Of a stretch of DNA of 64,000 nt, positions 1 through 64,000 are shown one piece after another. The notes beneath the pieces are model-generated. The model was not told the origin of the DNA. It was given only the letters and a program-made list of their open reading frames with translations, and made no database searches. The stretch is from a virus. Location of the stretch: positions 16,458 to 80,457 of IMG/VR virus record IMGVR_UViG_3300035145_001165; one strand, 5' to 3'. Every line of letters starts with the position of its first letter. The stretch's first letter is position 1. The position numbers were made by a program, and so were the translations under genes.

Positions 1-690
1 TATCCGCGCCCCAGCAGTACCAGGAGTACCAATACGAGACACACCAACAACGTATTCAGTGCCTCCGTTGTGAGTTCCATCTGGGGTCTCCGAGAATGCC
101 AGGGTGTAGTTGAAGAGAGACGCCGATGAACAATCAATGTTCAAGACGTGTCCTGGCATTATATAATTGATTTCAGGGTTCTGAAAAGACCCATTGATAT
201 AAAACTTAGGACCGTAAGATGTATTTGTTACAGTCAGGGTAACACCGTACTGTGTACCAGCACCAACGGTGTAGGGAATAACGTTACCGTAATCAAGGGG
301 TTTAATTTGCTGTGCGAGACTTTCGGTAGTATCTCCTTCAGCGACTAGGGATGCAGCAATATCATTTCTATTTTGCAGGGTAGATGTAGGAGGATTGTTT
401 GCCAGATCCTCCAGAACTTCCTCGGGGCAGAACTGCACACCACCTTGTTCCTGACCTGCAGGATCAATAGTGATCTCTCTATCCCAGATAGCACCAATAA
501 CCTCAGGGAAATCATCACTCTTCAAAATAGTGATGAAATTATCATCTTTGCTTGCAAAATCAAGCATCACTGTCTTGAGTCTACTCAAGTCGTGAACATT
601 CTGTAGTGAGGTAAAACGCTGTTTTGCTCTCTCGATTACAGCGTGTGCTTGATTTTCTTTAGAAATCCTTGCAATAATTCTATTGCTCAT
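1..690 (-). CDS. 5' part of a virion-associated protein running off the left edge; possible I9-like propeptide at the N-terminus
   Basis: Not in the ORF track. ATG at 690 opens a stop-free frame to position 1 (MSNRIIARISKENQ...FPEVIGAIWDREITIDP...LAFSETPDGTHNGGTEYVVGVSRIGTPGTAGA). The FSxTxDGTHxGGTEY motif recurs in cyanophage structural proteins. Confidence 0.7.
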   Translation of the reverse strand, partial: MSNRIIARISKENQAHAVIERAKQRFTSLQNVHDLSRLKTVMLDFASKDDNFITILKSDDFPEVIGAIWDREITIDPAGQEQGGVQFCPEEVLEDLANNPPTSTLQNRNDIAASLVAEGDTTESLAQQIKPLDYGNVIPYTVGAGTQYGVTLTVTNTSYGPKFYINGSFQNPEINYIMPGHVLNIDCSSASLFNYTLAFSETPDGTHNGGTEYVVGVSRIGTPGTAGARI

Positions 691-735
691 TACCCGAAAT
701 GAATACAGTACTTTCCCTGAAGGTTATTTATCAGA

Positions 736-1422
736 TTACAGTTCTGCTTTGCTTCGTATCAGGTACATATGTTCCTCGTCAACGAACTTCTGCAGTTGCC
801 ACGCTGACCCTCCGTGTTGCAAATCTTCCCGAGAAAATTTTTCCGATAATTCTCTATTCATAAGGCGATTTCTGCCAAATGCTTCACGGTCACTAATGTT
901 ACGGAACATCGACTGGTGCCACATCAGTGCAACATCTCTTACACCATCAGTAACTTCAGTAACTTTATGTCGCAACCCTGTAGGATAACTAAATGCCCAT
1001 CCAGCAGGTAACTTAACAGACAAAATTTCTGTACCAAGTTCTATCAGCAGTTCCCCACCTTCATAGTCATCAGGATTACTAAGAAAGATAGTTGTACTGA
1101 CATCAGAGCGAAGTTTTTCATCGCCTCCCATTAATGTCGCATCGCAATGCCAATCGTAATGATGTCCTGGCAGATAGCGTGCAAATATAGGTAACGTCTG
1201 TCTGACTGGTGTTGTGAAATTCATCACCACGTGGTTTTCTTCCCACGAAGGTTTGATGAGATCCCACGCATTATAAGAGTTAGGATAATCCATCTGAAGA
1301 TTACTCTTCAGATTTTTATCTGGGGATCCTGTGTCAGATCCATCTATCCAATCACAAAAATCATAAAAGTTACCGACGTGCTTTAGTTGTACTTCACTCA
1401 AAAGTTCATAACGATAAAGCAT
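736..1422 (-). CDS. PKHD-type (YbiX/PiuC-like) 2OG-Fe(II) oxygenase
   Basis: RY...YDWHCD, RSDVSTTIFLSNPDDYEGGEL and HKVTEVTDGVR give the HxD...H...R set. Confidence 0.9.
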   Translation of the reverse strand: MLYRYELLSEVQLKHVGNFYDFCDWIDGSDTGSPDKNLKSNLQMDYPNSYNAWDLIKPSWEENHVVMNFTTPVRQTLPIFARYLPGHHYDWHCDATLMGGDEKLRSDVSTTIFLSNPDDYEGGELLIELGTEILSVKLPAGWAFSYPTGLRHKVTEVTDGVRDVALMWHQSMFRNISDREAFGRNRLMNRELSEKFSREDLQHGGSAWQLQKFVDEEHMYLIRSKAEL

Positions 1423-1424
1423 AA

Positions 1425-2081
1425 TTATTCAGGTTTAGTTGGCCAACCAGTAAAGTTATCGGGGTTATAAGGATCTGCCTGTTGCCCAGGAAGATCTCTA
1501 AGTGCTTGACGATATGTTGCCCACTCTGTTTTCTTTTCAGCGGTGAGGGGCGAATCAGGAAGTTGTGTCCAATCACTATCAATCAGTTTTTGGTTCCTGA
1601 AAGATTTCAATGTTGCCAAATTAGCAGGAACATTTGTGTCACCAACAAATTGTGACTCAGCAACAATGTTTGCTGCTTGCTCTGCGGCATCATCTCTCCA
1701 CTGCTGGAAAGATTCTTCCAGTTTTGATTTCAGACCATTATAAACCTTGGTTGCTTCAATTGCAGCAGGACCACCATTGTTAGGAGTTCTATTGTAATTG
1801 TTAGGAATATCACCAGTCATATCTGTCTGCTCAGTGATGTAGTGAGCAGGGAAATCTAATCCATCTCCATCACTAAACGGTTTCCAGTAATAGAACCAGT
1901 CCAAGTTATCTACACCAGGAACGTGCCACGTACCAGTGATCAGAGGAAGAACCAGGGATTCCCACTCATCATTACTCAAGACAAACTGAAGAATTCCATT
2001 GCCTTCCAGCAAGAAACCTCCGACTTTCTTTTGTTGTACGGAAATTACAAGATCCGCTCTACTGAAATCTCGTGCTGCCAT
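1425..2081 (-). CDS. Tail fibre assembly chaperone domain protein
   Basis: C-terminal RNQKLIDSDWTQLPDSPL...EWATYRQALRDLP...WPTKP; lies downstream of fibre genes. Confidence 0.85.
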   Translation of the reverse strand: MAARDFSRADLVISVQQKKVGGFLLEGNGILQFVLSNDEWESLVLPLITGTWHVPGVDNLDWFYYWKPFSDGDGLDFPAHYITEQTDMTGDIPNNYNRTPNNGGPAAIEATKVYNGLKSKLEESFQQWRDDAAEQAANIVAESQFVGDTNVPANLATLKSFRNQKLIDSDWTQLPDSPLTAEKKTEWATYRQALRDLPGQQADPYNPDNFTGWPTKPE

Positions 2082-2082
2082 T

Positions 2083-2730
2083 TTAACTATTGAGAAGATA
2101 CCACCCAGTCAAGATATATTTATCGCCTTTAAGAACTAGGTTCCCTTTATGGACGTGAGTATATCCTGCTGGCCAAATAACAAGGGTTCCTTGGTTTGCT
2201 TTAATGCGACGCTTCTGGTGCAGAAACTCAGTTTCACCACCTTCATAATCATCATTCAAATAAATCGCCCACACCAGAACCCTAGAAGAATGATCTAGAC
2301 CCATCGCTTCATAATGAAACTGATGATAACCACCACCTTCAGGGGTGTGTTGCATCTTAATAGATGTACTGATCAGACCCTGACCACGAAGTTGACCATA
2401 CTCAAAAATATAATGTTCTAAAGCAGACTGAATATATTGATGTGCTATCTTAGTAAGTTCGTGGTTATTATGGTTCAGAAGAATCTGATTATCATTCCTA
2501 CCAAGAGAACCATTATGGAACTGAAATCTACCATCACCAACATTATCTTGAATGTCGGGAGAGTGTAAGGAATACTGATCCTTCAGTGTTCCCATCCAAT
2601 CAGTAAATTGCTTACATACAGCGGCTGGCATAAGTCCATCCCAGACGCCTATAAAATCTTTAAATTCAACATTAGTAATGTTTTCGTCCAACATCAGTTC
2701 GATGGGACGAATAGGGGGTACACCTTCCAT
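2083..2730 (-). CDS. 2OG-Fe(II) oxygenase (prolyl-4-hydroxylase-like)
   Basis: GGYHQFHYE, YLNDDYEGGETEF, WPAGYTHVHKG, KYILTGW. Confidence 0.9.
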   Translation of the reverse strand: MEGVPPIRPIELMLDENITNVEFKDFIGVWDGLMPAAVCKQFTDWMGTLKDQYSLHSPDIQDNVGDGRFQFHNGSLGRNDNQILLNHNNHELTKIAHQYIQSALEHYIFEYGQLRGQGLISTSIKMQHTPEGGGYHQFHYEAMGLDHSSRVLVWAIYLNDDYEGGETEFLHQKRRIKANQGTLVIWPAGYTHVHKGNLVLKGDKYILTGWYLLNS

Positions 2731-2736
2731 AATTAA

Positions 2737-5625
2737 TCAGGGATAAATCGACACTCCACATTCGTTGTAGTTTCCTTCGAGACCACCGTACTGTGCACGG
2801 AGTCCGAGTTCGTTACTAGCACCAACACCGATGCCATTAGCATCATTATATATCGCTTGGTCCAAATCCGCAAGTGTTGTAAAAGTAGAACCACCATTTG
2901 TTGTGTGCTGGTTGATAAATGCATTCATCCAACCATCAAATGCAGCAGCTTCAGGTTTTCTAGACAGAATAGTACCAAAACTGCTCAGAATTTGTGCGCC
3001 AATCTGACCATATGTGAACGTACTCACAGCAGTCGTACTAGCATACGAAGAGTTTGTACCAGTAACAAAGTATCTATTGCTACCACTATTGAACGGATTG
3101 TAAGTATATGGTGCAGCAGTACCATATCTCAGGTAACCAAAGACGGTATCACCATACCCTGCAGGAGTTGTACCTGTGCCAGCAGTACAGTTGACAGTAA
3201 CAGTAACTGTTCCGCTAGTACCCTGACCTGCAGGACCAGAAACAACCAGTTCGTAATCCTTACTACCGTCAGGCGGTGGACCCACACTGAAACTATCCGT
3301 TGTGGTGCCAGACAGTTGACTTGTGGTGAAACCAGTAGAAGACACCACTGTAGTGGCATCAGTGGAGCTCCAGGTCAATGTAGTTGTGCTGACAGGGTTA
3401 GCAGCGCCGCTACCAATCTCCATAACAGCAGGATTAGCAGTCAACGTTGCTGTAGGCAGTTGTGTGACTGTAACTGTAACAGTATCAGTTGTTGTACCTG
3501 CAGCGTTTGTTGCCGCAATAGTATATACTGTAGTGGCATCAGGCGAAGTTGTATAAGTGGTGCCAGTCAATGATGTCTGCGCATCCCATCCAGAATCTGC
3601 AGGACTAGAACTATATGTAATAGATGTAGCACCAGTAACAGTGATATCTAAGGTAGCACCAGGATCATCGTCAATGTTGATACTAAGGTTAGAAGAAGCA
3701 CTGGTATCAATTGTGGGAACTGCCAGAGGATTAACCGTCAGTTCAGCAGTTTCTGTAGTCGAACCATTAGCATTACTCAGTGTAACAGTATAAGTTGTAG
3801 TTGTTGTGGGACTAACATTAACAGACTGATATGCAGAACTGCTAGCACCAGGAATGTTAGATGATACAAACGTTGTAGCATCATAAGAACTGTAAGTAAC
3901 GTTAGCGGTCTCACCGAAGTCAATCGTACTCGGAGTAACACTCAGGTTGATTGTAGGTGCTGACGGAACAGTCACAGCAACGTCTTGCGTCACTGTAGTT
4001 GAACCATAAGCATTGCTCAACGTAAGCGAGTATGTCGTGGTCGCCGTGGGGGTAACGACAATGCTCTCCCCAGTTGGTACAGTAGCACCAAAATTACTAG
4101 CATCAACTGCAGTAGCACCAGGAGCACTATAAGTAATGGTGCTAGAGCTACCACTACTAATGCTGTCAGGAGAAGCAGAAATTGTGATAGAAGGTGCCGC
4201 AGCATACGTAACATTCGCATAACCAGTCTGTACCAGAACACTTTCATTATAGATTTGAATAGTATAACCAACAACTTCACCACCAACAGCAGACCCTTCC
4301 AGAGTCATTGATACTGTATCGCCAACAATGTAACCGCCTTTAGAGTTAGTTCCACTACCGCCGACGTTGATAGGTGATCCACTAACATTACCACCACTGG
4401 TTTTAGTTACCAGAATATCGAAATTATAAACAGCGTCACAACCTGCAATAGTGAAACTGGTAGACTGAGTTCCAGATGCAGTGGTAGTTGAGATGTTAAG
4501 AGGACCAAATGCATCTGGAACGTTGTCTCCAGTATCAGCAGGCGGTGGGGGAGCAGTGTATGCAGAACTACTAACTCCCAAGAAAATCATATATGCAGTT
4601 TCTTGGAATTCAGGTCGAATAGTAGGATCATTATCCAGACCCAGAGTAATACCTACCTCAAAAGAACATTGCGTTGCATCCGCTCCCTGCGGTTGCATAT
4701 ACGCTGACATTTGTGAGTGTGAAGGTCGAATGGTACAGGAACCATTGTTGATGCTAATGTTACCTTCATTCTGATTATTTGCCTGAACACAATAGGCATT
4801 ATACCAACTATTAAATCCGTATGCTGAAGAACTTGAACTAATATGACTGTTCTGACCTCTGTTTCCAATGGAATCTCCCCATCCTCTATGATAGGATACC
4901 GTTCCAGTAATACCCGACTTGAAAGAAAGCCAATGTGAGTGCTCCGCTCCAGCACCTGCCTGATCTGGCCAAGTATAAGAAGGACCACCTCTAGGATTGA
5001 TTTTAAAACCAGTGTCGCCGTTACCAGGGTTGGTTCTATCAATTCTTGTACTACCACCCTGACTTGTGGTACTTGTCGCGTTTCCGTGATCGTGAGTAGG
5101 TTGAGAATTAGCGGTGTGATTCGACAACGCACCACTATCGACTACAATATGTCCACCAGAAAGAGATACAGAAGACTGTGCTGTTCTACTAGTGTTGTAA
5201 GAGATATTAGGTGATCCGACAACCTGTACTCTAGGTGCAACATCAGGAAGTCTCAGAACATTTTGACCACCATATGATCCACACGTATCTGTGTCGCCGC
5301 TATCGTGATCTTCTAATTGAGGTGAAGATGCATCTTCAGGTCTAATTCTACCAGTTCCGATCGGTCTTCTATCACGCAGATCAGGAACATTAAAAGATCC
5401 AGTAATACTAGGGAACGAAGCTTCATCGCCAGCACTACCACCGTAAGTATTACCAATAATTTGATACAGAGCAAGAAACTCGTTAGGGTTCAGACTTCTG
5501 CCATTACATTCTTGCCATCCATCAGGAGCATAATAATTACCATTAGAATCTTTCGGCATCATCGCAATGGTGCCGACTTGGACTCCTGTCCACGCTGGAT
5601 TCGTCTCGGAATAATACTTAGACAT
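2737..5625 (-). CDS. Tail fibre with tail-collar domain and Ser/Thr-rich Ig/PKD-like repeats
   Basis: N-terminal collar motif PDGWQECNG...LYQIIGNTYGG...FNVPDLR; repeated PTxTTTYTxTxxNAxG units. Confidence 0.85.
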   Translation of the reverse strand: MSKYYSETNPAWTGVQVGTIAMMPKDSNGNYYAPDGWQECNGRSLNPNEFLALYQIIGNTYGGSAGDEASFPSITGSFNVPDLRDRRPIGTGRIRPEDASSPQLEDHDSGDTDTCGSYGGQNVLRLPDVAPRVQVVGSPNISYNTSRTAQSSVSLSGGHIVVDSGALSNHTANSQPTHDHGNATSTTSQGGSTRIDRTNPGNGDTGFKINPRGGPSYTWPDQAGAGAEHSHWLSFKSGITGTVSYHRGWGDSIGNRGQNSHISSSSSAYGFNSWYNAYCVQANNQNEGNISINNGSCTIRPSHSQMSAYMQPQGADATQCSFEVGITLGLDNDPTIRPEFQETAYMIFLGVSSSAYTAPPPPADTGDNVPDAFGPLNISTTTASGTQSTSFTIAGCDAVYNFDILVTKTSGGNVSGSPINVGGSGTNSKGGYIVGDTVSMTLEGSAVGGEVVGYTIQIYNESVLVQTGYANVTYAAAPSITISASPDSISSGSSSTITYSAPGATAVDASNFGATVPTGESIVVTPTATTTYSLTLSNAYGSTTVTQDVAVTVPSAPTINLSVTPSTIDFGETANVTYSSYDATTFVSSNIPGASSSAYQSVNVSPTTTTTYTVTLSNANGSTTETAELTVNPLAVPTIDTSASSNLSINIDDDPGATLDITVTGATSITYSSSPADSGWDAQTSLTGTTYTTSPDATTVYTIAATNAAGTTTDTVTVTVTQLPTATLTANPAVMEIGSGAANPVSTTTLTWSSTDATTVVSSTGFTTSQLSGTTTDSFSVGPPPDGSKDYELVVSGPAGQGTSGTVTVTVNCTAGTGTTPAGYGDTVFGYLRYGTAAPYTYNPFNSGSNRYFVTGTNSSYASTTAVSTFTYGQIGAQILSSFGTILSRKPEAAAFDGWMNAFINQHTTNGGSTFTTLADLDQAIYNDANGIGVGASNELGLRAQYGGLEGNYNECGVSIYP

Positions 5626-6512
5626 TAGAATTTGATGATATATTCTACGATCATATAGGGAGTTGTCACGTGATTTAAACTTTCTCTAGGATCTGCGTTG
5701 ACATTTCCTTGACAGGAACTACCAGCAAAACTAATCGTAACCTGCTGTCTAGTGAACTGCAGGTGCTGAGCGACACTTTGACCAGATACACTATGATTGT
5801 GATTAATAGTACCGCCATTGTGGGAGATACTAAAAGTTTGAACATTACAACCAGTCAAATTGATATCAGTGTTATCCTGCATATCAGTATCAACACTTTC
5901 AGGTCTAACATCACTTTCTTGCCAAGCAAAACCACCGTGATTATGACGAGCAACGTTCGCCGCTGATAAAGATGCAGAACTGAGACTAGTTCCAGTAGCA
6001 GTTAACTGCGGATTGCCAGAAATGTCAGCAGTCTTTGCTGCTCCAGTAACAGAACCATTAAATGTAGAATTCACAGTAGGTTGAATAGTTGCTCTATATC
6101 CAATACCTGCTCTCTCATATGTTCCGCCACCACTCATTGACATATTGCCAGTAAACTCTTGACCAGCAGTACCAGATGGAATAAGTACCTTTGCGCCTAA
6201 GTTAGGAACACAAAATGTACCTGAAACAAAATCTCCAGCAGCATCAAATGTTGGATTTAATAGATTAGAACCCAGTAAACCAGGATTAAATCTACACCCA
6301 GCAACAGAACCACCACCAGTAGGACCGACGCCAATAATTCTAGCAAGAGAAGGGTAATCTCTTGCTTGATATATTTTACCGTCGCACCTTAAGTATCCAC
6401 CAGGAACTCTCTCGTCTTTTTCCGCAGTTGATTGACATTCTCTAGAAAAAGGGACAATAACTCCTGGCGCAACTCCCTGCGCTCCTTTTACTCTAGAATA
6501 TACTTTTGCCAT
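5625..6512 (-). CDS. Tail-collar domain protein (short fibre-like)
   Basis: PGGYLRCDG...YPSLARIIG...FCVPNL; HNH motifs; PYMIVEYIIKF terminus. Confidence 0.85.
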   Translation of the reverse strand: MAKVYSRVKGAQGVAPGVIVPFSRECQSTAEKDERVPGGYLRCDGKIYQARDYPSLARIIGVGPTGGGSVAGCRFNPGLLGSNLLNPTFDAAGDFVSGTFCVPNLGAKVLIPSGTAGQEFTGNMSMSGGGTYERAGIGYRATIQPTVNSTFNGSVTGAAKTADISGNPQLTATGTSLSSASLSAANVARHNHGGFAWQESDVRPESVDTDMQDNTDINLTGCNVQTFSISHNGGTINHNHSVSGQSVAQHLQFTRQQVTISFAGSSCQGNVNADPRESLNHVTTPYMIVEYIIKF

Positions 6513-7294
6513 TAGTATGCTTTGATAATGTATATTGCAGTCTGGTACGGCGGAGTAAAATCCAAGGCAGCGTTACCTAAGCCTGGATTATTATTTAGGG
6601 AGATATTGTCACTTGTGTAAGACTCTTGATAGTTAGGAACTTGCATTCCTGCAGGATTTACATCATAACTAACTGAACTGTGCGAGTGTGCTCCACTAGG
6701 AACACTAAATCTATTGTTCTGATCATCATTAGGACAACCAACATAGTTAGTACTCTTCTGATGCATACCACGAGAAGTTTGGAATGTTTGGTCACCACCA
6801 GATTCAGCACTAGGAGTACCACCATACTGGTTAAGAATAGTATTAACGGTTTGGTTGTGACCGTGTGCTGGTATGTTCTCCAATGACATCACCCTAGGTT
6901 GAACATATGCAGTCTGAGACCACATATTACCAGAGTTCTGAACTTGAGAACTATTATAAGAAATAGTTTTATTTGGTTTGCCGTCTACATTCCACTGTGC
7001 ATACAAACCAACGTTATCAGTGTTGTTACCACCCTGACCAGTATATGTACTTCCTTTGTGGAAAGGTACTCTACCGTTGTTTAAATTAGGAACTTGAAAG
7101 TCACCAGATTGATCAGAACCACCATAGGTATAACCAATAACATCCTTTAGCAAAGGATAGTTTGCATTCTGATATGTACCACCATCACATTCCAACCATC
7201 CGTGGGGGATGTCGCCATTACCCCCAGTCCACGCCATAATTGTACCGATCGCGGCATTTTTAAAGCCGCGAACTTCTGCTAGATTCTTAGACAT
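6512..7294 (-). CDS. Tail-collar domain protein (short fibre-like)
   Basis: IGTIMAW...IPHGWLECDG...YPLLKDVIGYTYGG...FQVPNL; IPAHGH and GAHSH; PPYQTAIYIIKA. Confidence 0.9.
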   Translation of the reverse strand: MSKNLAEVRGFKNAAIGTIMAWTGGNGDIPHGWLECDGGTYQNANYPLLKDVIGYTYGGSDQSGDFQVPNLNNGRVPFHKGSTYTGQGGNNTDNVGLYAQWNVDGKPNKTISYNSSQVQNSGNMWSQTAYVQPRVMSLENIPAHGHNQTVNTILNQYGGTPSAESGGDQTFQTSRGMHQKSTNYVGCPNDDQNNRFSVPSGAHSHSSVSYDVNPAGMQVPNYQESYTSDNISLNNNPGLGNAALDFTPPYQTAIYIIKAY

Positions 7295-10200
7295 TAGAGT
7301 TCAATGAGACGCCAACCAATAACTGCGTTGATATAAAGGAGACCAATACCTGCTCCAGGTGTCTGGATAACCAGTGTGCCGTCGGTAGCACCCTGAACAG
7401 GAATAGCGGTACCTGTCTTAACGATAATCGACTTATTATATGTAAGTGCATCTGTCACGTCAAGGATACGAATCTGATCACCCTTCTGTGCAGAAGGCAG
7501 TGTCAGTTCAACACTTGCACCAGAGAATGTAGTGACATAGTAGTTGACGTTGACTGCCAGGTTAGTATTGGTGCTAACCTCATCCCAGCGGCGACCAGCA
7601 GTAGGTGTGAAGTAACCAGTGACCTGATTAAGATCAACGGTACCATCAGCATATACCTTAATGTTGTTATCACCACCATTGTTGATGTCAAGACCACCAC
7701 CGTTAGCAGTGATGTTTCCATCAACGTCAAGGTTGCCACCGATGTTAGTATTGCTGGCAACACCAAGACCACCGTCAATAACAACAGCACCCTCATCATT
7801 GTCATTAGACTGCGCAGTGCTGTGTACTCTGAGTGTACCAGAGTTATCGGCATCGTTACCAATAACTGTGTTACCTGTAGCAGAATCAACGGTGAACGTT
7901 GTGTCAGCATTGATGTCAGTCTTCTTAATAGTAAGGTCATCACCCAGTGTCAGTGCACCAGTGGAGTGCATTCTGGAGTTAGGATCAGTCTCTGTACCAT
8001 CGCCAACGAAATCAATCTGACCAGTAGGCACCATCTTAAGGCGCATATCGCTGTCATCGAAGACAGTGAATGCTTCTGTAGAACTGATCTCGATCTTGGT
8101 AGAACCGTTGACCCACAGTTTCTGCAGAGAATCAGGTGTTGCTTCACCAATGGACACATTGCTGTTGAGATCCATCTGGATACCGCCGTCGGCATCACCG
8201 ATACGAGCGGAACCATCTGCCTTAATAACCAGTGTTGCGGTAGAAGCATCATCAAAGTGATCGTTGCTCCAGACTGCATCACCAACCACAAGATTCTGAC
8301 CTTGCAGAGTGGCGTAGTTGTTAGCACGATTTACATCATCTTGCTTGATATCGATACGAAGGTTGTCCGCACTAGTATCACTGTCAAGGCGATACATCTT
8401 AGCGTTGCCGCCACGGATGAACAGGTCCTTAGTAACAGTCAGGTCACCAACCAGTTCGTGAGAACCGTTGCTAAGAGCAGTCAGAGTACCGTCGATAGTC
8501 AGGTTACCGTTAGACTGACCACCGCCAACAGATTCAACCTCACCAGATCCAGCAGCGCCTGCACGAACAGTAACATCGCCACCGACCCAGAGACCCACAG
8601 AAGCGACAACTTCTGTAGAATCACCAGTGTTGATCGAGACGCGACCAACACCGTTGCCATCGTCATCATAGACGCGGAAAGCGTGGATGCCAGTGGGGTT
8701 CAGGTTGTCGCCACCAACCCACAGGGAGTTGCGGAAGATACCAGAACCTTCAACGTCCAGAGTCTGCTGAGGAATCACGCTACCGTTAGTAACGCGAGTG
8801 TTCTTCAGGTTGACACCCAAGCGCATATCGCTGCCTGTAGCAATCGAAGTAGAACCAGCGCCAGTGGTGTAGGTGGTCAACGCATCAGCGCCGATAACAC
8901 CCCATTCTCTCCATCCGTAGGAAGGAGTCTCGCCTTGCTGGAAACCATCGATCTGACACCAGATCCAACCCATCGTGGTGTTGTAGTTGATGTTAGCGAT
9001 ACGGTGTGCTTCGCCAACAGTCTCAGTACCACGCAGTTCAATCGTACCCTCTTGCTTAAAGGATTCCGATGCAGGAACAGTCTTGTCCTTGGATGCCTTG
9101 ATAGAATAGGTAAGACCAGAGGAGACGTTTCTGGGGTTGAGTTCCCAAACAGCAAACTGAATTGTGTTGGGTTTGAAGGGAGGGTTGAAGACCATATCAG
9201 TCTCAACCAGTGCGGGGTCAACACTAGAAATACCAGTGTTAGCAACCGACTTGATTGTCAGTGAACCAGGGTCATCGCTACTGTTAGCAAACTGATCACC
9301 AACCTCAATGGTGACAGGTGTGGAGAAGAATGTACCGCCAGGTGCAGAGATCTGGAAGTCATTTTGCAGGTCAAACTTGACTTTGTTGTTAACAGTCAGA
9401 GTATCAACCGTGAGATCGTTGGTGTTCTCGTCTTCGTCAGCGTTCTCACCAGCAACTCTCAACACAGAGTCATCAATCTTCGTCTCTTCACCAGAGATAG
9501 CGTTGATACGCTGGTTACCCACGAACAGGTCACCGTTAGCGTTCAGACCAGAGTAGAAGACCACACCGCCGTCTTGACGCTTCGCCTGAGAGAACAGGAC
9601 TTCATCGTCAGAGAGCACATACTCCTGTCTAGAGGGGAATGCGGTGGAGTAGTTACCAGGACCGAAACCAGTGTATTCAAAGGTGTGGTTACCAGAACGT
9701 GCCTGCGACGGACGACGCAGTTCCATATAGACACGACGGTCAGCAACAGCACTGCTGGTGCCTTCGATACCAATCCGACGATCCTCACGAGAGGCAACTG
9801 CCTTGCCATCTTGTGCTTCCAGAGTAACTGTTGAGGATCTATCAAGGTTCGCGATCAGGTTTGTAACCGATTCCTTAGTGATGCTGTTCTTGTTATCGTC
9901 AGCGGTAACAAGACCGTGGACATAGTTGTCAGCAACAGAGATAGTTGCAGGAGCATCCTTGACGGTTGAACCATCACCGTCGGGGTCAAACCACAGCGGA
10001 TCATCAGCAAACAGTTCAGGATACAGTCTCTCGGTCGGGTGACCAAACTTAAAGCTGTTAAATTCAGTAACAGAAGGAGAGAAGTCACCACGCAGACAAG
10101 TCAGGTAATAGATACCATCCTGCTGGTTGTAGATTCTGCGGCGCAGAGTCTTGACACGATACACATAGTAGGTGTTTTCGACTTCCTCAACATCAGTGAC

Positions 10201-13200
10201 GCTAACAACCTTGTAGTCTTTCTGGTTACCATCTGCCTCGTCACGAACAAAATCGCCAGGGGTCAGAGTGTAAACAGGAGCGTTACGAATGACATACTGT
10301 CTACCAAGGTCATCATCATACTTCTTAAAGTCGTCGCGGCCACCGTTAGGTTTCTCAGCAAGAATACCCGTAGCAGAACCGCTAGCGAGAATAGTAGCAG
10401 CGCCACTGTCATACTTCAGGTAAGGAAGTAGAGCGAAGTCACTACGTAGGATAAGGCGAGTAACGCCACCTTCAATATAAACCTTGTGGACTGTAGGCAG
10501 GTTACCACTGATCTCAGTGCTTTCACTGAAACCAGACCAAGCAACTGCCAGACCTTCAGTGAACACACCACCAGAAGTGCTGCTCAGTGTAACCTCAGTC
10601 AAGATTGTACCAGAGGTCAGTGCAGTACCAGCAGCGATGTTGGTATTAATAGTATGATCAAAAACCGTCAGTTCAATGCGGTTAGTACCACTGACACTCT
10701 TCTCTCTTGCAGATTCAATAGTAAACTTAACACCACAATCAGAAACCAGTTGCTTACTGTTGCCAGTCAGATATGGATCATAGTTAAAGTCATTCTGGAT
10801 TTCCAGGTTATTGCCATTAGGATCAATAGTAGGAGAACTACCAAAGAATACAGGCATATCTGTAGTGCCATCCACTGCTTCCAGAACAACTTTCTGGGGT
10901 CTTAGTCTTCTATTCTCGTCAGTTCTGACTTTAAGGACATAACCGAGCAGGGGTTCTCTAACGTTGTCGATCTCCTTCGGCACAACGTATCTGAGTCTGT
11001 AGATACGGTCATCTTCCCTACGGCGATCGTTGATACGCTTGATGTAGGTGTTGGAGGTGGAGATGATTTCTTCATTGACATATTCATCCAGGGTGGATAC
11101 ACGGTTGAAGATCGTGTTAGGTTGCTGAGCTGTATTCAGCACATCCAAGTACCACAGACCACTGCGGTTTGGAGATGCAGTCATCTCAGGGTCATACTTC
11201 AGCGGATGTCTGGTATTACAGGAGAACACAAAGATCTCATCCTGTCCAGAAACACCAACGGTGCCACTAGAGGTGAAGGAATACGGAATACCACCACCTT
11301 GAATTGCAAGTGCCGCAGTCTCTGCAACCTTGAACTTATTGATGTTGCCACTTGTATTGTCATAAATGGCATAGTACATCTTATTCGCATCGATGCCACC
11401 AGGCAATTGCGAACCAGGCTTAGCACGGAAGAACACAGCAGTTGCTGCTTTCGTGGCGAAACCTTTGTCAAAGACGTGGGGTGACTCCAGGGTGAATTCA
11501 TTAGTTGCAGGGTCAGCAACAGTAACCTTATACTTAAAGGGAGTCGGGTTCACATCGAAGATGTACTGATACATCTCAATCTGGACACCAGCGTTCAGTG
11601 CCTCAGGAATGTGAATAGCGTTACCAGCAGCAGCGTCATCCTCAGATGCTGCGAGCAGGAAGGTGTTCAGATCTTCTGTGGGGAAAGTCTGATCGGGAGG
11701 AACTGGTGCTGTATGGCGACCAGGAGCGATCACATAGTAGACCGTGTTGGGTTCCAGACCCTTAGGCAGTCTTACCAGAGCATCGTCAATGTTGGAATTA
11801 GTTCTTCTAGGAACCAGTCTGACAGGTGTACCAGTGTACAAACCGTGAGACTCAGGACAGGTGAAGATCGTAGCACGATATGTAATCGTCTCACCTTGAG
11901 CATTCTGTACCGACTGTGTTGCAGTGGACAGAGTATTAACAGTGAAGGTGTCGAAACCAGAAGGAGTCAGTTGTGCAGACTTCTCCTGAGGACCAGATTC
12001 ACCAGCAGCAATGTCTGGATCCAGTTTCGCATAGATTCGATCATCACGCTTACCACCGATCTTGTAGTCCTGCAGGATATAAGTTGGGGTGTTATCAGGA
12101 TCAGAAACTTCCTCAGCTTCACCATACAGATAGACACGAGTAGAACCAGAAGGTTCCTTCGATGCCAGGATGTCAACACCGTAGTACGGAGGTTGTGTGG
12201 TGTCGTCAAGGTCAATCGTCTCAGGAGGAACGATATCAGTAACGAAACCGTGCTTATCTTGGAAGAAGGCGAATCCCTTATATCCGATAGCATCCAGAGC
12301 GGTGTTACCGAAGTTAGAGTTAGAGTTGGTGATCGAGATGTCAGCACCAGACTCAATCAGGAAGTGATCTGCGAAACCCACCGCAAAGATCGACACCGCC
12401 TGAATGAATGCATCATTCGACAGTCTGACGTGAGCGTTTCTCCACTCGTTCTTAAAGTATGCTCTACCATCAGTGTGGTAGGGAGTGGTAGCAAACGAAC
12501 CTGTTGCCAGTTCTTCAGGGTCAGTGACAGCAACGCCGTTCCAAGCAGATTCAAACTGCGCAGTCTCTTCGTTGAACTTGGTGAATGCGCGGTCGTCTTT
12601 CTGCAGTGACACACCAGTGTACTGTGCGCACACCATCGACTTGAATCCAGTAACCTTAGATCCGTCAGCGTGCATACCTGCCAGACCCCAGGTAGAACGA
12701 ATCGACAGGTTAAAGATATAAGGTGATGCGGAGTCAACCGTATCGATCTCTGCCTGAACAATAGCGTTCTCGTTCAGTCTGTTTGGTGGCAGTGATGCTG
12801 TAGTATATGTTGTACCAGAAATCAGCGATGTGATGCTGGTATTAACACGGTAATAGAAAAGAGTATTATCTGCAGGGTCAAGACGGGTGATTAGGAACGA
12901 ACCGTGCAGATCGTTAGTCAGTCCAGTATCGTCAATAGTAACAAACTGACCCACGAAGTAACCGTGAGGTGCTTTTGTCTTGATCCTGATTTCAGTTGCG
13001 TTGCCACCCAACGCCTGAGGAGTGATCGACTCGATGACCTTTTTGTCAGAGAGAGGACCCACAATACGGTTTTCCAGGTCCGTCTCAGCAATAGCGCCGT
13101 CGGTATTGATGTCGGTGACCATATTTTCATAGGCATCACCGATCTTGTCGTAATAGAGTTCCAGATCTTCAGCGTCTGCAAACTCAAAGTTTGTAATCTT

Positions 13201-13779
13201 GTGGTGGGAGAAAGTCGGATCTGCCTTATTACCAGAGGCATCAAAGTAAACCTTCTGCTTACCATCAAAAATCGAGAATTGCCAGAAATAGCAACCACCA
13301 GTTACATTAAAGATGGATGTAGTAGGAATACTAGTATCCGTCGGGTTTGGCACATACAGAGGACGAATCTTAGTCTTCCTGAGGTCCATACCCACCAAGG
13401 AGGTACCTCTAGGAACAATAACACCACCAGTAGTCGAGTTAAACTTATAAAGATCGTTCTGGGAGTTACCCAGATCGAAGTTCACATTACTTGTGAAATC
13501 AGGAATTTGAGTGGCACTCGCAACACCAGGACGGTTGTCAATATAGTGGTCTCCAGGAGACAGCACAACTGTAAATTCGTCAAATCGGTCGTTATCAGGA
13601 CCTGATTTATACGAAAATCTAGCAACTTCCAGGAAAGCTCTCTGAACGCTCCTGAAAGGTCTAGTCGGGGAGTTACCCCTATTGTTTACGTCATCTGACG
13701 CATTAAAGTCGTCAGGCGACACATAAACAAAGCGTCCAGTCTTACTGGAAATTAGATTCTCTAGTCTGGTAAGTGCCAT
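7294..13779 (-). CDS. Large virion structural / tail-associated protein (2161 aa)
   Basis: N-terminus MALTRLEN...YVSPDDFNASD...GNSPTRPF typical of cyanomyovirus structural proteins; fibre-like GAVVIDGGLGV segment; C-terminal LTLPSAQKGDQIRILD baseplate-type domain; late-promoter-like ATAAATA upstream (~13816-13822). Confidence 0.8.
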   Translation of the reverse strand: MALTRLENLISSKTGRFVYVSPDDFNASDDVNNRGNSPTRPFRSVQRAFLEVARFSYKSGPDNDRFDEFTVVLSPGDHYIDNRPGVASATQIPDFTSNVNFDLGNSQNDLYKFNSTTGGVIVPRGTSLVGMDLRKTKIRPLYVPNPTDTSIPTTSIFNVTGGCYFWQFSIFDGKQKVYFDASGNKADPTFSHHKITNFEFADAEDLELYYDKIGDAYENMVTDINTDGAIAETDLENRIVGPLSDKKVIESITPQALGGNATEIRIKTKAPHGYFVGQFVTIDDTGLTNDLHGSFLITRLDPADNTLFYYRVNTSITSLISGTTYTTASLPPNRLNENAIVQAEIDTVDSASPYIFNLSIRSTWGLAGMHADGSKVTGFKSMVCAQYTGVSLQKDDRAFTKFNEETAQFESAWNGVAVTDPEELATGSFATTPYHTDGRAYFKNEWRNAHVRLSNDAFIQAVSIFAVGFADHFLIESGADISITNSNSNFGNTALDAIGYKGFAFFQDKHGFVTDIVPPETIDLDDTTQPPYYGVDILASKEPSGSTRVYLYGEAEEVSDPDNTPTYILQDYKIGGKRDDRIYAKLDPDIAAGESGPQEKSAQLTPSGFDTFTVNTLSTATQSVQNAQGETITYRATIFTCPESHGLYTGTPVRLVPRRTNSNIDDALVRLPKGLEPNTVYYVIAPGRHTAPVPPDQTFPTEDLNTFLLAASEDDAAAGNAIHIPEALNAGVQIEMYQYIFDVNPTPFKYKVTVADPATNEFTLESPHVFDKGFATKAATAVFFRAKPGSQLPGGIDANKMYYAIYDNTSGNINKFKVAETAALAIQGGGIPYSFTSSGTVGVSGQDEIFVFSCNTRHPLKYDPEMTASPNRSGLWYLDVLNTAQQPNTIFNRVSTLDEYVNEEIISTSNTYIKRINDRRREDDRIYRLRYVVPKEIDNVREPLLGYVLKVRTDENRRLRPQKVVLEAVDGTTDMPVFFGSSPTIDPNGNNLEIQNDFNYDPYLTGNSKQLVSDCGVKFTIESAREKSVSGTNRIELTVFDHTINTNIAAGTALTSGTILTEVTLSSTSGGVFTEGLAVAWSGFSESTEISGNLPTVHKVYIEGGVTRLILRSDFALLPYLKYDSGAATILASGSATGILAEKPNGGRDDFKKYDDDLGRQYVIRNAPVYTLTPGDFVRDEADGNQKDYKVVSVTDVEEVENTYYVYRVKTLRRRIYNQQDGIYYLTCLRGDFSPSVTEFNSFKFGHPTERLYPELFADDPLWFDPDGDGSTVKDAPATISVADNYVHGLVTADDNKNSITKESVTNLIANLDRSSTVTLEAQDGKAVASREDRRIGIEGTSSAVADRRVYMELRRPSQARSGNHTFEYTGFGPGNYSTAFPSRQEYVLSDDEVLFSQAKRQDGGVVFYSGLNANGDLFVGNQRINAISGEETKIDDSVLRVAGENADEDENTNDLTVDTLTVNNKVKFDLQNDFQISAPGGTFFSTPVTIEVGDQFANSSDDPGSLTIKSVANTGISSVDPALVETDMVFNPPFKPNTIQFAVWELNPRNVSSGLTYSIKASKDKTVPASESFKQEGTIELRGTETVGEAHRIANINYNTTMGWIWCQIDGFQQGETPSYGWREWGVIGADALTTYTTGAGSTSIATGSDMRLGVNLKNTRVTNGSVIPQQTLDVEGSGIFRNSLWVGGDNLNPTGIHAFRVYDDDGNGVGRVSINTGDSTEVVASVGLWVGGDVTVRAGAAGSGEVESVGGGQSNGNLTIDGTLTALSNGSHELVGDLTVTKDLFIRGGNAKMYRLDSDTSADNLRIDIKQDDVNRANNYATLQGQNLVVGDAVWSNDHFDDASTATLVIKADGSARIGDADGGIQMDLNSNVSIGEATPDSLQKLWVNGSTKIEISSTEAFTVFDDSDMRLKMVPTGQIDFVGDGTETDPNSRMHSTGALTLGDDLTIKKTDINADTTFTVDSATGNTVIGNDADNSGTLRVHSTAQSNDNDEGAVVIDGGLGVASNTNIGGNLDVDGNITANGGGLDINNGGDNNIKVYADGTVDLNQVTGYFTPTAGRRWDEVSTNTNLAVNVNYYVTTFSGASVELTLPSAQKGDQIRILDVTDALTYNKSIIVKTGTAIPVQGATDGTLVIQTPGAGIGLLYINAVIGWRLIEL

Positions 13780-13821
13780 TACCTAAAATATTATGATGGT
13801 GGTTGTCCTGTTTGATATTTA

Positions 13822-14073
13822 TCAGAGGAACATTCCCTTGTCTGACAAATATCTTAGTGTGGTCTTCATATCGCCAATGTGCTTCAAACCGACAGCACAC
13901 TGTGGATATGTTGCGTCTTCACCAAATTCATTGCGAAATTGATGATCCTCGAAATGTTTACCTAATTCGTATTTTTGGAAGTCATCGACTTCGCTGAGAT
14001 TTTCCAAAAGTGCTGCTAGACGCTCACACTCTTGGCTGCCGTTGCTATACAGTACTGCTGTGGTCATACTCAA
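13822..14073 (-). CDS. Glutaredoxin-like protein with atypical SQEC active-site motif
   Basis: AVLYSNGSQECER...EFGEDATYPQ...HIG glutaredoxin fold pattern. Confidence 0.65.
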   Translation of the reverse strand: MSMTTAVLYSNGSQECERLAALLENLSEVDDFQKYELGKHFEDHQFRNEFGEDATYPQCAVGLKHIGDMKTTLRYLSDKGMFL

Positions 14074-14236
14074 TTACAATTTTTTTATAGGAAGATTTCC
14101 TATCAACCACTATGTAGTGTTTTACTTCACCGTCAAGAAGTTCACCGATACTTTGTACAAGATTATCAGCAATATTCTTGTTAGAGGCTTTACGCCAATC
14201 TTCAGCATTGGAACTAGTCACGTTGTCTCCAGTCAT
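14045..14236 (-). CDS. Hypothetical protein
   Basis: Fills the gap between co-oriented genes; start uncertain. Confidence 0.55.
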   Translation of the reverse strand: MTGDNVTSSNAEDWRKASNKNIADNLVQSIGELLDGEVKHYIVVDRKSSYKKIVIEYDHSSTV

Positions 14237-14528
14237 CAGGTTTATCTTGCTTGAACCAATCTACGATTTCATCAGCACCATCGAACCCCGTTTTGTAATT
14301 AGATGGGTCGGGGTCGCCTAATCCCATCTTATTCATAAAATCATCCATACTGCCCTCCTCAATATCCTGAGCAGCTTGACGGCGTGCTTTGTTTAACCAG
14401 TCGCGAGCAGTAGTATGGCGCTTTGCCAACTTTTCTGCCCAAATCATATCATCTAGTTTAACCTCTTCTTTGTTAGCAATTTTTTTACAAATGAACTCTA
14501 AACGTAGTCGATACTGGGTAGAAAGCAT
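14214..14528 (-). CDS. Conserved cyanophage/cyanobacterial hypothetical protein
   Basis: MLSTQYRLRLEFIC...MIWAEKL...KPDDWRQRD. Confidence 0.7.
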   Translation of the reverse strand: MLSTQYRLRLEFICKKIANKEEVKLDDMIWAEKLAKRHTTARDWLNKARRQAAQDIEEGSMDDFMNKMGLGDPDPSNYKTGFDGADEIVDWFKQDKPDDWRQRD

Positions 14529-14726
14529 TTAGTCTTTTCGCAGTTTTCCTTCTAATTCCGAAATTCTGTTGAATTCAGCGTATGCTTGTTCTGAACGCTC
14601 CGCAAGAATATCTAAGATATCTTCGCGGATGGTGTCGTTGTCAACATAGTCGTCAAGGTATTTATCGAGAGCTTCCTTGAGATACCTGTATCTATGCCAT
14701 TCTGGTGAATAAGGTTTGTAATGCAT
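14529..14726 (-). CDS. Hypothetical protein
   Basis: Abuts the next gene; YKPYSPEWHR. Confidence 0.65.
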   Translation of the reverse strand: MHYKPYSPEWHRYRYLKEALDKYLDDYVDNDTIREDILDILAERSEQAYAEFNRISELEGKLRKD

Positions 14727-14741
14727 AACAGAAAAAATAAA

Positions 14742-14813
14742 CTCCCCCTCCTGGGATCGAACCAGGGACCAAACGATTAACAGTCGTTCGCTCTACCGCT
14801 GAGCTAAGGAGGA
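14742..14813 (-). tRNA. tRNA-Asn (GTT)
   Basis: TCCTCCTTAGCTCAGCGGTAGAGCGAACGACTGTTAATCGTTTGGTCCCTGGTTCGATCCCAGGAGGGGGAG folds as a cloverleaf. Confidence 0.95.
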
Positions 14814-14833
14814 ATGAAACCAGCGGTGCTGGG

Positions 14834-14998
14834 TTAAGAGGAATACTCCCCTAAAATATCGAGAACCTGAGAAAGGGCGTGGTGAGCGCCATCGTGCCAC
14901 TCACCACTTTTATCTCGATGCTCTCCATTATACAGCGCAGTCTTCATTTTGTAAACCCGCGCTTCAATGTCAATTTTAGACATACGAGATCTAGGCAT
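14834..14998 (-). CDS. Small hypothetical protein (54 aa)
   Basis: Likely start MPRSRMSKIDIEAR at 14998, directly after the upstream stop; the track start overlaps the upstream gene. Confidence 0.65.
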   Translation of the reverse strand: MPRSRMSKIDIEARVYKMKTALYNGEHRDKSGEWHDGAHHALSQVLDILGEYSS

Positions 14999-14999
14999 T

Positions 15000-15854
15000 T
15001 TAGAACCAATCGGAGGACCATTCCTCAGATGCCTGAGGACCACCTTCACCGTCTTGTGCAGGAGCAGAAGGAGCGATGTTGGGGTTGCCAGGAGCTGCGT
15101 TTTGTCCAGCACCCTCAAGTTGATCAGCAAGACGCTCACGTGCTTCGTTTTCGCTAACGAGTTCAACGTTGAACGAGAACGTCATACGGAGTTTACCGTC
15201 AGGATTCTTCTCAATGGTAGGTTGACGCTGCACCATATGATCCATCTGAGAGGGGAAGATGACAACATCACCCTCTGCAACAGTCAGAGACATTTCTTCC
15301 TTATAACAACCATACCCGAACATATCAGGATCGTAGTAATGCTTGTTATAACGAGGTCCTTCCGTATACATCTTGTTAGGATTCAGGAAGGTAGTGCCAC
15401 TGTGCAGATTCGGGTCAAAAGTGATGTAGTAGATGCCCGAAAGGTGTGACGGAACGTGATTGTGAGGTTCCTGATTTTGACCAGGACCATATGCGTTAAA
15501 CCACTGTTGCGCAACCAAGAATGCGTGAGGATAGAACTCTGCAGACTTAATCGCCTCTTGGAGGTTCACAGAAATGTCTGCGAGAAGTGCTTGCACCTCG
15601 ATTTCTTCTTCTTTAGTATGATCTTGCATACTTTCATCGAAGAAACTGGTATAGCAGTCACAGTTCCAGCAAGCTTGACCGTCTGTGCTACGGGTATTGC
15701 TGTTAGAACCGTTTACGTCCCGATAACGCTTTTCAAGAATCGGAACGAGGATTTCTTTCCATTTTTCGTGTGTCGCTAATTTGCCACGATACACGAAAGT
15801 CGGAAAGACAGAAAACAGACCATATTGGTCTTGTTTGTTGGAAGGTTGCGACAT
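15000..15854 (-). CDS. 2OG-Fe(II) oxygenase (TIGR02466-like)
   Basis: WFNAY...QEPHNH...LSGIYY...EGDVVIFPS.MDHMV...RMTFSFN. Confidence 0.85.
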   Translation of the reverse strand: MSQPSNKQDQYGLFSVFPTFVYRGKLATHEKWKEILVPILEKRYRDVNGSNSNTRSTDGQACWNCDCYTSFFDESMQDHTKEEEIEVQALLADISVNLQEAIKSAEFYPHAFLVAQQWFNAYGPGQNQEPHNHVPSHLSGIYYITFDPNLHSGTTFLNPNKMYTEGPRYNKHYYDPDMFGYGCYKEEMSLTVAEGDVVIFPSQMDHMVQRQPTIEKNPDGKLRMTFSFNVELVSENEARERLADQLEGAGQNAAPGNPNIAPSAPAQDGEGGPQASEEWSSDWF

Positions 15855-15917
15855 AACGACGTTATAACGAATCGTGAGTATTTATTATAGAAGAGAAGGG
15901 CGGTTTTGACCACCCTA

Positions 15918-16002
15918 TGCGAGTGGCGGGACTTGAACCCGCAAGAACGCTACGTTCGGCAGATTTTAAGTCTGATGTGTTTACCAATTTCACCACACTC
16001 GC
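15918..16002 (-). tRNA. tRNA-Leu (TAA)
   Basis: GCGAGTGTGGTGAAATTGGTAAACAC...GACTTAAAATC, long variable arm, GGTTCAAGTCCCGCCACTCGCA. Confidence 0.93.
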
Positions 16003-16004
16003 AA

Positions 16005-16044
16005 AAAACCTAAAAAGTCGAAAAATTGGCGGACTTTTTTTTCC
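16005..16044. repeat. 40-bp imperfect direct repeat, copy 1 (AAAACCT...TTGGCGGA.T8CC)
   Basis: 31/40 ungapped identity with 20647-20686 by manual alignment. Confidence 0.7.
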
Positions 16045-16074
16045 GACTTTTTGGTAATCAAAAGGCGAATTTGG

Positions 16075-16263
16075 TCAGGTAGTAGGTTCGACGTAAACCA
16101 TATAGTCTTCACCCTGATCGCGGCAGCGTTCAAGCATCACCATAAATGCTTCATAGTTGTCAGAGCAGTCAAGGGTGCGGTGCTCACCTTCATCAGAAAT
16201 GAGGTGGATCGCTCGGGACTGGATGTCCACGATGATCTTTTCAACAACAGCGTCAGGAGACAT
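16075..16263 (-). CDS. Hypothetical protein
   Basis: ORF preceded by extended -10 TGCTATAAT (~16287-16295). Confidence 0.65.
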   Translation of the reverse strand: MSPDAVVEKIIVDIQSRAIHLISDEGEHRTLDCSDNYEAFMVMLERCRDQGEDYMVYVEPTT

Positions 16264-16307
16264 AGGTCTTTGTCAGTACCCCGTAATTATAGCACACGGG
16301 TTGTGCT

Positions 16308-17219
16308 TTAGTTGATGAAGACGGTCGCTCCAGCAATTGTCACATTGGCAGTGGCAGTCACCGTTGCGTTCACGCCTGCTGCTATTGTAACAGATCCAGC
16401 GCCTGCTGTCATCACATTGTTACCAGCTACAACATTGGTGATCTTGTTACCGACCACGACGGTGTTGACATCGTTACCAGTCATAATCTTTTCGACCCTA
16501 CCGAGACCGCCTGAGGCACCGATGATCGTGGTCTTGGTAGGACCACCAGGAGGGATTGTAGGCAGAGGAGGGACAGGAGGGAGTCCTAGAATCTTCTCAG
16601 ACTCTCTACCACCAATAGTTTTCTCGTGATCACCCTTAACCACAGTGACCATATGACCCATACTCATCAGAGTAAAAGTACCTCTGGGATCAGTCATTGC
16701 AATGGTTCTTTCACCAAAGATAATATCATTTTGAGGTCCAGTAATAGTCTCCGCTTTGATATCAGTCATAGCTTCCACTTTAGGAGCATTCTGAACAACT
16801 TTAGACTTACCGTTCAAAATAATAGATTGATCGGCATTAACAGTAAAGTTCTTGGCAGCATTAAAGTTAATGTTACCCTCCGACCGCATATTAATGTCTT
16901 TATATGCGTGGACATCTAACTGCCCATCAACCTCTAGTGTGCAAGCACCACCAACCTCGATATTAGCATCCTGCTCAACTTTGATGAGAGCATCACCATA
17001 TGCGTGAACCAGAAGCTTACCAGAGTTAGGGTTGTCGGCAGGAACCTTAACTGCTTTGATCTGGACACTACCATCTTGCCTTAAGTAGACGTGGTGTCCA
17101 TCTTTATGTTGAATTAATTGATATGGTTTGTCTGGATTATCACAAACCTGCCATATATGACCAGATCTGCTAACCTCGCTTTTAGTATTCTTCTTTTTTG
17201 GATCTGACTTACTAGACAT
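16308..17219 (-). CDS. gp5-like baseplate spike, C-terminal beta-helix part
   Basis: SRSGHIW...DGSV; VxG repeats; terminal VTIAGATVFIN; start MSSKSD overlaps the upstream stop. Confidence 0.75.
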   Translation of the reverse strand: MSSKSDPKKKNTKSEVSRSGHIWQVCDNPDKPYQLIQHKDGHHVYLRQDGSVQIKAVKVPADNPNSGKLLVHAYGDALIKVEQDANIEVGGACTLEVDGQLDVHAYKDINMRSEGNINFNAAKNFTVNADQSIILNGKSKVVQNAPKVEAMTDIKAETITGPQNDIIFGERTIAMTDPRGTFTLMSMGHMVTVVKGDHEKTIGGRESEKILGLPPVPPLPTIPPGGPTKTTIIGASGGLGRVEKIMTGNDVNTVVVGNKITNVVAGNNVMTAGAGSVTIAAGVNATVTATANVTIAGATVFIN

Positions 17220-20200
17220 TACGGGCAATCAACGTAGTTAGCAGGATCTCTAGCGAGACCTTGGAGAATAAGTTCGGACTGTTCTTCAGGAACACACTGC
17301 AGATCTGGTTTAGCATATGCACCAAATCCGCCACCACCAGTGATGATGACTTCAGGAAGTTCAAGGTAATTCTGACCACCTTTGACCAGAACAATACCAT
17401 CCACAAAACCTTCATCAGAAATAGTTGCTTTAGCAATAGAACTATCTCCATTTACATATACTGTAGGTGCAGAAGTATAGAGACCACCAACATTAGTAAT
17501 AGCAAATCCTACCAGTTGACAAACAACATTAGTAGGTTTTGGTTTACCAGCATAACCTTGTCCAGGTCTAACAACTTTAACTCGTGTCAGATAACCTTCA
17601 CTATTGAGAATTGGTTCAATATAAGCACCAAATCCTCTTGCATTATCTTCAATTGAGATGAAAGGTCTCGCACGGTATCTTCTGCCAGACTTCAGAACTG
17701 CGATGTCAATAATACCACCGTCATCATCGATAACAGGAGTATCCAAGACAGGGAGACCATCATCATCGTCATCATCACCATCGAATATAATATCAGGTTG
17801 CTGATCAACATCGGCACGGATAACAATGGTAGCAGTTGCTGCATAGTCATTGATCGTGAACGACAGATTTTCTGCCAACTCACGCTCACTATCTTCTAAC
17901 ACATTGACAACCAGTTCACCCTTATTGCCTTCAATATAAACAGAACCTTCTAATGGTTCTAAAATATCACTCTGTGTAATTTGAGAACCGAACAAGGTGT
18001 AATTCAAACGCTCACCATCTTGGAAGTTTGTAGTAGTGACAGTAAATGTCACCGACTCTCCCTCTTCTACAGCAACTTTATCTGCAGCAACAGAAACAGA
18101 CTTAGCATTAGGATCAAGAACACCAGTTGCTACAGGATCCAACACAGCACAACCTGCTGCAACACCTAAACCGTTCAACTCAACGAAAATTTGCTCAGCA
18201 ACTTCGTTAGTGTCTTCTACAACACCATCATCTAGAAGTGCGATAGTGACTGAAGCTTGGTTATCAATGACAGTAAACTGGCGACCCATATCAGCAGGAC
18301 CAGTAACGTAACTCCGCTTACCATCTTCAACCACATATGAAATGTCTGCGAAGGTGATACCTGTGGACTCTCTTCCGATGGTGTAGTTGATTGTTGTTCC
18401 ATCCTCTACATTGTTGGTTTGTAAATTAAATGTAACCTCTTGTCCTTCATACACAACAGTTTTATCTGCTGTGAGTAGGTAAACAGGTGTGTCAAAGTCA
18501 AGAATAGATGCGGATCCAATTCCACCACCTGTATCCAAATTAGGAACAGTAGGATCACCTAACAATATATTGTTATCTAAGATCCAGATCTTACCTACAT
18601 CTTTAGGAACATCACCACAACCATCAGTCTTGATCTTAAGGAAGAAATACTTGTTACCCTCCTGAACATTGTCAGAGATAGTACGAACTTGAATAGTTTT
18701 TTCTACCTCGCCAACACCAAATCCTAAGAAACCACTTACAGGACAATAATCTTCGTTTGCTTTCGCAGTACCATCAATAGTATAGTAATTAAAAGAGTTT
18801 GAAGTAGAGGTGTCGCCGTTGCGTCTGACTTTAATTTCAGCAATAGATCCTTCGGGAACACCACCAGTCTCAGGAATATCTTCTACCCTAATAGTCCTTG
18901 CGGAACAAATAGCATTAGTAATGTCCTCGAAACCAATACCAGTACCAGTGCCAGCGCCAGTACCGTCACCAGTACCAACTCCATCACCGTCAAGACCATC
19001 ACTATCAGTGTCGCCTCCACCTGAACTGTTGGGAACTTGCGGACCCCACACGTTTACTTCAGTGGTGTGTTCTGGTTCAGTTAAGGCATCGGCACAGTAA
19101 CTATCGATAGGAAGATGGTTGCCAGACTCTAGTGCAGCGAGCAGTTCATCGAGATCGTTGTATCCCGCCTTGAGTCCTTCAAAACCACCTTCCTTGCTGT
19201 CTTTTTTCTTAGGACCACTCTTGCAGGCAGCGTTACCAGAGCAAGAGATGCCCAGCAGATTCATAATAGATGAAAGACCACCGCCAACAACATCAACTGC
19301 ACTACCAATAGCACCGAGGACAGAACTAAGTCCACCGAATACAGTATTAATAATACCAGACATCTCGGACAGAACGCGACCCAAGATAGCGTCAACAAAA
19401 CGCTTCGCCTGACACGCTGCAAAGGAAACAATGTCTCCGATGTATCCCAAGAGAATACCTTCGACAAAATCTGACATTCTGTCGATGAGGTTCTCCATAG
19501 TACACCCCATTTTCTCTAGCATCTGGGTGAACCAATCCACCACAGGTTTAAGAACACCAGGAAGAGGTGCCAACAGAGCTTTAATTAATGCTTGGATGCC
19601 TTTTTTGATCTGATTCATCAGTTCGCCAAACGCTCTGCTGATAGCAGCAGAAACGACTGCCTGAACTCTAGTAATATATCCCTGAGCAATTGATTGCAAC
19701 TCAAAGATACCACCAGTGTACTTACTAATGTAGTAACTACCAATGTTACCGTTAGTATGCTGCAGTGTGGCGAAGAATTCTCCTAGGATGTTTTCGATCT
19801 TGCTGCCAGGATCTGTAGCACACTTACCATCTGCTACAGTAACAGAGAATGTTCCTGCTTGGTTTGCATTGCTAGCAGGAGTTGAAATTGCTGAAACCTG
19901 TCTGCTTTCATCTTCATCACCAGTAGCACCAATTTGTTTTGAACCTAAGTTAGGATTCTTGTCTGGTTGGTCTCCAGTGACGTGTGATGCAGGGTTAGGT
20001 TGATCACCAGCTTCAGCATCCTGGGTGAGGTAACGCTGCAATGCTTGATATTCTGTAGCAGGATTGTCTTTACTAGATCCAGCAACAGCATTTTGCACAC
20101 CGATAACAAGACGCTGCTTGCTATCACCATTAATCAAGGATGCCCATACAATGTCACCTCGCTTCAGGTTATGTCCCGAACCAGAGGTACCTGTGCCACC

Positions 20201-20416
20201 TGCATTATCAGCAGGCATCAAAACAGTTGCCCAAGGAAGGTACTGTGTCTCGGGCACAGGAATAAACTGACCTCCGTCGCCAGAACGGAATTCTTTATTG
20301 ATTAAACGTACACGTACACGACCAGATTCTTTCGGGTCCGCAATGTCTTCAATAAATCCCTTCTGTAATGCGAAGAGGTCACTTACATTAGCTACATTGT
20401 ATGAGGTATCTGACAT
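17219..20416 (-). CDS. gp5-like baseplate hub, N-terminal OB-fold part with Calx-beta/Ig-like domains
   Basis: GFIEDIADP..SGRVRVR...LPWATVLMP...LKRGDIVW...VIG OB-fold; Calx-beta YYTIDGTAKANEDY...F..GE.EKTI. Confidence 0.8.
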   Translation of the reverse strand: MSDTSYNVANVSDLFALQKGFIEDIADPKESGRVRVRLINKEFRSGDGGQFIPVPETQYLPWATVLMPADNAGGTGTSGSGHNLKRGDIVWASLINGDSKQRLVIGVQNAVAGSSKDNPATEYQALQRYLTQDAEAGDQPNPASHVTGDQPDKNPNLGSKQIGATGDEDESRQVSAISTPASNANQAGTFSVTVADGKCATDPGSKIENILGEFFATLQHTNGNIGSYYISKYTGGIFELQSIAQGYITRVQAVVSAAISRAFGELMNQIKKGIQALIKALLAPLPGVLKPVVDWFTQMLEKMGCTMENLIDRMSDFVEGILLGYIGDIVSFAACQAKRFVDAILGRVLSEMSGIINTVFGGLSSVLGAIGSAVDVVGGGLSSIMNLLGISCSGNAACKSGPKKKDSKEGGFEGLKAGYNDLDELLAALESGNHLPIDSYCADALTEPEHTTEVNVWGPQVPNSSGGGDTDSDGLDGDGVGTGDGTGAGTGTGIGFEDITNAICSARTIRVEDIPETGGVPEGSIAEIKVRRNGDTSTSNSFNYYTIDGTAKANEDYCPVSGFLGFGVGEVEKTIQVRTISDNVQEGNKYFFLKIKTDGCGDVPKDVGKIWILDNNILLGDPTVPNLDTGGGIGSASILDFDTPVYLLTADKTVVYEGQEVTFNLQTNNVEDGTTINYTIGRESTGITFADISYVVEDGKRSYVTGPADMGRQFTVIDNQASVTIALLDDGVVEDTNEVAEQIFVELNGLGVAAGCAVLDPVATGVLDPNAKSVSVAADKVAVEEGESVTFTVTTTNFQDGERLNYTLFGSQITQSDILEPLEGSVYIEGNKGELVVNVLEDSERELAENLSFTINDYAATATIVIRADVDQQPDIIFDGDDDDDDGLPVLDTPVIDDDGGIIDIAVLKSGRRYRARPFISIEDNARGFGAYIEPILNSEGYLTRVKVVRPGQGYAGKPKPTNVVCQLVGFAITNVGGLYTSAPTVYVNGDSSIAKATISDEGFVDGIVLVKGGQNYLELPEVIITGGGGFGAYAKPDLQCVPEEQSELILQGLARDPANYVDCP

Positions 20417-20643
20417 TAGTTATCGTGAATCTTACACTCTGGTGCGCCAGGTTCTTGATCGCAGTAGAGTTCGAGTGGTGAGGGATCGTGATGATCTCCT
20501 GCATCGATCTCTTCTTTATGATGCTCAACATACTCTTCTAGATCGTGCAGTTCACCTTCAATGTGGCGACGCTGCTGAGGAGAAGTCATAGGATTCTGAA
20601 GAATCTCTTTGTCCTTCTCGATATGCTGTTCGATAGAGTCCAT
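20416..20643 (-). CDS. cp12: CP12 Calvin-cycle regulator (auxiliary metabolic gene)
   Basis: C-terminal DPSPLELYCDQEPGAPECKIHDN signature. Confidence 0.95.
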   Translation of the reverse strand: MDSIEQHIEKDKEILQNPMTSPQQRRHIEGELHDLEEYVEHHKEEIDAGDHHDPSPLELYCDQEPGAPECKIHDN

Positions 20644-20646
20644 TTG

Positions 20647-20686
20647 AAAACCTAAGGGGACGATTTTTTGGCGGAGTTTTTTTTCC
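20647..20686. repeat. 40-bp imperfect direct repeat, copy 2
   Basis: Matches 16005-16044. Confidence 0.7.
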
Positions 20687-20706
20687 AGATATCTGGTATA
20701 TTTAGG

Positions 20707-20916
20707 TCAAATTTCGGTACGATTGACCACTTCCGTGACAGGTAATGCCTCGGGAGATTTCTCCAGTTCCATTTTAAGCCGTTCTAATTGAAGTGCAAGC
20801 TGTGCATACAATTTACTACGAATTGTAGTGTCTTCTTCGACTTCAATCTTTTCAAGAATCTGATACAGACTTTGTGTCAGATGCGTAGGGTATTGTTTTA
20901 AAAATTCCTTGTCCAT
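20707..20916 (-). CDS. Hypothetical protein
   Basis: Co-oriented, 1 nt from the upstream stop. Confidence 0.6.
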   Translation of the reverse strand: MDKEFLKQYPTHLTQSLYQILEKIEVEEDTTIRSKLYAQLALQLERLKMELEKSPEALPVTEVVNRTEI

Positions 20917-20917
20917 T

Positions 20918-22261
20918 TTAACAATTTTTGTTCATAGAATCTTTTACTAAAGTTGTTGCAGTAAAACATTCGCGTGGTGACATAGTATATCTATGCGCTA
21001 AGCGGAAGATTAAATAATCACCACCACGCCTGAGATCTTCATCGTCTGCTTCCTTTTCTGCATCAGGTTTTGAGGATTGAATGTGGAGTTTAATCTTGTC
21101 ACCAGCACGGAGTTCAGAGTTGCCTGGTACAACAACGTTGCTCACATTCATTGCCATTGTAGCACGGCGAGCGTTGTATTGACAAACAGTGTAGGGTTGC
21201 CAGTCAGGATACTCTGTATTAACTTCGCTACCGTCTCTACCTGTAGCATCAGATGCTGCTTCTTCTTCATTGAAGAATGCTTCGTTAGTGGTACTAAGTT
21301 TAAAAGTCCTGGTAGGTCTACCTTGAGACTGATCATAATCATCTAACCATTTCGTCAACCACTCAGGGAATGCACTTTTAGAACCGATGTGTGCCCAGTC
21401 ATCCCAGTGATCACTGAGTTTCCATTCTTCTTCTTTAAACTCCTGAGAATCTGTATTAGTAACAGCAATCACAGCACGGAAGACACCGTTGTCTGCTAAT
21501 GATTTGAGATCACCATCACGTTCGACAGTATAATTTTGAATGATCAAGTGCTCAGGAATTTTACCTGTGTTAGCAGGAGACTGATAGTATTCCCAGTCTG
21601 CTTCCTTACCACCATAATCATCTTCTTTGCCAGTAGATAGCAGATGATCAATAGATGCGAAAGTGTAACCATCTTTCGTACCCCACAAGAAATACCCACA
21701 GGTGTTTGCTTTCTGACCACTAGTAGGAATAGATTGAGTGCACACTCTGCGTGCCATCTTAGCAACAGAGATACCTTCGCCTCCGAATAGAAGTTTGTTG
21801 AATGGTTTATCACCACGCACCATAGGAGCTGTTGAGATACCAGAATCTTGGAAGACCGTAGCAAGAATCTGATCACCAGTTCCTACATATGTTTTCTCGC
21901 ACCTGAAGTTAGAGAATGCTTTGCTATCTGCACTGATCAGATTGATAGTAGCAATCTTACCCTTGAATGAAAGGAAAGGAGACTTAACGTCACCGACTAC
22001 AAACTTATACTCTTTTTCTTCGTCACTAGTCTGATCTGTCAGCAAAACAATTCTAAACTCTTCACCACCAGTGAGAGGGAGATCTTGTGCTGCTAAGTCT
22101 GTGACTGTAGCGACAGCAGTAGGACAAATTCTCTCCAGATCTTCGTAGTATGTAAAACTAGCGAGGTTATTGTTAAGAGTCAGGGTTTCACCTGTGTTCA
22201 AAGAAATCTCACACAGAATAAGTTTCCATCCAAGTTGTGCTTCGGAAGAGGGTTCTGCCAT
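20918..22261 (-). CDS. Baseplate hub protein (gp27 / late-control-D-like)
   Basis: FTYYEDL; YFLWGTKDGYTFASID; VPGNSELRAGDKI...GDYLI..LAH; position in the baseplate module. Confidence 0.7.
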   Translation of the reverse strand: MAEPSSEAQLGWKLILCEISLNTGETLTLNNNLASFTYYEDLERICPTAVATVTDLAAQDLPLTGGEEFRIVLLTDQTSDEEKEYKFVVGDVKSPFLSFKGKIATINLISADSKAFSNFRCEKTYVGTGDQILATVFQDSGISTAPMVRGDKPFNKLLFGGEGISVAKMARRVCTQSIPTSGQKANTCGYFLWGTKDGYTFASIDHLLSTGKEDDYGGKEADWEYYQSPANTGKIPEHLIIQNYTVERDGDLKSLADNGVFRAVIAVTNTDSQEFKEEEWKLSDHWDDWAHIGSKSAFPEWLTKWLDDYDQSQGRPTRTFKLSTTNEAFFNEEEAASDATGRDGSEVNTEYPDWQPYTVCQYNARRATMAMNVSNVVVPGNSELRAGDKIKLHIQSSKPDAEKEADDEDLRRGGDYLIFRLAHRYTMSPRECFTATTLVKDSMNKNC

Positions 22262-25200
22262 TAGAAATCAAGGTTGAAAATGTGACCGCCATCCTTGACG
22301 GGAGACATTGTGGGGAACAGTGCTACGTTGCCAGAGGCAGCAGTAGTACCACCATCAGCAGTAGCGGCACCCACAGGAGCGTTAGCAGCAGAAGTTAGTT
22401 TCTCCATCAGAGATGCCATCGGAGCGAAGGCAGCAGTTGCTGCTTCAGACATACGTTCTGGAACACCCTTCTCCTGCATAGAAGTTTGAGCTGATCTGAG
22501 TCTTCCCTCAAGACCTCTTAGTCTTCCAGTAACTCTCGAAGTCACAGAAGATGGTTGTGATGTGAACGCCGAGGAAGTAGAACTTAACATATCTGCTGAG
22601 TTGCTACTAAAGTTTGACTTACCAGAGAAGGGTGCCTTCCAATCGTATCCCATCTTGAGGGCGTCACCTCTAGTGCCAGGCATACTCTTAGGAGCTCCAA
22701 CATCAGTGGGACTAGTGGAAACTTCCCAGTGTAGGTGAGGACCACTAGATCTACCAGTGTTGCCAACATATCCAAGCAGATCTCCCTTCTTAATCTTCTG
22801 ACCTTCACGAACCTTAGCACGGTTCTGCATATGTGCCCAGAGGTGTGACCTTCCGTTGTCATCATTCCAGATCACGGTGTTACCGTAACCACCAAAGTAA
22901 CCAACACCACGGTTAGATTGAACAACACCATCAGAGAATGCTACCAGGGGTGTTCCTTCTGGTGCAGCAATATCAACACCCATATGGTTGTCTTCTTTCC
23001 TGCCATCACCATCCATATCACGCCAACCAAAGCGAGAAGTGACGACGATGTTATTCATTGCACCAGCGCCACCTTGACCACCCATACCACCTTGACCACC
23101 CATACCACCCATCATAGGAGTGCGACCAACGATACCTCTATCATCACCACTACCCGTTCCAGGTGGTGCTTGTGGAACTTCAGCGTTAGGAAGACTCAGA
23201 TCCATACCATCGACAAAAGAACTGAGGTTACCAATAACATCGCCACTGAAGACTTCCTCAGTACCCTTAACCATATTGCGGAGAGCATCACCACCCAACC
23301 AACTAGGAACATTGTCAATCAGTTTTTTAATGAATGACATTCCGTTTGCAACGAGACTGGCAACACCTTTGACAACAAAGGCGAACATATCAACCAAAGC
23401 TTTGTAGTACTTGGCAATGATCTGGATTATCGGTACCAACACTTTCATCAAAAGTTTAGCAAGAACACCAATAATTCTACCGATATTCTTCAGAGCACCA
23501 ATAAATCCGCCACCCTCACCAGACTCTCCACCGACACCGAAGACAGCAGCAAGTCCATCCATCGCGCTCACGATAGAACCACCAAGTTCTTTAAAGGATG
23601 TGATCACTGGACCGAAAGTCTTACCCCAGTCGAATGATTTAAATGTGTTCGCGAATCCTTCACCCAGGAACTTACCAACGTTCTCACCCAACCAGGAACC
23701 AACAGCAGCACCCAGTGCGATACCAACAGGACCACCAACAGCACCAAGGAAACCACCGATGACTGCACCTGAACCTGCACCGAGACCTGCGCCTGCTGAT
23801 CTACCAACGATCTTCGCTTTATCTTTCTGCAGACTACCATCAGCAAGACCAGCGTTGACTTGCTCTCGTGTCATATTATTCTCTTCCATCAAACGCTTTA
23901 TCTCTTCCTCGTTCGCTTCCATAGCACCGAAGCCAGCGGAGAGAAGAGAACCAATGACAGGAACTCTACCGACACCTTTACTCACTATACCACCAGTGCT
24001 CTTGAGTAAATCAGCGCCGCGCTGAGCAATACCAGCACCAGCACCGAGCACACCCTTACCACCTTTAAGAATTGCACTAGCACCACCAGCGAGTCCCTTG
24101 CCAGCACCTGCAAGAGCTTTGCCAAGGTTAAAGTTTAAGATACCACTCTTAGCAGCAGTTGCTAAGGTACCGACAAGACCCTTAGCACCCTTAGCAAGAT
24201 TTAAAATTTGTCCAGGCAATGCTTTGAAAATATTTGCCAGAGACTGTATTGATTTTACTTTTAATTTACCCAGGTTGGCTAACAGATCATTGAGGGCTTT
24301 ACCAGTTCTAATGTTTCTACCAGCACGGAAGAAACCACCCGCTTCATCTGCAAGACTACCAGCACCACGTGCCATATTTGGGAAGGGACGACCTGCGGTG
24401 CGGAGAACACTTGCATCCTGAGCACCAGTGATGCCCTGCATAAACAACGTACCCTGCTGCTTGATAGCACTAGCAGTGTTTACAAGTTTGCCTTTAGCAT
24501 TAGCACCACCACCGACAAGTCTTTGGAACCTAGAAGCAACACTCTTGGTAGGATCACCAGTACGTGCTGCTAATCTAGCATCAAATAAAATTTCATCAAG
24601 ACTATTCTTAAGACCTCCAACAGTAAAACCTTTGGTTTTTACTGGACTCTTTGCAACAGTATCCAACCCATCAGTGGCAGCATCGAATGCTCTACCAGCA
24701 CCTGCGCCAGCAGCGTTCCTAACAGTCTGTCTTATACCACCTTCTGCAGGATTTCGGAATCGCTTCGCAATGGCACCACGAACTGCTGCACCATCTTTAA
24801 GCTTGGACATCTTCTTAGATGTCGCAAGACCCATACCAATGTTACCAATGCCAAAGGCACTGAACCCCGCAATGGGGGTCATTAAATTCCTTAACTTATT
24901 ATACTCAATGGCAGCTCGCCTGCCAAAGTTTTGTAACTTAACGTCTGCTGTTTCTAAAGCATTAGCAAGACCTGCAACACCATCAGCAAGGACACCAAGG
25001 ATAGCATCCGACTGTGTTACAGCAAGAGTAAGAGCACCTGCGGCACCAGCAGCAAGCAGTGCCTTCTTTAACTTCTCAAAGTCCAGACCCTTCTTACTAC
25101 CACCTTTCTTTGCAAAGGGGTTAGAAATTCTGGGACCTGCCTTACGCTGCTTCTCAATTGCAGTTTCTTGGGCAGCGAACTTGCCCTTAGAAATCATCTT

Positions 25201-25383
25201 GTTTTCTAAGGCAAGACGAGAACGCTGAAGTTTAAGCGTCTGCGTCTGCAGATTTACCAGATCGTTAAGAAGAGCGTTAGTAACCATCTGCTGCTTCACA
25301 GAAGCAGCTTGGATTTTAACAAGATCAGTGTTAGCAGATCCCGTCAGCGGATTATTCTTATACTTACTGGTGTCTAATGCCAT
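22261..25383 (-). CDS. Tape-measure-like tail protein with M23 peptidase domain
   Basis: Ala/Gly-rich helical body; TSRFGWR...HMGVDI...GGYGN...YVGNTGRSSGPHLHWEV. Confidence 0.85.
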   Translation of the reverse strand: MALDTSKYKNNPLTGSANTDLVKIQAASVKQQMVTNALLNDLVNLQTQTLKLQRSRLALENKMISKGKFAAQETAIEKQRKAGPRISNPFAKKGGSKKGLDFEKLKKALLAAGAAGALTLAVTQSDAILGVLADGVAGLANALETADVKLQNFGRRAAIEYNKLRNLMTPIAGFSAFGIGNIGMGLATSKKMSKLKDGAAVRGAIAKRFRNPAEGGIRQTVRNAAGAGAGRAFDAATDGLDTVAKSPVKTKGFTVGGLKNSLDEILFDARLAARTGDPTKSVASRFQRLVGGGANAKGKLVNTASAIKQQGTLFMQGITGAQDASVLRTAGRPFPNMARGAGSLADEAGGFFRAGRNIRTGKALNDLLANLGKLKVKSIQSLANIFKALPGQILNLAKGAKGLVGTLATAAKSGILNFNLGKALAGAGKGLAGGASAILKGGKGVLGAGAGIAQRGADLLKSTGGIVSKGVGRVPVIGSLLSAGFGAMEANEEEIKRLMEENNMTREQVNAGLADGSLQKDKAKIVGRSAGAGLGAGSGAVIGGFLGAVGGPVGIALGAAVGSWLGENVGKFLGEGFANTFKSFDWGKTFGPVITSFKELGGSIVSAMDGLAAVFGVGGESGEGGGFIGALKNIGRIIGVLAKLLMKVLVPIIQIIAKYYKALVDMFAFVVKGVASLVANGMSFIKKLIDNVPSWLGGDALRNMVKGTEEVFSGDVIGNLSSFVDGMDLSLPNAEVPQAPPGTGSGDDRGIVGRTPMMGGMGGQGGMGGQGGAGAMNNIVVTSRFGWRDMDGDGRKEDNHMGVDIAAPEGTPLVAFSDGVVQSNRGVGYFGGYGNTVIWNDDNGRSHLWAHMQNRAKVREGQKIKKGDLLGYVGNTGRSSGPHLHWEVSTSPTDVGAPKSMPGTRGDALKMGYDWKAPFSGKSNFSSNSADMLSSTSSAFTSQPSSVTSRVTGRLRGLEGRLRSAQTSMQEKGVPERMSEAATAAFAPMASLMEKLTSAANAPVGAATADGGTTAASGNVALFPTMSPVKDGGHIFNLDF

Positions 25384-25571
25384 TACCTGTTAGCTTTTAG
25401 CTGTTGCTGCTGTAGCTTTTCTTCTTCCAGGTGCGCCAGCAGGAGAGCGATGTAAACATCTCTTTCCCAAGGCATCATCCCTTCGATCTCTGCTAGGTTA
25501 TATTTATGGTGCTGCATCAAAGAGAAGTTTGTCCTAAAATAGTTTTCAAGACTATTGTAAGACATACTCAC
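25383..25571 (-). CDS. gp51: Baseplate hub assembly catalyst
   Basis: NFSLMQHHKY...IE.MMPWERDVY. Confidence 0.9.
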   Translation of the reverse strand: MSMSYNSLENYFRTNFSLMQHHKYNLAEIEGMMPWERDVYIALLLAHLEEEKLQQQQLKANR

Positions 25572-26281
25572 CCGAAAAAAGATGCAAGACCCTCCAGTGT
25601 ATACTCACACTCTGCTTTAGTATTAGGATTAATAACCGAGAAGGTGTGGGTAAGTTTAGGCATATTGCTGAAGAATTCCTGAACAGATTCAAACTGTTTA
25701 GAAGTCAGACTCTCCAAGAAACCAACCAATTCTTTTCTAGAAGAATTTGCTGCTTCATATACATCTTCACCATCAATAATCTGATCGATGCAGTCAGCGA
25801 TGAGTTCAAATACTTGGTCAGGACTCTGCTCCTGTTGAGCAAAGTTATTCTTGATGAATTGATCCAGAGAAGGATACTTCATCTTCACAGTGATGTCATC
25901 ATTGATATACACAGAGTCGCTGTGGTCATCAGGTTTGACAACTTTAATTTCATTCAGATCGATTGCAACATCAACCTGCGTTTCGTTGTCATCAGTGCAA
26001 GTAACTTTAAGTTCCAGTTCTTCGCCAACTGACTTAGAACGAATCATAAGAAACAGATATTCGAGATCGAACATCGCAAGTTTCTCAACTTTTAGTCTAC
26101 TAACAATACAACCCTTAAGAAGATCAACAATAGCTTGTTGAATTTGTTGTTCATCTTCTGATTCCATTGCTACGAGAAGAACTTTTTCTTCCTTAACTAG
26201 GAAGGGTCGGTACTTAATCGTTTGTCCAGTAGAAGGAAGCTCACACTGGTAAGTGGGCACCTCAAGCTTTGGTAAAGGCAT
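25568..26281 (-). CDS. gp26: Baseplate hub subunit
   Basis: MPLPKL..PTY...LPSTG..IKYRPFLVKEEK...LEGLASFF. Confidence 0.95.
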   Translation of the reverse strand: MPLPKLEVPTYQCELPSTGQTIKYRPFLVKEEKVLLVAMESEDEQQIQQAIVDLLKGCIVSRLKVEKLAMFDLEYLFLMIRSKSVGEELELKVTCTDDNETQVDVAIDLNEIKVVKPDDHSDSVYINDDITVKMKYPSLDQFIKNNFAQQEQSPDQVFELIADCIDQIIDGEDVYEAANSSRKELVGFLESLTSKQFESVQEFFSNMPKLTHTFSVINPNTKAECEYTLEGLASFFG

Positions 26282-26315
26282 AGTGAGTTCAGTTCAATAC
26301 TATTATTTAGAGCGG

Positions 26316-27083
26316 TTAGTTAAAGAGGTTCCCCATATCATTTGTGAACGAACTGAATGCTCGCCCAACGTTTCCTATCGCACTGCTAAGTGATGCTGGA
26401 TTAGATGTGCGGATGTTATTTGATTTACTTTTTAAATTCTTACGGGCGTCTTCAAACTGTACTTCAAATCTTTCGTAGTACAAATTGACAGTACACTTCA
26501 TTAGTGTAGCAGCACCTGCGTCTAGTGGAACAGCATCAATAGCATAAGGATAGCATTCTGTAAAGAAGTATCTTAAACTTCTACCTTGCTCAGAGTATCT
26601 CTTGCCAGGTTCAAACTTATCAACTGCAATAGTTGTCTGATAACTATCAGGATAAGATAGTCTAGTAAATCTATTGCGATTCCTCTGAGGAATAGAAGAC
26701 ATCTCATCAGGGATGACTTGTGTCTGTCCGAACTGAGATTTCTCTTGGAAGATTTTATCGAACCAAGCGTGGAAAACTTTCAACGCTGTCATATTACCAT
26801 CACAAATAAATGACAGTGACAGATCGTTGTACATCTTCATCGTCGGATACTTCATACTGTGACCAGTATAATATCCATTGACCTGAGAGGTCGCTGCTTG
26901 CACACTAGGAAGTGCTACGTTATCACAGAAGATCTCTAGCGTCCTCTGATCAGGAACGTTGCTACCAAAACCTTCCAGTCCCAAACGATCTAGGGACGGG
27001 ATAACAACACGAAAAGAATTGGACTTTGCAATCCCTCCACCGCGTGCTATCTGTTCCTGTACTTTTTGGTATAGATTCGCCAT
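26316..27083 (-). CDS. Tail tube initiator / tube-fold protein (gp54-like)
   Basis: GGIAKSNSFRV, FCDNVALP, LSFICD, ECYP. Confidence 0.7.
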   Translation of the reverse strand: MANLYQKVQEQIARGGGIAKSNSFRVVIPSLDRLGLEGFGSNVPDQRTLEIFCDNVALPSVQAATSQVNGYYTGHSMKYPTMKMYNDLSLSFICDGNMTALKVFHAWFDKIFQEKSQFGQTQVIPDEMSSIPQRNRNRFTRLSYPDSYQTTIAVDKFEPGKRYSEQGRSLRYFFTECYPYAIDAVPLDAGAATLMKCTVNLYYERFEVQFEDARKNLKSKSNNIRTSNPASLSSAIGNVGRAFSSFTNDMGNLFN

Positions 27084-27084
27084 C

Positions 27085-27115
27085 TAAATAGGCTGGAAGG
27101 ATACGTTTTATTTAT
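27085..27115. promoter_or_regulatory. Face-to-face late promoters (TAAATA on each strand)
   Basis: TAAATA on + at 27085-27090 and ATAAATA on - at 27109-27115, in the 30-bp gap between divergent genes. Confidence 0.6.
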
Positions 27116-27554
27116 GGCGTACTCGGGGCAGTACAAACCAGTGAACTACCAAAAGTATAAAGGCAATCCCAGTAGGATCTTTTACAGATCATCCTGGGAA
27201 CTTATGTTTATGAAGTACTGTGATCGTGAAGCTAATGTAATCGAGTGGGGTAGCGAAGAGATCATTATACCATATCGTTGTCCCACTGACGGTAGAGTAC
27301 ATAGATATTATCCCGATTTCTATTTGAAAGTGAGGGACAAAGATGGTTCTCTCAAAAAATATATTGTCGAAGTAAAACCTAAGAAGCAGACCAAACCTCC
27401 TGCTCAACCCAAGCGTAAAACTAAAAAGTTTATGCAAGAGACGTTTACCTTTATGAAGAACACTGCCAAGTGGAAGGCAGCGAAAAACTACTGTGATGAT
27501 AGAAGAATGGAGTTTCTAATTCTCACGGAGGATCATCTTGGAATCAGTCTTTGA
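27114..27554 (+). CDS. gp4: Head completion nuclease
   Basis: KYKGNP..IFYRSSWE...WGSEE..IPY...HRYYPDF...EVKP. Confidence 0.95.
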   Translation: MAYSGQYKPVNYQKYKGNPSRIFYRSSWELMFMKYCDREANVIEWGSEEIIIPYRCPTDGRVHRYYPDFYLKVRDKDGSLKKYIVEVKPKKQTKPPAQPKRKTKKFMQETFTFMKNTAKWKAAKNYCDDRRMEFLILTEDHLGISL

Positions 27555-28134
27555 AAAATTAGAGAAAGCGCAGGACGGTAAAGATAGATCTGCATCCTGG
27601 TGGCGTTCAGCATCCAAGAATGCAATGCGCAGTGCGTTAGCAGATGGCACCAAGGAAGCTGTTCTTCTCAATGAGGTCGGCAACGATGATGATCTCAATC
27701 AAGTTAGAAGAACACCTAGGGAGGGTACCATAGTCTTATTTGAATACGATGCCAAGACTACGAAGCAGAAACTAGCTTACTACGATCAGTTACCACTGGT
27801 AGTAGTTCTGGAAGTAAAGACAGATCATTTCTGGGGAGCGAACCTACATTATATCAGTCCGAAGAAGAGAATAAAAACTCTTAGCGCACTCCTCAGCAAT
27901 AAGATAGATGTACCTCGGAACATCATCCATAAATATAAAAAAAGTGATGTGAAAAACGCCAATCTTTTTATTGAGATTGACGAAAATGATTGGGACTCAG
28001 CGATCCATCTACCACTAGAGCAATTTGTTTCTGCTGTTGGTAAGATAGAAGTACCTGTTCTCTCCAAAAAAGTCTGGTTAAAGTATGATGCCCTTGCAAA
28101 ATATAGGTTCAGAGCGAAACGCAAAGTGTCCTAA
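27538..28134 (+). CDS. gp2: DNA end protector
   Basis: FEYDAK...YYDQLPLV...GANLHY...LPLEQF. Confidence 0.85.
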   Translation: MESVFEKLEKAQDGKDRSASWWRSASKNAMRSALADGTKEAVLLNEVGNDDDLNQVRRTPREGTIVLFEYDAKTTKQKLAYYDQLPLVVVLEVKTDHFWGANLHYISPKKRIKTLSALLSNKIDVPRNIIHKYKKSDVKNANLFIEIDENDWDSAIHLPLEQFVSAVGKIEVPVLSKKVWLKYDALAKYRFRAKRKVS

Positions 28135-29066
28135 TGGCAATTCTCGACGCACTTACAAGTAAATCATCGTTAAGGTTTCCTGCTGATAAGGTAGAGGACT
28201 TTGATGACTATATGATGTTCACTGTGTATGAATATCAACCTCCTTTCCGTAAAGCAAAGTGCATCGGTGAAGCAGGTGGTAGTCTTTATGGTGGTAGATA
28301 CGCTGACTATGATGTAACTGGTTTTGGTGGTGGCGAACTATCGCAGTCATCATACAAGAATATGATTCTCTATATGCCTGAGGACATCAGGGATAGTCAC
28401 TCTAGAGCGTGGGGTGATGTTCGTATGGGTAACCTTGAGCGTGCTGGTCTACGTATGGCTGGTTCCGCAATCGATGCTGCACCAGATATATTAACTCAAG
28501 GTGCTGGAGGTATATCAAATACCTTAAAGGGTATGATGCCTGGCAATCCTAGAGAGCAAGGCAAAGCATTAGCAAAGTCACTAGCAATTAATGCTGGTGC
28601 ATCGATGACTGGTCTGCAAGCTAACGCAGTTGCTGGTGGTCTTACAGGTACGATTCTCAATCCAAACATAGAAGTTATGTTTGATGGTGTTGGTATGAGA
28701 ACGTTCCAATTCAATTGGAGTTTAGTACCACGCAACGCTAGAGAATCTAAGATCATTCAAGAAATGATCTGGCAATTTAAAAAGTCATCTGCACCTTCGA
28801 TGGAAGCAGATGGTTGGTTTATGAAAGTCCCCTATGTATATAAAATCCAGTACAAGCAGGGTTCTAAGGACAATCACTGGTTAAATAAGATGAAGGCGTG
28901 CGCCTTACAAAACATCTCTGTTAGTTATACAGGAGCAGGTTCTTATTCCACAATGGAAGATGGTGCTCCCACCTCTGTGCAAATGTCACTATCGTTCAAA
29001 GAACTCAAGATGGTGATCTCCAATGACTTCGGTGACAAATTCAAGTACGGAACACAATACTACTGA
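28134..29066 (+). CDS. gp48: Baseplate tail tube cap
   Basis: LYMP; NPNIEVMF.G...RTFQF.W.LVPRN..ES; LSFKE. Confidence 0.85.
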   Translation: MAILDALTSKSSLRFPADKVEDFDDYMMFTVYEYQPPFRKAKCIGEAGGSLYGGRYADYDVTGFGGGELSQSSYKNMILYMPEDIRDSHSRAWGDVRMGNLERAGLRMAGSAIDAAPDILTQGAGGISNTLKGMMPGNPREQGKALAKSLAINAGASMTGLQANAVAGGLTGTILNPNIEVMFDGVGMRTFQFNWSLVPRNARESKIIQEMIWQFKKSSAPSMEADGWFMKVPYVYKIQYKQGSKDNHWLNKMKACALQNISVSYTGAGSYSTMEDGAPTSVQMSLSFKELKMVISNDFGDKFKYGTQYY

Positions 29067-31138
29067 TGGCATCTTATTTTTCCTATCTACCTAATATTGA
29101 TCTCGCTATTCGTCCGATCAGATTTCCCTGGTCGGAGCAGCAATATAAGGTAGCAAAAAATATTTTTAGGAGATTTAAACTCTCCGATAGTGTTCTAGAC
29201 ACAGCAACATATTTCAAGAAGTATGTCATCGATGACTCAGATCGTCCTGATCTAGTATCAGAACTTCTTTATGGTCGTAGTGATTACGACTGGGTTATTA
29301 TGATGTGCAATAACATTATGAATCCATACTACGACTGGCCTATGTCTACACCAGTCTTGAATGATTATATCAACAACAAATATGATAATCCATATGATAT
29401 CAAACACTATGTAACAAATGAAGTAAAAGATAGTGCTGGCAATGTTGTGTTGCCTGCTGGTCAGATTGTAGATGAAGGATTCTACAAGGCACCTTACTGG
29501 GTAGAGTATGATAAAACTGATGTTGAATTCCCAGAACCAGAAAACGAAGTTCGATTAAACATAACGAAGAAGTTAGTTGTCGAAAGTATCAACATCGATA
29601 ACGCTGGTTTTGGTTACGAAACCACACCTAGCATCACCATCTCTGCTCCCAGTGGTAACAATGGTGAGATGCCTGCTGTAAGAGCAACTGCTGAAGCAGT
29701 AATGACTCCAGGTGGTCCTCTAGATTTACTAGAAGTTTTATCTGGTGGAGAAAACTATACTTATCCCCCTACTGTTTCTTTTGATGGAGGTCTAGCAAAC
29801 GAGAGTGCTAGCACTGTGATCGAAGACGGAAAAGTCGTGGAGATCAGACTCAATGGTACCTCTTTCGATACTACTGTTGCAGATAACATCTACGAATTTG
29901 GAAATGGTACAGTCATTGCCCAAAACGGTACAGGAACTGGATCGGGAGGAGGTTTTGACGTTGGTGGTACGCACCTCAGATTCGGTGACACGTGGGGAAC
30001 CCGTTACGCTACCCTTAACTCAGTAGATATGACGGACTTCGATACCGTCATAGTCTATGCTGTGCGTGGTAACGGAAGTAACGGTGGCGAAACACCTGAC
30101 ATCAATGGTGTGGAAGATCTCTACCTGAGATACCAGATTGTTGATGGTGCACCTGTTGCAGAGAATTGGGTCAACCTCGGTATCGTGATCGATGCTGTGC
30201 CTAATGGTACTGGCAGTGGTGTCTTAACAGGTTATGAATTCCAGGTACCTGAAGAAGTAAGAACTCAAAACGTTTACTTCCAGTTGTACCAACCTGGCAA
30301 CAGTGGTCCTCCGTATGATCACTACGGCATCACTACAGTCAACTTCGTCAACACTACGAAGGTGTATGCTTCTGATGCAAATATGTACTTCACCAACAAC
30401 CCGTTAGATACTACTGGTTCTGGTGCTGTTGGACGTGTGACTTTGAAGAAGAGCATTCAAAGTATTAACATCACTAACCCTGGTTCTTATGACGAGGAAG
30501 GTGAAGAACTTTTAATTACTTTAGGTACGGGTACTTTCAACCGTGGTTTTATGTACGGGTCTGAAAATATTCCTTACTATGCTGACGTTCCTGCACAGTT
30601 AAGTGCAACTGTGGTACAAGAAAGTGCTGCTATTAATGTAGGTGACGAAGTGACATTCAGTAATGGTATCGTTGCAGATGTCACTCAAGTTGAAGGCGAC
30701 TTCTTAGCAGTTAGTCTACAAGAAATTGATGTAGAGAATCCAATCTCAGAGGGTATGCAGTTCAGCATCAACCCTACTGGTGTTGTGACTAGTGTTGTCT
30801 CCACCACACTGACAGAACCTACGTTTGTAGATGATAAAAACAACTACTTTAGATACAAACTGCAGCGTCCTTCTGGTACTAGTGGGTGGGAAAAATTAGT
30901 TCGTGATAGTTTCCGTTACCGTGATCCTGATGGTTCTATTGTGACCCTACAAGGTGAAGCGATTGCTAGAGCAATCAGTCATCACGAGTATGAAACTGAA
31001 GCAAATGATAAAAAGCGTGAGATTTATATCCTTAAGAAAAGATATCTCCCACGCTTTATTCAAGAAATGAAGGAGCAACTTCCTTATAAGAAGAGCTCCG
31101 ATTATGTTAGCAAGACACTAAAGAGATCAAGTATTTGA
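29066..31138 (+). CDS. gp53: Baseplate wedge protein with a large internal insertion
   Basis: YFSYLP...NIFRR...RPD.VS..LYG...DWVI...NNI...DWP N-terminus and YE...ND.KR.I..LK C-terminus; 690 aa. Confidence 0.85.
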   Translation: MASYFSYLPNIDLAIRPIRFPWSEQQYKVAKNIFRRFKLSDSVLDTATYFKKYVIDDSDRPDLVSELLYGRSDYDWVIMMCNNIMNPYYDWPMSTPVLNDYINNKYDNPYDIKHYVTNEVKDSAGNVVLPAGQIVDEGFYKAPYWVEYDKTDVEFPEPENEVRLNITKKLVVESINIDNAGFGYETTPSITISAPSGNNGEMPAVRATAEAVMTPGGPLDLLEVLSGGENYTYPPTVSFDGGLANESASTVIEDGKVVEIRLNGTSFDTTVADNIYEFGNGTVIAQNGTGTGSGGGFDVGGTHLRFGDTWGTRYATLNSVDMTDFDTVIVYAVRGNGSNGGETPDINGVEDLYLRYQIVDGAPVAENWVNLGIVIDAVPNGTGSGVLTGYEFQVPEEVRTQNVYFQLYQPGNSGPPYDHYGITTVNFVNTTKVYASDANMYFTNNPLDTTGSGAVGRVTLKKSIQSINITNPGSYDEEGEELLITLGTGTFNRGFMYGSENIPYYADVPAQLSATVVQESAAINVGDEVTFSNGIVADVTQVEGDFLAVSLQEIDVENPISEGMQFSINPTGVVTSVVSTTLTEPTFVDDKNNYFRYKLQRPSGTSGWEKLVRDSFRYRDPDGSIVTLQGEAIARAISHHEYETEANDKKREIYILKKRYLPRFIQEMKEQLPYKKSSDYVSKTLKRSSI

Positions 31139-31354
31139 TCCAGGCATAGAATCCTTTTCGGATTTCTTATTGAATCCGAAGGGATCAAGCTTGTCTTCCA
31201 TCTTCAGTCGCAATGCTACTGTACCAATGGACTCAAGGATCTTGAGGATATCCTCTGCCCTAGCATCTTCACCAAGTTCCTTGGCAACATACCAGTACTT
31301 TGGCCAGAAGGTTTCACCTGCCTTCTGGTAATCTTCGAGAGTCAATAATTTCAT
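31127..31354 (-). CDS. Conserved cyanophage hypothetical protein
   Basis: MKLLTLEDYQKAGETFWPKYWYVAKELGE. Confidence 0.7.
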   Translation of the reverse strand: MKLLTLEDYQKAGETFWPKYWYVAKELGEDARAEDILKILESIGTVALRLKMEDKLDPFGFNKKSEKDSMPGSNT

Positions 31355-31466
31355 CGTGTAAAGTAGCGGTCCATACGGAGTTTAATGTAATACATCCCGA
31401 TGACCCAGAGGGAGAAGAGAAACCCTTCTCCGTAGGACATAGAATTCCAAGCGTGCACAACGTCCA

Positions 31467-32384
31467 TCAGTCTTCCTCAGCAAGGCGAGCGAAGTAGGAC
31501 AGTTGGTCATCATCATCAGATGTTTTACCAGCGATGTCAGGTGCATTGAAGTCACCTTCATCAGTCTTCTTCTCGAACTTAGGAGTGAAAGAAGGAGCAG
31601 AGACTACGGGTTCAAACTCTTCGTCATCAACAGTCGGAGTGGCAGGTCGCTTGTTAATGCCGAGGACTTCGTTCAAACGTGACGTAAGTTCTTCGTAGGT
31701 CTTGAACTGATCAGCAGCAGTGAAAGCAGTGAGAGAATACTCTTGCTTCCAGATACCTTCCAGTTCATCATCGTCCTTAGACAATGCAGACTGACGATCG
31801 AACTCAGACTTGTCGTAGTTCCAGTAACCAGCGACCTTACAGATCTTCAGTTTGAAGTTAGCACCTTCCCACAGATCGAAGGGGTTCACAGGAGTCTCGT
31901 CCTCAAACTCGGGTTGCATTGCTGCAGTGATCTTATCGTAGATCTTCTTACCGAACTTGTAGAGGAACACCTTGCCCTCGTTCTCGGGGTGTGCAGGATC
32001 GCGCACGACATAGATGTTGGTGTAGTAAGAGAGTTTACGCTTCTGCTTACGTGCAACTTCCTTGTCGGCATCGATGCCAGAATTCCAGAGTTTACGGTTG
32101 ACTTCACCGACAGGATCCTTGCCACCGATAGTGGTCAGGGAGTTCTCGATGTACCAACCGCCAGGACCTTGGAATGCGTGGGAGTATACTTTTGCCCACG
32201 GAAGTTCCTCTCCATCAGGAGCAGGGAGGAAACGGATGACGGCGTAACCGTTACCAGACTTATCAAGCTCTGGTTTCCAGAAACGTTCGTCGGCACCACC
32301 ACCAGACTTGTTAATCTTCTCTGCTTCCTGCACTAGTGCTTGGAGCTGAGAGGTGGAACGGCGCTTGAGGTCGCTAAAAGACAT
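31467..32384 (-). CDS. gp32: Single-stranded DNA-binding protein
   Basis: DERFWKP..DKSGNGYAVIRFLP...YKFGKKI...YFARLAE. Confidence 0.97.
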   Translation of the reverse strand: MSFSDLKRRSTSQLQALVQEAEKINKSGGGADERFWKPELDKSGNGYAVIRFLPAPDGEELPWAKVYSHAFQGPGGWYIENSLTTIGGKDPVGEVNRKLWNSGIDADKEVARKQKRKLSYYTNIYVVRDPAHPENEGKVFLYKFGKKIYDKITAAMQPEFEDETPVNPFDLWEGANFKLKICKVAGYWNYDKSEFDRQSALSKDDDELEGIWKQEYSLTAFTAADQFKTYEELTSRLNEVLGINKRPATPTVDDEEFEPVVSAPSFTPKFEKKTDEGDFNAPDIAGKTSDDDDQLSYFARLAEED

Positions 32385-32432
32385 TGGATTACCTTGGATT
32401 AGTTAGGATTTGGTTTGTAGGGGTTGCCCCCA

Positions 32433-32506
32433 AGCCACACGTCGGACTTGAACCGACGACCTACGGTTTACAAAACCGTTGCTCTATCCAGCTGAGCTAG
32501 AGTGGC
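32433..32506 (-). tRNA. tRNA-Thr (TGT)
   Basis: GCCACTCTAGCTCAGCTGGATAGAGCAACGGTTTTGTAAACCGTAGGTCGTCGGTTCAAGTCCGACGTGTGGCT. Confidence 0.93.
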
Positions 32507-32509
32507 GAG

Positions 32510-32685
32510 TGGGTGGCGGGGAGCAGTTTGTCGCTCCCTCTTACTGTCTGCCACCATTATAATACCGCTGCTGCGTCCAGCAGCGGGGCACCAAGAGGGG
32601 TCCCACCTCTCTCTCACGTGGGTTGGGATTCCGATTCTTTTTTCTCTCGGAGACGTGAGCACGGATGTATTCCAGTCCGTTGTGT
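32510..32685 (-). ncRNA. Multi-stem structured RNA, probably manA RNA motif
   Basis: Stems ACGGA/TCCGT, CTCACGT/ACGTGAG, TCCGA/TCGGA, AGAGG/CCTCT, CCGCTGCTG/CAGCAGCGG, GGTGGC/GCCACC and a possible pseudoknot; lies between a sigma70-type promoter and a tRNA. Family name from memory. Confidence 0.65.
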
Positions 32686-32689
32686 ACTA

Positions 32690-32718
32690 ATTATAAGGGA
32701 TAACGGACCAGGCGTCAA
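32690..32718 (-). promoter_or_regulatory. Sigma70-type early promoter
   Basis: TTGACG-17 nt-TATAAT. Confidence 0.8.
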
Positions 32719-33011
32719 GAGTCTTTGCCACGGAAACGGTCGTCCATCTCCCTGTATTTCTCGTGGAAACCAGTGGTGATCTCGTCCAAGCGTTTGTCCC
32801 AGGAGTCACCATATTTTACACTAGCATCAGTACCCTTGGCAGGATTGATGCACTTTTCGTTACCGTGTTTGTTGCAGACGAGACCTGCTAGATCGAATTC
32901 ACTACCTTTTACTCCTGTTCTCCAGTAGTGTTCACCATTTAACCATACCGCGCCACATTTTTCGCATTCAACGCGGTCCATTTTAAATAGACTATCGGGA
33001 TCGTCAGTCAT
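32715..33011 (-). CDS. Conserved Cys-rich hypothetical protein
   Basis: CEKCGAVWLNG.HYW.TG...DLAGLVC...CINP. Confidence 0.75.
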   Translation of the reverse strand: MTDDPDSLFKMDRVECEKCGAVWLNGEHYWRTGVKGSEFDLAGLVCNKHGNEKCINPAKGTDASVKYGDSWDKRLDEITTGFHEKYREMDDRFRGKDS

Positions 33012-33234
33012 CCTTGGTGTGCTCCTTGATTAGTTTGTTATACTCGGGGAGATCTTTAAGAAGTTGCTGCTTAAGTTTTCTACGCATTAACATCATTCTA
33101 AATCTAACCCAGGCGTAGCGCAACTGCAGATCTGCATAAGCAAATAATCGCATTGTCTCTTCTACACCAGCGTAAGCAATCAGAAGAGCTATGATGGTGA
33201 CTGTTATCCACAGTCCCATAGTAGATGGATCCAT
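33004..33234 (-). CDS. Small membrane protein
   Basis: N-terminal hydrophobic helix. Confidence 0.7.
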   Translation of the reverse strand: MDPSTMGLWITVTIIALLIAYAGVEETMRLFAYADLQLRYAWVRFRMMLMRRKLKQQLLKDLPEYNKLIKEHTKDD

Positions 33235-33310
33235 TAAGGCACAGTGCTACTTAAGTACTTATTTATTGTATCACTTTGACACAATATTGTCTAGGTATAA
33301 AACCTTAAGA

Positions 33311-33652
33311 TTAATCTAGGTCCTCGATGGTTCTTTTTAAGGTTGTTATCATCTCATCGATGTTACCGAAAACATCAGTGACCGTAACGTCTTTGGGGAT
33401 TCCGATAGCGTCCATTACTTTACGAACATCGTTCGCCATAAGAGCAGCAGTTTCGTCGTGATTCTTTGACAATTCAACACGTGTCCACAGTATACGCTGC
33501 TTCTCCAGTAGTGTCTCGACGATCTCTACGTACTCCTCACGCTCCTCTGCAGTCATAGCAGGGAAGGCGAGAGTCATCTCCGCAAGTTGATCTTGCAGAG
33601 AGTTAATAATTTGAACTTCTTTCTGGACAATATCTGATTCTCTAAAAGACAT
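33311..33652 (-). CDS. Conserved hypothetical protein (DUF1825-like)
   Basis: MSF.ESDIVQ.E...LLEKQ.I...R..LS. Confidence 0.65.
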   Translation of the reverse strand: MSFRESDIVQKEVQIINSLQDQLAEMTLAFPAMTAEEREEYVEIVETLLEKQRILWTRVELSKNHDETAALMANDVRKVMDAIGIPKDVTVTDVFGNIDEMITTLKRTIEDLD

Positions 33653-33909
33653 TAGAACATTAACTTAGCACGACTAGTTTTCTTTATGAAATTAAGGCGT
33701 TGAGCATCATACTTCAGTTTCTCTTTAAGAGGTTTGGAAATAAGTTTACTAACACCGTCAAGTTCAATACTATTTAACTCACAGAAGTGAACTACAGCAT
33801 CGATGTAGTTCATATCGTGGTTCTCAACGACTAGTTTTTCAATTTCACCAGCAAATTTTGTAGCAGTCATAAATTTATTTTCTATATCATCAGGTTGTTG
33901 TGAGGGCAT
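33652..33909 (-). CDS. gp33: Late transcription coactivator
   Basis: YIDAVVHFCE.N.IE...KLISKPLKEKL..DA..LN. Confidence 0.9.
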   Translation of the reverse strand: MPSQQPDDIENKFMTATKFAGEIEKLVVENHDMNYIDAVVHFCELNSIELDGVSKLISKPLKEKLKYDAQRLNFIKKTSRAKLMF

Positions 33910-34576
33910 TTGTCATTTCGTATTCTTTGATTGCCTCAAGTAGTTTAACGAAGTGGGGTTCTTTAACTGAAGTTTCAACAACCTGACACTCACCATCTTC
34001 GCACGCAACGATGGCAATAAGTTTTTCTACTTCAATCTTGTAATGTTCGTAGAACATATAACCGTAGGCACACAGTTGCGGGAAATAATCCTGAGCAATG
34101 TATGGTTTCTTTGGTGACTTGGATGTCTTGAAATCAATCACAGACAATACGCCATCAAACTCTGCGATAAGGTCTACCTGTCCAGCAATCTTTAACTTAT
34201 CAGACCATAGCATCGACTCGATTAAACGTGGTCGATCTATTCTATCTATAACACTTTTAGAAGTGTGAAACATCTGCACAGGCAGAGGTGAATTCTTATG
34301 ATCCTCTAAGTTAAGTTGGTTCCTGACATACTGCTCAACAATACCGTGATAATTTGTACCACGTGTAGCGGCACGAGTAGAGGTTCGGTTAGCAACTTCG
34401 GCACCAACACGATTCCGCCACTTGGCAATCGCCTCTTTCTTTTTCTTACGATTAGATAGGACTGTAGTGACAGAGGGGTAGCGATTCTCCCCAACGGAGT
34501 AGAGTCGCCGCCCCTCAAACAATCCTCGCTTCAGTGTTTTAGATTCTAGAAGTTCAGAGTGGTCAAATTTTTTCAT
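33890..34576 (-). CDS. PD-(D/E)XK exonuclease
   Basis: YPSVTTVL...RGT..H...AGQVDLIAE...IDFKTS...QL.AY. Confidence 0.9.
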   Translation of the reverse strand: MKKFDHSELLESKTLKRGLFEGRRLYSVGENRYPSVTTVLSNRKKKKEAIAKWRNRVGAEVANRTSTRAATRGTNYHGIVEQYVRNQLNLEDHKNSPLPVQMFHTSKSVIDRIDRPRLIESMLWSDKLKIAGQVDLIAEFDGVLSVIDFKTSKSPKKPYIAQDYFPQLCAYGYMFYEHYKIEVEKLIAIVACEDGECQVVETSVKEPHFVKLLEAIKEYEMTNALTTT

Positions 34577-35312
34577 TGTAACCTTGGTTGATCTTGGAGA
34601 CCAGATACGATCTAACCAGACCAGACCTTACAATATCCTCAATGCCGAATTCAACCTTCGACACTTCGGGCATACCCTCAAGGATTTGCATAAAATCTAG
34701 AATGCCAGTGCGCTCTGTGACCTTTTGGAGGTCGGTTTGGGTGGCGTCTCCAGCAAACATAATCTTGCTGTTCTCACCAACCCTAGTGATTATACTATCA
34801 AGTTCGTGAAAATTCAAGTTCTGAAATTCATCAACTATAACAATAGCATTATCAAGAGTCGTACCCCTAAGGAAAGAAGTAGACCAGAAGCTAATAGTTT
34901 CTTGACGTTGTAGGTCGTCATAGAGTGTGTCAAATTCCTTATCAGTATACATCGAGAACATATGCTTCACCATATTCTTATAAGGAATCTGGTAAAGAAA
35001 GCTCTTGTCGTCGTGTGTTCCAGGAAGGAAACCAATCTCTCTGGTTGCTACTAAAGAGCGAACTAGATAAACCTTTTCGTAAGGAGAATCTTCAGAGAGA
35101 CATTCTTTTAGTGCGTTATAAAGAAGACAGAAAGTTTTTCCTGTGCCTGCTGCTCCATATGCTACTAGGTTTTGACCTTTGGCGTACTCCTCCCAAACTT
35201 TCTCTTGGTTATCTGTAAGAGGTTCGATGTTACGCAGCAGTGAAGTATTAATCGGTTTTGATCTTTTCATCTGCTTAGTTGAAAGAACTGTTGGCGACTT
35301 CTTTCTCGGCAT
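34563..35312 (-). CDS. phoH: PhoH-family ATPase
   Basis: GAAGTGKT, SFLRGTT, VDEFQN, GDATQTDL, DIVRSGLV. Confidence 0.97.
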   Translation of the reverse strand: MPRKKSPTVLSTKQMKRSKPINTSLLRNIEPLTDNQEKVWEEYAKGQNLVAYGAAGTGKTFCLLYNALKECLSEDSPYEKVYLVRSLVATREIGFLPGTHDDKSFLYQIPYKNMVKHMFSMYTDKEFDTLYDDLQRQETISFWSTSFLRGTTLDNAIVIVDEFQNLNFHELDSIITRVGENSKIMFAGDATQTDLQKVTERTGILDFMQILEGMPEVSKVEFGIEDIVRSGLVRSYLVSKINQGYNEKI

Positions 35313-35320
35313 AGAATTGA

Positions 35321-35557
35321 TTACTTGTAGGGTTTAACGTTAGATCCAGGAACTTGGGAAACTTTTTGGAGAACTTCATTCCAGCCTCCATCAGTTTTGT
35401 TTCTCCAATCACCCACTTCACCTAAACCAGCGACGCCTTTAGACCAATCTTTATCCCAGTCGGGATTGTCTTTTCGCCACTGTTCATAGGCAGATAGCGA
35501 AAGATTTAATTCTTTTCTTTCACCTGTAGTATTGTTTTTTACTGGATAAATCGGCAT
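35321..35557 (-). CDS. Conserved phage protein (FmdB-like N-terminus)
   Basis: MPIYPVKN..TGE...W...NPDW...GWNEVL.KV...PGS. Confidence 0.7.
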   Translation of the reverse strand: MPIYPVKNNTTGERKELNLSLSAYEQWRKDNPDWDKDWSKGVAGLGEVGDWRNKTDGGWNEVLQKVSQVPGSNVKPYK

Positions 35558-35570
35558 AACTATTTAGACC

Positions 35571-36284
35571 TCATTGAGCTTCGTGGGGATCGTAATCAGG
35601 ATTCATTGCTTCGTACTCACGTTTTTTATCTTTGTGGATACGAACAGTATCTTCATCAGCAGAATCTTTATATGCTTCAGCGTGTTCTTCAGTGAAACCG
35701 ACTTCCCACGGCATTAGTTGCTGAGAACCAAGAGTAGGTTTGATAGGATCACGACTATCAAGACCCTTCATATTCATACGATTTTCAACAGCGCGGCGAC
35801 TGTTACCTTCTTCCGCCTCCTGCATCTCTTCGTACTGACGTTGCTCCTCGATAGTGATAGGTTCATTAGAAGTAACACTATCAACGTGGAAATCTTTTTC
35901 AGAACCACCACCAAGAAACTTAGGTGCACCAGTAATATAACCGTGCTCCTCGATATCTTTTTGGAAGTGACTGATTTTATTCTTACGTTTGTCAGTTACT
36001 TTATACCGAGTATAGTTCTCGGTAGGATCTGTAGTATCTGACCAAGATGCAGGTTGTGCTGGTACAAATTTAGGATCCTTCTCCTCCACAGTTCTAGTCT
36101 GGTTATCCATATCAGGATAACTAGGGAAGGACTCATCACTTTTAAATTGCAAGTACCTGAGTTTGCCAGGTGCTACACAGAGGTTAGGATTCTGACGGAG
36201 AAAATCTTCTAATCCCTCTAGAGATAAGAACAGTTCACCTACAGACTCACCAGTCTCTTTGTTGTTGAATTCGTATTGAGGCAT
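35571..36284 (-). CDS. Hypothetical protein, FmdB-like N-terminus with acidic extension
   Basis: MPQYEF.NKETGE...FL..NP resembles the neighbouring gene's N-terminus. Confidence 0.65.
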   Translation of the reverse strand: MPQYEFNNKETGESVGELFLSLEGLEDFLRQNPNLCVAPGKLRYLQFKSDESFPSYPDMDNQTRTVEEKDPKFVPAQPASWSDTTDPTENYTRYKVTDKRKNKISHFQKDIEEHGYITGAPKFLGGGSEKDFHVDSVTSNEPITIEEQRQYEEMQEAEEGNSRRAVENRMNMKGLDSRDPIKPTLGSQQLMPWEVGFTEEHAEAYKDSADEDTVRIHKDKKREYEAMNPDYDPHEAQ

Positions 36285-36931
36285 CAGAATTTCATCACCG
36301 TAATATATCTAGGTTCGTAAGCAGCAGTCACAGGAGGTCTAGCAGAGTGGGGAATCCGACCATCAAATGATACCACTCTTCCTGCTTTAGGAAGAACCGA
36401 TTTGATAATGTTGTCATCAAAATCATAGAAGACAGTCTCGCCACCCCAGTCGCGATGCCACTTGGAATTAGTGTAGAACATCACGGTACGATTCTTCTCG
36501 TCTAGATTATCGATGTGCGCCTTAGGGCGGTCCATAGAGCGCAGCATATTGGTATAGACGTTTCCGAGCATCTCATACGGAGGGAGAGGACAGACGCCTT
36601 CTAGCGCCTGGTAGAGTGCTCTGCAGAGGTCTTCGTCTTCCTTGCTGCACTCAGGTGCACCCTTGTGGATGCGTGTCCAATACTTATCAGCAGCGGGGAT
36701 GGTGTTGCCATCAGTAAGTTGCTGCTGTTGAGCAATGAGAGAACGCTTAAATTCCTCGACCTCTTCGGGAGACCGAGGAATACGGAGGAAGCTCTTCGCC
36801 TCCTCTAGTTTTCCTGCATCGTTAGAACGTTGCAGGACATAGAACTGACGTGACAAGAACTGAAAGATATCAATACAAGCACGTTCGTCTATGACATTAT
36901 CATATACTTTGATGTCGTTCAGGAAGTCCAT
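36284..36931 (-). CDS. 2OG-Fe(II) oxygenase
   Basis: HID; WHRDWGGETVF; PKAGRVVSFDGRIPHSAR; RY. Confidence 0.9.
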   Translation of the reverse strand: MDFLNDIKVYDNVIDERACIDIFQFLSRQFYVLQRSNDAGKLEEAKSFLRIPRSPEEVEEFKRSLIAQQQQLTDGNTIPAADKYWTRIHKGAPECSKEDEDLCRALYQALEGVCPLPPYEMLGNVYTNMLRSMDRPKAHIDNLDEKNRTVMFYTNSKWHRDWGGETVFYDFDDNIIKSVLPKAGRVVSFDGRIPHSARPPVTAAYEPRYITVMKF

Positions 36932-37560
36932 TCTAATGCTTCAGATACTGTAGGAAATTGTTCAACAAAGATCTGCTTGCAGGAATTAGCAAGATCCATA
37001 TGTTCTTTCTGAGTTCCGTTAGCGGATCTCAAAGTTATGTAGTGGATCCACGATCGCACTGATCCTGACATATAGATTTTTGTGGGCACGGCGAGGGGAA
37101 GCACAAAACGCGAACACTCCTTTGCGATTCCTTTGGCAAGCATTTGTTGATACAGATCCATTGCTTCTGCAAAGTGCTTTTGAATTAAAATCTCAAAGTG
37201 CTGCTTGGTAAAAGGATCAACATCATCAATAGAATTCTGTCTGTTCTTAGTATCCTGAGAACGAAGATCAAACATAGGAATTCTTTCTGCCAACATAGAG
37301 CTGTCAGCATACCGCTGGGAAAACTCTTGATATGTGAACGAACGGTGGCGCAGCACTTGAGCTGCGATACCCCTGGTAGTTTCCAGTTCCAGAGTCATAA
37401 ATGCCTGCTCGAATACAGACCAGTGGTTGTGCTTAATGCAGTAACCTAGAAGCTTAGCGTAGTTAGGATTCTCCTGGTTATTTGGATTCGACACACGTGC
37501 CACGTATGCCATTGTAGATTCAGCGTCGGGCGTAACAGAGATCAGTCGTGCAGTATTCAT
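36919..37560 (-). CDS. thyX: Flavin-dependent thymidylate synthase
   Basis: HWSVFE; QVLRHRSFTYQEFSQRY; TQKEH. Confidence 0.97.
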   Translation of the reverse strand: MNTARLISVTPDAESTMAYVARVSNPNNQENPNYAKLLGYCIKHNHWSVFEQAFMTLELETTRGIAAQVLRHRSFTYQEFSQRYADSSMLAERIPMFDLRSQDTKNRQNSIDDVDPFTKQHFEILIQKHFAEAMDLYQQMLAKGIAKECSRFVLPLAVPTKIYMSGSVRSWIHYITLRSANGTQKEHMDLANSCKQIFVEQFPTVSEALEWTS

Positions 37561-38234
37561 CGAGAGAGGCGAAGGCGATAGATTCCAGTGTCTAGTTCAG
37601 AGGGAACGAAGTTCATCGAGATAGAAACCCTACGGACATCTTCCTGTAGGATTTTTGTTTCGTGTGTAATGTTACTAGGCCAGAGGAACAGTATACTCTC
37701 TTCTGGCATCATAGTCAAGGACTCAGCGTTGTACTTAGAAGGACCCTTCGGCATAGCAGAAAGGTATGGTGATGTCTTCTCTATTGATGGTGAGTGGAAA
37801 CTCAGTCCTGTAGATCCTTGAGGAAAGTTCAGGTAGTATGTACCCGAGACGAAGCAGTTAGCGTGACTATGTTTATACTGCCAACCACCCTTGGTAGTAA
37901 CGTTGACCCAACAGTCAGTAATGAAATGTTCCTTAGTAACATCCCACTTGTATACGTTTTGGGTGTAATCAACGTAAGATTTCGATAGAAACTTCTTGAA
38001 CTCATCTAGGATAGGTTCTTCTTCATCTAAGAAGTTTTCTCCTGTGGTGTTCCAGAAATGAAAGATGTCAGGTGATATGGGAGAACCATCAATCTGTCTA
38101 CCCTTAATTAATCTACGAACAGTATCTTTTAATTCATCGTGTTTGTCATCATCCCACTTGTAGATACCTAGAGGGACGGGAAATAAATCTACAACCTCAA
38201 CTCTCATCACGTACGACTCGATAATTATATGCAC
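37557..38234 (-). CDS. 2OG-Fe(II) oxygenase (TIGR02466-like)
   Basis: CWVN...HSHANCFVSGTYY...WPS.ITH...RVSISMN; true start probably MRVEVVDLF near 38207. Confidence 0.85.
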   Translation of the reverse strand: MHIIIESYVMRVEVVDLFPVPLGIYKWDDDKHDELKDTVRRLIKGRQIDGSPISPDIFHFWNTTGENFLDEEEPILDEFKKFLSKSYVDYTQNVYKWDVTKEHFITDCWVNVTTKGGWQYKHSHANCFVSGTYYLNFPQGSTGLSFHSPSIEKTSPYLSAMPKGPSKYNAESLTMMPEESILFLWPSNITHETKILQEDVRRVSISMNFVPSELDTGIYRLRLSR

Positions 38235-38886
38235 CTGCTGAAAGTTGTGCAGGCATAAAGTTCATAGAAATACTAGTCCTGGTGGCACCCTTTTGTGTAG
38301 GTGCTGTCAGGTGTGCGATATTACCTGGCCACAGCAACAGGTAACTCTCTTGACAGTCACCATACCACTGAGTAGAACTGTAAGGTGTGGTCTTGACAGT
38401 ATCAAAACCAATGTAGGGTCTTCCTGGTTGTGAAGTAGGATTCATAAACAAGATAGGACCAGCACCGTCTTCCATATGAAGATAGTAAGTACCAGATACA
38501 AAAGCATTAGCGTGAGTGTGGATCACTTGCTGCCCACCTTCCTTGGTGATGTTAACCCAGCAGTCAGTGATCGACGCTTCTTTCACAACATTCCATCCAC
38601 AAAGATCAATAACATAATCTTCATAGCACTTTTCTATCCAACGTCCAAATTCTACAAGGACTTTATCTTCTTTGTTATCATTAAGAAGATGTTCGTTAGA
38701 GTGCTGATAGAAGTGGAACATATTTTGTGACCACTCACTCGGACCCTCACGAACTTTGGCAATGGCGCGACGAACAGAATTCTTTAGTGCGTCGTGGAGT
38801 TCGGAATCGAGTTTGTAATAACCAATAGCAGTAGAAAATATCTGCTCTACTTTTTCACGTTCAACTCCTTCACGAATCATAACCAA
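38197..38886 (-). CDS. 2OG-Fe(II) oxygenase (TIGR02466-like), tandem paralogue
   Basis: CWVN...HTHANAFVSGTYY...WPG.IAH...RTSISMN. Confidence 0.85.
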   Translation of the reverse strand: MVMIREGVEREKVEQIFSTAIGYYKLDSELHDALKNSVRRAIAKVREGPSEWSQNMFHFYQHSNEHLLNDNKEDKVLVEFGRWIEKCYEDYVIDLCGWNVVKEASITDCWVNITKEGGQQVIHTHANAFVSGTYYLHMEDGAGPILFMNPTSQPGRPYIGFDTVKTTPYSSTQWYGDCQESYLLLWPGNIAHLTAPTQKGATRTSISMNFMPAQLSAGAYNYRVVRDES

Positions 38887-39055
38887 AACCTTTTTCTACT
38901 TTGCGGCGTCGTTGTTTTTCTTTTAGTTGTTGTTTAGCAACCTTAAGTTGCATTTTCATATACTGAAGTTCTTCATCAGTATAAAGTTCAGGGCGAGTGT
39001 CGGCAACTTTAAGTGCTGCTTTCGCCAGTCTGATCTGGTCTTTGAGTCGGGTCAT
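38870..39055 (-). CDS. Small basic hypothetical protein
   Basis: Likely start MTRLKDQIRLAK at 39055; PELY..EE..YM. Confidence 0.65.
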   Translation of the reverse strand: MTRLKDQIRLAKAALKVADTRPELYTDEELQYMKMQLKVAKQQLKEKQRRRKVEKGFGYDS

Positions 39056-39251
39056 AGTAGGCTTTGTAATATGCAACGATTCCGCTGGAGATCTTATGAC
39101 CCTGTGAGATCCAGTCGTGACAACACTCGTAGATTGCCTGTCCATTATTAGGAATGGTATCACCACCAAACTTCTTCAACAAAATTGCTAGGCACTCTTG
39201 CCGCAACTTCATCTTGTGATCGGAGTAACGCCAGTCAGTCAGGGATTCCAT
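39009..39251 (-). CDS. Hypothetical protein
   Basis: DWRYSD..MKLR...IYECCHDW.SQG; start uncertain. Confidence 0.6.
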   Translation of the reverse strand: MESLTDWRYSDHKMKLRQECLAILLKKFGGDTIPNNGQAIYECCHDWISQGHKISSGIVAYYKAYYDPTQRPDQTGESST

Positions 39252-39456
39252 CGTCATCGTTGATTTCATTATAAGTGAGGGAATTTTTAAACAAATCCTC
39301 GTACTTTACGTTGAGGTAACTGGGACTTCCTTTAGTCTCTCCACCCATAGGAGGAGTATATGCGTCTGGATCAGAGTAAATTTCAGACTCCAGGGCATTC
39401 ACTAAGGACTTGAGATTCTTCAGGATTAGCTTGAGGCGTTCCCGATCGGGTTCCAT
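39235..39456 (-). CDS. Hypothetical protein
   Basis: Start MEPDRERLKLI..NLKSLV.ALESEIYSD at 39456. Confidence 0.65.
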   Translation of the reverse strand: MEPDRERLKLILKNLKSLVNALESEIYSDPDAYTPPMGGETKGSPSYLNVKYEDLFKNSLTYNEINDDDGIPD

Positions 39457-39487
39457 AAGACCTGTTCGTTTAAGTATATAGTAGCAC

Positions 39488-39513
39488 AAAAAAAGAGGGG
39501 TGACAACCCCTCT
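39488..39513 (-). terminator. Rho-independent terminator
   Basis: AGAGGGG-TTGTCA-CCCCTCT followed by a T-tract. Confidence 0.85.
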
Positions 39514-39671
39514 CAAGAACTGATCTTCCAGTTTTTATTGCCACGTGACTTGAGATCAACCCACTTGGCATAGTGTACACCACGGTACGTTAAGAACGCG
39601 AATGTTCTATCTGGATCGTGTTTAGCAGGATCATAGTCTGGAAGGTCATATTGAAATCTGACCTTCAGCAT
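39513..39671 (-). CDS. YRG-motif (DUF4278-like) small protein, 52 aa
   Basis: Not in track; MLKVRFQYDLPDYDPAKHDPDRTFAFLTYRGVHYAKW...; GAGG upstream. Confidence 0.75.
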   Translation of the reverse strand: MLKVRFQYDLPDYDPAKHDPDRTFAFLTYRGVHYAKWVDLKSRGNKNWKISS

Positions 39672-39680
39672 TACCTATCC

Positions 39681-39848
39681 TCACTTGGTATAGGTATGAC
39701 CTCTATAGCAGAAAGTACCGTGTACCTCGTCAGCATCACCTTGCTTGCACTCAAACTTGACACCGCGATAGGTAGTCATAGCAATCTGTGCATCGTGGAG
39801 AGCTGCTGCTTTCTTGATCTGCTTTTTGATTAGAGTAAGTGTGTTCAT
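39681..39848 (-). CDS. DUF4278-like small protein with two YRG motifs, 55 aa
   Basis: Not in track; MNTLTLIKKQIKKAAALHDAQIAMTTYRGVKFECK...FCYRGHTYTK. Confidence 0.85.
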   Translation of the reverse strand: MNTLTLIKKQIKKAAALHDAQIAMTTYRGVKFECKQGDADEVHGTFCYRGHTYTK

Positions 39849-39885
39849 TGTACTGAAATAATAGGGTTGGTTAAAACCCGTTCCT

Positions 39886-40056
39886 TCAGTCGTTTGCGTC
39901 CCAATAGTGACTACACTCAGGCACGGATTCCTTTACGGTCTCCACTAACTCCACAACAATGTGAGGAGGAACCTCTGCTCTGTTCTTTTGGATCCTGAGC
40001 ACTAATGCATCAGCATCAGAACAGATCATATTTGCATAGAGTAAAAACTCAACCAT
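39886..40056 (-). CDS. Small protein (56 aa) embedded in the second aptamer
   Basis: MVEFLLYANMICSDAD...VPECSHYWDAND; ATG at 40056. Confidence 0.7.
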   Translation of the reverse strand: MVEFLLYANMICSDADALVLRIQKNRAEVPPHIVVELVETVKESVPECSHYWDAND

Positions 40057-40093
40057 TGGGATGAACGCTCCGTTCCGCGACTTACTTGCGTCC

Positions 40094-40294
40094 TCAGGTA
40101 AAGGTACCGCTACATTGACCTTCCACTTTTGTCTTGAGATATCCAATCAGATTCCACTTAGATCGTTGATCTAGGTTGGGATCCATTTGAATCTCCACTC
40201 GACGTTGGAGGAACCTTTCACAGGACATATGCCAACCATAAGGATTGGCGTCATCGTGATGGGCAAGGGTCAATGCCAACAGCAGACTTACCAT
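40094..40294 (-). CDS. Small protein (66 aa) embedded in the first aptamer
   Basis: MVSLLLALTLAHHD...MSCERF...EGQC; hydrophobic N-terminus. Confidence 0.7.
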   Translation of the reverse strand: MVSLLLALTLAHHDDANPYGWHMSCERFLQRRVEIQMDPNLDQRSKWNLIGYLKTKVEGQCSGTFT

Positions 40295-40311
40295 TGGATG
40301 AACGTACAGAC

Positions 40312-40341
40312 ATTATACGATGTCTTGTACTATGTAGTCAA
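40312..40341 (-). promoter_or_regulatory. Sigma70-type promoter for the riboswitch transcript
   Basis: TTGACT-18 nt-TATAAT; predicted +1 near 40305, at the aptamer 5' end. Confidence 0.8.
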
Positions 40342-40368
40342 GGTGTTTGGTATACTACTATACCAAAT

Positions 40369-40806
40369 TTATTTTCTGTTTCCCCACTGAACCTTGGGAA
40401 ACGCTGCCTTGACTACGTTCTCGGTGATCCTGTACTTTTTCTTAAGACTTTTATCTTTGGCGAGAAGGAGAACCTCTGCTTCAGACTCGTGTAACCCCTC
40501 CAGGAGACCCACGAACATCGTCTCTCGCTTCAGAGATGTAAGACTATCAGCGCCACCCTTCACGAAGTAGTGGAGCAGTCTGTGCTCTGTGCTGAGGCGT
40601 GCGTGCTCTGTTCCAGCAGGTGCCTCGTTTGGTTTATAAGGAACAGAACCCTCAGGGAGATTAGATTCAATACTTTCATCAAAATTGATGATCAGAATCT
40701 TCCTGAGAGCATCACTGTTATGTTGCTGCAGAAGTTTAATCTTCTGCTCTTTTGTCTTAGCGTTGCTAACTTTTTGAAGGACTTCGGAAACTAATAATTC
40801 AGCCAT
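40369..40806 (-). CDS. Conserved T4-like phage hypothetical protein
   Basis: LPEG.VPY; KRETMF..LLEGLH..EA. Confidence 0.8.
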   Translation of the reverse strand: MAELLVSEVLQKVSNAKTKEQKIKLLQQHNSDALRKILIINFDESIESNLPEGSVPYKPNEAPAGTEHARLSTEHRLLHYFVKGGADSLTSLKRETMFVGLLEGLHESEAEVLLLAKDKSLKKKYRITENVVKAAFPKVQWGNRK

Positions 40807-40826
40807 AGTAAAAGATTTTCTAGTAT

Positions 40827-41054
40827 TTATGCCTCGTCTTCTTCCTCGTAATCCTCGAAGGTGAGAGAAAGAAGTTCGCCAGTATATGCTCTACCTTTAG
40901 AGTCATACATCTCGGGATGATCAAACGGTTCCTCCGCTTCACCCCCATTAAGTGAGAAAACTACATCGTTTCCTACCCAACCAATGATGCCTCCTAGAAC
41001 AAAAAAGATCACACAAGAGACAGCAGAGAAAAATAGTGTAATGGATACTGGCAT
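40827..41054 (-). CDS. Small membrane protein
   Basis: Start MPVSITLFF at 41054; TM helix; HPEMYD. Confidence 0.7.
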   Translation of the reverse strand: MPVSITLFFSAVSCVIFFVLGGIIGWVGNDVVFSLNGGEAEEPFDHPEMYDSKGRAYTGELLSLTFEDYEEEDEA

Positions 41055-41058
41055 CGAA

Positions 41059-41226
41059 TTACTCCTTGTTAATATCCTCCCACTCAATACTAAACTGGAG
41101 ATAGTACTTTTTATGGAAGAGTTTGATGTTGGGGTTAAAAGCGAACCCCTTACGCTCTACCCTGGGTTCGGGTTTCTTAGACCTCCTAAGCATCAACTCT
41201 ATGCCCTTATTTATCTTGGAACTCAT
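41059..41226 (-). CDS. Small hypothetical protein (55 aa)
   Basis: Not in track; MSSKINKGIELMLRR...; ATGA overlap with the glutaredoxin stop. Confidence 0.6.
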   Translation of the reverse strand: MSSKINKGIELMLRRSKKPEPRVERKGFAFNPNIKLFHKKYYLQFSIEWEDINKE

Positions 41227-41468
41227 ACAAATCCTTGCGCTTGGAAATACTTTGCAGTCTCGACAAGACCACCAAGTTGTTGTCCTTTAAAGACAACTTG
41301 AGGGAAGGTAATAGATTCTTTATCAAAGACTTCTAGGATCTGTTGCTTAGTAGCATCCTTACCAAGTTTGATCTCAACGTATTCAAACCCAGCACGTTCC
41401 ATAAGTTCTTTAACCATCTTGCAATACTTACAAGCGGACATAGTATAGATGACAATAGTGTCTTCCAT
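41223..41468 (-). CDS. nrdC: Glutaredoxin
   Basis: CKYC, TFPQV, LGG; start MEDT at 41468. Confidence 0.9.
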   Translation of the reverse strand: MEDTIVIYTMSACKYCKMVKELMERAGFEYVEIKLGKDATKQQILEVFDKESITFPQVVFKGQQLGGLVETAKYFQAQGFV

Positions 41469-41469
41469 T

Positions 41470-41492
41470 AAAAAGGAGGGCATTTGCCCTCC
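41470..41492 (-). terminator. Terminator after psbD
   Basis: GGAGGGCAAATGCCCTCC followed by TTTTT. Confidence 0.75.
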
Positions 41493-41551
41493 AAGTATAG
41501 CACAGGTTTACTGGATTTTGCCAGCACCTATTAGCGGCGACGACACTTTAT

Positions 41552-42607
41552 TTAGAGAGCGTTGCCTCTAGGAAGAACTTCCTCGGGGAACACAAAGTTC
41601 TCGTGAGGTTGATCGACTTGCGCCATCCAGTTACGAAGACCTTCGTTCAAGAGAATGTTCTTGGTGTAGAAGGTTTCAAACTCTGGATCTTCTGCTGCTC
41701 TGATCTCTTGGGAAACAAAGTCATAAGCGCGAAGGTTGAGAGCAAGACCAATAATACCGATGGAAGCTGTCCAAAGACCCATAACAGGAACAAACAACAT
41801 AAAGAAGTGCAACCACCTCTTATTACTAAACGCAATACCAAAGATCTGAGACCAGAAGCGGTTTGCTGTAACCATCGAATAGGTTTCTTCTTCCTGAGTG
41901 CTATCAAATGCCTTGAAAGTGTTTGCATCGTCACCATCTTGATACAAAGTATTCTCTACTGTAACACCGTGGATCGCAGAGAGCAATGCTCCTCCTAAGA
42001 TTCCTGCTACCCCCATCATATGAAACGGGTTGAGTGTCCAGTTGTGGAAGCCCTGTAGGAAGAGAAGGAAGCGGAAAATCGCCGCGACACCGAAACTCGG
42101 CGCAAAGAACCAACTGGACTGTCCGAGAGGATAGATGAGAAAAACAGAAGTAAAGACAGCAATCGGACCAGAAAAAGCAATCGCATTGTACGGACGGATA
42201 CCTACTAGACGTGCAATCTCAAACTGCCTGAGCATAAACCCGATCAGGGCGAAAGCTCCGTGGAGCGCCACAAAAGCCCAGAGTCCCCCAAGTTGGCACC
42301 AGCGGATGAAATCTCCCTGAGACTCAGGACCCCAAAGTAAAAGAAGAGAATGACCCATAGCATCAGCAGGCGTTGACACAGCCGCTGTAAGGAAGTTAGC
42401 ACCCTCCAGGTAACTACTTGCAAGTCCGTGGGTGTACCAACTCGTGACAAACGTTGTGCCAGTAAGCCAGCCACCAATTGCAAGATAAGCAGTGGGAAAA
42501 AGAAGTAGTCCAGACCAACCCACAAAGACAAAGCGATCTCGTTTAAGCCAGTCATCAAGGATGTCAAACCATTCCCTCCTCGGTTGTTGTAGTGTTGACG
42601 CTACCAT
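41552..42607 (-). CDS. psbD: Photosystem II D2 protein
   Basis: [16 protein letters not shown]...[10 protein letters not shown]. Confidence 0.99.
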
Positions 42608-42704
42608 TGTTGTTTACCTTTTTGAATTCCTTTAAGTAGTAAAGTTGTGGCCAAGTATCACGTATGATCTCAGCGAGTTTGTAAGGCGTGTCCTTATCGA
42701 TCAT
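42564..42704 (-). CDS. Small protein (46 aa) upstream of psbD
   Basis: Not in track; [24 protein letters not shown]...; overlaps the psbD start. Confidence 0.6.
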
Positions 42705-42802
42705 AATAGTAACACACAAAGTAGGGGTAGTGCGACCGTAGAAATGCCTAGAAAAAACCCCGCCAGATATTCTCTGACGGGGCGTAGACTACCATCGTCC
42801 AT
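42701..42802 (-). CDS. Putative 33-aa single-pass membrane peptide
   Basis: Not in track; [33 protein letters not shown]; starts 1 nt after the psbA stop; ATGA overlap with the next ORF. Confidence 0.45.
   Translation of the reverse strand: MDDGSLRPVREYLAGFFLGISTVALPLLCVLLL
42752..42783 (-). terminator. Terminator after psbA
   Basis: CCCCGTCAGA-GAATA-TCTGGCGGGG followed by TTTTTT. Confidence 0.8.
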
Positions 42803-42803
42803 A

Positions 42804-43886
42804 TCAGCCGATAGCAGGTGCTTTAAGAGCAACAGGGGTGTTCTCGACAGCGGCGAGATCCAGGGGGAAGTTGTGAGCATTACGCTCGTGCATAACTTCC
42901 ATACCGAGACCAGCGCGGTTCAGAACATCTGCCCAGGTGTTGATCACCTTTCCTTGCGATTCAACAATGGACTGGTTGAAGTTGAAACCGTTCAGGTTGA
43001 ACGCCATCGTGCTCACACCAAGGGCGGTGAACCAGATGCCAACCACAGGCCACGCTGCCAGGAAGAAGTGCAGCGAACGGGAGTTGTTGAATGAAGCGTA
43101 TTGGAAGATCAGGCGACCGAAGTAACCGTGAGCGGCGACAATGTTGTAGGTCTCTTCTTCTTGACCGAACTTGTAACCGTAGTTTTGTGACTCAGTTTCA
43201 GTCGTTTCGCGAACCAGCGAGGAAGTAACGAGACTTCCGTGCATAGCAGAGAAAAGAGATCCACCGAATACCCCAGCAACACCGAGCATATGGAACGGAT
43301 GCATAAGGATGTTGTGCTCTGCTTGGAAAACAAGCATATAGTTAAACGTGCCGCTGATACCCAGAGGCATACCATCAGAAAAACTACCTTGACCAAAGGG
43401 GTAGACGAGGAAGACGGCGCTTGCGGCAGCGACGGGAGCGGAGTAAGCAACACAGATCCAAGGGCGCATACCCAGGCGATAGGACAGTTCCCATTCGCGT
43501 CCCATATAGCAGAAGACGCCGATCAGGAAGTGGAAGACGACAAGCTGGTAAGGACCACCGTTGTAAAGCCATTCATCCAGACTTGCTGCTTCCCAAATGG
43601 GGTAGAAGTGAAGACCAATTGCGTTGGAGCTAGGCACCACTGCGCCAGAGATGATGTTGTTACCATACATCAGAGAACCTGCAACAGGTTCGCGGATACC
43701 GTCGATGTCAACAGGAGGTGCTGCCACGAAGGCGGTGATAAAGCAGATGGTTGCTGCCAACAGAGTTGGGATCATCAGCACACCAAACCAACCCACATAC
43801 AGTCGGTTGTTAGTTGAGGTCACCCAGGAACAAAAGTTTTCCCAGGTAGATGCGCCTTGCTGGCGCGAGAGAGTTGAAGCGGACAT
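42804..43886 (-). CDS. psbA: Photosystem II D1 protein, no intron
   Basis: [14 protein letters not shown]...[14 protein letters not shown]. Confidence 0.99.
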
Positions 43887-43899
43887 TAAATTAACAGAA

Positions 43900-44008
43900 A
43901 AGTAAGACCATCAGGGAAATGGTGGAGTTACTATTTCCTCACCACCCTCGGGTGAGGATATGAGAGACGTGATTTATACACCCTAGAGGTCTCGGTTTGT
44001 GGGGTGTT
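43900..44008 (-). ncRNA. PhotoRC-II-like cis-regulatory RNA in the psbA leader
   Basis: ACACCC/GGGTGT stem with GAGAC/GTCTC pseudoknot, TCCTCACC/GGTGAGGA and ACCAT/ATGGT hairpins directly upstream of psbA. Confidence 0.8.
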
Positions 44009-44079
44009 TACAACAGTCTAAAAAACGTTACGTTTCTTAACCGATGATTTATTTAGTATACAGGAGTTCGGTTTTCCTG

Positions 44080-45819
44080 TCAAGACTCAGAAGATAAGTA
44101 CTTGTACTCATTAGCAAGCGTGTCCTCGTCCACAAAGTAAACGTAGTCAAGCATTGAATCTTGGAGTGTGTCCAATGCGTCTTGCTTAGTGTGCACCAAG
44201 GGTTTACCTGCGAGATTGAAACTGGTGTTCATCAGAACTGGAACGCCAGTGATCTTATTATACTCTCTCAAGACTTCCGACATAAAACCTGTTGTGACAG
44301 TTTGCATTCTGCACGTACCGTCCACGTGGATGACGCCAGGGATCTCTTGTAATGCTTTCTCTTTAGCATCAAAAGATATGGTCATATTAGGTGACGAGGT
44401 GACACCAAGCGTCTCAAAGTAATCTTGGAAGTATTCTTCCAGGATGATACCTGCAAAGGGGCGATACCATTCTCTCTTCTTAATCAGATTCAGACGGTCC
44501 TTAGCGTCCTTCTGACGGGCATCAAACAGGATCGAACGGTGTCCAAGGGCACGGGGTCCTGCCTCAGGGTTACCATCGTACAGCGCCACAGAGCGACCAT
44601 CAGCAATCAACTGAGCGATCTCCTGTGCAGTAGCACCCTTGCCACCGACCTCAGGTTGTGGGTCTAAGTGATGGTAGAAGGTGTCCAGCATCGGGTGTGG
44701 GGTAGCATCGTTGGTTGCTTTCCTATAGATGTACCACGCTGCACCCAAGCTGTTACCAGTGTCATCAGCATTAGGTTCAAAATAGAAGTTGACATCAGGA
44801 TTATTTGCAATCAAATAATTGTTGGCAACAACATTCAGACCATATCCACCAGTAATAATGACATCTTTTAGTCCTGTTTTCTTCACCCAACGCTGCACCA
44901 TATGATTCAATGCCTGTTGCGTCTGGCGCTGAAGGTGGTATGCCCAGTCAGCATAAGGTTTGTGGTTCTCAGGTGTAACCTTACCTGTCATCTTTGCCTT
45001 AGGATTAGCGACAGTAACACACCAGGATTCGTGAGTCAGGTACTGATCGATAGGAGTTGATCCGATGAACAGTGGAGGGAAGTCCTTAGGTTCACCATAA
45101 GCAGCAAGACCCATCGTCTTGCCATTCTCCATAGGACCCTCACCAATAAGAGTGGTACCACTCTCATATGTTTTGGTGATACCGAAACTACTCTTGAGAC
45201 TAAGTTCGCAACCAGGATACTTTGCCTGAAGTTTCTTACAGAAATCGTAGTAACCCTTGGGTCTGTTGGCGTGCGTCCTAGGGTTGGTAGGATTACGCAT
45301 CCAGAATGCTTTATAAAGTTCCTTATAAAGACAAGGTTGCTGGATTGCATACACGCTTTCTGTTTCTCTACCGATCCACTCTGCTGTAGGGAGACCAGTA
45401 GCAGGATCAACAGCAACTGGTTCATCATCAGGATCATAGATCTGAGAACCATCGCGATCAATCACAAACACCAATGCCCTTTCAAATCCACTGTTATTAT
45501 AAGCATTAAACAAGTGCGAGATATGGTGCGCCGCAGTTAGATCAATGAAATCTGTATCAGGATCTAGATTTAATTTCTTACAGATGTAACAACGATATAC
45601 ATCTAAGTATGCAGGGTGATGTGTCGGTGACTGCATCACCACAGTATTAATAGGACCCTTTGCAGCAGCAATTGCTCTGTCGATAGCACTGAAGGGTTGC
45701 TTATCTCTCTTCTCTCCAGTGTACCTCTCTTCCTTAGCAAAGAATTCAAGTTCACCGTCACAGATAACACAGACACTGGAATCGTGCGCTGTACTAAAAC
45801 CAAGAACTCTATAACTCAT
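44080..45819 (-). CDS. Carbamoyltransferase (NodU/CmcH/TobZ family)
   Basis: HDSS...EERY; HH.SH; GKTMGLAAYG; GG..LN...N; EAGPRALGHRSIL; KKREWYRPFA; HVDGTCR.QT; NTSFN. Confidence 0.95.
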   Translation of the reverse strand: MSYRVLGFSTAHDSSVCVICDGELEFFAKEERYTGEKRDKQPFSAIDRAIAAAKGPINTVVMQSPTHHPAYLDVYRCYICKKLNLDPDTDFIDLTAAHHISHLFNAYNNSGFERALVFVIDRDGSQIYDPDDEPVAVDPATGLPTAEWIGRETESVYAIQQPCLYKELYKAFWMRNPTNPRTHANRPKGYYDFCKKLQAKYPGCELSLKSSFGITKTYESGTTLIGEGPMENGKTMGLAAYGEPKDFPPLFIGSTPIDQYLTHESWCVTVANPKAKMTGKVTPENHKPYADWAYHLQRQTQQALNHMVQRWVKKTGLKDVIITGGYGLNVVANNYLIANNPDVNFYFEPNADDTGNSLGAAWYIYRKATNDATPHPMLDTFYHHLDPQPEVGGKGATAQEIAQLIADGRSVALYDGNPEAGPRALGHRSILFDARQKDAKDRLNLIKKREWYRPFAGIILEEYFQDYFETLGVTSSPNMTISFDAKEKALQEIPGVIHVDGTCRMQTVTTGFMSEVLREYNKITGVPVLMNTSFNLAGKPLVHTKQDALDTLQDSMLDYVYFVDEDTLANEYKYLSSES

Positions 45820-45843
45820 AAAAAAAGGGAGCGCGATGCTCCC
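45820..45843 (-). terminator. Terminator overlapping an extended -10 promoter
   Basis: TGTTATACT-GGGAGCATCGCGCTCCC-TTTTTTT-ATG. Confidence 0.7.
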
Positions 45844-45864
45844 AGTATAACAGGATATTGATAT

Positions 45865-46140
45865 TTAGGGTGCCTTTGAAGGTTCAAAAGGTGACCGATT
45901 TTTATTTTTAATTACAATGAAGGCGTCCTTGTTATATTTGCGGGTACCCTTGACAGGTGCCCACTTAGTACCAGCGCCATCAATTTCATAAACAGAGGTG
46001 CCTGCGATCTCTACAGCAACATCATCACCGTAGTCCCAACCTAATGCTTCCAGAGCAATGGCGAGTTGTCCAAGCATACCTCCAGGATACATTACGTGGT
46101 CTTCCATAACGTGTTCTTCGGGTTCAAGATTTCCGTGCAT
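45865..46140 (-). CDS. Conserved cyanophage hypothetical protein
   Basis: GTKWAP.KGT.KYNKDAFIVIKN. Confidence 0.75.
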   Translation of the reverse strand: MHGNLEPEEHVMEDHVMYPGGMLGQLAIALEALGWDYGDDVAVEIAGTSVYEIDGAGTKWAPVKGTRKYNKDAFIVIKNKNRSPFEPSKAP

Positions 46141-46177
46141 TCAAGTAGGGGCGACCAGTAAAGTATAGCAGGTTTTC

Positions 46178-46285
46178 TCACCAAACGCCAGGGATGACCT
46201 GACCTGTTGTGAAGTAAGCACCAACTGCGGCAATGAAACCAATCATAGCGGCGCGACCATTCCAACGTTCTGCTTTTTCAGTCAT
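46178..46285 (-). CDS. hli: High-light-inducible protein (35 aa)
   Basis: Not in track; MTEKAERWNGRAAMIGF...TGQVIPGVW. Confidence 0.93.
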   Translation of the reverse strand: MTEKAERWNGRAAMIGFIAAVGAYFTTGQVIPGVW

Positions 46286-46427
46286 TGTTTTCTAGTGTGA
46301 GGTTTTTAATGATAATTTTTTCACCATCGTGGGTGAACTGTAGCTCGTCATCAGGATGCCACAGAAGCTCTTCGTACATATCGTCAAGCTTTTGCATATC
46401 CTTCCACAAAGCATCAGGGTCTGGCAT
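46278..46427 (-). CDS. Small acidic hypothetical protein (49 aa)
   Basis: Not in track; MPDPDALWKDMQKLDDMYEELLWHPDDELQF...; lies between the two hli genes. Confidence 0.7.
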   Translation of the reverse strand: MPDPDALWKDMQKLDDMYEELLWHPDDELQFTHDGEKIIIKNLTLENND

Positions 46428-46454
46428 AATTCTAAGATATTTCTTCTAATTATA

Positions 46455-46658
46455 TCAGAAAATACCGAAGAAGAATTTACCAGTGATAGCATATGAAATG
46501 AAACCAGAGATGATACCCATCATCGCCCAGCGTCCATTGTACTTTTCAATGTACTCCTGAGGGGAATCAAGTCCCTTACGGTTGTACTCTTCGACAACCA
46601 TCTGGGGTTCTTTGGCAAACAGATTATTCTGTCCGTACTCATTGGTCGTAACAGTCAT
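46455..46658 (-). CDS. hli: High-light-inducible protein
   Basis: MTVTTNEYGQNNLFAKEP...EKYNGRWAMMG; start at 46658. Confidence 0.93.
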   Translation of the reverse strand: MTVTTNEYGQNNLFAKEPQMVVEEYNRKGLDSPQEYIEKYNGRWAMMGIISGFISYAITGKFFFGIF

Positions 46659-46664
46659 TGAAGT

Positions 46665-46682
46665 ATTGTGAAGAACTGTAAC
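46665..46682 (-). promoter_or_regulatory. HLR1-like (RpaB) direct repeat upstream of hli
   Basis: GTTACAGT-TC-TTCACAAT, 7/8 + 7/8 match to (G/T)TTACA(T/A)(T/A), immediately after TATAAT. Confidence 0.5.
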
Positions 46683-46696
46683 ATTATATAGCATAG

Positions 46697-46719
46697 AAAA
46701 GGGGGGCGTCAAGCCCCCC
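46697..46719 (-). terminator. Terminator after pstS, with a -35-like TTGACG in the hairpin
   Basis: GGGGGC-TTGAC-GCCCCC-CTTTT. Confidence 0.7.
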
Positions 46720-46746
46720 ATCGTTAGGATTCCTTAACAATCCACA

Positions 46747-47724
46747 TCACTTCAGCTTATCAGTGGCAGCGAGTGCCTTCTGACGCAACTCCTCAGGAAG
46801 AGGAACATAACCAAGAGCGTCTGCTTTACCCTGTTGTGTAGGGGTCAGCATCCAGTTGAGCATCTCCTTCACCTCAGCATTCTTCTCATACTCAGGATAC
46901 GCTAGGATCCAAGTAAGGGAGACAATAGGGTATGCATTGGAACCAGCAGGGTTAGCGTCAGCACCACGAAGCTGATCGTCCAGGACGATCTTTGATAGAC
47001 CTGCTGCAGATGTTTCAGCATTTGCTGTGACATAATTACCTGCCTTGTTTTGTAGAGCAACCTGTTGGAACTTACCACCACTTACATAACCATAATTCAG
47101 ATAACCGATAGCACCTTCAGTGTTCTTGATGTTACCAGCAACACCAGAGTTGCCCTTACCACCAATACCAACTGGCCACATAACAGACTTACCAGTTCCT
47201 ACAGTCTTCTTCCACTCAGGAGAGAATGCTGACAGAGAGTTAGTGAAACCTTTGGTGGTGCCACTACCATCAGAGCGATGAACGGTAACAATCTGCTTGT
47301 CAGCACAACCAAATGTGCTCCAGTTAGTAATCTTACCAAGGAAAACATCAGCAAGTTCAGTCTGTGTCATCTTGGCATCACAACCAGGATAGTTGTATGC
47401 AGGAACGATAGCACCACCAGTCATAGGAATGTGAACCATACCTTCAGCAGGTTGCTTGCTGTCCTTTACGGCACCATCAGAGGCACCGAAGTCAACAGTC
47501 TTTGCCTTGAACTGACGGACACCAGCACCACTACCAACTGCTTGGTAGTTTACTTTGTTGCCAGTTGACTGAGCGAAGTCAGCCAGAACAGCATTGTAAT
47601 AAGGAGCAGGGAAGGTAGCGCCTGCACCATTCAGGGTGAACGGTGCTTTTGCACTCTCGGTGGAACCACACGCCACCACCAGGGGTGCTGCCAAGGCGGC
47701 AGCAGCGATTGCTTTGAGTTTCAT
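46747..47724 (-). CDS. pstS: Phosphate-binding lipoprotein
   Basis: GAGATFP; GSGAG; DFGASD; HRSDGSGTT; lipobox VVAC. Confidence 0.97.
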   Translation of the reverse strand: MKLKAIAAAALAAPLVVACGSTESAKAPFTLNGAGATFPAPYYNAVLADFAQSTGNKVNYQAVGSGAGVRQFKAKTVDFGASDGAVKDSKQPAEGMVHIPMTGGAIVPAYNYPGCDAKMTQTELADVFLGKITNWSTFGCADKQIVTVHRSDGSGTTKGFTNSLSAFSPEWKKTVGTGKSVMWPVGIGGKGNSGVAGNIKNTEGAIGYLNYGYVSGGKFQQVALQNKAGNYVTANAETSAAGLSKIVLDDQLRGADANPAGSNAYPIVSLTWILAYPEYEKNAEVKEMLNWMLTPTQQGKADALGYVPLPEELRQKALAATDKLK

Positions 47725-47735
47725 TCTCCTTTACC

Positions 47736-48098
47736 TCAGAACTTGTACTTGGTTCCGACTTCAACCTTCCAGTCGCGAGTGTCATCGCTATCTTGGAAGA
47801 CGTTCTCCCACTTACCATAAGCAGAGAAGGAATCAGTGATCTTCAGTTTGCTACCAACTTCAAGAACCTTGAAGGTGTCACTGTCACCACCGTCAGGGTA
47901 GGAGACACCCAGACCTGCTTCGATGTAGGGTTTCAGAGCACCCATTTTAGTTTCATATCCGATTCGACCTTGGTGAACTGCCTTGGAATAATCTTCATCA
48001 GTTCCTTTAAATTCGTGTTTGGACTCAACATAGGGTCCTGCAAGGGCAGGTGTCGCCAGGGCGGAAAGTGCCAGTGCGGCAAGAGCGATTGCTTTCAT
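47736..48098 (-). CDS. Small outer-membrane beta-barrel-like protein in the pstS operon
   Basis: Signal peptide, AGPYVE, amphipathic strands, terminal KYKF. Confidence 0.7.
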   Translation of the reverse strand: MKAIALAALALSALATPALAGPYVESKHEFKGTDEDYSKAVHQGRIGYETKMGALKPYIEAGLGVSYPDGGDSDTFKVLEVGSKLKITDSFSAYGKWENVFQDSDDTRDWKVEVGTKYKF

Positions 48099-48129
48099 TT
48101 GTAATGTACAGGGGGTTAACTTTAGTCTT

Positions 48130-48160
48130 AAAAAAAGACCTCTGTATTGTAACAGAGGTC
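48130..48160 (-). terminator. Terminator-like hairpin
   Basis: GACCTCTGT-TACAAT-ACAGAGGTC followed by T7. Confidence 0.7.
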
Positions 48161-48170
48161 CGCTTATTTA

Positions 48171-48189
48171 GATTTAAGGGTAGGTTAAA
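48171..48189 (-). promoter_or_regulatory. Pho-box-like direct repeat upstream of the pstS operon
   Basis: TTTAACCT-ACC-CTTAAATC, 11-bp period, similar to the cyanobacterial PyTTAAPyPy(T/A) box. Confidence 0.55.
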
Positions 48190-48203
48190 GTTGATTCCCT
48201 GAC

Positions 48204-48575
48204 TCAGAAGGAGTAGGTTACACCAAGCTTGGTGCCATAACCGTTGTCAGCATCGTCAACGCCACCAGCGAAGGAGAGTTCGCCATAGATGTCGAGTGCC
48301 TCGGTAGCAGCAACGCTGCCATAGACTTTACCAGACAGCACGGTGTCAGACTCACCACCGTCAACGACGACGAAGGAGGGACCGATTTGAGCGCCGTAGG
48401 AAACAGCACCAGCGGATCCAGCGTAGCCTACGTGAGCGTCGGTCGTGGTTCCAGTGTAGTCCGATCCCGTGAAACCAGAGTTTGCCTCTACGTTAACGTA
48501 GGGACCTGCAAGGGCAGCACCAGGAGCAGCGAAAGCGACAGCTGCAGCTGCAGCAGCGAAAGCAGTTTTGATCAT
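48204..48575 (-). CDS. Small outer-membrane beta-barrel-like protein (paralogue)
   Basis: Signal peptide, AGPYVNVE, terminal GVTYSF. Confidence 0.75.
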   Translation of the reverse strand: MIKTAFAAAAAAVAFAAPGAALAGPYVNVEANSGFTGSDYTGTTTDAHVGYAGSAGAVSYGAQIGPSFVVVDGGESDTVLSGKVYGSVAATEALDIYGELSFAGGVDDADNGYGTKLGVTYSF

Positions 48576-48668
48576 TGTAGTAAGGTTGTTGTGTACTTGC
48601 GGAATGGTTACCCGCAGATGGAAGGGGAATCGACATCTCCCCGTGGTGTAACGAAAAGTTACAAGTAG

Positions 48669-49115
48669 TTATTTATGCTTAGTAACTTTTTCAAAGAAGT
48701 ACGGGTTTCGCCCACCGAAGATGTGCTCCCCGTCTTTCTCCGCGTAATCATAGCATTCGATGGTGTCCTCTGTCAATCTAAAGTGAGACTCGACTTGGGC
48801 ACCACGGGCAGTACATAAAGGACTGCCTTTTCCGACCCACACCTCAAGGCGCGAATCGAAGGTGACAAGCATATCACAGTTCTCGTTCCTTGTCCAGTCA
48901 CTCAGGTAATTCCTGACCAGGACTTCAGTGTCGGAGAAGTAAACGAGATCGTGATACCGCTCGCGATAGATCTTACCGTCGTACATATACTTCTGCACAA
49001 CGTGGATGGTACCATCCTCATTAAGATCGTAAGTAAGTTGAACGTGGGAGTAAACCGTAGGTTGAGACTGAGCTTGCCTCAGGTTATCCCACTTGCCAAT
49101 TAACCAATCTTTCAT
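48669..49115 (-). CDS. cpeT: CpeT/CpcT-like bilin lyase
   Basis: G.WDNLRQAQSQP..YSHV...YRER...CD...D...G..IFG. Confidence 0.8.
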   Translation of the reverse strand: MKDWLIGKWDNLRQAQSQPTVYSHVQLTYDLNEDGTIHVVQKYMYDGKIYRERYHDLVYFSDTEVLVRNYLSDWTRNENCDMLVTFDSRLEVWVGKGSPLCTARGAQVESHFRLTEDTIECYDYAEKDGEHIFGGRNPYFFEKVTKHK

Positions 49116-49744
49116 CCTTCATCAATAGTAAGATTAAAACTGACAATAATTTTGTCTTCGGTGTCCTGGTTAGGACCCGTCTCGTGTTCCAACCAACCAG
49201 GGAACATCAACAGTGTACCTGTCTCAGGTACGATGTCAATCTCACCAGCAGTCTCGAAGATAAGATCAGGGTGACCTAGGTGGTTGATCAATGGTGCAAG
49301 AGGATTAAAGAATGTAATCGGTCCTGCTCCAGGTGGTTGCTTAAAATAATAAGCACCACTGATTTGAGAATTAGGATGTGTATGCCTAGGAATGTATGCT
49401 CCAGGACCATACACAGTCCACCACGCTTGACGTGCGTTGAACTTTACTTCTGGTACCCACTTCCGATATGTCTTATAGATGTTGCTCATAATGTGCATCA
49501 TCAGAGGACGATACTCAGGTACCTTGAAGAGATTCATATCATAGTAACAGGTTGTACCGTGTGTACCACGATCGAAAGTACCCTTAACATTCTCGTATCG
49601 GTTGTCTTCGTACGTGAGATTTTTGATGTCTTGATACATCTTTGCTTCAATCTCACTGAAGTCTGGTTGATCGGTATCGATTTGGAGTACCGAGAAAACA
49701 TCACGAGTATGTTTTTTAATGTTGTCAGTCACAGAGAACGTCAT
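49112..49744 (-). CDS. 2OG-Fe(II) oxygenase (TIGR02466-like)
   Basis: AWW...HTHPNS.ISGAYY...LMFPGWLEH...KIIVSFN. Confidence 0.88.
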   Translation of the reverse strand: MTFSVTDNIKKHTRDVFSVLQIDTDQPDFSEIEAKMYQDIKNLTYEDNRYENVKGTFDRGTHGTTCYYDMNLFKVPEYRPLMMHIMSNIYKTYRKWVPEVKFNARQAWWTVYGPGAYIPRHTHPNSQISGAYYFKQPPGAGPITFFNPLAPLINHLGHPDLIFETAGEIDIVPETGTLLMFPGWLEHETGPNQDTEDKIIVSFNLTIDEG

Positions 49745-50151
49745 CGCAACAGAAAGTATGGTTTTAATTCTTCAAAATCAAACAGGTAAAACTTACCTAC
49801 AGACGCGCCAGAGTGTATTAGTCTTTGCATACGATGCTTACCGTCAAGCAGTCTATACTTTTTCCCAAAAGGGTTAGACGCATTGGTAATTATACCAGGG
49901 TATTTTGGATCACACTCACGATACCGTACACCACCACAACAGGAACAGTTGTCTCCCTGCAGTGAAGGTAAGTTCATACCCCAGTATGCAATGTCATCCA
50001 GAGGAAGTTCTACTAACCTATCTGGACACAAAAGAGGGGCGATATCGCCAAGAAACAATATCGCCCTACTTGTTTTGGGGAACTCGGTAAACTTCCAGTT
50101 TCCGTAGATAGGATCTACCCATCCCCCAGTGTATTCAGCAGTACCATTCAC
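49741..50151 (-). CDS. ParB/Srx-like small Cys-containing protein
   Basis: YPGII...YRLLDGKHR. Confidence 0.55.
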   Translation of the reverse strand: MNGTAEYTGGWVDPIYGNWKFTEFPKTSRAILFLGDIAPLLCPDRLVELPLDDIAYWGMNLPSLQGDNCSCCGGVRYRECDPKYPGIITNASNPFGKKYRLLDGKHRMQRLIHSGASVGKFYLFDFEELKPYFLLR

Positions 50152-50468
50152 AGTTTGATGGTATCTGTGCCTTCACCGCCAGTGATAACAGTATCACCAA
50201 AGGTAATGACATCTTGACCAAGACCATAACCATAGTCTACAGGTTGTGCGGCACCCCAAGAACCATACTCCTCAGGAGCATAGAAGCTGGAAGAGAACGA
50301 AATAGTATCGGTTTCTTCCACGTGCTTGTGGTTGTCGGCAATGTGACGAAGACCCAGGTAATGACGCCACAGTTCAGCGAGCGTATTGGTTTCTTCGTTG
50401 GTATTCAGTCCGTGAATAACTGCTTCTTTAGCAGCAGCCACGGCAGATTTGTACTTAGTGCAACTCAT
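50148..50468 (-). CDS. Hypothetical protein
   Basis: ATGA-coupled; ELWRHYLG. Confidence 0.7.
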   Translation of the reverse strand: MSCTKYKSAVAAAKEAVIHGLNTNEETNTLAELWRHYLGLRHIADNHKHVEETDTISFSSSFYAPEEYGSWGAAQPVDYGYGLGQDVITFGDTVITGGEGTDTIKL

Positions 50469-50611
50469 CGTTGTTCCAGATAGCAGTAATTAAATTCCCG
50501 ACGACCAGCCTCGGTAAGAAGGAACTCATCCAATTTGAAATCTTCCTTCTCTTCTTTGAACTTGATAATGCGACGCTGTGCAGCGACGCTAGATTTTACA
50601 ACCCAACCCAT
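50465..50611 (-). CDS. Small hypothetical protein (48 aa)
   Basis: Not in track; MGWVVKSSVAAQRRII...; start and stop both overlap neighbours. Confidence 0.55.
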   Translation of the reverse strand: MGWVVKSSVAAQRRIIKFKEEKEDFKLDEFLLTEAGRREFNYCYLEQR

Positions 50612-50841
50612 CAAAATACTCCACTTTCAATAAGATCTGCTTCCACAGAATCGAGAATGACATTGTAATCATCCTCGGGATCATCATACAACTGGACTCC
50701 TCTATCTTCATAGAAGCGAATAAGTTTCTGATAAAGACGTGGATACTCTTCGTCGAGAGTAACGTCACCAGACACAGCAGCTGTTAACTTACCAAGATCT
50801 TGTTTGAACTTAGAAGTCAGTGAGGACTTGCGAACGGTCAT
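50611..50841 (-). CDS. Hypothetical protein
   Basis: Preceded by TTGACA-18 nt-TATACT (~50863-50892). Confidence 0.7.
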   Translation of the reverse strand: MTVRKSSLTSKFKQDLGKLTAAVSGDVTLDEEYPRLYQKLIRFYEDRGVQLYDDPEDDYNVILDSVEADLIESGVF

Positions 50842-50906
50842 TGTTTTCTAATGAACTCTAGTAGTATAGGAGAGGGGTGCCGATTTTGTCAACACCCTTC
50901 TTTAAT

Positions 50907-51110
50907 TTAGCAGGCGTCGTCGTGATTAGAATAAGTATCGTACCAGTCGGATTCCCCAACCTCACCTACGTGCTGTTCCAGATCCGTTGCTGGCACAGCG
51001 ACAACCCCACGCCCATCAGGTTGTCGAATGATGAATCTCTCACCAGCTTCGATGCGATCCATATACTTATCGAAATCTTTCTCGAATTCTACGACGCTAA
51101 CTTCAATCAT
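50907..51110 (-). CDS. Phd/YefM antitoxin-like protein
   Basis: VSVVEFEKDFDKYMDRIEAGERFII...G..VV.VP. Confidence 0.65.
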   Translation of the reverse strand: MIEVSVVEFEKDFDKYMDRIEAGERFIIRQPDGRGVVAVPATDLEQHVGEVGESDWYDTYSNHDDAC

Positions 51111-51766
51111 TTGTTAGTAAGTTCGCTCCAATCTTTGTTGAACTGATCCAGACCAGCATCAGTCAGGATATGATTGTACATATTATCAAACACCTTCAGA
51201 GGAAGTGTGCAGATATGTGCTCCATTGTACCACGAACGCACAGCGCGATGTACTTCACGGACAGATGCAGACAAGATCTGTGTCCGTACACCGTGGCGGC
51301 AGTACAGTTCAGAGATAGATCGAATAACTTCCAGTCCAGCAATGCTCTGGTCATCCAGGCGTCCCACAAAAGGAGACACGTAGGTAGCACCAGACTTAGC
51401 AGCCAGGATCGCCTGAGCGGCGTTGAAGATCAGAGTAACGTTAACAGACGTACCTTGCTCCGAGAGGGTCTTGCAGGCGAGCAGACCGTCCACTGTGCAG
51501 GGAACTTTAATCGTAACCTTAGGAGAGATCTCGCGATAGATCTCCGCCATCTCCAGCATCTCCTCAGCATCATCACCTGAAACTTCAGCAGAGATGCTAG
51601 CGTTCTCATCTGCAGCAAAGATGTCACAGATTTCTTCAATGACGACCCTGGGGTCTCTACCCTCTCTCAGCATAAGAGTGGGGTTAGTTGTAACTCCGTC
51701 GATCAGACCAGTGTAATAACGCTTTCTGATCTCATCGACATTAGATGTGTCGAGAAAAATTTTCAT
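51107..51766 (-). CDS. talC: Transaldolase (TalC/MipB family)
   Basis: MKIFLDT; GVTTNP; IKVP; NVTLIF; YVSPFVGR; start at 51766. Confidence 0.97.
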   Translation of the reverse strand: MKIFLDTSNVDEIRKRYYTGLIDGVTTNPTLMLREGRDPRVVIEEICDIFAADENASISAEVSGDDAEEMLEMAEIYREISPKVTIKVPCTVDGLLACKTLSEQGTSVNVTLIFNAAQAILAAKSGATYVSPFVGRLDDQSIAGLEVIRSISELYCRHGVRTQILSASVREVHRAVRSWYNGAHICTLPLKVFDNMYNHILTDAGLDQFNKDWSELTNK

Positions 51767-52371
51767 TGATGTGTCCAAGTGTGCCATTGATTTCCAGAGA
51801 CATTGCCTTCGGGGTCTCTGGTAGGGCAGAAGCAATCAAACGCTGCACTTACACGGACACCTTCCCCACTGTACGAACGAACAGCGTGGGAGATGTTTGG
51901 CGGGAAAAGCGTAAATTGCCCAAACTCGTTAGGCACATCAGTTTTTTGCCCGCCTAGTATATATGTAGTAGCAGTAGGTTTTTCAGACCCTAAAAAGACA
52001 TTACCAGAAACACTCTGAGGATTAACATCATAGGTTTTAGGTATCCCGAAGTGTCTATGAGGATAGATTTTGTTATCCATCCTTAGTATATTACCCCAGG
52101 ATTTGATCGTACAGACCTCACCTGAGGTAAGTGATAGGAAGTCAGCAACTATCTCCTTAATAAAGGGTAGAGCGTAACGTTCCCATTCTTCTAAGTCTAC
52201 TACAAGATTGTAGTAGTTTTGTTTTCCTGTGATCTGATCTTCAGGATAATTGAAGACAGATCTACCAAGGGAATTGATTCCCTCTTCACATTCTAGCAGA
52301 CTATCACGAAGAATTCTAGCAGTAGTTTCACCAATGTTATACTGCTTGAATCCATAATCATCTAGTTTCAA
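51763..52371 (-). CDS. 2OG-Fe(II) oxygenase-like protein
   Basis: SWGN...HRH...SGN...LFP..ISH.V...RVS.AFD. Confidence 0.75.
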   Translation of the reverse strand: MKLDDYGFKQYNIGETTARILRDSLLECEEGINSLGRSVFNYPEDQITGKQNYYNLVVDLEEWERYALPFIKEIVADFLSLTSGEVCTIKSWGNILRMDNKIYPHRHFGIPKTYDVNPQSVSGNVFLGSEKPTATTYILGGQKTDVPNEFGQFTLFPPNISHAVRSYSGEGVRVSAAFDCFCPTRDPEGNVSGNQWHTWTHQ

Positions 52372-52615
52372 AGTTTATCCTCCTAATCTTACGCTGACGA
52401 CGTGACTCCTGAAACTGTTTGTCTTCAGGTGATAGGACACCAGGAGTAGGACCAGATTGAAACTTATCTTTACTGATGATTTCAATCAGACTCAAGTCTT
52501 CACCAGTGATAGTAGTACCTGATACGGTAGACATATTAGGGCAACCACAACACTTGGTTTCAATAGTATAACTTGTTAACTCTTTACCACAATTTTTGCA
52601 ACGGATAGAAAGCAT
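52358..52615 (-). CDS. Small zinc-ribbon protein
   Basis: CKNC...CCGCPN. Confidence 0.7.
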   Translation of the reverse strand: MLSIRCKNCGKELTSYTIETKCCGCPNMSTVSGTTITGEDLSLIEIISKDKFQSGPTPGVLSPEDKQFQESRRQRKIRRINFETR

Positions 52616-52616
52616 C

Positions 52617-53405
52617 TTATTTTCTCCACAAGAATGACACGGGACATTTAGATTCCTCTACATCATCTTTGATCATACCCCAAGACTTCTTAGGCAACCA
52701 AGTCTTAAGACCCTGGTTGTTTCTGAACTTCCTGGTAACCTCTGGAGGAGGAACAAGATCTTCCCATCGTTCCAAGGAATAACTATTATCCTTGGAACCA
52801 CGGAAACGTACACAGTATAAGGGAGTACCCCTAGGGATGTCAACAGTTTGTTTGTGACATCTATAAGCACCATTGATAGAACGATACCATCTGCCTAGAG
52901 GAAATTCAGCAGTGATAAGTTCTAACCCTGTCTTATGATGTAAGTCAGGGTATGGTACCATCTCAACCCACAAATTTTTGTTAGGTTTCTTAGGCCAGAA
53001 CATCATACTCTGTGCCCACTGGATAACCAGGAACTGTTTGTATGAAAAGGGAGCGTGCTGATTAATACTACTATCGTAGTTACCAATCTTTCCTTCCTGA
53101 ATATACACGAAGTCAGCAGCATTGTTCTGAGGGAAACTAGTATCGTATACACGACCAGTTTCTTTTTCCCACTTAAAAGATATATCTAGTTGATTAAAAA
53201 TGACAAAGGTATTCGCCCAGTAACTTTTCCAAGCAGGACATTTATAGAAACTATGCTTCTCGTTATCCTTCTGGGTGTATTCTAGATATGTTACAGGTTT
53301 AATATAATACTCTGGAATGAACAACGGATGATTCATATCCGTCTGCTGCATACTAGCAGTCGCCTTAATGGTTTGGTAGTTAGGGGTGTAGTTAATTACA
53401 GTCAT
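52617..53405 (-). CDS. Hypothetical protein, paralogue of the adjacent gene
   Basis: CPAW.SYWANT.V.FNQ.D; RG.PLY..RF; KCP.SFLW. Confidence 0.75.
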   Translation of the reverse strand: MTVINYTPNYQTIKATASMQQTDMNHPLFIPEYYIKPVTYLEYTQKDNEKHSFYKCPAWKSYWANTFVIFNQLDISFKWEKETGRVYDTSFPQNNAADFVYIQEGKIGNYDSSINQHAPFSYKQFLVIQWAQSMMFWPKKPNKNLWVEMVPYPDLHHKTGLELITAEFPLGRWYRSINGAYRCHKQTVDIPRGTPLYCVRFRGSKDNSYSLERWEDLVPPPEVTRKFRNNQGLKTWLPKKSWGMIKDDVEESKCPVSFLWRK

Positions 53406-54202
53406 TTCCAGAGAAAACTAAAGGGACATTTTTCTTCTTCATCTTTTTTGATAAGACCCCAAGAGACACCTTTTACCCACTGCTTGAGGGACTGGTGCTG
53501 GTTCAGTTTAACCTTGAGTTCTTCAGGAGGATGAGCATCCTTCCAGCGGCGCAGATCATATGCATTATTCTTGCCACCCCTAAAGCGCATACAGTACATA
53601 GGTTGACCACGCTTCAGTTTGAACCTACTACCGTGTGCCTTGAATGCAGCGTTGACAGGTTTATACCAGCGACTAAAAGGATACTCAACACTGATAAACT
53701 CCAGTCCTGTGTCGTGGAACAAGGAAGGGTATGCACTACACTCAACCCAGATATTTCTCTCCTTCTTAGGCAACCACATAAACATCAGTTGAGGCAGTTG
53801 GAACACAAGGTTACCAACGTAATCCAAACCGATCTGTGTGCTGCTGTAATTGACACCATCACCACGAAGTTTACCCTCATTAATCATCAGGTAATCACCG
53901 AATGCTGACGGACGGAAACTCTGGTTAGTAATGAAACCAGAATCCTTATCATATTCGATTTCTAGATCAATCTGATTGAATACAACCCAGGTGTTTGCCC
54001 AATAACTACGCCAAGCAGGGCACTCCCAATAACTATGACCCTTGTGCTTCTCCTCTTCGTACTCCAGGACCCTCTGAGGAGGGATGTACGCCTCTGGAGA
54101 GTGCAGAGGGTGGTCCCAGATGTCTGTGTTAGATCCAGGAGGTTGTTCAATGAACCCACTAGGCAGGTGCCACACAGGTGCATAATTAATTCTTACTGCC
54201 AT
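53402..54202 (-). CDS. Hypothetical protein, paralogue of the adjacent gene
   Basis: Same motifs as 52617-53405. Confidence 0.75.
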   Translation of the reverse strand: MAVRINYAPVWHLPSGFIEQPPGSNTDIWDHPLHSPEAYIPPQRVLEYEEEKHKGHSYWECPAWRSYWANTWVVFNQIDLEIEYDKDSGFITNQSFRPSAFGDYLMINEGKLRGDGVNYSSTQIGLDYVGNLVFQLPQLMFMWLPKKERNIWVECSAYPSLFHDTGLEFISVEYPFSRWYKPVNAAFKAHGSRFKLKRGQPMYCMRFRGGKNNAYDLRRWKDAHPPEELKVKLNQHQSLKQWVKGVSWGLIKKDEEEKCPFSFLWK

Positions 54203-54765
54203 CAGTCTCTGTCTCCAAAACGAGGGGAACCATACTTACGGAAATCGAAATCAGGACCACACTTCTCATACTTCAAAGCAAATGTGTATCTAACTTCTTT
54301 ATTGAAGGTAGTAGCACGGTGCCACTGAGTTGCTTCAAAACACACAGCACGGTTAGGCAAAGGAAGTGATCCGTGGATACCGTTGCCATCATCCCAGAAC
54401 TCTGTACATCCGCCAGCGTTTCTTTCCCACTGTAAGTGAGGGTAGTATAGCACAGTATATGCTTCTAATCCTGGTATCTTTTCAGCATCAACGTGCCACC
54501 TAGGATACTCACAGGGAAAGAAAACATTGATGTACATACGTACTAGTTCATATCCATCTAGAACAGGGAATGCTTCTCTAGATGTCTCATCAAATTTCTT
54601 AAAGACTGCTTCTTTAGTTTTGATATTGATGGTGCACCCAGAAGGTTCCTCTGGGATGTCATCATACTCACCCCACCTCGCTTTACTGTTGACACAATAG
54701 TGCCACGCTTTGTGGTGAAGACGTTCAGGAAAGAAATCTTCCTTAGTATAAATTTCAAGAGTCAT
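54202..54765 (-). CDS. 2OG-Fe(II) oxygenase
   Basis: RMYIN...WHVD...GGCTEF...PNRAV.F...HRA...RYT.A.K. Confidence 0.88.
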   Translation of the reverse strand: MTLEIYTKEDFFPERLHHKAWHYCVNSKARWGEYDDIPEEPSGCTINIKTKEAVFKKFDETSREAFPVLDGYELVRMYINVFFPCEYPRWHVDAEKIPGLEAYTVLYYPHLQWERNAGGCTEFWDDGNGIHGSLPLPNRAVCFEATQWHRATTFNKEVRYTFALKYEKCGPDFDFRKYGSPRFGDRD

Positions 54766-55193
54766 ATTCCCAGAAGGGTTTCGTATAAATGCATAACGTT
54801 TTTAAGAACTAGATCATCACTATCTGGATGTTGTTCTTTACCATTACAATAATCAAGCCATCGCAATGAAGTTTTTAGAGGTTCGTCGTATTCTATCCCA
54901 CCCATAATACGGAAGGGACGAACTTCGGGTTGCGAGAAGATGTAAACGATCTCTTCTGCTTGCTCTCCGATGTTCTTGCGAACGTTTTCTCTAGTAAGAT
55001 TTAGGCGACCTCGGAGAGGGAAAAATTCGGTGCCGTAAATAGCGTGAAACAGACCAGCACGTTGTTCGTAATCTGGTCTGTTGTGGTGTGCTAGTAATTC
55101 TTGTACTCCCACAAGGTGATCGTAAAGAGTTCTAGTGTCGTGAGGGATGTCTTGTGTCCCTATAGATTTGAGGAAGTCTTTTTCTTTTTGCAT
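54762..55193 (-). CDS. HD-like (DUF6817-type) protein
   Basis: H..RTLYDHLVGV...AGLFHAIYGTE...IG..AE..VY.F. Confidence 0.7.
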   Translation of the reverse strand: MQKEKDFLKSIGTQDIPHDTRTLYDHLVGVQELLAHHNRPDYEQRAGLFHAIYGTEFFPLRGRLNLTRENVRKNIGEQAEEIVYIFSQPEVRPFRIMGGIEYDEPLKTSLRWLDYCNGKEQHPDSDDLVLKNVMHLYETLLGI

Positions 55194-55195
55194 AA

Positions 55196-55267
55196 CAGGT
55201 CCACTAGGAATCGAACCTAGAACATCCGCTTAGAAGGCGGGGGTTATATCCGTTTAACTATGGACCC
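55196..55267 (-). tRNA. tRNA-Arg (TCT)
   Basis: GGGTCCATAGTTAAACGGATATAACCCCCGCCTTCTAAGCGGATGTTCTAGGTTCGATTCCTAGTGGACCTG. Confidence 0.9.
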
Positions 55268-55272
55268 AGGGG

Positions 55273-55476
55273 TCAGGAAAATTCCCGATCGATCCACTCG
55301 CCAAACTCCTCCATCAATGCGATGCAGGCACCAGCGTCTTGGTTTTCTGTGTGATACTGGATCATATCCAGTACGTAGTTGTTGATAGCGGAGCGTTCTT
55401 CACTGGTCAAAGTAATCTTTACGGTAGTACCGTCCGAGAATATTGCTATTATAGTACGCTGGTGTCCCATCGTCAA
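55273..55476 (-). CDS. Hypothetical protein
   Basis: Co-oriented, overlaps the upstream gene; start uncertain. Confidence 0.5.
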   Translation of the reverse strand: MTMGHQRTIIAIFSDGTTVKITLTSEERSAINNYVLDMIQYHTENQDAGACIALMEEFGEWIDREFS

Positions 55477-55834
55477 GACGCTCGCTCAATACGTTGTGGA
55501 GAAAGAGCTGACGTGTTTCCTCGTAGTTTGTTTTTCCTTTAGAGGAATGTACAGAGAGGATTTCGCGCTTGAAAAAGGAGTTGTTCTTAACTCCACGACG
55601 CTCCCCAGTAAGTTCGTCAGAGCTGCCGTAGTATTTTTTCCAGTTGCTTTCACTTTTAACTCTCCTACCTCCACCTCTAGGTTTTCGTAACTGGTGAAAG
55701 TATTTGCGTCCGATGTATTTCCTACCGTTGAGGAGATTTGTAATGCAATAGACGAAACCGAAACTATCGTCAATGTGCGAAGATAGAAAAGGGTGTCCGT
55801 TAAAAATCCAGGGGTTTTCATAGTCAGGTTCCAC
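55400..55834 (-). CDS. GIY-YIG nuclease-like protein
   Basis: FGFVYCITN...KYIGRK...W..YYGS...REIL...YYN.NI. Confidence 0.85.
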   Translation of the reverse strand: MEPDYENPWIFNGHPFLSSHIDDSFGFVYCITNLLNGRKYIGRKYFHQLRKPRGGGRRVKSESNWKKYYGSSDELTGERRGVKNNSFFKREILSVHSSKGKTNYEETRQLFLHNVLSERLDDGTPAYYNSNILGRYYRKDYFDQ

Positions 55835-55856
55835 AGAGATCCATAGCGATCTCTTG

Positions 55857-56009
55857 TTATTTATCGTTAGGGTTAGTAGATACCCAGCGGTATTTTAAGG
55901 CAGAAAGATGCCACGCTTGCGCTAAGGACTTAGGACCCTCTTGGAGGAGGATAACCTCCTCCTCGGTGAGAGTATACCGACTGTCAGTCAGCATCTTTCG
56001 TTTCCACAT
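55857..56009 (-). CDS. Small hypothetical protein (50 aa)
   Basis: Not in track; MWKRKML...GPKSLAQAWHL; starts 2 nt after the nrdB stop. Confidence 0.6.
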   Translation of the reverse strand: MWKRKMLTDSRYTLTEEEVILLQEGPKSLAQAWHLSALKYRWVSTNPNDK

Positions 56010-56011
56010 TT

Positions 56012-57172
56012 TCATAATTGGAAACCAGCGAAGGTATCTTTCTTGACATCTTGTTTGATGCCACCTACAAGATACGATTCTACTTCAGTTTCCTGTGGAG
56101 CAACCTGCATACCCTTGGAAGAGATCCAATGTTCTGTCCAGGGCAGAGGATTGTTGTTAGCAGGCACGTCATAGAATGCTTTGATACCAATCGATTTCAT
56201 ACGACGGTTAGCAATCCACTCAACATACTGACTGAGGAGACGATCATTAAGACCAAGAATAGATCCGTCTTTAAACAGATACTTTGCCCACTCTTTTTCT
56301 TCCTCAACACATTGCTTAAAGCAAGAGAGGGTATACTCCTCTTCTTCCTTAGCAATCTCTACCATCTCGGGGTCGTCCCCTTGCTGCCACTTTTTGATAA
56401 TGTTTTGAGTGAGGACAAGATGTTGATTTTCGTCTCGTGCGATGAGAGAGATAATCTTAGCGGATCCTTCCATAAGTTTGAGTTCAGCAAATGCGAAGCT
56501 GCACGCAAACGAGACATAAAATCGAATCCCTTCGAGGATGTTGACATTGACGATAGCACGATAAAGTTTACGCTTAAGGTCGCGGAGTGTCCATTGAGCA
56601 CTAGGAGAATCTTTCCAGTCTGGTTTCCACCAGTTACCAGTTCCATACTCCTGAGCAGCGTTGATGAATTCATCATACGCTTTAGTCACTGACTGTGCTC
56701 GTTCAAGAATTCTAGCGTCAGTTGTGATGTGGTCAAGTACCTCAGCAGGATCGCTGTAGACATTCTTAATAATGTAGGTGTAGGAGCGGGAGTGGATCAT
56801 CTCCATCATCTCCCATACGGTCATAGCAGACTCGAGCTCAGGTAGTGAGCAGTAAGGACCAAAAGCCATCCCAGGACCACGCCCTTGTACAGAATCCAAG
56901 AGGATCTGGTACTTAAGATTCGAGGTGAAGATGTGCTTTTGTACATCGTTAAGGGTCTGGTAGTCAGACCTGTCTTTTTGAAGGGAGACCTCTTCAGGTC
57001 TCCAGAAGTAACTGAGTTGAGTCTGTGTAAGTTTCTCAAATACAGGATATTTTTGCTTGTCGTAGCGTTGGACGCCAAGAGGGCGTCCAAAGAACATAGG
57101 TTGGTTGCTATAATCGACAGCATTCTCGTTAAAAACTGTCATTCCGTCGATCTTAGATGGTGCAACTGTCAC
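56012..57172 (-). CDS. nrdB: Ribonucleotide reductase class I beta subunit
   Basis: FWRPEEV; DSVQGR; E.IHSRSY; LEGIRFYVSF; RDE..H; APQETE. Confidence 0.97.
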   Translation of the reverse strand: MTVAPSKIDGMTVFNENAVDYSNQPMFFGRPLGVQRYDKQKYPVFEKLTQTQLSYFWRPEEVSLQKDRSDYQTLNDVQKHIFTSNLKYQILLDSVQGRGPGMAFGPYCSLPELESAMTVWEMMEMIHSRSYTYIIKNVYSDPAEVLDHITTDARILERAQSVTKAYDEFINAAQEYGTGNWWKPDWKDSPSAQWTLRDLKRKLYRAIVNVNILEGIRFYVSFACSFAFAELKLMEGSAKIISLIARDENQHLVLTQNIIKKWQQGDDPEMVEIAKEEEEYTLSCFKQCVEEEKEWAKYLFKDGSILGLNDRLLSQYVEWIANRRMKSIGIKAFYDVPANNNPLPWTEHWISSKGMQVAPQETEVESYLVGGIKQDVKKDTFAGFQL

Positions 57173-59474
57173 AGGGTTCGTCTCCTTCGGTGGCGTAGAT
57201 TTGTTCTAATAAATCTTTTTCATCAGATACATCATCAGTCTTATTATCAAATGTATTCTGGTAGTAAGATGTCTTCCAACCGTACTTGTATGTCTTCAGG
57301 AGATCCTGTGCCATCACAGAGACAGGAACTTCGCCACCTTCAAACTTAAGGGGGTTGTATGACCAATTACCAGAGATTGCTTGATCAAAGAATTTCTGGA
57401 GAATTGCCACGATTTTGATGTAACCATCGTTGTCGGGCATATCCCAGAGTAAAGTGTAGTCGTTTTTAAGTCTAGAGTATTGTGGGACAATCTGCTTGAG
57501 GACACCCTTCTTAGACTTCTTAACAGAAAGATAGTCGCGGGGTGGTTCAATGCCGTTGGTGGTGCCACAGACGACGCTGGAGGACTCCGAGGGCATTTGA
57601 GCAGTCAAGGTAGAGTTACGCAAACCGTAGTTCCAGATCTCTTCCTTGAGAGCGTCCCAGTCCATAGTCAGTTCAAACTTCTGATCCTTATCATCACGAC
57701 AGAATTCATCGATTTCCCTCTTATAGGTATCGACGGGAGCAAGTCTACGGGCATACTTGAGTTGTTCGTATGCGTCGCAGGGTCCGTACTCCTTCGCAAG
57801 TTGCAGGGAAGATTCCAGTAGGAAGAACTGGAACTTCTCAGCAAGGATATGAACTGCTTTGTGTGCTTGCCAGGATTCGTACTTGAATCCCAGCTTAGCA
57901 AGATAGTGTGCGAGACCGATGAAACCGATTCCAAGAGAACGACGCTGACGGGTAGCATTTTCTGCTGCCTTTACAGGGTATTTTTGGTAATCGATAAGAA
58001 TATCTAGCGATCGCACAGAGAGATCACACAGTCTCCGCAGGTGATCCCAGTCCTTCAGTTTACTGAGGTTCACAGCGGAGAGAATACAGAGGGCAATCTC
58101 TCCACCACCATCGATGTGCTGCAGAGGATCTGTCGGAAGAGTAATCTCTTGGCACAGGTTGCTCATCTTGATAGGAGTATCGAAAGATGAGTGCTCGTTA
58201 CAGTGGTCAATGTTCATAATATAAACACGACCTGTTTCAGCACGTTCCTTCAGGAGAGCGAGGAAGAGTTCTTGTGCTCCGATTGTCTTCCTAGGAATAC
58301 TTTCGTCAGCTTCTGCCGCAGTATAGAGTTTATCGAATTCAGGAGAACCAAACTCTTCGTAGACCTCAGGAACATCGTGAGGAGAGAAGAGGGTGATGTC
58401 TTCATTGTCAATAAAACGCTGATAGAACAGCTTAGAAATCTGAATAGAATAGTCTAGTTTACGGACACGGTTGTCCTCAGTACCTTTGTTATTCTTGAGG
58501 ACTAGAATGTCTTCGATTTCTTGGTGCCAGATGGGGAAGTGGACTGTTGCGCTTCCACCTCGGATGCCATTTTGAGTGCAGCATCTGACAGTTGACTCAA
58601 ACTTTTTGAGAAATGGTACAACGCCTGTGTGCTGAACCTCACCGCCCCTGATCTTGCTGTTGATGCCCCTGATGCGACCCGCGTTGATACCAATTCCCGC
58701 ACGTTGAGCGACATATTTGCCAATAGCCATATCGCTAGTAAAGATACTATCGAGGGTGTCATCAACGTCAACCAAAACACAGCTTGCATACTGTCGAATT
58801 GGAGTCCTAACTCCTCCCATAATTGGCGTGGGGAGGTTGAGTTCGTGCTTGGAGATTGCATCGTAGTAGTCTCTGATGTACTTCATCCGAGTTTCTCTGG
58901 GATAAGCAGAGAAAATCGTCGCAGCGATCAGGAGATACATCTGTTGAGGGGTCTCATACAGTTGTCCTGTCGAACGATCCTGTACCAGATACTTGTCGCA
59001 CACCTGGCGCAGACCAGCATAGGTAAAACGATCGTCGCGATCATAATCAATGTAGTTATCTAGGCGTTCCCACTCAATATCATTGAACGCCATTAACAAG
59101 GTGTCATCATAGATGCCTTTATCAACACCTTTCTTGACGTGATCGTAAATTTTAGGGTGCTTACGATTCCTACCAAATAATTTTTTACGGAGAGAAATAG
59201 TCAGCAGACGTGCAGCAACGTACTGATAATTAGGATTCTCCAGAGTGATGAGATCTGCAGCAGAACGGATCAAAATGTCTTGAATTTGCTCTGTAGAGAT
59301 GCCATCGAAGAACTGAAGGTTGGAATTCATCTCAACCTGCGATGCTGAAACTCCACTGAGTTTTGCACACGCTTCTTCTACCATAGTATGAATCTTCTCA
59401 AGACACAAAGGTTCAGGAAGACCATTTCTTTTAACAACTGTTAGCGATTCGGTCGCCATCATACTCGTTTCCAT
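57153..59474 (-). CDS. nrdA: Ribonucleotide reductase class I alpha subunit
   Basis: ATP cone VVKRNG; SCVL; SNLCQEI; MPSESSS; C-terminal CDSC; true start may be a few codons downstream. Confidence 0.98.
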   Translation of the reverse strand: METSMMATESLTVVKRNGLPEPLCLEKIHTMVEEACAKLSGVSASQVEMNSNLQFFDGISTEQIQDILIRSAADLITLENPNYQYVAARLLTISLRKKLFGRNRKHPKIYDHVKKGVDKGIYDDTLLMAFNDIEWERLDNYIDYDRDDRFTYAGLRQVCDKYLVQDRSTGQLYETPQQMYLLIAATIFSAYPRETRMKYIRDYYDAISKHELNLPTPIMGGVRTPIRQYASCVLVDVDDTLDSIFTSDMAIGKYVAQRAGIGINAGRIRGINSKIRGGEVQHTGVVPFLKKFESTVRCCTQNGIRGGSATVHFPIWHQEIEDILVLKNNKGTEDNRVRKLDYSIQISKLFYQRFIDNEDITLFSPHDVPEVYEEFGSPEFDKLYTAAEADESIPRKTIGAQELFLALLKERAETGRVYIMNIDHCNEHSSFDTPIKMSNLCQEITLPTDPLQHIDGGGEIALCILSAVNLSKLKDWDHLRRLCDLSVRSLDILIDYQKYPVKAAENATRQRRSLGIGFIGLAHYLAKLGFKYESWQAHKAVHILAEKFQFFLLESSLQLAKEYGPCDAYEQLKYARRLAPVDTYKREIDEFCRDDKDQKFELTMDWDALKEEIWNYGLRNSTLTAQMPSESSSVVCGTTNGIEPPRDYLSVKKSKKGVLKQIVPQYSRLKNDYTLLWDMPDNDGYIKIVAILQKFFDQAISGNWSYNPLKFEGGEVPVSVMAQDLLKTYKYGWKTSYYQNTFDNKTDDVSDEKDLLEQIYATEGDEPCDSCTI

Positions 59475-60451
59475 TCAGATAATTTTACTTGAGCTTCTAG
59501 TCCTTGGTAGGTGTTCAATTTTACCACGTTTTCAACGTTATGACCACCTAGTACCATATCGTTGATATCTTTTTCTTTAACAGAGGAGGGCCATATGACT
59601 ACCTTATCTCCGTTGAGGGCGGCTCTTGTAATCTTCTCAACAATCTGTTTGTTTCTTGGTTCGTTGTCGAAGACGAAGACAAACTGATAATCCAGATTGC
59701 GCAAGTCAACATCGCTACCACACATAGCAATAGCGTTGGCAAGGAAATTACTGTCGAGTGGTCCTTCGGTAACGTAGACGGGGGAGGTTTTTTCAACTTC
59801 ATTAAGTCCATAAATTTTGGGTACATCATCAGATAGCATTACAGTGACGTAACGCAGTTTGTCTTTTGGTTGCAGTGACCTACCTTGGTAACCAAAGAGG
59901 TTTCCTTCCTCATCTAACAAAGGAATAACAATCCGAGACTCCTCACTGTCTATAGAATCGTAAGTATGCTTCAAGGAATTTGTCCACGCCTTGAACTTCT
60001 CTGCGAAATAGAACTTTGACAGTTTTTCTTCAGGAATTCCTCTGGATGTTAAGTACTCGCGAGCGGGGTGTTGTTTATTTAGCTCAGATAGACGTGGCAA
60101 ATCTATCTTTTTTTTGTTTTTGAAGACAGGTTTTTTGAAAACAGTAGTATCGATGACCTTACGCTTACGGGTGCCCGAACTCTCCTTGAATTTTTCAAGG
60201 TTGTATGCTTCCCACAAACTTTTATCCTGGTCCTTCAGGAAGTTGTGGAACGCCTTAGAAGTGCCACAGTTATGACATTTGTACGCAAGTCCAGTCTTGG
60301 TACTAAAAAGGTACCCACGTGCTTTAGACTTGCGTTTAGCAGAGTCGCCGCAGTATGGGCACCTGAAGTTGTATAGACCGTCTTTCTTCTTAGCGAAATT
60401 CTGGAGCCGCGGGGACAACTGCGACACGTACTGAAGGTCTAAGTAGTTCAT
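59459..60451 (-). CDS. gp61: DNA primase
   Basis: NFRCPYCGDS...CHNC; TEGPLDS; FDNEPRN; KDINDM. Confidence 0.97.
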   Translation of the reverse strand: MNYLDLQYVSQLSPRLQNFAKKKDGLYNFRCPYCGDSAKRKSKARGYLFSTKTGLAYKCHNCGTSKAFHNFLKDQDKSLWEAYNLEKFKESSGTRKRKVIDTTVFKKPVFKNKKKIDLPRLSELNKQHPAREYLTSRGIPEEKLSKFYFAEKFKAWTNSLKHTYDSIDSEESRIVIPLLDEEGNLFGYQGRSLQPKDKLRYVTVMLSDDVPKIYGLNEVEKTSPVYVTEGPLDSNFLANAIAMCGSDVDLRNLDYQFVFVFDNEPRNKQIVEKITRAALNGDKVVIWPSSVKEKDINDMVLGGHNVENVVKLNTYQGLEAQVKLSEWKRV

Positions 60452-60836
60452 CCGTGACTGGAACCGATCGTTCTATTCTAGCACCACCTTCTGCTGATAG
60501 CAAGGGGACCAAAAACTTCTGTGCGGCAGGGTGACCCACAAAAACGAAGGCAGCAATAGCGCCAGCAGCAATATAAATTTTCTTCTCAACCGCTTCAATC
60601 TGATTCTTAACCAATAAAATATCACGCTCACATCCAGTCTTGATCTCATCAGTTTTCTGATGAAGATCTTTGTGGAGGTGATCTATCTTAGAGAACAATA
60701 CATCATCTGTCTTCTCTTGCTGCTCAAGTTTCTCTTGGTGCACAGCGAGAAGTTGTCCCATCTTAATGGAATTTTCTTGAAGCGATGTTACTACCGCTTC
60801 CAACCGCTCTAGAATAGCGATTCCTGTAGCGTCCAT
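60390..60836 (-). CDS. Coiled-coil protein with a C-terminal TM segment
   Basis: LLAVHQEKL; IYIAAGAIAAFVFV. Confidence 0.7.
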   Translation of the reverse strand: MDATGIAILERLEAVVTSLQENSIKMGQLLAVHQEKLEQQEKTDDVLFSKIDHLHKDLHQKTDEIKTGCERDILLVKNQIEAVEKKIYIAAGAIAAFVFVGHPAAQKFLVPLLSAEGGARIERSVPVTDELLRPSVRVAVVPAAPEFR

Positions 60837-60844
60837 CGTTCACC

Positions 60845-61510
60845 TCAGTTTTGGCGAACAGCGAAATCGATAGCAGCAAGATAAGATTCAGGGGACTGGT
60901 TCAGCATCTGCTGAAACTTGATTTGATTCGCAGGATCCAATGCCTGATGGACAGCAACCGCACGCTTGGCAGAATACTCATCCATTTTCATAGACTTCTC
61001 ACCGACTTGAACGTCAGCAAAACCCTGGGTGTCACCGATCTCGCCAGCAGCGAGTTGGGTAGCGATAGTAAGAACGTCGTTTTCCATAATAAATTCTTCT
61101 TTCTTAAGTTTCTTTTGTTGATCAGATGCCTTCTTTTTGAAATCAGAAAGGCGAGCTTTCATAAGAGTGTCCATCTCTTTGGTTTTGGACTGCATCTTAC
61201 CTTTAGCATCGTCACGCTTCTTTTGAAGTTCTTTTTGACGACCGAGTTTTTTCTGTTGAGCGATTTGCTTTTGAGCACGCTCAGTCTCGGTAGGGGCTTC
61301 GGTAAGTTTAGTAAGTTCCTCAGACATTTTTCTCTTACGATTCAGTAGAACACGAGATACAAGTTTACGACCTGCTTTAGTACGACCGTCATACTTGCGG
61401 TCCTTATTCTTATATTTAGTGCGTGAACGTTTTCCGACTATGACGTGAGCAGGAGGCAGTGCAACTCTACTGCCATCGCCAGCGGAATTTACAGGTGCAT
61501 CCTCATTCAT
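60845..61510 (-). CDS. Conserved hypothetical protein, possible head-internal protein
   Basis: EDAP.N..G; DGRTK; Lys-rich coil. Confidence 0.7.
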   Translation of the reverse strand: MNEDAPVNSAGDGSRVALPPAHVIVGKRSRTKYKNKDRKYDGRTKAGRKLVSRVLLNRKRKMSEELTKLTEAPTETERAQKQIAQQKKLGRQKELQKKRDDAKGKMQSKTKEMDTLMKARLSDFKKKASDQQKKLKKEEFIMENDVLTIATQLAAGEIGDTQGFADVQVGEKSMKMDEYSAKRAVAVHQALDPANQIKFQQMLNQSPESYLAAIDFAVRQN

Positions 61511-61866
61511 AATAGGTCTAGTTCTTCTAAAGTATATGTATCGAAGTAGGGATCGTTCAATTCGTCTGGGAGTTGATTGATATACTTCAGGAATGATTTA
61601 AGTATTGCCCAATACTTTTCCTCAAGTTTGTGGAATAGCATCGGTGTTGTGGCATCACCAAAGATATTATACAACACGATAATATGATTAAGAATCAGAT
61701 GAGTTTTAAGTTCACCAGTCTTCTCATATCGTTTGAACAATCTCTTGATATATTTAAAGCGTTTTAAATCCTCAAGGAAGTCATCATATGTGATTCCTTG
61801 AGGATTCTCGTAATGCTTTGAAGCGAATAAGAGGAAGTTTTCATCATTTAGGTATTCAAATCTCAT
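61507..61866 (-). CDS. Conserved T4-like phage hypothetical protein
   Basis: NFLLFA.KHY.NP...EDLKRFKYIKRL...LILNH. Confidence 0.8.
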   Translation of the reverse strand: MRFEYLNDENFLLFASKHYENPQGITYDDFLEDLKRFKYIKRLFKRYEKTGELKTHLILNHIIVLYNIFGDATTPMLFHKLEEKYWAILKSFLKYINQLPDELNDPYFDTYTLEELDLL

Positions 61867-61877
61867 CCTCTAATTCA

Positions 61878-62456
61878 TTATGCAGTGGTGATGACAGCGG
61901 TATCGGAGATGACTTCAGATGCTCCGTTGGTGGAGTTAATCTTCACGCGGTAAGTACCTGCATTTGTGGTAGCGTAGCTAGCAACCTGATACTGGTACGC
62001 GGTAGCGCCAGAGATGTTCTTGAAACGGTTGCCATCTTTCTTCTGCCACTGGAAAGTGAGGAGAGAAGAGTTGCCAGGAGGTGTAGAAGTAGCAGTGACA
62101 GTCAAGGTCATTGCGTCACCAACAGCAACGGCAGCGTCAGCAGGTTGAACAGCAATAGCAATGGTTGCTGCAACGTCTGCTGCGATAGCGTCGTCTGCCT
62201 GGGTCTCAGATGCGTTAGCTTCAGGACCTTGGATGTTCACCAGGCACTCTGCCTTATGGCGGGTGTTACCTGCGTGGTCAGTGTAAGTCTGATAGGACCA
62301 CCAACCAGGAGAAACGAGACCACGCTCACGGTTAGCAGCGAGACCTGCCTCAGTGGCGTCAATGAATACAACAGTAGCACCGCTAGCATCAGCGGCAATT
62401 GTCTTTTCAACAGATGCCTTTGCGGCATTGCTGTCTTCAGAAGCGTAAAGGGACAT
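61878..62456 (-). CDS. Virion protein with C-terminal Ig-like domain
   Basis: PGWW.Y.TY...RHKAE.L; IAVQP...FQWQK...ISGAT...GTYRV. Confidence 0.75.
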   Translation of the reverse strand: MSLYASEDSNAAKASVEKTIAADASGATVVFIDATEAGLAANRERGLVSPGWWSYQTYTDHAGNTRHKAECLVNIQGPEANASETQADDAIAADVAATIAIAVQPADAAVAVGDAMTLTVTATSTPPGNSSLLTFQWQKKDGNRFKNISGATAYQYQVASYATTNAGTYRVKINSTNGASEVISDTAVITTA

Positions 62457-62477
62457 CTTACTAAGTCTGTTTTTAAG

Positions 62478-62485
62478 TATTTATA
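62478..62485 (-). promoter_or_regulatory. T4-type late promoter
   Basis: TATAAATA. Confidence 0.8.
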
Positions 62486-62487
62486 AA

Positions 62488-63075
62488 TCAGAGAGTCGGC
62501 AGACCCTTGATACTATCACGGGAGATAGTGTCATTGTTAAGACCGCGCTCATCTGCACGACCAGCAAGAACGTTTTGAACACCAGGCTTGGAAGCTCTAA
62601 CAGCAGAAGCGTGAGCGGAAGCTTGACGCTTGTTATGCTCATCAACTTCAGATGCAGTCATCTCCACCCACTGACCAGAATTGAGGATTACACGTCCCTT
62701 AGCAGGGCGGTAAGTGTCAGCAGCATTCTCGGTACGGAACTCCAGGAACAGAGGCGTCTCCTCAGAGAAACCAGATCCAGTGTGACCCTCAGGGAGGAGG
62801 ACACGGAGAACAGATTCGTTTTTCATAATCACGCGGAACACAGCTCCAGCGTGATCAACGTCATCACCGTTAGCATCTACAATCTGGGCACGAGGTGTCA
62901 CGCCTTTCTTGTACTTACCTGCCTCATCCATACCGATGCGGTCGATCGTACCAAGCAGATCATAGTTACCAAGGAAATAACGGATGCTACCATTAGTTTG
63001 GGGGACAGGAGTAATGGTACTCTGCTCCTCACGCTCGTTAAATTGGGGTTTCCAATTGTTAGGATCGACAGCCAT
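62488..63075 (-). CDS. Hypothetical protein (late)
   Basis: Downstream of TATAAATA at 63104-63111. Confidence 0.7.
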   Translation of the reverse strand: MAVDPNNWKPQFNEREEQSTITPVPQTNGSIRYFLGNYDLLGTIDRIGMDEAGKYKKGVTPRAQIVDANGDDVDHAGAVFRVIMKNESVLRVLLPEGHTGSGFSEETPLFLEFRTENAADTYRPAKGRVILNSGQWVEMTASEVDEHNKRQASAHASAVRASKPGVQNVLAGRADERGLNNDTISRDSIKGLPTL

Positions 63076-63103
63076 TATGCTAGGTCTAACTACAGTCTAG
63101 GAT

Positions 63104-63143
63104 TATTTATAAAAAAAGAAAGGGCGGTAGTTCCGCCCCTTCT
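63104..63143 (-). terminator. Terminator fused to a late promoter
   Basis: AGAAGGGGCGG-AACTA-CCGCCCTTCT-TTTTT-TATAAATA. Confidence 0.75.
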
Positions 63144-63146
63144 GTA

Positions 63147-63353
63147 TCACGCTTCTTCTTCGCGGGCAACCATTGCCTTCTTAACCACCTCTAGGAGCTG
63201 GTCATCCATATCGGTTTTGGTTAACTTAACCGCTTTACCCAAGATAACAAGACAGATCTCAACCAACTTCTCACCGAGTTCTTCATTCTCAGGAATGTTG
63301 GCGACGGCATCTCTAATTACCTTAGACGCGAGAGGGAGTAAAAATGCGAGCAT
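63147..63353 (-). CDS. Small hypothetical protein
   Basis: MLAFLLPLA...T.T..DD.LL. Confidence 0.7.
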   Translation of the reverse strand: MLAFLLPLASKVIRDAVANIPENEELGEKLVEICLVILGKAVKLTKTDMDDQLLEVVKKAMVAREEEA

Positions 63354-63386
63354 AGCAATAAAATATCTAACTAGAGATATTTAGAC

Positions 63387-63863
63387 TCACTTTTTCTTTT
63401 TTCCAATTGCCTTAGCAATTGCACGGCGACGATTCATCAGATACTTATCAGACTTATCCTTGTCACCATCGTTATCAACATCACCATCTTCTTTGCCGAC
63501 GGGATCAAGTTTTTTCTCAGCGATTTCTTCGCCTTCAGGTTCAAAACCTGCCTTCACACAGTTGTTAACTTCCTTGCCACCTTTAACTTTGGTGCCTTTT
63601 TTCTTGTAACCTTTCCAGCACTTAGTGTTACCGTTGTCATCGACGCCATCCATCTTGACCTCTTGGAGATCATACTCAACGCCATCGATTTCGAGAACGT
63701 ACTCAGAATCAGAAGCAGATTCTTTCTTAACACGCTTCTTCTTCAGTTTTACTTCCTTGGGATCATCGGAATCACCGTTGATCTCGGGCATAATCTCTAC
63801 TTCAGAGGTAGCTTCGGGAGCATACTCAAGCACAGATTCAAGGATTTGCTTGAATGATTTCAT
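63387..63863 (-). CDS. Hypothetical late protein with CWKGY and DxDNDGD motifs
   Basis: TATAAATA at 63882-63889; CWKGYKK...VNNCV; EDGDVDNDGD...RRRAI. Confidence 0.75.
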   Translation of the reverse strand: MKSFKQILESVLEYAPEATSEVEIMPEINGDSDDPKEVKLKKKRVKKESASDSEYVLEIDGVEYDLQEVKMDGVDDNGNTKCWKGYKKKGTKVKGGKEVNNCVKAGFEPEGEEIAEKKLDPVGKEDGDVDNDGDKDKSDKYLMNRRRAIAKAIGKKKK

Positions 63864-63884
63864 CTTACTATGGTTTTTAAGTAT

Positions 63885-64000
63885 TTATAGAATGGAATGT
63901 TCTTGGAGGTCTTTGACCCACGACCTAAAGATCTTATTATCCTCACCCAATGCAATAATATAATTAGGACCACGACGGATAACTTTACCAGTTTTACCGT
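63885..64000 (-). CDS. 3' end of a gene, probably the cyanophage cytidylyltransferase-family protein
   Basis: ...GKVIRRGPNYIIALGEDNKIFRSWVKDL...stop. Confidence 0.55.
   Translation of the reverse strand, partial: GKTGKVIRRGPNYIIALGEDNKIFRSWVKDLQEHSIL

Follow-up and report, generated by a model that had tools for sequence, protein, structure and literature searches.

Riboswitch aptamers are regarded as compact, non-coding elements of 5' leaders, and search tools and curated models have been built accordingly. Protein genes placed in the loop of a conserved RNA fold are familiar from group I and group II introns, self-splicing mobile elements whose ORFs encode endonucleases or maturases, and SgrS/SgrT is a dual-function RNA in which, as with the uORFs of B12 switches, a single transcript carries both a regulatory RNA structure and a small ORF that is translated. 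To our knowledge, the ORF is not enclosed by an aptamer helix in either of the latter two systems. An interplay between riboswitch and uORF is reported for the B12 switches of Mycobacterium tuberculosis (Kipkorir et al., 2024, via bioRxiv 10.1101/2024.07.19.603033).

Among the glutamine riboswitches, RNAs of the glutamine-I class (RF01739), such as the leader of Synechocystis gifB/IF17 (PMC6212724), are composed of CGUUCA, a hairpin, the linker ACG-AAGUA, the helix P3 and GAAGGAACG, precede DUF4278/YRG-type genes and probably act as translational ON switches in which a segment of the core pairs with the ribosome site. In the glutamine-II class (Downstream-peptide motif, RF01704; PMC6698751) the pocket also lies on a CGUUC:GAACG helix, YRG peptides are again associated and assembly from separated pieces is possible; it folds as a pseudoknot, lacks a three-way junction and has no gene within the aptamer. 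Glutamine doublets, of which 157 have been counted, were treated as separate riboswitches with pseudo-cooperative control, with no mention of a shared P3 or of ORFs (PMC9481103). For phages, a table of Rfam hits includes hits of ~92-101 nt in four cyanophages and, without comment, a hit of 235 nt in S-ShM2 (PMC9964418). Genes inside a glutamine aptamer were not found described in Klahn et al. (2018), in the phage papers that mention glutamine riboswitches or by other full-text searches; Ames and Breaker (2011) and Ren et al. (2015) might mention long inserts.

The locus considered here lies in the window, i.e., the whole 64-kb stretch of DNA that was analysed, which is part of a T4-like cyanomyovirus whose close DNA relatives are Synechococcus and Prochlorococcus phages. 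It shares with glutamine-I the core strands, the position upstream of YRG-type genes, whose DUF4278 matches are here weak, and, probably, the ON mode of action; it differs in that its hairpin loops house whole, presumably translated genes of 49-75 codons, a second, permuted junction probably lies inside P3, and the curated model misses the window form. Like the doublets, it presents two sets of glutamine-type cores in one leader; unlike them, its cores are probably nested, with a common covarying P3 and one presumed expression platform downstream. Against the glutamine-II model RF01704, short forms of the first core reach 24-30 bits. As in the introns, a conserved RNA fold must close around a protein gene, but in the window locus neither splicing nor mobility enzymes are in evidence, and the start codon forms part of a stem. 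The published 235-nt hit of S-ShM2 spans the embedded ORF of that phage. That genes are nested in the aptamer hairpins is held here with high confidence.

Operon parts and assignment of the leader

All elements of the operon are encoded on the minus strand, and coordinates are those of the window:

40350-40363, minus strand: GTA-N8-TAC palindrome of NtcA-box type, 8 nt upstream of the -35 hexamer
40341-40312, minus strand: sigma-70-type promoter TTGACT-18-TATAAT (11 of 12 matches, promoter prediction)
40300-40304, minus strand: CGUUC, 5' strand of the outer P1 and part of a putative first glutamine site (pairs with 39883-39879, p = 0.93)
40287-40298, minus strand: 5' strand of hairpin P2a with the ORF1 start codon (sequence, duplex test, window fold)
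40094-40294, minus strand: ORF1, 66 aa, PHROG 6471, syn9 gp196 family (dN/dS 0.17)
40091-40102, minus strand: 3' strand of P2a with the ORF1 stop codon (sequence, duplex test, window fold)
40083-40090, minus strand: linker CGCAAGUA on the 3' side of P2a, consensus CGGAAGUA (comparison with relatives)
40078-40082, minus strand: AGUCG, 5' strand of the shared P3 (covariation and window fold)
40063-40075, minus strand: middle hairpin GAACG-GAG-CGUUC, equivalent of an inner P1 and candidate second glutamine site (p = 0.85)
40052-40061, minus strand: 5' strand of hairpin P2b with the ORF2 start codon (p = 0.82-1.0)
39886-40056, minus strand: ORF2, 56 aa, PHROG 504, syn9 gp197 family (dN/dS 0.28)
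39899-39908, minus strand: 3' strand of P2b (sequence, duplex test)
39888-39898, minus strand: linker CGCAAA followed by CGACU, the 3' strand of P3 (alignment, covariation)
39879-39887, minus strand: GAAG followed by GAACG, the 3' strand of the outer P1 (Rfam alignment of a relative, window fold)
39853-39858, minus strand: UUUCAG just 5' of the ORF3 start, presumed expression platform (complementary to CUGAAG of the core, 39889-39884)
39681-39848, minus strand: ORF3, 55 aa, YRG peptide, PHROG 545, weak DUF4278 match
39513-39671, minus strand: ORF4, 52 aa, second YRG peptide, PHROG 6192
39493-39514, minus strand: intrinsic terminator closing the operon (terminator prediction)

The -10 hexamer lies 7 nt 5' of the first CGUUC, and the predicted transcription start (~40305) places the 5' end of the RNA at P1; a distance of 7-8 nt between -10 hexamer and CGUUC was found in 71 of 91 relatives. 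The NtcA-type palindrome occurs in 82 of 110 related loci (L002-L128), mostly beginning 58-60 nt upstream of the first CGUUC, and this conservation suggests that the operon may read 2-oxoglutarate, via NtcA, besides glutamine. An inverted repeat (40325-40320 with 40313-40308, minus strand) encloses the -10 hexamer, and in relatives its arms differ in sequence yet stay complementary. It resembles the promoter-early stem-loops of T4-type phages. Directly 3' of the outer P1, a 5-bp terminator-like hairpin with a U-rich run was observed (39864-39879, minus strand), and relatives carry a covarying small hairpin at the matching site.

The first-pass annotation had placed YRG/DUF4278-like genes behind the aptamers, which agrees with the YRG motifs of ORF3 and ORF4 and their matches to PHROG 545 and 6192; their DUF4278 scores (19.5 and 12.6 bits, respectively) lie below the cut-off of 25.3. 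Elsewhere in the window, a PhotoRC-II RNA was detected at 43923-44019 (minus strand, 79.5 bits), as well as four tRNA genes (14742-14813, 15918-16002, 32433-32506 and 55196-55267).

No glutamine riboswitch was matched by Rfam, at the gathering threshold or at E <= 10, in the window, in the four close relatives L001-L004 or in the whole 80-kb record, a result attributable to the long inserts and not evidence against homology. Natural relatives with short loops served as a deletion series and were scored against RF01739, for which the cut-off is 35 bits. S-PM2 has the same flanks and two short hairpins (33.3 and 24.4 bits); in S-ShM2 the first hairpin is short (27.4 bits) and the second carries an ORF. 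A natural relative with two short hairpins (L023) reaches 43.6 bits, above the cut-off, and its core is identical to that of the window at 74 of the 77 symbols compared. These scores bear out the earlier proposal that the tandem glnA-type halves are glutamine-I cores.

Individual elements of the class can be followed in the window. Both strands of the RF01739 P1, CGUUC and GAACG, occur twice; the P2 hairpin that directly follows CGUUCA keeps its pairing across inserts of 138-234 nt; and the linker ACG-AAGUA, P3 and GAAGGAACG (the E-loop region) make the outer junction fit the consensus. The inner junction lacks the GUA and GAAG consensus segments and so may not bind ligand. The binding site for glutamine is the groove of the CGUUC:GAACG helix together with the linker after the hairpin (PMC6698751). 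Since both junctions keep these ligand-contacting parts, two candidate glutamine sites per RNA are plausible from the sequence.

Two junctions and the hairpins that hold the genes

The first-pass annotation had drawn two tandem aptamers, each closing its own P1, an arrangement that is not favoured by the present data; a nested fold with a shared P3 is preferred instead, and the cores are probably nested and not side by side. In this fold P1 is closed by the first CGUUC and the last GAACG, and the two segments in the middle, GAACG and CGUUC, make a hairpin of their own, the middle unit GAACG-GAN-CGUUC being itself hairpin-forming. Rfam aligns the short-loop relative L023 as a single aptamer, with the outer CGUUC:GAACG as P1 and the remainder inside P3; the score of 43.6 bits belongs to the whole unit and the single halves fall below the cut-off. 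RNAalifold predicted the nested fold from 25 relatives with two short hairpins, and a fold constrained to be side by side was 2-3 kcal/mol worse than the nested one in five short forms and in the window. According to the partition function of the window RNA, the outer P1, which spans 426 nt, has p = 0.93, and the first P1 proposed earlier p = 0.03.

P3 receives one strand from each core (40082-40078 with 39892-39888 in the window) and covaries: its outer pair is AU in 17, GC in 4 and GU in 3 relatives, its inner pair GC in 8, UA in 5 and AU in 3, and none is unpaired. The eight-pair form of P3 includes two conserved C.A mismatches. The strands of P1 are invariant in all relatives, so that covariation of P1 cannot separate nested from side-by-side pairing.

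The motifs and pairings listed in the first-pass annotation were all recovered in the minus-strand sequence, with CGUUC at 40304-40300 and 40067-40063 and GAACG at 40075-40071 and 39883-39879. P2a comprises 3 + 6 pairs (40298-40296 with 40093-40091 and 40292-40287 with 40102-40097). As had been proposed, it sets the start of ORF1 opposite its own stop: A and U of the start codon (40294-40292) lie in an internal loop that faces the stop codon (40096-40094), and its G pairs with C40097. P2b consists of the expected 10 pairs (40061-40052 with 39908-39899) and buries the start codon of ORF2 (40056-40054), and the C-terminus of ORF2, WDAND and the stop, is indeed encoded by the conserved RNA core. 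In most cases the start codon has two or three of its bases in pairs.

The pairing of start with end, predicted to be kept in homologues, covaries across the ORF. At positions 3-5 of both hairpins covariation exceeds that of permuted partners (p <= 0.0002; 3-4 pair types), and positions 1-4 of P2b are paired in 57 of 57 unique stems among the matches listed, with up to four pair types, kinship among relatives inflating both the pairing and the permutation statistics. In short-hairpin forms P2 is 100% paired. Native end-to-end duplexes average -14.4 and -12.7 kcal/mol vs -7.6 and -7.8 kcal/mol with swapped partners. Multiple pair types without mismatch, despite this kinship, are strong comparative evidence for the P2 pairing.

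When the 432-nt RNA of the window was folded without constraints, P2a formed with p = 0.66-0.96 and P2b with p = 0.82-1.0. The inserts are also more structured than permutations of their synonymous codons (z = -2.6 and -2.8, with 72-76% below -2), compared with z = -0.9 and 16% below -2 for random coding pieces of the window; the adjacent YRG ORFs give z = -1.9, and the excess of structure is thus only partly specific to the inserts.

Embedded proteins and distribution of the arrangement

Purifying selection on the embedded ORFs, anticipated in the first-pass annotation, was found when dN/dS was calculated on the ORF interiors, in the ORF1 family (0.17, n = 18) as well as in the ORF2 family (0.28, n = 34). 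In both, variation is highest at the third codon position and length differences within the family are multiples of three. The N-terminal extension of ORF1 has a pN/pS of 0.29 vs 0.25 for the core; it is as constrained as the core, which supports the start codon within P2 as the site of initiation. Synonymous change is absent from the last five codons of ORF2, as expected if the RNA core rules there. By these coding signatures, ORF1 and ORF2 are real genes.

AlphaFold2 (AF2) predicted helical hairpins of the same topology for both proteins (pLDDT 79), from input alignments composed without the proteins of GenBank-phage loci. In ORF1 a Cys25-helix-loop-helix-Cys61 hairpin comes after a hydrophobic N-terminus, and in ORF2 the hairpin is Cys12-helix-loop-helix-Cys48; a Cys pair and a hydrophobic N-terminus are common to 108 of 108 inserted ORFs among the matches listed. 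Comparisons of three ORF families with hhalign gave probabilities of 65% (E 6e-5), 76% (E 2e-5) and 14% (E 2e-3), always aligned Cys to Cys, and one family was found in either hairpin. With profile links that are weak to moderate, the mini-proteins of ORF1 and ORF2 appear to make up one loose family. Searches of Pfam, of the PDB with Foldseek and of the ESM Atlas gave no match that indicates a function, and the PHROG families are unnamed.

A homologue of the ORF1 core was also encountered in the Prochlorococcus podovirus P-GSP1, as an unannotated ORF of 45 codons between hli and psbA (L330:516-653; 97% probability, E 8e-11). It has no riboswitch or aptamer flanks and begins at the position of the conserved internal Met23 of the ORF1 family.

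The distribution of the arrangement was explored by a scan of IMG/VR with the junction motif, which returned at least 120 loci, 112 of them unique units. In 109 related units among the matches listed, hairpin contents are bimodal, 3-47 nt or 138-234 nt with nothing between, and combine as long/long (24), long/short (8), short/long (52) and short/short (25). All 108 long inserts among these matches contain an ATG ORF of 49-75 codons, which starts 9-13 nt after the C of CGUUC (except for two, at 16 and 21 nt) and ends in the 3' strand of the hairpin or with its stop codon inside the core. Sampling based on the protein gave at least 488 ORF1 homologues, of which the best 80 all lie behind CGUUC and 79 are then followed by the core. 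The layout thus recurs in relatives far beyond chance.

GenBank has 49 phage records with the ORF1 family and 306 with the ORF2 family, every one from a cyanophage; the Prochlorococcus myovirus P-HM2, among the carriers, has a junction that differs. Only one cellular-genome match among the at least 120 listed has both glutamine-type cores beside the junction, the 3767-nt contig L172 of a MAG labelled Acetobacteraceae, which is probably a phage contig misbinned with a bacterium. The remaining cellular-genome matches among those listed are chance matches.

Proposed control and its alternatives

The core segment CUGAAG is complementary to UUUCAG or CUUCAG beside the ribosome site of the YRG gene. 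Cores that read CUAAAG occur only with U opposite (0 of 27 with C), and CUGAAG occurs with C or U. This pairing fits the ON mechanism proposed for gifB (PMC6212724). ORF3 of the window lacks the GGAG ribosome site present in most relatives, and neither ORF1 nor ORF2 has a Shine-Dalgarno sequence. The transcript is predicted to start at P1, which would leave ORF1 only CGUUCA and a few bases as its leader; ORF2 is arranged in the same way behind the middle hairpin. Two candidate elements were discarded. A Shine-Dalgarno-like GGAG in the loop of the middle hairpin is unconserved, relatives among the matches listed having GGAU or GGAA there, and a pairing of GUUCAU in the first core (40298-40303) with AUGAAC at the ORF3 start (39843-39848), seen in the minimum free energy fold of 467 nt, is available only to YRG genes that begin with MN.

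The scheme proposed for this operon builds on the observed anatomy and its conservation, on the covariation of P2a, P2b and P3 and on the coding status of the ORFs. The leader of the four-gene, presumably early operon would be one integrated riboswitch of glutamine-I type with two three-way junctions and a common P3. The outer junction would join P1 (first CGUUC with last GAACG), P2a and P3, and the inner one the other end of P3, the hairpin GAACG-GAG-CGUUC and P2b. As the hairpins close around genes, glutamine sensing and translation of the ORFs should compete on the same RNA. Glutamine would stabilise both CGUUC:GAACG helices and thereby make ORF1 and ORF2 inaccessible for initiation, and CUGAAG would meanwhile be held in the junction, which would leave the YRG (IF17-like) genes with an open ribosome site. 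When glutamine is low, or as long as transcription is ongoing, ribosomes would load on ORF1 and ORF2 and their passage would keep the sensor unfolded, leaving CUGAAG to pair with the YRG ribosome site. One RNA would in this way produce opposite outputs for inner and outer genes.

The putative reciprocal control by glutamine, with inner genes off and YRG genes on, is close to an even prospect, leaning slightly to the negative side. The complete two-way toggle, in which an interlocked two-site sensor turns the hairpin genes off and the genes behind them on with feedback from ribosomes, is put forward more tentatively still. Published probing of glutamine riboswitches, as reported in PMC6698751, indicates that the hairpin stems are already formed before ligand is bound and that the main effect of glutamine is to stabilise the CGUUC:GAACG helix. 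Together with the predicted ligand-free stability of P2a and P2b, this suggests that masking of the start codons may not depend on glutamine; if masking is constitutive, translation of the inner genes would be limited to a co-transcriptional window. Taken as a whole, the integrated nested riboswitch with its putative glutamine control is the explanation we favour, with moderate confidence.

Other explanations account for parts of these data. ORF1 and ORF2 might be passengers, small genes that settled in insertion-tolerant loops to borrow a promoter, translated mainly co-transcriptionally and independently of glutamine; the riboswitch would then control only the YRG genes, and the P2 pairing would be kept for folding of the sensor. 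The interchange of short-loop and ORF forms on identical cores, the presence of the same ORF family in either hairpin, the P-GSP1 homologue outside any riboswitch and the stems preformed without ligand in the glutamine class (PMC6698751) all agree with this explanation, which is nevertheless rather unlikely, as the inserted ORFs share the two-Cys pattern and hydrophobic N-terminus in 108 of 108 cases among the matches listed, their start codon occupies a fixed stem position directly behind the ligand-binding strand, and the inserts exceed synonymous permutations in structure (z -2.6/-2.8 vs -0.9 for random coding pieces). It is also conceivable that the act of translation is what matters, ribosomes on ORF1 and ORF2 holding the sensor open as on a leader peptide or timer. 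Ribosomes at the ORF2 stop would melt P3, the outer P1 and the helix that sequesters the ribosome site, and YRG expression would report translation status or time after transcription. The ORF1 stop is inside P2a. That of ORF2 (39888-39886) is part of P3 and is separated by 3 nt from the outer P1 strand and by 38 nt from the start of ORF3 downstream; both positions are in keeping with such a device. Typical leader peptides show no protein conservation like that seen here (dN/dS 0.17 and 0.28, an invariant Cys pair, confidently predicted folds), and short-loop forms work without any ORF, which makes this explanation improbable.

Two independent, side-by-side aptamers, with the complementary P3 segments in at most a tertiary contact, would be chemically possible, given that the P1 sequences are identical and allow either pairing, and would accord with the review from the Breaker laboratory that treats glutamine doublets as pseudo-cooperative tandems (PMC9481103). 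The probability of this arrangement is small in view of the 2-3 kcal/mol cost of the constrained fold, the nested RNAalifold prediction, the Rfam score of 43.6 bits obtained by the whole L023 unit with its halves below the cut-off, and the covariation of P3 between the halves. The missing Rfam match of the window would be expected if the sensor were dead in ORF-bearing forms and the halves persisted only as boundaries for recombination or cassettes; such a relic is very improbable, since conservation of the core equals that of short forms, translated parts included (the five terminal codons of ORF2 are free of synonymous change), and P2 and P3 still covary.

In the window locus and its relatives, a well-known sensor class accommodates real genes as inserts of 140-230 nt. 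The ORF-bearing forms, which escape standard scans, occur in hundreds of metagenomic contigs and in sequenced cyanophages, of which at least 49 carry the ORF1 family and at least 306 the ORF2 family. If the two-way toggle is true, a riboswitch aptamer would here for the first time be known to contain protein genes, their coding RNA would double as an extended arm of the sensor, and the locus would constitute a cassette system whose conserved core strands allow small genes to shift from one hairpin to another. Metabolite sensing, folding of an RNA of >400 nt and translation would be coupled on one molecule, where co-transcriptional folding and the competition between ribosome and structure become directly testable. 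Considered with the conserved NtcA-type box, the operon suggests a phage module that may read both 2-oxoglutarate, through NtcA, and glutamine, with IF17-like peptides and two-Cys mini-proteins as its products, and which bears on how cyanophages handle host nitrogen while infecting cells in the ocean.
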